Positions 1-24,000 of a stretch of DNA of 24,000 bases are shown here, in pieces. Location: the NCBI GenBank assembly GCA_017399555.1, contig JAFQBW010000001.1, forward strand, positions 45,960-69,959, given 5' to 3'. This stretch comes from Methanocorpusculum sp. (GTDB taxonomy: Archaea; Halobacteriota; Methanomicrobia; Methanomicrobiales; Methanocorpusculaceae). Both the position numbers and the translations under genes were made by a program. Positions within the stretch are counted from its first letter, which is position 1; the number at the start of each line of letters is the position of its first letter. The notes beneath the pieces were generated by a model. The model saw nothing but the letters and a program-made list of their open reading frames with translations. It did not search any database and was not told where the DNA came from.

Positions 1-35
1 CTTAACCCATGCGGGACAGTAAGTCCCAAAATTCC

Positions 36-632
36 ATGATTAAAGCCGTACTCTTCGACATGGACAACACCCTGCATCACCTGGATGCCGCAGTGCTTGC
101 CGCAGCGGATGCGGTGTTTTGTTACTGCAAAGAGGAGTTTGCCGCATCCCTTTCCCTTCTCTCCTGTACTGCATCAGAGCGGGAGGATGCAGTAATCGAC
201 TGCCTCCGCGGTCTGCAGAACCCGGTTCCCTGCCTCTGGCTTTACCAGAAACTGGAAGAGGCATGCACCGACGGCTTCCCGGAGACCGGAGCAATCCTGC
301 GTGAACTGAAAAACCGCGGCTGCAAACTTGCCGTGTTCACCAAAGCAGACGGGGCGGAAGTCATCCCGCGGCTGCAGATGCTTGGTTTGCTTTCGTACTT
401 TGATGCGGTCTATACCGGAGAGTACTTCGCCTACCGAAAACCGGTCCATAACCCGTATGCCGAGGTCCTTCTCTCCCTCGGATTCTACGCAGACGAAGGC
501 GCATTTGTGGATGCCGAACTCATGGAACGCCTGCGGGAACATCCGCCGGAGCACGCCCTCCCGTTTCTGGAGGAACACGTGAAAACACTCCGGAGAACAA
601 ACATCCGCCTGCGCCGGATATGGAAGTACTGA
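36..632 (+). CDS. HAD-superfamily hydrolase (phosphatase-like)
   Basis: ORF 9..632. HAD motif I DMDNTL (DxDxT) begins 7 residues after the Met at 36. A Lys-containing motif (FTKADG) is present and the C-terminal acidic motif is degenerate (FVDAEL). Start 36 is preferred over 9 because motif I normally sits at the extreme N-terminus. Confidence 0.7.
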   Translation: MIKAVLFDMDNTLHHLDAAVLAAADAVFCYCKEEFAASLSLLSCTASEREDAVIDCLRGLQNPVPCLWLYQKLEEACTDGFPETGAILRELKNRGCKLAVFTKADGAEVIPRLQMLGLLSYFDAVYTGEYFAYRKPVHNPYAEVLLSLGFYADEGAFVDAELMERLREHPPEHALPFLEEHVKTLRRTNIRLRRIWKY

Positions 633-728
633 CGCCGGAAGAATGCCGGTAATGTATATTGAATTTAGTTGATAAATTAAATAAATTTACAAAAACATAT
701 TTATCAAATTGCCGCGAATGAGATATTC

Positions 729-1532
729 ATGAAACAGGGAAAATGTTGGGCAGTCGTTGCCCTCTGTATCTGCCTTCTCCTGGCAGTAACCGCCGCAGGC
801 TGTATCAGCCAGCCGGCAGAAGAGACTGAGATTACGGTATTTGCCGCCGCATCCTTAACCGGTGCCTTAACCGAACTCGGCGAAGAGTTCGAAAAAGCCA
901 ATCCAGGAATCCATGTCGTCTACAACTTCGCCGGAAGCCAGACCTTAAAGACCCAGATTTTAGAAGGAGCTGACTGCGACCTCTACATCTCCGCAAACAG
1001 CAAACAGTTTGACCCGATCGCAGAAGCAGGACTCATCGAAGACAAGAAGATTCTCCTGCAGAACAAACTCGGCATCGCTGTAGTCAAAGGCAACCCGCTT
1101 GGAATCAAGAACCTCGGCGACCTTGCCGGAAGCGGTGTTGAGCTTGCTGTCGGTGATGAATCCGTTCCGTTTGGTCAGTACACCAGAGATATCATCAGCA
1201 ACTACCAGGACGACGGTCACGCAGGATACGTTGACGCATTCATGGGCAACGTCGTAACCCAGGTTGACGCAGTTGACAAAGTCAAGTCATACTTAACCTT
1301 AGGTGAAGCAGACGCATCCATTGTCTATGTCTCCGACATCTCCAAAGCAGACAAGGAGTCTCTTGACATCCTCGAAATCCCTGACCAATACAACGTCATT
1401 GCCGACTACCCGTATGGAATCCTCAGGAACACCGAAAACAAAAAGGCTGTCGAGACCTTCGAAGTATTCGTAACCGGCCCTGCGGGCAGTGCACTTCTCC
1501 TCGACTACGGCTTCAGCCCGATATCTGCATAA
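729..1532 (+). CDS. modA: Molybdate/tungstate ABC transporter substrate-binding lipoprotein
   Basis: N-terminal signal with lipobox-like LAVTAAGC. ModA-type binding-protein motifs are present (VFAAASL, NFAGSQTL, IVYVSD). Permease and ATPase genes follow immediately. Confidence 0.88.
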   Translation: MKQGKCWAVVALCICLLLAVTAAGCISQPAEETEITVFAAASLTGALTELGEEFEKANPGIHVVYNFAGSQTLKTQILEGADCDLYISANSKQFDPIAEAGLIEDKKILLQNKLGIAVVKGNPLGIKNLGDLAGSGVELAVGDESVPFGQYTRDIISNYQDDGHAGYVDAFMGNVVTQVDAVDKVKSYLTLGEADASIVYVSDISKADKESLDILEIPDQYNVIADYPYGILRNTENKKAVETFEVFVTGPAGSALLLDYGFSPISA

Positions 1533-1538
1533 GTATTC

Positions 1539-2360
1539 ATGAACCGCCAGACAAACCGCAAAACCGCAGCACGCGTCGGGACAACCGTCCTGACCGCGGC
1601 CCTGATTTTTCTCTTTCTGCTATTTATCACCCTCCCGCTGATTTCGCTGTTTACCCGCATATCGCCAGCAGATATGCTGACGGCGCTGACGTCTCCTTCC
1701 GCACTGCAGGCGCTTGCCCTCAGCGCGGCAACGGCACTTGTCTCGACGGTAATCGTCATCCTCTTTGGAACGCCGCTTGCCTACATTAATGCCCGCGTCC
1801 GCTATCCGGGACGAAACATCGTCGATACGCTGACCGACCTGCCCATTGTCCTGCCGCCGACCGTAGCCGGTCTGGCACTGCTGACGGCGTTTGGCGCAAA
1901 CGGCATGCTCGGGCAGTACTTTTCTCTTTTCGGCATCAAAATCGCCTTTACCACCGTAGCGGTTGTTATTGCGCAGATTTTTGTTGCGTCTCCTTTCTAC
2001 ATCCGGCAGGCCCGTGCAAGCTTTGAAGCGGTGGATGCGGAGTATGAGTATGCCTCCCGCACGCTTGGTGCAGGCGTTGTTACTACCTTCTTCCGCGTAA
2101 CACTGCCGCTTGCCGCAGGCTCGCTTCTCTCCGGCATCATCATGACCTTCGCCCGGGCGCTCGGCGAGTTCGGCGCGACGATGATGTTCGCCGGAAATCT
2201 GCCGGGCAAAACCCAGACCATGCCGCTTGCAATTTACGGCGAGATGCAAAGCGATATGGCGGTATCCATTGCCCTTTCGATTGTGCTGGTGCTGTTTTCC
2301 TTCGCGATTATTCTGATTGTCAAGTATCTTGGAAACCGGGAGGCGGTAAAGTATGCTTAA
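1539..2360 (+). CDS. modB: Molybdate ABC transporter permease
   Basis: Multi-TM protein with an EAA-loop-like segment (ASRTLGAGVVTTFFRVTLPLAAG). It starts 6 nt after the modA stop, and its 3' end overlaps the modC start by 8 nt. Confidence 0.9.
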   Translation: MNRQTNRKTAARVGTTVLTAALIFLFLLFITLPLISLFTRISPADMLTALTSPSALQALALSAATALVSTVIVILFGTPLAYINARVRYPGRNIVDTLTDLPIVLPPTVAGLALLTAFGANGMLGQYFSLFGIKIAFTTVAVVIAQIFVASPFYIRQARASFEAVDAEYEYASRTLGAGVVTTFFRVTLPLAAGSLLSGIIMTFARALGEFGATMMFAGNLPGKTQTMPLAIYGEMQSDMAVSIALSIVLVLFSFAIILIVKYLGNREAVKYA

Positions 2361-3414
2361 TGCGTATCTGAAAAAGGAACTGCGGGATTTCACGCTCGAT
2401 GCGGAGCTCACCGTAGAAGACGGCGAAACCCTGGCACTTCTCGGCAGTAACGGGGCTGGAAAGTCCACTATACTAAAGCTCCTTGCCGGGCTGATGAAGC
2501 CGGACGAGGGAAGAATTGAACTGGGCGGTCTCGTCCTTTCTGATACGGCGAAGCGGATTTTCCGTCCGGCGGAGGAGCGGAGAGTCGGCTATATGTTCCA
2601 GAACTATGCGCTCTTTCCCCACATGACCGCCCGGGAAAACATTGCGTACGGGCTTTTGATGCAGAAACTGCCAAAGCGGGACTGTGCGCTTCGGGTAGGT
2701 GAACTGCTGGAAACGCTCGGACTTTCTGAGGTTGCAGATGAGCCGGTGGCGAAGCTTTCCGGCGGTCAGCGGCAGAGAACGGCTCTTGCCCGTGCGCTTG
2801 CGCCGCATCCGGCGCTTCTGCTGCTGGATGAACCGCTTTCCGCGCTGGATTCCAAAACGCAGGAGAGACTGCGGGGCACGCTTGCCGGCGTTATCCGGCA
2901 GGAGGAGATTCCCTGCATTCTCGTGACGCACTCGGTTCTGGATACGCTGTCTGTTGCTGATACCACCGCGGTTCTTGAACGCGGCAGAATCACTGCCCGC
3001 GGAACGCCGGAGGAGATTGTGCATAATCCGGCGTACGGGTTTGCGACAGCAGAGAATCCGAATATGTTCCGCGGTTCGGTGTGGGTAAAAGAAAGCGGTG
3101 CGGTCTGTGTCCGGGTGGGATGTGTGGATTTCCGTGCGGTAACAACGCTTTCCGGCGTGGTTACGGTATCCATCCGGCCGGAGGAGCTGATTTTATCCCG
3201 TTCGCGTCTTGAATCAACGGCGGTGAATTCGTTTGCCGGGCGGATTGTAAAAATTGCGGATGCGCCGGAGGCCGGTACAAAGTTTGTGCAGGTGGATATC
3301 GGAATCCCGCTTACTGCGGCAGTAACACAGCAGTCGGTTGAGCGGCTGGCGTTTACCGAAGGCGAACGGGTAACGGTGACCTGCAAGGCAACCGCGGTGA
3401 ATGTGTTCGGGTAA
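2353..3414 (+). CDS. modC: Molybdate ABC transporter ATP-binding protein with C-terminal TOBE/Mop-like domain
   Basis: Walker A GSNGAGKST, ABC signature LSGGQRQR, Walker B LLLLDEP. A ~120-aa C-terminal extension is typical of ModC. Confidence 0.9.
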   Translation: MLNAYLKKELRDFTLDAELTVEDGETLALLGSNGAGKSTILKLLAGLMKPDEGRIELGGLVLSDTAKRIFRPAEERRVGYMFQNYALFPHMTARENIAYGLLMQKLPKRDCALRVGELLETLGLSEVADEPVAKLSGGQRQRTALARALAPHPALLLLDEPLSALDSKTQERLRGTLAGVIRQEEIPCILVTHSVLDTLSVADTTAVLERGRITARGTPEEIVHNPAYGFATAENPNMFRGSVWVKESGAVCVRVGCVDFRAVTTLSGVVTVSIRPEELILSRSRLESTAVNSFAGRIVKIADAPEAGTKFVQVDIGIPLTAAVTQQSVERLAFTEGERVTVTCKATAVNVFG

Positions 3415-3459
3415 AAAAGGGGAAAACCCTTTCTTATTGCGGATTTCTCCCAACCGCCA

Positions 3460-3693
3460 AAGCAACGCGATAGCGTTGCGGAACAGCGGAGGAGCGATAA
3501 GCGACTAAGCGACACCGCCTCACCAAACGTATATTTAATATTCGCGTAAATTCGCGTGTCTATCCTCTATGCCTCGGTTTGAATAATCTAAACACGCGGA
3601 TTTACACGAATCAGAAGGAAACACTTGAACAAGACGTAGTCATTCCGTCGCTTATCGCTCCTCCGCTGTTCACGCAACGCTATCGCGTTGCTT
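3460..3693. repeat. MITE-like long-hairpin element, copy A (~234 bp)
   Basis: The 46-nt arm aagcaacgcgatagcgttgcggaacagcggaggagcgataagcgac (3460-3505) is nearly perfectly complementary to 3647-3693. An inner inverted pair is ttcgcgtaaattcgcgtgt (3541-3559) / acacgcggatttacacgaa (3592-3610). Each outer arm also holds its own 7-bp hairpin, gcaacgc-gata-gcgttgc. A second copy lies at 5076-5310. Confidence 0.75.
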
Positions 3694-3730
3694 CATGAAG
3701 TTTTTGAAAAATAGGGTTTGTCAGAAATCT

Positions 3731-4996
3731 TCAGATTTTCTTTTCCAGTGCCTGCTCAACGATTTTTATCGCACATAAGTCGCCGCACATCGAGCAGGTC
3801 TCGCATTCCCCGTCACGGTCATGGACTTCTTTTGCGTGTGCACCAAAGAGCGCTGCCGCATACTGCCGCTCCCAGTCCAGCGCATGACGTGCTTCGCCCA
3901 TCTCGGTTTCGCGGGCGAGCGCGTCCTCGCGTCTGCGGGCAAGGTCGCCGATATGTGCGGCAATCTTTGCCGTCCGCGTGCCTTCGATGATATCTGTGGT
4001 ATTCGGAAGCGCCAGATGCTCTGCGGGGGATACCATGCAGAGGAAGTCTGCGCCGGCAGAGGCCGCGGCCGCCCCGCCGATGGCGCCGGTGATATGGTCA
4101 TAGCCCGGGGCGATGTCAGTTACGAGCGGCCCTAACAGATACAGCGGGGCAAAGCCGGTAATCTCCTTAATCATTTTGACATTGTAGGAAATCTCCGCAT
4201 AGTCCATATGTCCCGGACCTTCAATCATGCGGAAAATCCCCTTTTCATGGGCACGGCGGGCAAGTTTTCCAAGGGTTATATACTCCTGCGACTTGGCAAG
4301 CTTTGCGGAATCCACATATGCGCCGGGCCGCATGCCGTCGCCTAAGGAAATCGGGATGTCGTACTCATCCAGAATTTCCAGCAGATAATCATACTCTTTG
4401 TAGAGTGGGTTCTCCTCGCCGGTTGAAAGCATCATTGCTGTGTGGAATGACCCTCCGCGGGAGACCACACCCATTGTCCGCGGGTCAAGCTTTAATGCGT
4501 CAAGCACTTCAAGATTTACTCCGCAGTGCAGGGTCATGAAGTCCACGCCTTCCTTTGCCTGGTCGCGGATGGTGTTAAAGAGCGTGTCCGCATCCAAATC
4601 CACCACGTTTCCGGCTCTGCGGACCGCCTCATAAATCGGGACGGTGCCGACCGGAATTTCCAGCTTGAGAATCTCGCGCCGCATTGCCCGCAGGTCTCCG
4701 CCGGTTGAGAGGTCCATAATCGCATCTGCACCGTTTGCGATTGCCGCCTTCGCTTTTTCAATTTCTGTCTCCGGCGAGCAGTTGATACCGGACGTTCCGA
4801 TATTTACGTTGACCTTCACCGAAGCGCCGTCGCCGATAGCACAGGGTGCGTAGGGGCGGCGGTCATTTTTCAGCACAATGCAGCGTCCGGCGCGAATATC
4901 CCGTGCAAGACGTTCTACGGCGATATTTTCCTTCTTTGCGACATCAGCAATCGAGGAGAGGTCACCTGCCGTAAGCGATTTGAGTATGTCGTGCAT
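3731..4996 (-). CDS. thiC: Phosphomethylpyrimidine synthase (radical-SAM HMP-P synthase)
   Basis: 421-aa ORF with ThiC-typical sequence throughout (NIGTS..., DLSTGG, TLHCGV, VSRGG, GPGH) and the C-terminal CX2CX4C cluster motif CSMCGDLCAIK. Confidence 0.95.
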   Translation of the reverse strand: MHDILKSLTAGDLSSIADVAKKENIAVERLARDIRAGRCIVLKNDRRPYAPCAIGDGASVKVNVNIGTSGINCSPETEIEKAKAAIANGADAIMDLSTGGDLRAMRREILKLEIPVGTVPIYEAVRRAGNVVDLDADTLFNTIRDQAKEGVDFMTLHCGVNLEVLDALKLDPRTMGVVSRGGSFHTAMMLSTGEENPLYKEYDYLLEILDEYDIPISLGDGMRPGAYVDSAKLAKSQEYITLGKLARRAHEKGIFRMIEGPGHMDYAEISYNVKMIKEITGFAPLYLLGPLVTDIAPGYDHITGAIGGAAAASAGADFLCMVSPAEHLALPNTTDIIEGTRTAKIAAHIGDLARRREDALARETEMGEARHALDWERQYAAALFGAHAKEVHDRDGECETCSMCGDLCAIKIVEQALEKKI

Positions 4997-5018
4997 AGTC
5001 TGGAAAATAATTTCTGCT

Positions 5019-5033
5019 GATTATAAATATACT
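5019..5033 (-). promoter_or_regulatory. Candidate TATA box for thiC
   Basis: The minus strand reads aagtATATTTATAAtcag, 25-35 nt upstream of the thiC ATG (4996). This spacing implies a leaderless or very short-leader mRNA. It is the only AT-rich box between thiC and repeat copy B. Confidence 0.4.
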
Positions 5034-5075
5034 TGGCGGTGGGAAAGAGGGTAAGGATTCACTTTCCTTTACGGA

Positions 5076-5310
5076 AGCAATACGATAGTGTTGCGTTACA
5101 GAAAGCGAACGATAAGTGAAGCTTTCGTCCTCCCCACAATCAAATCCAGCGTATAAATTCGCGTAGATTCTCGTGTTCTTTCCCTCTATCCGCGGTTAGA
5201 ATATTGATAAACACGCGAATTTACACGAATCAAAAGAATACGCTTGAACTAAACGGAGTCGCTTCGTCGCTTATCGCGACTCCGCTGTTTCGCAACACTA
5301 TCGTGTTGCT
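5076..5310. repeat. MITE-like long-hairpin element, copy B (~235 bp)
   Basis: Same architecture and same orientation as copy A. Left arm is aagcaatacgatagtgttgcgttacagaaagcgaacgataagtgaagc. The inner pair is ataaattcgcgtagattctcgtgt / acacgcgaatttacacgaa. Right arm is gtcgcttatcgcgactccgctgtttcgcaacactatcgtgttgct. The arms are more diverged than in copy A. Confidence 0.75.
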
Positions 5311-5340
5311 CTTTGCTGTTTTTCAAAAAAGCAGCGGGAC

Positions 5341-6087
5341 TTAGAGTCCCATAAATGCGGCTGCATTATTATAGAACACATTTTCCAGAGCATCTTCTGC
5401 AAGACCGCAGGAGAGCACCCGCTGAATCTCGACACTTGGGTGGTGGAACGGGGAATCGATGCCGAACATCACTCTGTCTGCTCCCACTGTCTCATACGCA
5501 TTTTTAATCTGGCATCCCATTGGCATACCGGAGACTTCCAGATAGAGGTTGTCGTACTTCTTTGCCATGGTGATACTTGCATCGATATAGACACCGTGCC
5601 CGTGTCCCATGTGAATCATGACGATTGGGACATCCGGATGCCGCTCGGCAAGCAGTCCAATCTGCCAGGGAAGGGAAAACGGCGGGTGTCCGCAGTGGAT
5701 AAAGACCGGTTTTTTGTATTTCCGTGCGGTTTCCATAATCGGGTCAACCAGCGGTGAGTCGGCGGTAAATCCGTCAAACAGCGGCTGCATCTTAACCCCG
5801 GCAAAGCCTTCGTCTTTCAGGTAGTGTTCCAGTTCGGCCACCGCGGCATCGCCGAGATTTGCGTTTACCCAGCACAGCGGAATGACCTTGTCCGGGTGTG
5901 CTTTGTATGCCGCGTTTACTTCTTCGTTGAGCATGTATGCCGCAGGACAGAGGATGGTCTTTTCGATGTTGAAGGTCTCCATCTGGGACAGCAGGCGGTT
6001 CATATCAAAATTTACGTTGAACGGACTGCCGAAGTTTCCAATATGGGTGTGGGCATCGATTTTCTTATGCCGGAAAAATTCATCCAT
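5341..6087 (-). CDS. Amidohydrolase-2 family metal-dependent TIM-barrel hydrolase
   Basis: N-terminal metal-binding motif IDAHTHIG (HxH), later HCGHP and IHMGHGHG His clusters, and a late Asp (FGIDSPF). Confidence 0.8.
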   Translation of the reverse strand: MDEFFRHKKIDAHTHIGNFGSPFNVNFDMNRLLSQMETFNIEKTILCPAAYMLNEEVNAAYKAHPDKVIPLCWVNANLGDAAVAELEHYLKDEGFAGVKMQPLFDGFTADSPLVDPIMETARKYKKPVFIHCGHPPFSLPWQIGLLAERHPDVPIVMIHMGHGHGVYIDASITMAKKYDNLYLEVSGMPMGCQIKNAYETVGADRVMFGIDSPFHHPSVEIQRVLSCGLAEDALENVFYNNAAAFMGL

Positions 6088-6154
6088 GTATGGATGTTGG
6101 GGGTATGAGGATTTAGGGTTTTTCCCGGGGCATGGCTGCTGTTACCGTTTCCGC

Positions 6155-6349
6155 TCAGGTCTTTGCAAGCGACCTGCCGAAGAAAAAGACGCCAAGAAGC
6201 ATTACCCCGACTGCAAGTCCCAGAAACAGCCCGGAAAGAAAATCCATCAGGTCAGTTCCGCCAAGGACGCGGGAAATTAAAAGGAGAAGAACTCCTCCGC
6301 CAAGCAGACCGCAGCCGGTAAAGAGGAGCTTCTGTTTTTCTGTCTGCAT
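6155..6349 (-). CDS. Small two-TM membrane protein (64 aa), function unknown
   Basis: Two clear hydrophobic helices (LLFTGCGLLGGGVLLLLI and FLSGLFLGLAVGVMLLGVFFF). The ATG lies 1 nt after the stop of the upstream flavoprotein gene (TAA-g-ATG), which suggests translational coupling. Confidence 0.5.
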   Translation of the reverse strand: MQTEKQKLLFTGCGLLGGGVLLLLISRVLGGTDLMDFLSGLFLGLAVGVMLLGVFFFGRSLAKT

Positions 6350-6350
6350 C

Positions 6351-6920
6351 TTATTTTCTCAGCTGGATAATCAGCTCAGCAACATTTGCCGCAAAGGTCT
6401 GTAAGGTCTGCATACCCTCTGCATCCTCGCCGACCTCTCCCGGTGCGTTTCCGAATGCGATGTTCCAGTAGGTAGAACCGCAGACCGTCATGCCGGAGAT
6501 AAAAAACGACATCAGCATCTCCTGAAGCGTGGAGGTAAGCCCTCCGCGGCGTGCAACAACAACCGGGCCGCCAACCTTTCCGGCAAGCCAGTTTCCGTTC
6601 TTTCTTGCCACCATGCTGGTTCTCTGGAGCAGGTTCATCACATCACCTCTGGCCGTTCCGAAGTACACCGGAGCGCCGATAATGAATCCCTTTGCCTCCT
6701 GAATTGCCGGAAGCATCTCATTTAAATCGTCCTTTAATGCACAGCAGTTCTGCTCGCCGCATCTGCCGCAGGCGATACAGCCGTGAATCTGCTTTCCGCG
6801 AAGGGAGATAATCTCAGCCGTTAATCCGTGCTTTTCAATCTCTTCTTTGCATACATTTAACGCATATTCAGTATTTCCGTTTGCCCGCGGGCTGCCGGAG
6901 ATTAAAACAACATCTGCCAT
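6351..6920 (-). CDS. isf: Iron-sulfur flavoprotein (NADPH-dependent FMN reductase fold, Isf-like)
   Basis: FMN-reductase motif ISGSPRANGNTE and a compact Cys cluster CIACGRCGEQNCC, as in methanogen Isf. Start chosen at MADVVLISGSPR (6920). The longest ORF (to 6977) would overlap the upstream gene by 20 nt. Confidence 0.8.
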   Translation of the reverse strand: MADVVLISGSPRANGNTEYALNVCKEEIEKHGLTAEIISLRGKQIHGCIACGRCGEQNCCALKDDLNEMLPAIQEAKGFIIGAPVYFGTARGDVMNLLQRTSMVARKNGNWLAGKVGGPVVVARRGGLTSTLQEMLMSFFISGMTVCGSTYWNIAFGNAPGEVGEDAEGMQTLQTFAANVAELIIQLRK

Positions 6921-6957
6921 ATCAGTATATGTCAGTGTCCGAAGTAAAAAAGAGTTA

Positions 6958-7374
6958 TTAGTATTCGCCGGAAACAACCCGGGTATTCTTGCCCATCAGT
7001 TTTCCGCACTGGATTTTTCCCATGACCAGAATGTTGTTTCCTCTGACTTCAGAAGAGATTACATCCTTTCGCAGGTACACATCTCCTGTACTGATAATCC
7101 GGTGAACCGATGCTCCGTCGCAGATGCGAAGCTCTCCGTCCTCTGCAATTAAATCTCCTTCAATCACACATCCGCGGCAGATGACGCCTCCTTTGCAGGT
7201 GACATTTCCTTTTACATGGGATTCCGGACACAGATAGATATTACCGGATACCACAATGTCTTTCCAAAACTCGGTACGGGGCGGTACCAGAAAGTCTCCG
7301 TCGATTTTTACCGAACCCTCGTAGTATGAGCCGCGTTCGGCCATGTGAAGTGTATCCTGTACAAATATTGCCAT
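6958..7374 (-). CDS. Bactofilin-like (polymer-forming cytoskeletal, beta-helix repeat) protein
   Basis: Degenerate short repeats of the type V.G.V...G.V.I..G..V.G.I (VVSGNIYLCPESHVKGNVTCKGGVICRGCVIEGDLIAEDGELRICDGASV...). These are characteristic of DUF583/bactofilin proteins annotated in methanogens. Confidence 0.6.
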   Translation of the reverse strand: MAIFVQDTLHMAERGSYYEGSVKIDGDFLVPPRTEFWKDIVVSGNIYLCPESHVKGNVTCKGGVICRGCVIEGDLIAEDGELRICDGASVHRIISTGDVYLRKDVISSEVRGNNILVMGKIQCGKLMGKNTRVVSGEY

Positions 7375-7438
7375 ATCTATCCCTGCTGTATGCTTAACTA
7401 TTCCTTTTACTCCCTAATAAGTTCTCCTGCCGGTATCC

Positions 7439-8290
7439 TCAGATTAGGAACCGGCTGAGGATAGCGGATACGAAGAAGACCAGAGTTGCGGCGAACATGC
7501 CGGTTTTCATGGTGCGGGATATTTTTGCTGCCTGTACTTCTTCGGGCGTTTTGCAGGAGAGGATTTTTGCGGCAGACGTAATCAGGAAGACATCGACTGC
7601 GGAGATAAAGCATGCGTAGGGCAGTCCCCAGTAGAGAACAGGGATGAATGCTGTTCCTGCGGCGCATATCATGCAGACAAATGCGGTGATTCCTGCAGTA
7701 TTTATGCCGGCAAGCATCGGGAATGTGTATGCTCCTTCGGTTTCGTCTTCCTTGATGTTTTCTGCATCCTTTACAATCTCGCGGGCGAGGGTGGCAAAGA
7801 AGGTAACCAGGAACAGAGGCGCTGTTAAGAGGAAGGATTCGGCACCTACCGCCATTCCCCCGAAGAGGAAGACACTGCCGGAGAGGTATGCCACACAGAC
7901 GTTGCCAATTACTGGCATGCGCTTGAAGCTGGTTGAGTAGAGAATCAGCAGGAGGATGTTGACAACAGCAAGCCAGGGACACCAGGGACCCAGGGGAAGC
8001 GAGCAGAGAAATCCTGCGGCAAAGAGTATGCAGGTGAGAATCAGTCCGCCGGCAACCGTTGCTTTGCCGCTTGGAATCGGTCGCTTCGGGTGGTTTATCC
8101 GGTCGATGTCTGCATCAAAGCAGTCGTTTACGGCGTTTCCTGCTCCGCAGATAGAGGTAACAGCACAGAAGAGAAGCAGGGCAGATATCCATTCCGTCCC
8201 TCCGGTAATCCAGAATGCCAGCGCCGCGGCCGCACCTGCTGCCGCTGCATTTCCCGGACGGGTGATTTTGAAATATCCTGCTGCGGACAT
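7439..8290 (-). CDS. Digeranylgeranylglyceryl phosphate synthase (UbiA prenyltransferase family)
   Basis: Polytopic membrane protein with the UbiA Asp-rich motif NAVNDCFDADIDRINHPKRPIPSG and a second acidic motif region (KDAENIKEDE). Its size (283 aa) is typical of archaeal DGGGPS. Confidence 0.85.
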   Translation of the reverse strand: MSAAGYFKITRPGNAAAAGAAAALAFWITGGTEWISALLLFCAVTSICGAGNAVNDCFDADIDRINHPKRPIPSGKATVAGGLILTCILFAAGFLCSLPLGPWCPWLAVVNILLLILYSTSFKRMPVIGNVCVAYLSGSVFLFGGMAVGAESFLLTAPLFLVTFFATLAREIVKDAENIKEDETEGAYTFPMLAGINTAGITAFVCMICAAGTAFIPVLYWGLPYACFISAVDVFLITSAAKILSCKTPEEVQAAKISRTMKTGMFAATLVFFVSAILSRFLI

Positions 8291-8422
8291 AGATACCTAT
8301 CTATTGGTCAGTTCAAAGGAAAAAGCTGTTAGTAGCGGTACAGGCTTCTTTTTCCGGACACGGAGATACGGGCGATGGAAAAGCATAATATCACTGATAC
8401 GCAAATTATAAGAATAGATTTT

Positions 8423-8497
8423 GGACATATAGCCAAGCCAGGATATGGCATCAGCCTCCTAAGCTGAAGATCCAGGGTTCGAATCCCTGTATGTCCG
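8423..8497 (+). tRNA. tRNA-Arg (anticodon CCT)
   Basis: Hand-folded cloverleaf. Acceptor GGACATA/TATGTCC plus discriminator G. D arm GCCA...TGGC. Anticodon stem TCAGC/GCTGA with loop CTCCTAA (anticodon CCT). T arm CAGGG-TTCGAAT-CCCTG. No intron and no encoded CCA. Confidence 0.9.
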
Positions 8498-8505
8498 TGA
8501 TTTTT

Positions 8506-9627
8506 ATGGAACTGCACGAAATTACTGAAGGAAGTACGACTTTTTATGCTCCGGTTCAGGACGAGAACGCGGAGTTCCCGCCAGGCTCTGCTCCGGTGTT
8601 TTACAATACCAGAATGGAGTTCAACCGTGATATGACAATTCTTTTGATGAGCGTCATCAAGCCGGAAGAGTATCTGGATTCCATGGCCGCGACCGGTATC
8701 CGCGGGCTTCGCGTGGCAAACGAGACTCATGTGCCGGTGGTAATCAATGATTTCAATCCGACTGCGGTAAAAATCATTGAAGAGAATGCGAAACGCTTTG
8801 CAGAAGACATCAAGGTAACCTGCGACGATGCAAACCGTCTGATGTGTTCGGGACGCTTTGATGCGGTTGACCTCGACCCGTTTGGAACGCCGATGCCGTT
8901 TTTAGATGCGGCTTCCCGTGCCTCAAAGCGCTATCTGTTCGTTACCGCAACAGATACCGCCCCGCTTTGCGGTGCACATCTGAAAGCAGGTCTTCGCCGG
9001 TACTTCTCCACGCCGATTAATACCGAGTATCATTCGGAAGTCGGTCTGCGCATGATGATGGGTGCTATGGCACGCGAGCTGGTGAAGTATGACCGCGGCA
9101 TGGAGCCGATTCTCTCCTTTGCGAAGAACCACTACTACCGCTCGCATGTGAAGATTATTGCGAAAGTCCCGGCTGCGGATGCGACGATGGGGGAGATTGG
9201 ATTCATCCACGAATGCCCGAACTGTCTCTACCGCTCCGAGGAGAAAGGAGCGCTTCTTCCAACTGAAGAAGTCTGCCCGCACTGCGGAGCAAGAACGCTT
9301 CCAATCGGTCCTCTGTGGATGGGAAAACTCCAGGGCGAGGGAATCATTGATGCGATGCTCGAAAACCTGCCGGCAATGGAGTTTGGAACCAAGAAGCAGA
9401 TGGAGAAGTTCCTGCGGATATTAAAAGACGAACCGGAATGCGGCTTCTTCTATGATTACCATGCTATCTGCCGGGATATTCGCGTATCTCCTCCGAAGAT
9501 GGAAGAGTTTGTTGCCAAACTGAACGATATGGGATATGTGACTGCCCGAACACACTTCCATCCGACAGGAATTAAGACCGCGGCATCTCTTGCAGTTCTG
9601 ACAGAAGTTCTGCAGAACTGGGAATAA
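8506..9627 (+). CDS. trm1: tRNA (guanine26-N2)-dimethyltransferase
   Basis: Trm1-family sequence (VFYNTRMEFNRD, SMAATGIRGLRVANE, DLDPFGTP) plus the archaeal Cys4 module CPNC...CPHCG. Start moved from 8491 to 8506 (MELHEITEG) because 8491-8497 is the 3' acceptor strand of the tRNA. Confidence 0.9.
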   Translation: MELHEITEGSTTFYAPVQDENAEFPPGSAPVFYNTRMEFNRDMTILLMSVIKPEEYLDSMAATGIRGLRVANETHVPVVINDFNPTAVKIIEENAKRFAEDIKVTCDDANRLMCSGRFDAVDLDPFGTPMPFLDAASRASKRYLFVTATDTAPLCGAHLKAGLRRYFSTPINTEYHSEVGLRMMMGAMARELVKYDRGMEPILSFAKNHYYRSHVKIIAKVPAADATMGEIGFIHECPNCLYRSEEKGALLPTEEVCPHCGARTLPIGPLWMGKLQGEGIIDAMLENLPAMEFGTKKQMEKFLRILKDEPECGFFYDYHAICRDIRVSPPKMEEFVAKLNDMGYVTARTHFHPTGIKTAASLAVLTEVLQNWE

Positions 9628-9704
9628 TACTTTTTTGTCTCACTGAACTGTGGGGTTAAGGCTCGCAGAGCCGCATACCCCTGAGGCGTCGCGGGGATAT
9701 GGGC

Positions 9705-9844
9705 GATGGAGGATTTCGTTGCCAAACTGAACGATATGGGATATGTGACTGCCCGAACACATTTCCATCCGACAGGAATTAAGACCGCGGCTTCCCTTGC
9801 GGTTCTGACAGAAGTTCTGCAGAACTGGGAATAATACTTTTTTT
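9705..9844 (+). repeat. Direct duplication of the trm1 3' end plus its oligo-T tract (copy 2; copy 1 = 9498-9636)
   Basis: ~140 nt align with 7 substitutions and no indels apart from one extra T in the T-run. Copy 2 retains an ATG (9706) and an intact 42-codon frame ending at 9834, equivalent to the last 42 residues of Trm1. Confidence 0.9.
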
Positions 9845-9973
9845 CAAAAAATCCGGACAGAAGCGGCTGTTCTGTACACGATTTTACCGGCATTTTTTTG
9901 GTATAAAAACATCGTGGCGCTGTGAAATAACAGACTATTTATAGTAATCATACATGATAAATAATGTACAATC

Positions 9974-9997
9974 AATCAGCCGGAGCTCCGGCTGATT
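9974..9997. promoter_or_regulatory. Perfect 24-bp palindrome upstream of acd (candidate operator or 5'-UTR hairpin)
   Basis: aatcagccggag|ctccggctgatt is perfectly self-complementary. It lies about 30 nt downstream of an AT-rich TATA-like stretch (ctatttatagtaat, ~9934-9947) and 30 nt upstream of the acd start. An AAGGAG Shine-Dalgarno-like box sits at ~10012-10017. Confidence 0.4.
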
Positions 9998-10026
9998 ACC
10001 TAACATAAAATAAGGAGTATCGAAAA

Positions 10027-12087
10027 GTGTCCGCTAAACCTACCAGAATGTTATCTGAGGCAGACGGCTATGCCCTCCTGCGTCAGTATGACGTACCAGC
10101 CCCGGCTTTTGAGATTGTGCAGTCCCCAGAGGATGCCGCAAAAGCCGCCGCATCGATAGGTTATCCTGTTGTTATGAAAATCGTCTCCCCGCAGATTATT
10201 CACAAGAGTGATGCAGGAGGAGTTATCGTCGGCGTCAAGGATGACGCAGCAGCAAAGGAAGCTTTTGATAAAATCGTTGCAAACGCAAAGAACTACAACC
10301 CGGATGCAGAAATCAAAGGCGTCATCATCGAAGAGATGGCAAAACCGGGACTGGAACTCATCGTCGGCGGAAAGATTGACCCGGCATTCGGCAGAGTCTT
10401 AACCTTCGGTCTTGGTGGAACCATGGTCGAGTTCCACAAGGATGTGGGAATCCGCCTTCTCCCGGCAGAGGATGATGAACTCCGCTCCTTAATCCGCGAG
10501 ATTAAAGGCTACACCTTAATCAAGGGATACAGAGGAGACGCACCAAAGGATGAGGAGTTCCTCTTCCAGGTCTTAAAGAACGCATGCCGCTTCTTCGAGG
10601 ACAACGAAAACGTCGTCGAGTTCGATATCAACCCGCTCAGACTCTATGAGAAAGGCGGCTGTGCAGTCGATGCCCGCGTTATCGTCCAGGACGAACCGGT
10701 TGTTCTTCCGCCTCACTACGATCCGAAAAAGATTGTCCCGCTCGACTACTACAAGCCGAGAAGCGTTGCAGTTATTGGCGCATCCGACGACAAGACCAAG
10801 ATGGGATATGCCGCATTCCACAACCTGCTCCAGTTCCCGGGAGAGGTTTATCCGGTTAACAACAAGCGCTCGGAAATCCAGGGCGTCAAGTGCTACCCGA
10901 GCGTCGGTGATATTCCGGGCCCGGTTGACATGGTTGTCATCACTGTCCCTGCACAGTTAGTTCCGGGAATCATGGACGAATGCGGTAAGAAGGGTGTTAA
11001 GATGGCTGTCGTCATCACTGCCGGATTCAAGGAGATGAACGAGGAAGGAAAGGCCCTCGAAGAACGCATGGTCGCAATCGCCCGCTCATACGGTGTCAGA
11101 ATTGTCGGTCCGAACTGTCTTGGTCTGATTCTTCCGCCGTACAAGCTGGACACGACCTATGTCGCAACCTCCCCGCTTCCGGGAGATATCGCCTTTATCT
11201 CCCAGTCCGGCGCAATCGCCAACGCAGTTGTCGGCATCTCCTTATCCGAAGGTTCCGAGATGGGTTACTCCGAGGTCGTTTCTGTCGGAAACCAGTGCGA
11301 TCTTGACTTCCTCGACTACATGAGCTACGCGGCCCGCGACCCGCACACCAAGTCCATCATCCTCTACATCGAGGAGATTAAGAACGGTGTTGCCTTCATG
11401 GAGATGGCACGCGAGGTCACGAAGCTTAAGCCGATTGTCGCCATCAAGGCAGGTTCTTCCAAGAGAGGACAGGCAGCAGCAGCATCCCACACCGGTTCCT
11501 TATCCGGCGCATACGAGGTCTATATGGAGGCATTCAGAAAGTGCGGTGTTGTTCCGGCAAAGACCCTTGAGGGTGCATTCCAGATTGCAAAGATTTTAGG
11601 AGGCTTAAAGAAGCCGCTTACCGGAAAGCGTGCGGTTGTCATCACCAACGCAGGCGGTTTCGCGGTTCTTTCCAACGACTATGCAGAGACCTGGGGCATT
11701 GACATCTGCGACCTTCCGCAGGAAGTCATCGACGAGATGGACACCTTCCTCCCGCCGTTCTGGAACAAGAACAACCCAATTGACTTACTCGGCGACGCAG
11801 ACGAAGCCCGCTTCCGCGGTGTCTATGATGTGCTCTGCAAGAACCCGGACCTCTGGGATATCGCAATCCTTGTCAACTTCCCGAACAAGGTTCTCTCTCC
11901 GGAACAGGTCGGTCAGGTCATCATCGACTACCAGAAAAAGACTGACAACCTTCTGGTCGGCTGTTTCGTCGGCGGCGACAGCTTAAAGCCGGGAGTTGAC
12001 CTCTTAACCGAGCACAACATTCCGGTCTTTGAGGAACTTGAGTTCACCTACCGTGTCTTAGGTCACCTGACCTGGACCGCACAATAA
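10027..12087 (+). CDS. acd: Acetyl-CoA synthetase (ADP-forming), fused beta-alpha type
   Basis: N-terminal ATP-grasp part (EADGYALLRQYDVPAP..VVMKIVSPQIIHKSDAGGV). This is followed by a CoA-binding/ligase part (PRSVAVIGASDD, IVGPNCLG) with the phosphohistidine loop AAASHTGSLSGAY. GTG start at 10027 is preceded by AAGGAG. The ATG at 10048 is an alternative. Confidence 0.9.
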   Translation: MSAKPTRMLSEADGYALLRQYDVPAPAFEIVQSPEDAAKAAASIGYPVVMKIVSPQIIHKSDAGGVIVGVKDDAAAKEAFDKIVANAKNYNPDAEIKGVIIEEMAKPGLELIVGGKIDPAFGRVLTFGLGGTMVEFHKDVGIRLLPAEDDELRSLIREIKGYTLIKGYRGDAPKDEEFLFQVLKNACRFFEDNENVVEFDINPLRLYEKGGCAVDARVIVQDEPVVLPPHYDPKKIVPLDYYKPRSVAVIGASDDKTKMGYAAFHNLLQFPGEVYPVNNKRSEIQGVKCYPSVGDIPGPVDMVVITVPAQLVPGIMDECGKKGVKMAVVITAGFKEMNEEGKALEERMVAIARSYGVRIVGPNCLGLILPPYKLDTTYVATSPLPGDIAFISQSGAIANAVVGISLSEGSEMGYSEVVSVGNQCDLDFLDYMSYAARDPHTKSIILYIEEIKNGVAFMEMAREVTKLKPIVAIKAGSSKRGQAAAASHTGSLSGAYEVYMEAFRKCGVVPAKTLEGAFQIAKILGGLKKPLTGKRAVVITNAGGFAVLSNDYAETWGIDICDLPQEVIDEMDTFLPPFWNKNNPIDLLGDADEARFRGVYDVLCKNPDLWDIAILVNFPNKVLSPEQVGQVIIDYQKKTDNLLVGCFVGGDSLKPGVDLLTEHNIPVFEELEFTYRVLGHLTWTAQ

Positions 12088-12092
12088 TTTCT

Positions 12093-12117
12093 GGAGACTT
12101 TTCTCCGTTCTTTTTTT
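12093..12117 (+). terminator. Hairpin plus oligo-T terminator after acd (probably bidirectional with pheA)
   Basis: ggaga-cttt-tctcc hairpin followed by gttcttttttt. Oligo-T tracts are the known archaeal termination signal. The convergent pheA ends at 12134. Confidence 0.45.
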
Positions 12118-12133
12118 AAAAATAGTATTTTGG

Positions 12134-13084
12134 TTACTGGGTGTGGCAGGTATAGTTTCCCAGCACCTTGAAGAAACTGCTCTGTGCCCGCACTCTTCCA
12201 AGGGCAATCAGAACGTTTGCATCCTCTAAGTTTCCTTCAATATCTACGAAGAAGAGGTATTCCCAGGGTTCATCCAGCCGCGGACGGGACTGGATTTTTA
12301 CGAGGTTCAATCCGTTGTAGGCAAAATGGGAGAGAACCGAGTGCAGAGAACCGCTGCTGTGTGCCGTGGAGAAGACGATGCTGATTTTGTTGCAGGTGTC
12401 TGTCAGCTCCATGTGTTTTGCAATGATGATGAATCGGGTGAAGTTGTTCTTCACTGTCTGGATGTCGGATGCAAGAACTTTGAGGTTGTAGAGTTCCGAA
12501 CAGCGGATACTGCCGATAGACGCCGAGTGAATGTCTCCTTTTGCGGCGACATACTCTGCCGCAAGCGCGGTATTTGCATACGGAATGCTTTCGATATTTT
12601 CGTGTTTTTTCAGGTACTGATGACACTGGTTCAGTGCCTGGATATGGGAATAAACCTGCGTGATGTCTGAAAGTTCTGCATCCGGCAAAGCCAGGAGGTT
12701 GTGGCGTACCCGAAGGGTGTGTTCTCCGACGATGTAGAGGTTGTAGCGGATGATTAAGTCAGAGACTTCCAGCACATCTCCTGCGGTGGAGTTTTCGATT
12801 GGAAGCACCCCATAGTCAACGTCGCCGTTGGCAACAGCAGAGAGGACATCATCGAACGCATGATAGTTTTTCAGTTCCGCCTCTGCATCATGGAAAAATT
12901 CCCGTGCCGCCTGTTCGCCGAATGAGCCGGCAGTTCCCTGAAATCCGACCCGCGGCTGGTGTACGCGTTTGGTGTTGAGTCCTTCCTCAATTTCTGCGAG
13001 GAACTCTTCTCCGCCGACATAGAGTTTGTCAACCGAGATCCTGAGTTTTTTCTGGAGGTGATTGTTTACCGGTGCAGTACTCAT
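12134..13084 (-). CDS. pheA: Prephenate dehydratase with C-terminal ACT domain
   Basis: PDT motifs VGFQGTAGSFGEQAA, PIENSTAGDV and NFTRFIII. ACT region with IQSRPRLDEPWEYLFFVDIEG. A ~45-aa N-terminal extension is unassigned. Confidence 0.9.
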   Translation of the reverse strand: MSTAPVNNHLQKKLRISVDKLYVGGEEFLAEIEEGLNTKRVHQPRVGFQGTAGSFGEQAAREFFHDAEAELKNYHAFDDVLSAVANGDVDYGVLPIENSTAGDVLEVSDLIIRYNLYIVGEHTLRVRHNLLALPDAELSDITQVYSHIQALNQCHQYLKKHENIESIPYANTALAAEYVAAKGDIHSASIGSIRCSELYNLKVLASDIQTVKNNFTRFIIIAKHMELTDTCNKISIVFSTAHSSGSLHSVLSHFAYNGLNLVKIQSRPRLDEPWEYLFFVDIEGNLEDANVLIALGRVRAQSSFFKVLGNYTCHTQ

Positions 13085-13174
13085 TCATTCAATATTGGCG
13101 CTTGAATAAATTGAAGTTGTTGCAACACCGTTCTTTTCCCGTTCAGAACACATAAATATCCGCACAGCGACATT

Positions 13175-13666
13175 ATGTTCATGGCGGGAAATTTCGAATG
13201 TATCCAGTGCGGAAAGTGCTGTCTTGGCATCGGTTCAATAGTAAAGATGGAGCGCCAGCTCTCCCGGTTCGGCTTTGTGGTGAAAAATGACGTGGTAAAA
13301 GAGATGCGTCAGGCACTGATTACGCCGGAGTACCGCGAGATTTTTGAAAGCGACCATTCGATTCAGGAACAACATCCCGCGGCATGTTATTTTGTCCGGC
13401 GTCTTCCAACCGGAAAATATGTCTGCACGATTCACCCGTACCGTCTGCTTATCTGCAGTTCGTATCACTGCTGTTCTGCCCGCATCAGCAGAAACGGGGA
13501 AGAAGTGGGAAAGGTCAAAGGCCGCGTGTCGCTGGAGTCAAAGGATGAGAATCTGCTCACTCTCTGGCGGGAGAAGATAACGCCTGCCGACGACCCGACG
13601 CAGGAGTATATTGCATCTGTTCTAAAGGATGGCGGATATGAGGTTCTCTTCTATGACGGTGAGTGA
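13175..13666 (+). CDS. YkgJ-family Cys-cluster (CxxCxxCC) zinc/iron-chelating protein
   Basis: N-terminal CIQCGKCC motif plus later Cys residues (CYF, CTIHP, CSSYHCC). The start could instead be the Met at 13184. Confidence 0.65.
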   Translation: MFMAGNFECIQCGKCCLGIGSIVKMERQLSRFGFVVKNDVVKEMRQALITPEYREIFESDHSIQEQHPAACYFVRRLPTGKYVCTIHPYRLLICSSYHCCSARISRNGEEVGKVKGRVSLESKDENLLTLWREKITPADDPTQEYIASVLKDGGYEVLFYDGE

Positions 13667-13910
13667 GCTTCCGGTCTCTGCAGGAAAGGTAACCTGTACC
13701 GACGGACGTCTGCGCAGTACGGAGAACTGCCGGTTCTGTGTGCATTCCCGGTATTTTGTCATAAACGGCGTGCAGGAGCGTTCGCCGTCGCTTGCGTTCT
13801 GTCTTCGGGAACGGACGGTAAAAGAGGTTGAGTATCTGAAAGCCTCTGCTGTCGGCTGTGCGGAAAGCCGCGGAGACGGCTTTTCGAGTATCGGAAATAT
13901 TATCGCGTAA
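13653..13910 (+). CDS. Possible small Cys-containing protein (weakly supported)
   Basis: Open frame filling the 248-bp gap between convergent genes. The ATG at 13653 overlaps the upstream stop (ATGACGGTGAGTGA). It contains C-x11-C-x2-C. Codon choice (agg, agt, ata, cgg) is not typical of neighbouring genes and no family was recognised. Confidence 0.25.
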   Translation: MTVSELPVSAGKVTCTDGRLRSTENCRFCVHSRYFVINGVQERSPSLAFCLRERTVKEVEYLKASAVGCAESRGDGFSSIGNIIA

Positions 13911-13913
13911 AAA

Positions 13914-14474
13914 TCAGCAGGAGAAGCCGACGGCTTCTTCCAGAATTCTTTTTGCGGCAAGTTCATCTTCGCCGCCGCATTTGCGAATCAGTTCAAAGTC
14001 ATAGAGCATGCGCTGACGCAGTTCTTCCGAGTGATTAAACACGTAGCGGGTTGCGTGAATGGTTGCGTCAATTACTGCGTCGAATCCCCGGTTTACCCGG
14101 CGGATTCCGGGACGGATAACGGTTTCGGTGACCGGGGTTAAATCAACCAGATAGGTCTGTTCTGTCTCGTGGACAACTTCTGCGGTAAATCCAATCCAGG
14201 CATCCGCATCCCGCAGGCGCTGCATATCCCCTTCCGCGGTCAGTTCGTCTGCTTCTGCATCGTGGAATGCAAAGCGTGCATAGAGCGAGGCCTGCGAGAC
14301 GAAGTTTGCGGTTACCCATCCGTATGTTCGGATGTTCTTCTCGGTCGCAGACCCTTTGAAGAGAATCATCTTCGGGCACTGTCCGTCTCTGAGGATAATT
14401 CCTATCGGGGCGGCGTTGTCTTTGGTGACGGCAATAATTTCGTTGATGCCGGTACTTAGAAGTCCCATTCCCAT
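13914..14474 (-). CDS. DUF447-family FMN-binding split-barrel protein (methanopterin-pathway associated)
   Basis: N-terminus MGMGLLSTGINEIIAVT resembles the DUF447 start motif. Start set at 14474 (or 14468) rather than 14552 because the longer ORF overlaps the upstream gene by ~100 nt. It is co-oriented and overlapping with the CitG-like gene. Confidence 0.7.
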   Translation of the reverse strand: MGMGLLSTGINEIIAVTKDNAAPIGIILRDGQCPKMILFKGSATEKNIRTYGWVTANFVSQASLYARFAFHDAEADELTAEGDMQRLRDADAWIGFTAEVVHETEQTYLVDLTPVTETVIRPGIRRVNRGFDAVIDATIHATRYVFNHSEELRQRMLYDFELIRKCGGEDELAAKRILEEAVGFSC

Positions 14475-15268
14475 CCCTCGATGAGTGCCACGAAGATTCC
14501 GGCAATACAGATGTCGGCAAGGGAACCCGGGTTGATTCCTTCGGCAAGACACCAGGCATCCAGAATCTCTGCCGAGAGGCGGTTGTTTACCACCATGTTC
14601 GCGGAGTTTCTCAGTTCCTCAGCAGTTGCCGGCCCGAACTTTTTGATGACAAAGGTGTCCAGGTGCCGGGAGAGCATCTCCATAAACACGGCAGGAATTG
14701 CTGAGCTTCCGCCGTCTGCAGCTTTTAAGAGGTCTGCCATCTCGCGGGTTAAGGCAAAGCCGTTTGTCCACTCGCGGGCTACCATGTCGTTTTCGGCAGA
14801 GAACTCCATGACGTTGTACATCGTCATACCCTCGTCCCGCAGACGGGTTAAGGAGGCCGGGTCGTTGATGTCCATATCGGACTCTTCCGAGACGCGGACA
14901 GCGGTAAGGCCGAATGCTTTGTAGAACAGAACTGCATCGTCAACGGTTGTCTCTTTTACAACCCGGCAGGCGCCTTCGATACCTTTTCCTTTGAGAAGCG
15001 GCAGAAGCAGGATGAATGCCCCGAAATGCGTGTTTCCGCCGGAATGTCCGTTGGTAAGACGCACGGCTTCGTACATGGCTTCTCCAAGCGGCATTCCATG
15101 GATGTTCTGGAAAATCTTTCGGGCACGCACCGCGGAGTTTAGGAAATGCTCTAAGCGGGTGTCGTCGTAATCATGTTCGCGGTCGATGTTTCCCGGTTTG
15201 CGTTTTGCGCAAACCTCAAGGAGCATCGCAAACTCGGCAAGTTCAGCAGCGTTTTCAGCACTCAGCAT
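14456..15268 (-). CDS. Triphosphoribosyl-dephospho-CoA synthase (CitG/MdcB) family homolog
   Basis: The motif KRKPGNIDREHDYDDTRLEHFLNSA matches the CitG-family KPGLVD....H.DM....F..S region. Size is 270 aa. It starts 4 nt after the stop of the upstream gene. Confidence 0.78.
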   Translation of the reverse strand: MLSAENAAELAEFAMLLEVCAKRKPGNIDREHDYDDTRLEHFLNSAVRARKIFQNIHGMPLGEAMYEAVRLTNGHSGGNTHFGAFILLLPLLKGKGIEGACRVVKETTVDDAVLFYKAFGLTAVRVSEESDMDINDPASLTRLRDEGMTMYNVMEFSAENDMVAREWTNGFALTREMADLLKAADGGSSAIPAVFMEMLSRHLDTFVIKKFGPATAEELRNSANMVVNNRLSAEILDAWCLAEGINPGSLADICIAGIFVALIEGWEWDF

Positions 15269-15271
15269 GAT

Positions 15272-16369
15272 TCACCGGAAAATCTCGTCCATGATTTCTT
15301 CGGAGAGTTTGCGCTTTAATGCCATGTACTCGTTCTTCGGGAGTTTGATGGACTTTAAGGTCATGTCGCGGAACATGCACGGCGTCGAGGATTTACAGCA
15401 GAAGGCGAGGCTGCCAAAGCAGGTGTGGCTTCCTTCAGCAAGCGGCGTTCCGGCAACAGCCTCTTCTTTGAGCTGAGTGTATGCTCCGTATTCGAGTCCT
15501 ATGGCATTTAATGTTGGAAGCAGGGCACACTGCTTAATCGGCATACAGCAGAAGGCAAGGGAGCGGTAGTCTCCGCCGCGGCAGAGCTGTTTTGGTGCAT
15601 TGTACCAGCCGACCTCGTCTGCGATGGCTCTGATGTAGCGGTCAAGAAGAGTCAGAACAGCAGGGTCTGCACGGCGGGCAAGGGATACAAGGTCTGCTCC
15701 GTGGGAGAAGTATTCCATCATGGTGTCCGGAGAGTCAACGCCGTTGTTTGCGATGATGACTAACGGACAGCTGTTTCGAATCTGGCGGAGTTTGGAGGCT
15801 CCAAAGTCCATTAAGTCCACGTGGATGATTTTTGCGCCGGCCTTCCAGAGGGCTTTTGCGAGTGCTCTGTCGTCTGCGATGCCTGCTCTGGTTTTAACGG
15901 AGACGGTGCATCCTGCCTCAGCTAATGCAGAGACGATATCACAGAGGCGCTCAGTATCTTTTAAGAGTGCTTCTCCGCATCCGGCCGCAACCATTGGCGG
16001 CTGTCTGCAGTGTGCGTCAATTTCATAGATGATGTCTTTTCCAAAGACTCCTGCCGCTTCCAGGAATGCTTCTTTGGATGCTCCTCTGAGGTTGAGACCC
16101 GGAATGATTCCGCAGTCTTCCAGCATGGCAAGTTCGGTTGCGATATCTTCGAACGATGCTTCAAACTCTTTTCTGCCGCATGCTTCGATTTCCTTTGAAG
16201 CGTTTCTTGCTGCCTCATCAATGCTGTATCCGCCAATGAAGGCAACACCTGCGTGTTCTGCCCGTTCTACGACATATGCGGCGTCGGTCACTCCTGCCAT
16301 CGAGGAGAGGACAATTGGCGTCTTTATTTGCTTTCCAAGTAGTGCTATAAACCTGCTGTTTCCTGCCAT
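15272..16369 (-). CDS. Dus/NifR3-like FMN TIM-barrel protein with C-terminal twin Cys-motif domain
   Basis: Dus-like blocks are SSMAGVTD, EIDAHCRQP (compare IDLNxGCP), VSVKTRAG and IIANNGV. The C-terminal 100 aa carries two copies of C-x(2-6)-SLAFCC-x5-C. Confidence 0.65.
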   Translation of the reverse strand: MAGNSRFIALLGKQIKTPIVLSSMAGVTDAAYVVERAEHAGVAFIGGYSIDEAARNASKEIEACGRKEFEASFEDIATELAMLEDCGIIPGLNLRGASKEAFLEAAGVFGKDIIYEIDAHCRQPPMVAAGCGEALLKDTERLCDIVSALAEAGCTVSVKTRAGIADDRALAKALWKAGAKIIHVDLMDFGASKLRQIRNSCPLVIIANNGVDSPDTMMEYFSHGADLVSLARRADPAVLTLLDRYIRAIADEVGWYNAPKQLCRGGDYRSLAFCCMPIKQCALLPTLNAIGLEYGAYTQLKEEAVAGTPLAEGSHTCFGSLAFCCKSSTPCMFRDMTLKSIKLPKNEYMALKRKLSEEIMDEIFR

Positions 16370-16487
16370 TTGAATGATATATGTATGCTGTATGGCGTAT
16401 TATTAATATCCTCACGGTATTCAGTGGAGGGGAAGCAGATGTATCTGAATCGCGGAGTAATTAAACTATAACAGCAAATATTACTGC

Positions 16488-17738
16488 ATGACCGGAAATA
16501 TCGAGCCGGATGCACCCTGTGTCGAGGGGGTAAATCCGGACATCACAAATGAGAGGGACGAGCTGCAGTATCTCAGGCGTGAAACCGAGACCCTGCAGAA
16601 GATTATCCGTGCCGAGCGGAAGGAAAACGATACGCTCCGCGTTGAAAATAATAAACTCCGTATGGATAACACCCAGCTGAAAAAGGAAAACAATCAGCTG
16701 AAGCGTCTCCCCCTCTTCGTGGCAGTTGTCCTCGAAAAACTTGCCAATAATGAAGTCTATCTCCGCCAGATGGGAAATAATCAGGAATATGTCACCCAGA
16801 CAACCGCGGCAGTGTACGACCGCATTAAAAGCGGCACCAAGGTTGCGGTAAATAACACTTTATCCATCGTCAAAATAATGGGAGACTCCGTTGACGTCCG
16901 CGTCAAGGTTATGGAGCTTGAGGAAAAGCCGGAGACTTCATTCTCTGATATCGGCGGTCTCAAGGACGAAATTGTCGAGGTCCGCGAAGCTGTCGAGTAT
17001 CCGCTTACCAAACCGGCGGCATTCGAGAAGTTCGGTGTCATTCCGCCGAAGGGAGTTCTCCTCTACGGTCCGCCGGGAACAGGCAAGACCTTAATTGCCA
17101 AAGCGGTTGCCCACAACGCAGGCGTTCCGTTCCTCAGACTTGCCGGCTCGGAACTTGTCCATAAGTACATCGGTGAAGGAGCACAGCTTGTCCGTGACCT
17201 TTTCAGCATGGCACGCGAGCTTGCCGAGGAAAACAGCGGTGTTGTTGTCTTTATTGATGAGATTGATGCAGTCGGCAGTATGCGAACCAACGACGGAACG
17301 TCCGGTTCTGCCGAGGTTCAGAGAACCTTAATGCAGCTGTTAGCCGAAATGGACGGATTCAACAACCGCGGAAACATCAGAATTATTGCGGCAACCAACC
17401 GTCCGGACATGCTTGATGCAGCACTGCTTCGTCCGGGAAGATTCGACCGCTTAATCAAAATCCCGGCACCGGATGCAGACGCCCGTATGCAGATTTTCCG
17501 CGTCCACACCAGAAAGATGGAGGCCGCCGGAGCACTTGATAACATCAACTACAAAGAGCTGGTGAACTTAAGTGACGGATTAACCGGTGCGGAGATTGAG
17601 GCAATCTGCCGTGAAGCTGGTATGCTCGCTATCAGAAATGACAACGATATGATTACCGGCGAGGATTTCCTTGCGGCAATCCGCAAAGTCCGTCATGCAG
17701 AAAAGGATGAGTCCTGGCGCGACGTAATGTATCTCTGA
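16488..17738 (+). CDS. pan: Proteasome-activating nucleotidase (AAA+ ATPase)
   Basis: N-terminal coiled coil (LQYLRRETETLQKIIRAERKENDTLRVENNKLRMDNTQLKKENNQL), Walker A GPPGTGKT, Walker B VVFIDEIDA, second region of homology ATNRPDMLDAALLRPGRFD, and a C-terminal HbYX motif (M-Y-L). Confidence 0.93.
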   Translation: MTGNIEPDAPCVEGVNPDITNERDELQYLRRETETLQKIIRAERKENDTLRVENNKLRMDNTQLKKENNQLKRLPLFVAVVLEKLANNEVYLRQMGNNQEYVTQTTAAVYDRIKSGTKVAVNNTLSIVKIMGDSVDVRVKVMELEEKPETSFSDIGGLKDEIVEVREAVEYPLTKPAAFEKFGVIPPKGVLLYGPPGTGKTLIAKAVAHNAGVPFLRLAGSELVHKYIGEGAQLVRDLFSMARELAEENSGVVVFIDEIDAVGSMRTNDGTSGSAEVQRTLMQLLAEMDGFNNRGNIRIIAATNRPDMLDAALLRPGRFDRLIKIPAPDADARMQIFRVHTRKMEAAGALDNINYKELVNLSDGLTGAEIEAICREAGMLAIRNDNDMITGEDFLAAIRKVRHAEKDESWRDVMYL

Positions 17739-17739
17739 T

Positions 17740-18159
17740 ATGCAGGTTGTCTGTATTGCAAAACCGGGAGTTTCTCTCCTGCAGACGCTGACGGACTCGG
17801 AGACGAGCCGTCACATTCTCCGTTTTTACCGTCCGGAAGATATCAAATACGGCGTTCGGGTGCAGGTATCTGCGGTATCCAGTGCGCTTGCTCTGTTAAG
17901 TGAACTGCGCTGGTATCTCCTGCGCTACACAACTGCCGCCTTGATTGAGGACACCGAGCACGGCGTGTATCTGACGCGGGAGCTTGCCGGAAAGGTCTAT
18001 GAGGAGCGGGAAGTGTCGCTTGGGGAAACCTGGGAGCATGCGTTTCGTATTGCGGTAACGGAAGACGGCGAGTCGGTGAAAGTTCCAATAGGCGTTGACA
18101 CGCCGCCTGGAACAATTCTTTCCTTCCTGGTCTGGGGCACACAGCGTGAGTGTCCGTAA
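17740..18159 (+). CDS. Hypothetical protein (139 aa) translationally coupled to pan
   Basis: The ATG lies 1 nt after the pan stop (TGA-t-ATG). The ORF has non-repetitive composition and no recognisable motif. Confidence 0.5.
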   Translation: MQVVCIAKPGVSLLQTLTDSETSRHILRFYRPEDIKYGVRVQVSAVSSALALLSELRWYLLRYTTAALIEDTEHGVYLTRELAGKVYEEREVSLGETWEHAFRIAVTEDGESVKVPIGVDTPPGTILSFLVWGTQRECP

Positions 18160-18204
18160 CCGCATAAAATAGATTACCTGCCAGAACCAACACATATCTA
18201 TATT

Positions 18205-18525
18205 ATGGCTCTCCGACTTTCGTTCACCCTGGACTCTGTTCTTTCCGAGCGGATTGACCAGTTTGCAAAGAAGCAGGAACTTGACAGAAACGAGGCCGTT
18301 CTTCTTCTTCTGGAACACGGACTCGACCGTGCGGCTGGCGAAGGAGTTATTGAACCAATTCGCGACCGTGATTTCAAGCGGGAAGCACGGATGCAGAAGA
18401 ATATTGATTCTATTACCGGCGGGCTTGATGATTTACGCAAAGAGATTCGCTCTCTCCATCACCTGGTAAATCTGAGCATGAAGGATTCTGAGAAAAAGAA
18501 CAGCAGACGCGGTCTGTTTAAATAA
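18205..18525 (+). CDS. Ribbon-helix-helix (CopG/Arc/MetJ-like) DNA-binding protein with C-terminal coiled-coil tail
   Basis: N-terminus LRLSFTLDSVLSERIDQFAKKQELDRNEAVLLLLEHGL fits the beta-strand/helix/helix RHH pattern. The remainder is charged and helical. Confidence 0.65.
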   Translation: MALRLSFTLDSVLSERIDQFAKKQELDRNEAVLLLLEHGLDRAAGEGVIEPIRDRDFKREARMQKNIDSITGGLDDLRKEIRSLHHLVNLSMKDSEKKNSRRGLFK

Positions 18526-18533
18526 TCACACGT

Positions 18534-20153
18534 ATGAAACAAACCTATATTATCGGACACCGCCATCCCGACACTGATTCTATCTGCAGTGCCATTGGGT
18601 ATGCGGCCCTTTTGAATAGACACGGCGGCAATCAGTATATTGCGGCATGCTGCGGAAAGCTGAATGCCGAGTCGAAGTATGCGCTTTCGAAGTTCGGTGT
18701 TGATGAGCCGGCACTGGTTTTGAATGTCGAGCCGGCGGTCTCTGATTTATCCCGGATTCATCAGGACAGAGCAGTTGGTTCTACGCCGACAATTGATGTT
18801 ATCCACCAGCTGGATGAGAAGGATATCAGAAACCTGCCAATCATTGATGAGTCGGGTAAACTGCTCGGTCTCGTGAGTGAACACGGTCTTGCCCGCGCTT
18901 ATGTTTCCAATACGAAGATGGATACGCTTGCGGTCTCTCCTATTCCGGTGGAGACGCTGACGCGTATTCTCCACGGAGAAATCCGCGTAAAGAAGCATGA
19001 TGTTTTGGAAGGTGCGGTTTATATTTCGATTGATGCCCTGCATGTTATTCTTTCCCGCATTACGGAGAAAGACATTGCTATCGTCGGCGATGATGAGCCG
19101 ACGCAGCTTGCGTTAGTTTCTGCCGGTATTGCGGCACTGATTATCGCAGACTCTGCTCCGGTCGGTCAGCGTCTTCTGGATGCCGCAGAAGCCCGCGGGG
19201 TTACGGTGATTGCAACGGCTGCGGATGCGTTCGGTGTTGCCAATCTGATTCATTTAACGCTTCCGGCAGAGCGGATTATGTCAACAGATGTTCCCCGCGT
19301 TCGGATGCAGGATACGATTGAGTATGTACAGCAGGTTGTTTCAAATGCAAAGTACCGTGCGGCCTGTGTGGTTGATGCGGACGGAAAGCTGATTGGTACG
19401 ATTTCCCGCAATACGCTGATGGAGGATGCGGCAAAGTCCGTTATTCTGCTGGACCACAATGAGTACGGTCAGGCGGTGCAGGGTATTGAGTCTGCGGATA
19501 TTTTAGAGATTATCGACCACCACCGTCTGGGTGCTATGACGACTCTGAAGCCTATCCGCTTTGATATGGAGCCGGTCGGTTCTACCTGTACGATTATTGC
19601 CAAGCGTTACCGTGAGTCGGGTATTGCGCCGTCGAAGGAGATTGCCGGAGTTCTGCTGTCCGGTATTTTATCGGATACGCTTGGTCTGAAGATGTCTACA
19701 ACGACGAAGGTGGATGTCGATATGGTGGCATATCTTTCGGCACATGCAGAGATTGATGCAGAGGAGTATGCCCAGGAGTTAATTTCCGAGGGTATGGCTC
19801 TTGCGGGTGTTTCCCAGAGTGCTCTTCTGGAACGCGATACGAAGGAGTTTACGCTTTCTGCAAAGCGGGTTGTTATTGCACAGATTCTTGTTCCGTCCTA
19901 TGAGTATGCTGCAGACCGCAGTGAGGAGATTTATGCGGCTCTGCGGGAGAAGATGCAGGAGCCGCATGCCCCGGATATGTATATTGCGCTCTATACGAGT
20001 GTGTCGGAGATGGGTTCGGATATGTTTGCGGTAGCTGAGGATAAGATGCTGGCATCCGCCCTTCACTGGGACGGCCCGCTCCATCTGCCGGGTGTTGTGT
20101 CGAGGAAGAAGGATTTCGTGCCGAAGTTCGGGCATATCCTGGCTTCCCTGTAA
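18534..20153 (+). CDS. CBS-domain-containing DHH/DHHA2 phosphoesterase (family II inorganic pyrophosphatase-like)
   Basis: DHH motifs HRHPDTDSICSA, LLDHNE and IIDHHR. DHHA2 motif LLSGILSDT. A ~230-aa insertion carries a CBS pair (VIHQLDEKDIRNLPIIDESGKLLGLVS and AACVVDADGKLIGTISRN). Confidence 0.85.
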   Translation: MKQTYIIGHRHPDTDSICSAIGYAALLNRHGGNQYIAACCGKLNAESKYALSKFGVDEPALVLNVEPAVSDLSRIHQDRAVGSTPTIDVIHQLDEKDIRNLPIIDESGKLLGLVSEHGLARAYVSNTKMDTLAVSPIPVETLTRILHGEIRVKKHDVLEGAVYISIDALHVILSRITEKDIAIVGDDEPTQLALVSAGIAALIIADSAPVGQRLLDAAEARGVTVIATAADAFGVANLIHLTLPAERIMSTDVPRVRMQDTIEYVQQVVSNAKYRAACVVDADGKLIGTISRNTLMEDAAKSVILLDHNEYGQAVQGIESADILEIIDHHRLGAMTTLKPIRFDMEPVGSTCTIIAKRYRESGIAPSKEIAGVLLSGILSDTLGLKMSTTTKVDVDMVAYLSAHAEIDAEEYAQELISEGMALAGVSQSALLERDTKEFTLSAKRVVIAQILVPSYEYAADRSEEIYAALREKMQEPHAPDMYIALYTSVSEMGSDMFAVAEDKMLASALHWDGPLHLPGVVSRKKDFVPKFGHILASL

Positions 20154-20154
20154 C

Positions 20155-20161
20155 TTTTTTT
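20155..20161 (+). terminator. Oligo-T (T7) tract immediately after the pyrophosphatase stop
   Basis: The sequence is taaC-TTTTTTT. It is contiguous with the first Y repeat unit. Confidence 0.4.
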
Positions 20162-20315
20162 GTCGTGCTTTAACTTCGCGTCTCATCGAGTCTCTCGTAC
20201 TCCGCACGCCCTTTTGTCGTGCTTTAACTTCGAGTCTCATTGAGCCTCTCGTGCTCCGCCTGCCCGCTTCTGAGTGTTGGCGGGCTATGCGGCGGGGATG
20301 GGTGCGGGTGTTGTG
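20157..20315 (+). repeat. Y repeat, locus 1: 55-bp unit in tandem (x2) plus 50-bp tail
   Basis: Unit 1 (20157-20211) is ttttgtcgtgctttaacttcgcgtctcatcgagtctctcgtactccgcacgccc. Unit 2 starts at 20212. The tail is gcttctgagtgttggcgggctatgcggcggggatgggtgcgggtgttgtg. Positions 20200-20315 recur at 21406-21521. Confidence 0.85.
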
Positions 20316-20450
20316 TGTGTTTTTTGGTGGAGTGGGGGGACACGCGGGAAGAGGGTGTTTAGATGCGAAGAGAATCTGCTGTGCAGGCAGATTTGGTTGT
20401 GGTTATTTTATTCACAGAGTCTTTTTCTCTTTCGGCGGTGAAGGTATTGT

Positions 20451-21092
20451 ATGGACTGGCATGTTTCCGAGCCGTATGAGCCGGCTGATTATGTGCGGCA
20501 GAAGGCTCCTTATCCTGCGTATGATGTGTGGGATTTGCTGAGTGATGCTGAGCGGGATGCGGTTTTGTCGTTTCAGGATTTGGGAAGTCGTCAGGATTCG
20601 TGGGATGTGTCTGCTCCTGACCCGGTACACGTAAACTGTTCTATTGTGAATTCGTATCTGCGGTTTCCTGAATTTGTTCAGGAGATGTCGTCTGATGATT
20701 TGCGGTTGTGTGAGGAGCTTATTTCACTTCTGGATTCTGCGGTTTCGAAGAGTGTTCTGCCGGAAGGATTGAATGTGATTCGCGGTCTTGCCGACCCGCA
20801 GTGGATTTCTCAGCTGTCTGAAGGAGATGTGTATCTCGAACCGGCTTATGGGAGTTATTCTCTTTCTGTTGATGCGGCTTTACGGTATGCGCGGGTGAAT
20901 GATGAGGGAAAATTGGTGTTTCTTGCCCGTATACTTGAAAAAGGAGAGAGGGCGTTGTATTTAGGATGTAAGGAGGAGGAGATGCTTGTTGAACGCGGTT
21001 GTGAATATGTGATTAATGAGATTAGTCCTGTGGAAAAGGGCGTGCTCTCGTCTGATTATGAGGCGAGTGTTTATATTCTTCGGAGGAGATAG
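20451..21092 (+). CDS. C3-exoenzyme-like ADP-ribosyltransferase (R-S-E clade), no signal peptide
   Basis: Motif order matches C3-like ARTs recalled from memory. The N-terminal helical region is SDAERDAVLSF....IVNSYLR...LCEELISLLDSAVSKSVLPEGL. The Arg motif is NVIRG. The STS-like motif is EPAYGSYSLS. The catalytic motif is KEEEMLVERGCEYVI (E-x-E, compare C3 QLEMLLPRHSTYHI). Length is 213 aa, similar to mature C3. A GGTGAAGG box lies 7 nt upstream of the ATG. Confidence 0.72.
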   Translation: MDWHVSEPYEPADYVRQKAPYPAYDVWDLLSDAERDAVLSFQDLGSRQDSWDVSAPDPVHVNCSIVNSYLRFPEFVQEMSSDDLRLCEELISLLDSAVSKSVLPEGLNVIRGLADPQWISQLSEGDVYLEPAYGSYSLSVDAALRYARVNDEGKLVFLARILEKGERALYLGCKEEEMLVERGCEYVINEISPVEKGVLSSDYEASVYILRRR

Positions 21093-21099
21093 ATAAATT

Positions 21100-21255
21100 A
21101 TGTATCCAACAACCTGTGAATATATGGTGTATGTCGGACACCAGGAATTAACGGAGGAGGACAGGCGTGATGCACGCAGGATACGTGAGGGTTTTGAGCG
21201 CTGTTTCCTTCCGCCCGGGGTGAAGCTGAAGCCGCGTTCTGAGATGAAGGATTAA
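21100..21255 (+). CDS. 51-codon ORF downstream of the ART gene (candidate immunity/antitoxin partner)
   Basis: This ORF is absent from the supplied track because it is under 60 aa. Its translation is MYPTTCEYMVYVGHQELTEEDRRDARRIREGFERCFLPPGVKLKPRSEMKD. The ATG lies 7 nt after the ART stop, with GGAGGAG 10 nt upstream. Two oligo-T tracts follow the stop directly. Coding status is unproven. Confidence 0.4.
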   Translation: MYPTTCEYMVYVGHQELTEEDRRDARRIREGFERCFLPPGVKLKPRSEMKD

Positions 21256-21261
21256 GATCTC

Positions 21262-21280
21262 TTTTTTGAATACTTTTTTT
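21262..21280 (+). terminator. Twin oligo-T tracts (T6, T7) after the ART/mini-ORF pair
   Basis: The sequence cTTTTTTgaatacTTTTTTTg begins 7 nt after the mini-ORF stop. Confidence 0.45.
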
Positions 21281-21360
21281 GTGTTGTTTCGGTATATCTG
21301 CTGGGTATTTTGGTTATTTGGCAAATGATTGCCGCCGGAAACGGGCACAGCGACAGCGTT

Positions 21361-21567
21361 GTGCCCCCGGCGGTTGTTGAATGTTTCTTTGGTCTTATTC
21401 GACTGCTCCGCACGCCCTTTTGTCGTGCTTTAACTTCGCGTCTCATCGAGCCTCTCGTACTCCGCCTGCCCGCTTCTGAGCGTTGGCGAGCTATGCGGCG
21501 GGGATGGGTGCGGGTGTTGTGCTCCCGGCGGTTGATGATTTTTTTGGCATGATTCGACTGCCCCGCC
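21361..21567 (+). repeat. X-Y-X' repeat block (Y repeat locus 2 flanked by two ~50-bp X repeats)
   Basis: X is gtgcccccggcggttgttgaatgtttctttggtcttattcgactgctccgc (21361-21411). X' is gtgctcccggcggttgatgatttttttggcatgattcgactgccccgcc (21519-21567). Y (21406-21521) matches 20200-20315 with 6 mismatches in 116 nt. Confidence 0.85.
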
Positions 21568-21691
21568 TGACTGCTCGCTGACGCGGCAGTCCGAGACGGC
21601 GGGGAGAGACTTAGGTGTTTGGGATTCTGGTGCAGAGCCGTTTCGACTACAAAAAACCGCAGTGCATACTTCACCTGCTGACGCAGGTTTC

Positions 21692-21804
21692 GTATGCCTG
21701 CTGTCGCAAGTCTCTTCGAGCCTTGCTCCCGGCTTGAGCCCCTCCGGGTCTCGCGCCTTCCGACCACTCCTCCCCTTCGGGTCGGCGTGCTCGTCTTTTT
21801 TGCT
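21692..21804 (+). repeat. Z repeat, copy 1 (GC-rich, ends in hairpin plus oligo-T)
   Basis: The core gtctcttcgagccttgctcccggcttgagcccctccgggtctcgc matches the reverse complement of 23529-23571. It ends with a ccgacc...ggtcgg hairpin and cttttttgc. Confidence 0.7.
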
Positions 21805-21983
21805 TAACGTCTCCACTACCCGTATACATGGTTGGATAGGGCGGGGCACAGGCGTCTACCCGCGAGAGGATAACCATGCCGTTCTCGTCGCTTCGCTCCG
21901 ATTCCGGCACGGATATCGTCTCGCGGTTCACACCTTGGCGGCGTTGCCGCCCGGACTGCCCGGGCAGGCTTTGGAGTTATATT

Positions 21984-22361
21984 ATGAAAATGTTAGATGA
22001 CAACTCGGATTTACTGAAAGTACTTCGCTGTGCTTTTGAGGTTTATGCAACTTTGAAATACGGTTATCTGGAATCGGTGTATGAGGCGGCTCTCGAATAC
22101 GAACTTTTGCAGGCGGGCTTTTCGGTTTCCCGGCAGGTTCGGATTCCGGTGTTCTACAAGGGTGTGGAGCTGAAAAAGGATTTCTATGCGGATATGGTGG
22201 TGAATGACTGTATTCTTTTAGAGTTAAAGGCAGTATCTACAATCAATCAGGCTCACGAAAAACAGCTTCAAAGTTACATGAAGAGTACAGGAATCAAAGA
22301 AGGCATGCTGTTAAACTTCGGGCATGTGAGGAGCTTACAATGGAGAGTTTTCTCTCCATGA
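21984..22361 (+). CDS. GxxExxY-family protein (PD-(D/E)xK nuclease-like fold)
   Basis: Signature GYLESVYE, then the ADMVVNDCILLELKAV (D...ELK) nuclease-like motif. Start at MKMLDD is chosen by alignment with the paralog at 23620-24000. The longer ORF from 21876 runs through repeat sequence. Confidence 0.85.
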   Translation: MKMLDDNSDLLKVLRCAFEVYATLKYGYLESVYEAALEYELLQAGFSVSRQVRIPVFYKGVELKKDFYADMVVNDCILLELKAVSTINQAHEKQLQSYMKSTGIKEGMLLNFGHVRSLQWRVFSP

Positions 22362-22493
22362 TTTCATTTCATCTTTGATGTGGGTATTTGCCCATGTTAT
22401 TTGCGTATTTTTCAAATTATTGCACAAATTAATGGGGATTCTATTAAGAATAAACCGAAATGTTTTTTTTTTCCCTACATCACATATATCCAC

Positions 22494-23471
22494 ATGAAGA
22501 AATTCATTATGGCTGTAGGGCTTCTTCTCGTCGCAGCAGTTTTTATGAGCGGCTGTGTAACAGAGACGGAAGACCCGATTGTTGGAATCTGGCATAACGA
22601 TAAAGAAGCAAGTTTGCCGAATGGTGATTTTGATTCCAGAATCTTTGTATTCAATGCTGATGGTACTGGAATTTCCCAGTTCCGGTTTGATGGAGAACCA
22701 GTCTCCGATAATCGTGATTTTACCTGGAAAAATGAAGGTGACGGAAAGTACATCGTCAACTATGCGAATACCTACGGTACTAACATCTCGACAACGAATG
22801 AGCTTGTATTAGCTGAAGATGTCTTATCAACAACTGTTGAACCATACAAGTTCGAGCTCCACAGAGAATCCGCAGCAGAGTATCTTGTTGGTCTCTGGGC
22901 AACTGATGTATCAGACTATGAAGAGTTAGAAGACATTGTCTGTCTGATGTACGTTGCCGAAGACGGCACAGGAGATATCATTTACTACGGCTCGGAAGTC
23001 ATGGGATTCGATGATGTCTACACGTATGCATTCACCTGGGAAGAGAAGGATGGTGTAATGTATGGTGTTTATGAAGGCGGCTATAAGTTCGACCTCACCC
23101 TGAAAGAAGGAGTGCTCTACGAAGGTAAAGAAGAGGTATTCCACAAGTATGCAGTCGAAGACCGCTTACTCGGCATCTGGATGTCTGACGAACCAAGCAA
23201 AGAAGCAGAAGGCACTTTTGACATTGTAATTCTCATCAGACCAGACGGCACTGGTGTTGAAATCTGGACTGTTCCAGGTTCTCATGTCGCATCTGCAAAG
23301 TACTACTTCGACTGGGAAATGACCGATTCATACACCTATCAGGCAGTATATGATGACGGAGAAGTCTGGGACTTTAAAACATTCAACCTTGGTCTCACTG
23401 ACGGTGGAGTAACCTACAGCAAAGTAGGATACGACGTCTTAGCTGAGTATGCAAAGAAGGTTACTGCATAA
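22494..23471 (+). CDS. Lipoprotein with three tandem lipocalin-like repeats
   Basis: Signal plus lipobox MKKFIMAVGLLLVAAVFMSGC. There are three ~95-aa repeats, each starting G(I/L)W..D and containing DGTG and (F/Y)(T/D)W motifs (aa ~29-125, 130-222, 224-315). Start set at 22494, not 22380. Confidence 0.8.
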   Translation: MKKFIMAVGLLLVAAVFMSGCVTETEDPIVGIWHNDKEASLPNGDFDSRIFVFNADGTGISQFRFDGEPVSDNRDFTWKNEGDGKYIVNYANTYGTNISTTNELVLAEDVLSTTVEPYKFELHRESAAEYLVGLWATDVSDYEELEDIVCLMYVAEDGTGDIIYYGSEVMGFDDVYTYAFTWEEKDGVMYGVYEGGYKFDLTLKEGVLYEGKEEVFHKYAVEDRLLGIWMSDEPSKEAEGTFDIVILIRPDGTGVEIWTVPGSHVASAKYYFDWEMTDSYTYQAVYDDGEVWDFKTFNLGLTDGGVTYSKVGYDVLAEYAKKVTA

Positions 23472-23487
23472 CCTAAATCCCAAACAC

Positions 23488-23494
23488 TTTTTTT
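23488..23494 (+). terminator. Oligo-T (T7) tract after the lipoprotein gene
   Basis: The sequence acacTTTTTTTaacc lies 17 nt after the stop codon. Confidence 0.4.
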
Positions 23495-23505
23495 AACCAC
23501 TTTAG

Positions 23506-23600
23506 AGCAAAAAAGCCCGCCGCGATTGGCGAGAGCCGGAGGCTCAAGCCGTGAGCATGGCTCGAAGAGACATGTGATTAGCGAGCGGCGCGGCAGGCAC
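23506..23600 (-). repeat. Z repeat, copy 2 (inverted relative to copy 1)
   Basis: gcgagagccggaggctcaagccgtgagcatggctcgaagagac is the reverse-complement homolog of the 21709-21754 core. It ends (minus strand) in gggcttttttgct, like copy 1. It lies immediately 3' of the minus-strand GxxExxY gene. Confidence 0.7.
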
Positions 23601-23619
23601 GCAAAATACAGCAAAAAAA

Positions 23620-24000
23620 TCATGGAGAGTTAATCACTCTCCATTCAAGCCTTCTAAGGTTTCCAAAGTTCACTAAAAGCCCATCAGACATCCCTGTCGA
23701 TTTCAGATAACTCTCAACCTGCCTCTCGTGAATCTTCGCGAGGTTCGACACTGCCTTCAACTCCACCAGAACCGCATCATTCACAATCATATCCGCGACA
23801 AACGGCGCATCCAGAAGCTCCCCCTTGTAATACACCGGAAGCTTCACCTGACGCCGAACCGCAAAGCCTTCTGCCGTCAGTTCCTTTTCCAACGCCTTCT
23901 CGTACACTGATTCCAGATAACCGGGCTTCAAGTGATTGTACACCGCAAGGGCGCATCCAACAATTCTGTACATATCCGAGTTAACATCTAACTTATTCAT
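23620..24000 (-). CDS. GxxExxY-family protein (PD-(D/E)xK nuclease-like fold), paralog 2
   Basis: GYLESVYE signature and ADMIVNDAVLVELKAV motif. It is collinear with the 21984-22361 product over its full length (MNKLDVNSD... / ...WRVINSP). The start codon sits on the last three bases of the window, so an upstream extension cannot be excluded. Confidence 0.85.
   Translation of the reverse strand: MNKLDVNSDMYRIVGCALAVYNHLKPGYLESVYEKALEKELTAEGFAVRRQVKLPVYYKGELLDAPFVADMIVNDAVLVELKAVSNLAKIHERQVESYLKSTGMSDGLLVNFGNLRRLEWRVINSP

Follow-up and report, generated by a model that had tools for sequence, protein, structure and literature searches.

A strain-variable ADP-ribosyltransferase gene with a small partner gene in Methanocorpusculum, related to pairs in the head modules of tailed proviruses

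In the MuF polymorphic toxins of temperate phages, an ADP-ribosyltransferase (ART) domain is found at the C-terminus and a small immunity ORF lies downstream (Jamet et al. 2017, PMC5576092); this survey covered bacteria only, and the word 'archaea' occurs in it 0 times. Bxa, a MuF-ART of Bacteroides stercoris, ADP-ribosylates arginines and is bactericidal, and the small protein Bsi blocks it and, in an AlphaFold 3 model, sits in the Bxa active site (PMC11699363). Fusion to MuF is common among ARTs of the Alt/VIP2 kind (PMC9503650). In the searchable literature we found no archaeal counterpart of such phage-head-linked ADP-ribosylating toxin/immunity pairs and no description of an archaeal toxin-antitoxin or abortive-infection system that works by ADP-ribosylation. 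Nor did the literature search turn up any mention of Methanocorpusculum together with ADP-ribosyltransferase, in agreement with a previous sequence-only reading of the DNA described here, which had regarded its ART module as uncharacterised in archaea. The stretch analysed (henceforth the window) comprises 24,000 nucleotides of a Methanocorpusculum sp. contig (JAFQBW010000001.1), and the genes, signals and repeats of the ART locus are all given on its plus strand.

The ART gene (20451..21092, ATG start) encodes 213 amino acids. Its product matched Pfam PF03496 (ADPrib_exo_Tox) over residues 63-195 with 30.5 bits against a gathering cut-off of 23.4 (E 2.9e-7), the sole Pfam match above threshold, and a PDB profile search returned C3stau2 (6.5e-5), Certhrax and Vip2. 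In the C3stau2 alignment R111, the GSYS motif and E175/E177 correspond to the catalytic Arg, the STQ motif and the Q-x-E of the toxin, which places the protein in the R-S-E class (R111, S135-Y-S137, E175-E-E177). With an AF2 model (pLDDT 81.8) as query, Foldseek gave a probability of 1.00 and TM values of 0.55-0.66 to Certhrax (2e-10), Plx2A, CDTa, C3bot1, iota Ia and Vis, and also paired the model with phage 'minor capsid/head morphogenesis' ARTs. Both searches thus bore out the expected fold, and the motifs VIRG, GSYSLS and KEEEM, singled out before from the letters of the window, are present and conserved in homologues. Among 24 of these, R111, E175 and E177 never vary and S135/S137 hardly ever do; in the wider family including viral forms, E175, E177, G134 and S135 are invariant and R111 is replaced by K in the viral forms. 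The family comprises 56 clusters, with dN/dS values of 0.13-0.32. The 213-aa product belongs to the ADPrib_exo_Tox-type ARTs and has R, S-x-S and E-x-E all intact. Judging from these motifs it would be an NAD+-dependent mono-ADP-ribosyltransferase, and the E-x-E form suggests arginine as the acceptor.

The protein had been called a C3-like ART. The type assignment holds, but the C3 label is too restrictive: the protein is about equally distant from C3, Certhrax, CDTa/iota, Vip2 and the phage head-protein ARTs. With the C3 toxins (C3bot, C3stau2, C3larvin, Plx2A) it shares a size of ~24 kDa, a single ART domain of the common fold with a helical N-terminal region, and the Arg, S-x-S and ARTT-loop Glu motifs. 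It differs from them in its E-x-E (K-E175-E-E177), Q-x-E with its asparagine specificity being the C3 feature, in an identity of 15-20% only, and in an immunity-type partner, which the secreted C3 toxins lack. C3 exoenzymes are basic; the window ART is acidic (pI 4.4) and, unlike them, has no signal peptide. Its N-terminus (MDWHVSEPYEPADY...) is hydrophilic, and the top 19-residue Kyte-Doolittle mean of 0.89 speaks against a TM segment, confirming what had been supposed on both points; equally, no macro/DraG or secretion gene was found among the annotated ORFs of the window. Given that the ART has no export signal, it would be expected to act in the cytoplasm. An effector released by lysis or in vesicles, as with Bacteroides Bxa, and directed against the animal host or competitors would suit the gut habitat, and Bxa provides the precedent of a MuF-ART acting on epithelial cells (PMC11699363). 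We nevertheless consider this highly improbable, since the window ART is without signal peptide, TM segment, delivery domain or virion-loading MuF domain, and its tightly coupled partner suggests a hazard inside the cell.

The partner ORF (21100..21255) begins with ATG 7 nt past the ART gene and encodes 51 amino acids. A Shine-Dalgarno-like GGAGGAG (21082..21088) lies within the final codons of the ART gene and precedes the partner ATG by 11 nt, and a GGAGG-like box with a GAGG core is found at the equivalent position in most contexts. The question of whether ART homologues are always accompanied by a small downstream ORF has a clear answer, as the partner follows in frame in 10/10 distinct pair variants, at a spacing of 2-8 nt. 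Indels among the homologues are in frame, resulting in lengths of 51-53 aa, the dN/dS of 0.09-0.6 reflects purifying selection, and divergence of ART and partner is correlated (r = 0.81). The partner family has 57 clusters, parallel to the 56 of the ART, and the named ones are from Methanocorpusculum. The 51-codon ORF is a real, conserved coding gene strictly linked to the ART. Its product has the motif Y-x-G-[HR]-x-E-x-T-E-E near the N-terminus, a helix predicted for residues 19-36 and a REGFERCFLPPGVKL stretch that is conserved; the AF2 model (pLDDT 83) is mostly one helix. R15 occurs in ~90% of the homologues, and the window partner has Q there. No match to the partner was found in Pfam, PHROGs, PADLOC or NCBIfam, and it has no DNA-binding domain of the kind present in classical type II antitoxins. 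The ART likewise had no match in PHROGs, PADLOC or NCBIfam, and the defence models of PADLOC-DB v2 matched neither the two proteins nor their paralogues. Judged by family-library matches, the partner family thus appears to be unrelated to any described immunity protein; by analogy with the bacterial pairs we infer that it neutralises the ART.

Both genes are enclosed in a DNA unit (20397..21288) whose limits were set by blastn boundaries and alignments across all genomic contexts. It starts with a promoter-like A/T box, TTATTTTATTCACAG (20403..20417), ~34-48 nt upstream of the ART ATG, in which TTCACA is invariant in 10/10 contexts and which may, from its sequence, be an archaeal TATA/BRE. It ends after the partner stop with two oligo-T runs (21262..21280; T6 at 21262-21267, T7 at 21274-21280), a candidate archaeal terminator, and a T-rich stretch is kept at this place in most contexts. 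ART and partner thus have one promoter-like box and one terminator-like stretch in common, with the SD-like box between them, and are probably co-transcribed, and they are co-inherited, as is characteristic of toxin-antitoxin or immunity pairs. Phage 'morons' are autonomous promoter-gene-terminator insertions, and the ~890-bp ART-partner unit, running from promoter-like box to T-rich terminator between unrelated genes, resembles them. Morons differ in that they lie between prophage genes, whereas the unit mostly occupies chromosomal hotspots.

The ART, the partner ORF, the GGAGGAG box, the oligo-T runs, the repeats and the flanks are all located where the sequence-only reading had placed them. 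On one side is a Mn-dependent inorganic diphosphatase with DHH-CBS-DRTGG-DHHA2 domains (NF011442, 773 bits), hereafter the pyrophosphatase, and on the other are GxxExxY/PDDEXK_3 genes. Directly 3' of the pyrophosphatase stop, two tandem 54-nt units (20158..20265; 20158-20211 and 20212-20265) form a local intergenic repeat outside the cassette, and a third such sub-unit is at 21418-21471; a 21-mer of the unit was counted 3 times, where shuffles gave an expectation of 0.00. These units are also part of two 116-nt direct repeats with 96% identity, the upstream copy (20200..20315) made up of the last part of unit A, the whole of unit B and a tail of 50 nt, and the downstream copy (21406..21521) of unit C and the tail. 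Another intergenic repeat, 'seg' (21332..21405), has a diverged second copy at 21526-21566. Folding z-scores of the 116-nt repeats were inconsistent (-0.3 to -2.8), leaving a structured RNA unsupported, and tRNA-Arg was the sole match in an Rfam search of the window.

Between the upstream repeat and 'seg' lies a strain-variable block of ~1016 bp (20316..21331), composed of an 81-nt left spacer, the ART-partner unit and a 43-nt right spacer, which is present or absent at this locus. An identical pyrophosphatase protein is found at five places with the ART-partner pair and at three without it, so that the pyrophosphatase-to-GxxExxY interval does vary among relatives, as had been anticipated. At one empty site (L024), which also has 'seg', ~58 nt (46 nt with a tighter reading of the junctions) replace the block between the tail and 'seg'. 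The pair had been described as a cassette boxed in by the 116-nt repeats, and of this the cassette remains and the role of the repeats as its ends does not. Repeats on both sides with 96% identity would allow the unit to be excised by recombination between them, and they could be taken for att-like sites or a target duplication. However, repeat unit plus tail is present once, after the pyrophosphatase, at the ART-less sites L024, L026 and L027, the downstream copy is missing in the ART-bearing L028, and further permutations of the repeat arrangement occur at the locus (L030 and L031). Moreover, the conserved DNA of other contexts stops at 20397 and 21288, no flanking repeats were found in five other pair contexts, and an exact 17-mer from the repeat unit is absent from the 23 loci compared. 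These observations largely refute the repeats as functional ends, a reading to which we now give hardly any credence. We propose instead that the site downstream of the pyrophosphatase is a recombination-prone hotspot in gut Methanocorpusculum.

In all, the pair was recovered from roughly nine distinct contexts (about eight besides the window locus), mainly through exact-protein look-ups, the metagenome scan having given 2 loci only. Presence and absence at one locus together with many unrelated contexts show that the ART-partner unit is an exchangeable cassette, and it carries no recombinase gene. Restriction-modification (RM) neighbourhoods are among the contexts. A single MAG has two copies of the pair, one near HsdM/HsdS (L011) and the other between hsdS and hsdR in the order HsdM-HsdS-108aa-ART-partner-HsdR (L012); elsewhere the pair is near PDDEXK_3 and an MmeI-type enzyme (L009), two divergent pairs lie head to head (L023), and HsdR occupies the hotspot otherwise used by the cassette (L026). 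A seeming truncated ART without partner (L014) was discarded, as its contig joins bacterial MutS-like sequence at 2.6x coverage and is probably chimeric. Abortive-infection genes of the PrrC type are found inside type I RM operons (hsdM-hsdS-prrC-hsdR), and the L012 pair between hsdS and hsdR of such an operon is similarly placed. The likeness is limited to this single locus, the window copy lying outside any RM operon, and an ART is not an anticodon nuclease. Also comparable are Tre1-Tri1, DarT-DarG and ParT-ParS, in which the toxin gene likewise precedes its cognate neutraliser in one operon; these systems, too, are mobile, frequently occur in several copies and tend to be found in defence islands. 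Their antitoxins are larger than the 51-aa protein, with hydrolase domains in DarG and Tri1, and DarT and ParT belong to other ART clades; to our knowledge, no archaeal member with a 51-aa partner is known among pairs of these types.

In several contexts the pair is located at the end of a small-ORF island with an HNH endonuclease. We considered this island as a part of a provirus and rejected the idea, because tblastx sharing with the provirus head region was limited to the ART and the start of the partner; the island proteins gave no viral hallmark matches. An RHH protein in the window (18205-18525) was likewise dismissed as an island remnant, having no similarity to the island's NikA-like protein. 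Position at the end of such islands might suggest that the pair is a functionless leftover of a decayed provirus or island. Such an origin has next to nothing to recommend it: purifying selection acts on ART and partner alike, their promoter box and terminator have been conserved, and none of the catalytic residues varies.

Paralogues of the ART with 36-39% identity were found in the head module of Methanocorpusculum tailed proviruses (L032-L037), where they are encoded within the DNA-packaging/head module. One of 193 aa appears in the gene order TerL-portal-MuF-ART-82aa-...-tail. In another case MuF and ART are fused in one protein of 354 aa (MuF::ART), with an ORF of 52 aa behind it. The paralogues P0061 and P0067 carry PF04233 (MuF). 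This proviral layout is the MuF polymorphic-toxin/immunity layout of bacterial prophages. When the partner profile was compared with the proviral small ORFs, hhalign gave 92.8% (E 4e-7) and 88% (E 2.9e-6), N-terminus on N-terminus, and chromosomal and viral partners have the N-terminal ~30 residues alone in common; small ORFs beside ARTs of other methanogen genera showed weak similarity to the partner (E 1e-3, 0.011). On sequence comparison, then, the nearest relatives beyond the ART's own clade are the MuF-linked ARTs of tailed proviruses, behind each of which lies a small ORF homologous to the partner. Homology to the proviral pair thus covers the ART as well as its partner; which way the pair passed between virus and chromosome is something we infer. 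IMG/VR pattern scans returned nothing for the 213-aa clade or the MuF::ART fusion and 50,697 phage records searched by tblastn yielded no match, so the evidence for a viral link comes from provirus regions of metagenome and MAG contigs. Since the viral paralogues have K in place of the R of R-S-E, it is uncertain whether the members of the family are biochemically equivalent.

The likeness to the MuF toxins (Bxa/Bsi/BAH; the EFV toxin of E. faecalis) therefore has several parts: the window ART is also of the PF03496 / Alt-VIP2 kind, it is directly followed by a small (<150 aa) domain-less ORF conserved in all contexts, within the genus its paralogues are arranged as MuF-ART-small-ORF in a TerL-portal-head module, and the E-x-E fits the arginine specificity of Bxa. 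In contrast to the MuF toxins, the window protein has no N-terminal MuF (PF04233), its neighbours are housekeeping and GxxExxY genes and not a provirus head module, and the pair has its own promoter and terminator and is dispersed in chromosomal hotspots of an archaeal host. No BAH-type ADP-ribosylhydrolase immunity gene accompanies it, unlike Bxa/Bsi/BAH. That the window ART is without MuF and outside any provirus counts against the reading we favour below, as do the domain-less, mostly single-helix partner with its Q in place of R15, the lack of PADLOC matches and the K of the viral paralogues.

Homology of both genes to the proviral pair, together with their RM and defence neighbourhoods, might also indicate superinfection immunity or another anti-viral role, in which the partner neutralises the ART of incoming MuF-ART virions or the ART modifies viral components, the ART being the addictive half; polyimmunity loci have been discussed for MuF systems (PMC11699363). 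With partners alike over the N-terminal ~30 residues alone and ARTs only 36-39% identical, cross-neutralisation is doubtful, and pure immunity would need no intact ART, yet the ART is under purifying selection, which makes this an unlikely explanation but the strongest of the competing ones. Slightly less likely still is a non-toxic regulatory ART like DraT or T4 ModA/B, with the partner as specificity or activating subunit or as substrate. Its viral relatives are probably host-modulating enzymes, 'low toxicity' has been proposed for MuF-ARTs (PMC5576092), and a near-invariant Arg in the conserved motif of the partner is a possible acceptor. A strain-variable, multi-copy, defence-island distribution is however atypical of housekeeping regulation, and no reversing hydrolase is nearby.

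We therefore favour, as the probable explanation, a MuF-less, self-promoted ART toxin with a small neutralising partner that would make up an addiction- or defence-type module. As the pair is related to a toxin/immunity-type pair of the methanogen's tailed viruses, we regard it as the probable archaeal version of a conflict system for which only bacteria have been studied so far. The proposed module would be a self-contained two-gene operon (promoter-like box, ART, translationally coupled 51-aa partner, oligo-T terminator), present as a ~1-kb strain-variable insertion in the hotspot downstream of the pyrophosphatase gene. The Alt/VIP2/C3-type (R-S-E) enzyme would be cytoplasmic and arginine-modifying, and the 51-aa protein, by analogy with MuF toxin/immunity modules, would be its cognate non-enzymatic inhibitor, binding the ART, probably via the conserved N-terminal motif and helix, and keeping it inactive. 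Detached from MuF and provided with its own promoter, the pair may function as a toxin-antitoxin/addiction or abortive-infection-type module that moves among variable regions and defence islands. For the toxicity of the ART, its inhibition by the partner and the biological role of the pair we argue here from such analogies. Rather more tentatively, a virus-derived ART with a new family of ~50-aa inhibitors may have left MuF to become an autonomous archaeal toxin-antitoxin or abortive-infection cassette spreading through the chromosomal hotspots and RM islands of host-associated methanogens, the N-terminal motif of the inhibitor (F/Y-x-Y/W-x-G...T-E-E) being an ART-blocking peptide shared by virus and host and possibly reaching Methanosarcinales.

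Phage-head-linked ADP-ribosylating toxin/immunity pairs have been characterised recently, and in bacteria only. The proviral relatives described here suggest that the tailed viruses of gut methanogens are similarly armed. Among the chromosomes of Methanocorpusculum a detached pair is in circulation as a strain-variable cassette, in some cases located within RM operons, and its ART always comes with a 51-aa protein not described before. This would offer biochemistry a very small candidate ART inhibitor, and the pair may serve as an entry point to virus-host conflict and strain competition in the gut methanogens of livestock and wildlife.

The 213-aa product of the plus-strand ORF at 20451–21092 is a predicted R-S-E ADP-ribosyltransferase (ART) of the Alt/VIP2/C3 kind, as judged by its PF03496 score (30.5 bits against a Pfam threshold of 23.4), its PDB profile matches, its modelled fold and its conserved motif residues. 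A profile of 24 homologues matched C3stau2 (6.5e-5), Certhrax, Vip2, Plx2A and C3larvin, with VIR111G aligned to the catalytic Arg of C3stau2, GS135YS137 to its STQ motif and E175-E-E177 to its Q-x-E. Among these homologues (52–98% identity) R111, E175 and E177 are invariant and S135 and S137 nearly so. The AF2 model (pLDDT 81.8, pTM 0.80) gave structural matches at probability 1.00 to Certhrax (2e-10), Plx2A, CDTa, C3bot1, iota Ia and Vis; phage proteins labelled 'ADP ribosyltransferase', 'minor capsid protein' or 'head morphogenesis protein' matched it equally well. The sequence-only reading had called the protein C3-like, a name that holds for fold and aligned motifs and fails for the Q-x-E (here E175-E-E177) and the signal peptide that define C3. 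The protein is acidic (pI 4.4) with no hydrophobic segment, and the genes of the window include no macro, DraG or secretion gene; a released effector is an unlikely alternative.

Comparison of loci indicates that the 51-codon ORF at 21100–21255 on the plus strand, starting 7 nt beyond the ART ORF, is a genuine gene coupled to it. It lies behind a GGAGGAG (21082–21088), and oligo-T runs (21262–21267 and 21274–21280) stand 3' of its stop codon; these features had all been described correctly from the sequence, as had the flanking repeats. Upstream of the pair is a promoter-like box, TTATTTTATTCACAG (20403–20417), whose TTCACA is invariant across contexts. In ART loci gathered by exact-protein look-ups and genome scans, a small ORF follows in frame 2–8 nt past the ART stop in 10/10 distinct pair variants, with lengths of 51, 52 or 53 aa and an invariant core, REGFERCFLPPGVKL. 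Its pairwise dN/dS (0.09–0.6) is near that of the ART (0.13–0.32), and the divergences of the two are correlated (r = 0.81), values that speak against an inert remnant, an unlikely reading of the pair. A less likely alternative is that the ART is regulatory and the small protein its specificity subunit. Profile searches yielded 57 clusters of the small protein, the named ones all from Methanocorpusculum, in parallel with 56 ART clusters; none of the 57 has a Pfam domain. Modelled alone (AF2, pLDDT 83), the protein forms a single helix at residues 19–36.

The DNA conserved across contexts extends only from ~20397 to ~21288, from the promoter-like box through the T-rich terminator. In the window the pair follows the gene of a Mn-dependent inorganic diphosphatase (pyrophosphatase; DHH-CBS-DRTGG-DHHA2 domains; NF011442, 773 bits) and precedes two GxxExxY/PDDEXK_3 genes, and the other genes of the window are usual for a Methanocorpusculum chromosome, among them those for ThiC, Trm1, an ADP-forming acetyl-CoA synthetase-like protein, prephenate dehydratase, CitG and a PAN-like AAA ATPase. 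In the retrieved homologous loci (L numbers) it occupies a sodium-solute symporter / A-type ATPase operon interval (L005–L008, L010), a moaE-moaC-trmO / modABC interval (L022), the end of islands of small ORFs that include an HNH endonuclease (L001–L004, L009, L013, L018–L021, probably L011) or a position adjoining an inverted copy of such an island (L015–L017). Its neighbours include type I HsdM/HsdS in L011 and, in L009, a PDDEXK_3 gene and an MmeI-type enzyme; in L012 (4625–12133) it lies within a type I restriction-modification (RM) operon, alongside a 108-aa ORF with no assigned function. There it sits in the hsdS–hsdR interval, which in the prr locus of E. coli is taken by PrrC. L011 and L012 belong to one MAG, which thus holds two copies, and in L023 (4495–6809) two pairs stand head to head: on the plus strand a 215-aa ART and its 52-aa partner, on the minus strand a 197-aa ART (47% identical) and a 78-aa partner downstream of it. 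Between them is a 35–40-aa fragment resembling the ART C-terminus ('LYLGKKEE'). A seemingly shortened ART (residues 1–140; L014, 3142–3609) was considered as a natural pseudogene and rejected; it joins abruptly to bacterial MutS-like sequence at 2.6x contig coverage and is probably an assembly chimera.

Contigs whose pyrophosphatase protein is identical in sequence to that of the window differ in what follows directly: both genes are present in five (L025, L028–L031) and absent from three (L024, L026, L027), which, together with the many other contexts, bears out the proposal of an exchangeable cassette. Segment mapping of these loci places the insertion/deletion at a ~1016-bp block, 20316–21331; the cassette carries no recombinase. 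Besides the pair, the hotspot after the pyrophosphatase in L024–L031 holds differing PDDEXK_3 alleles or a fragment of such a gene, with a type I HsdR in L026 and genes for HTH proteins in L024.

The direct repeats around the pair (20200–20315 and 21406–21521; 116 nt, 96% identical) had suggested a repeat-bounded mobile element. They are built of a 54-nt unit, starting at 20158, 20212 and 21418, and a 50-nt tail; a 21-mer of the unit was counted three times, where chance predicts 0.00. After the pyrophosphatase gene the empty L024 reads unit, tail, ~58 nt and seg (21332–21405 in the window). In the window two units and a tail precede the variable block, which consists of 81 nt, the ART unit and 43 nt; behind it come seg, a third unit with a tail, and a second, diverged seg. 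L028 has a single unit and tail upstream and lacks the downstream copy, and L030 and L031 hold the same pieces in other permutations. Flanking repeats are missing from five other pair contexts, an exact 17-mer of the unit is absent from the 23 loci searched, and folding revealed no consistent RNA structure in the repeats. The role of the repeats as cassette ends, and with it the mobile element, is therefore largely refuted; as the layouts of empty and ART-bearing loci show, unit, tail and seg are a local recombination-prone intergenic mosaic, there with or without the ART.

Other repeats occur in the window. The thiC gene (3731–4996, minus strand), with no TPP riboswitch detected by Rfam, is flanked by 82-nt direct repeats (3589–3670 and 5208–5289, 84% identity), another case in this genome of a gene enclosed by such intergenic repeats. 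A 139-nt direct repeat (9498–9636 and 9705–9843, 95% identity) suggests a gene-end duplication, because its first copy overlaps the 3' end of Trm1 (tRNA m2,2G methyltransferase). The two GxxExxY/PDDEXK_3 genes (21704–21740/23541–23577 and 22053–22162/23822–23931) are inverted, each behind a conserved 37-nt box; in related strains, PDDEXK_3 genes with their leader repeats are again present at the variable hotspots (L009, L012, L024–L027). The ORF that the two genes bracket (22380–23471) matched no family; it has repeated DGTG motifs and a signal resembling that of lipoproteins, MKKFIMAVGLLLVAAVFMSGC.

An exhaustive search recovered distant ART relatives, several of them proviral, a viral context that the sequence-only reading had overlooked. 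A 193-aa paralogue (39% identical, E 4.5e-30) occurs in Methanocorpusculum tailed proviruses in the order N6/N4 methylase, TerL, portal, 113-aa protein, MuF (minor head protein domain, PF04233; 149 aa), ART, 82-aa ORF, presumed capsid genes, HK97 gp10-like, tail completion and Big_2; related proviruses encode a 354-aa MuF::ART fusion (PF04233 and PF03496) labelled 'minor capsid protein', followed by a 52-aa ORF. The N-terminal motif of the window's partner is common to both proviral ORFs (MEHVTEDIFEWTGRRELTEADQRYAKKM versus MIPLDEHSFEYLGRRELTEADRLEARKM), with hhalign probabilities of 92.8% (E 4e-7) and 88% (E 2.9e-6). A further standalone paralogue of 207 aa has a 44-aa ORF 2 nt downstream. 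ARTs of Methanimicrococcus hongohii (L041) and a Methanosarcinales MAG (L042) are followed by a 39-aa ORF (4697–4816, not called as a gene) and an overlapping 88-aa ORF (4728–4994, called), both with a partner-like N-terminal F-x-Y-V-G...T-P-E-E and weak hhalign matches (E 1e-3 and 0.011). Across the wider family E175, E177, G134 and S135 are invariant, and R111, the canonical catalytic Arg of the triad, becomes Lys in MuF-linked forms; in the wider-family alignment (A7) the MuF-linked proviral ARTs and several other paralogues (together P0061, P0063, P0065, P0067, P0062, P0066, P0069) have this replacement (e.g. LVKG, LFKG), with E-x-E and G-S unchanged. The standalone 213-aa clade carries a 20-residue N-terminal extension (20451–20510, residues 1–20; invariant E-P-Y-x-P-x-D-Y-x-x-Q) that the proviral 193-aa ART lacks.

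This proviral arrangement is the layout of bacterial MuF polymorphic toxins of temperate phages, in which MuF is joined to a C-terminal toxin (14% ARTs) and a small downstream ORF (89%) taken as immunity, in a survey without mention of archaea (PMC5576092). MuF-fused Alt/VIP2 ARTs are believed to be loaded into the head and injected (PMC9503650). The best-studied ART example, Bxa, ADP-ribosylates arginines, kills bacteria and is neutralised by a hydrolase, BAH, and a small binding protein, Bsi, placed in the Bxa active site by an AlphaFold 3 model (PMC11699363). We do not class the window ART as a MuF toxin, because it has no MuF domain and lies outside a provirus; its pair is, by homology, a MuF-less, self-promoted relative of the MuF ART toxin/immunity pair. 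Such kinship would also fit a pair that serves as immunity against a virion-delivered ART, a less likely alternative that has to account for intact catalytic residues in the standalone protein.

We consider it reasonably probable, by analogy, that the ART acts inside the cell as a toxin, its acceptor probably arginine, that the 51-aa protein binds and inhibits its cognate ART, and that the pair is kept and spread as an addiction- or defence-type module. The reading draws on the strict linkage and co-divergence of both genes; on catalytic residues that are intact and under purifying selection; on a presence that varies between strains and dispersal in multiple copies; on recurrent proximity to RM systems, including the PrrC-like site; and on the homology of the two genes to a pair with bacterial analogues that have been demonstrated to work as toxin and immunity. 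The earlier interpretation was thus largely right about ART, partner and cassette, and wrong about the repeats. The literature search found no paper joining Methanocorpusculum with ADP-ribosyltransferase; the pair defines a new family of ~50-aa partners and would extend MuF-type ART toxin/immunity biology to archaea.
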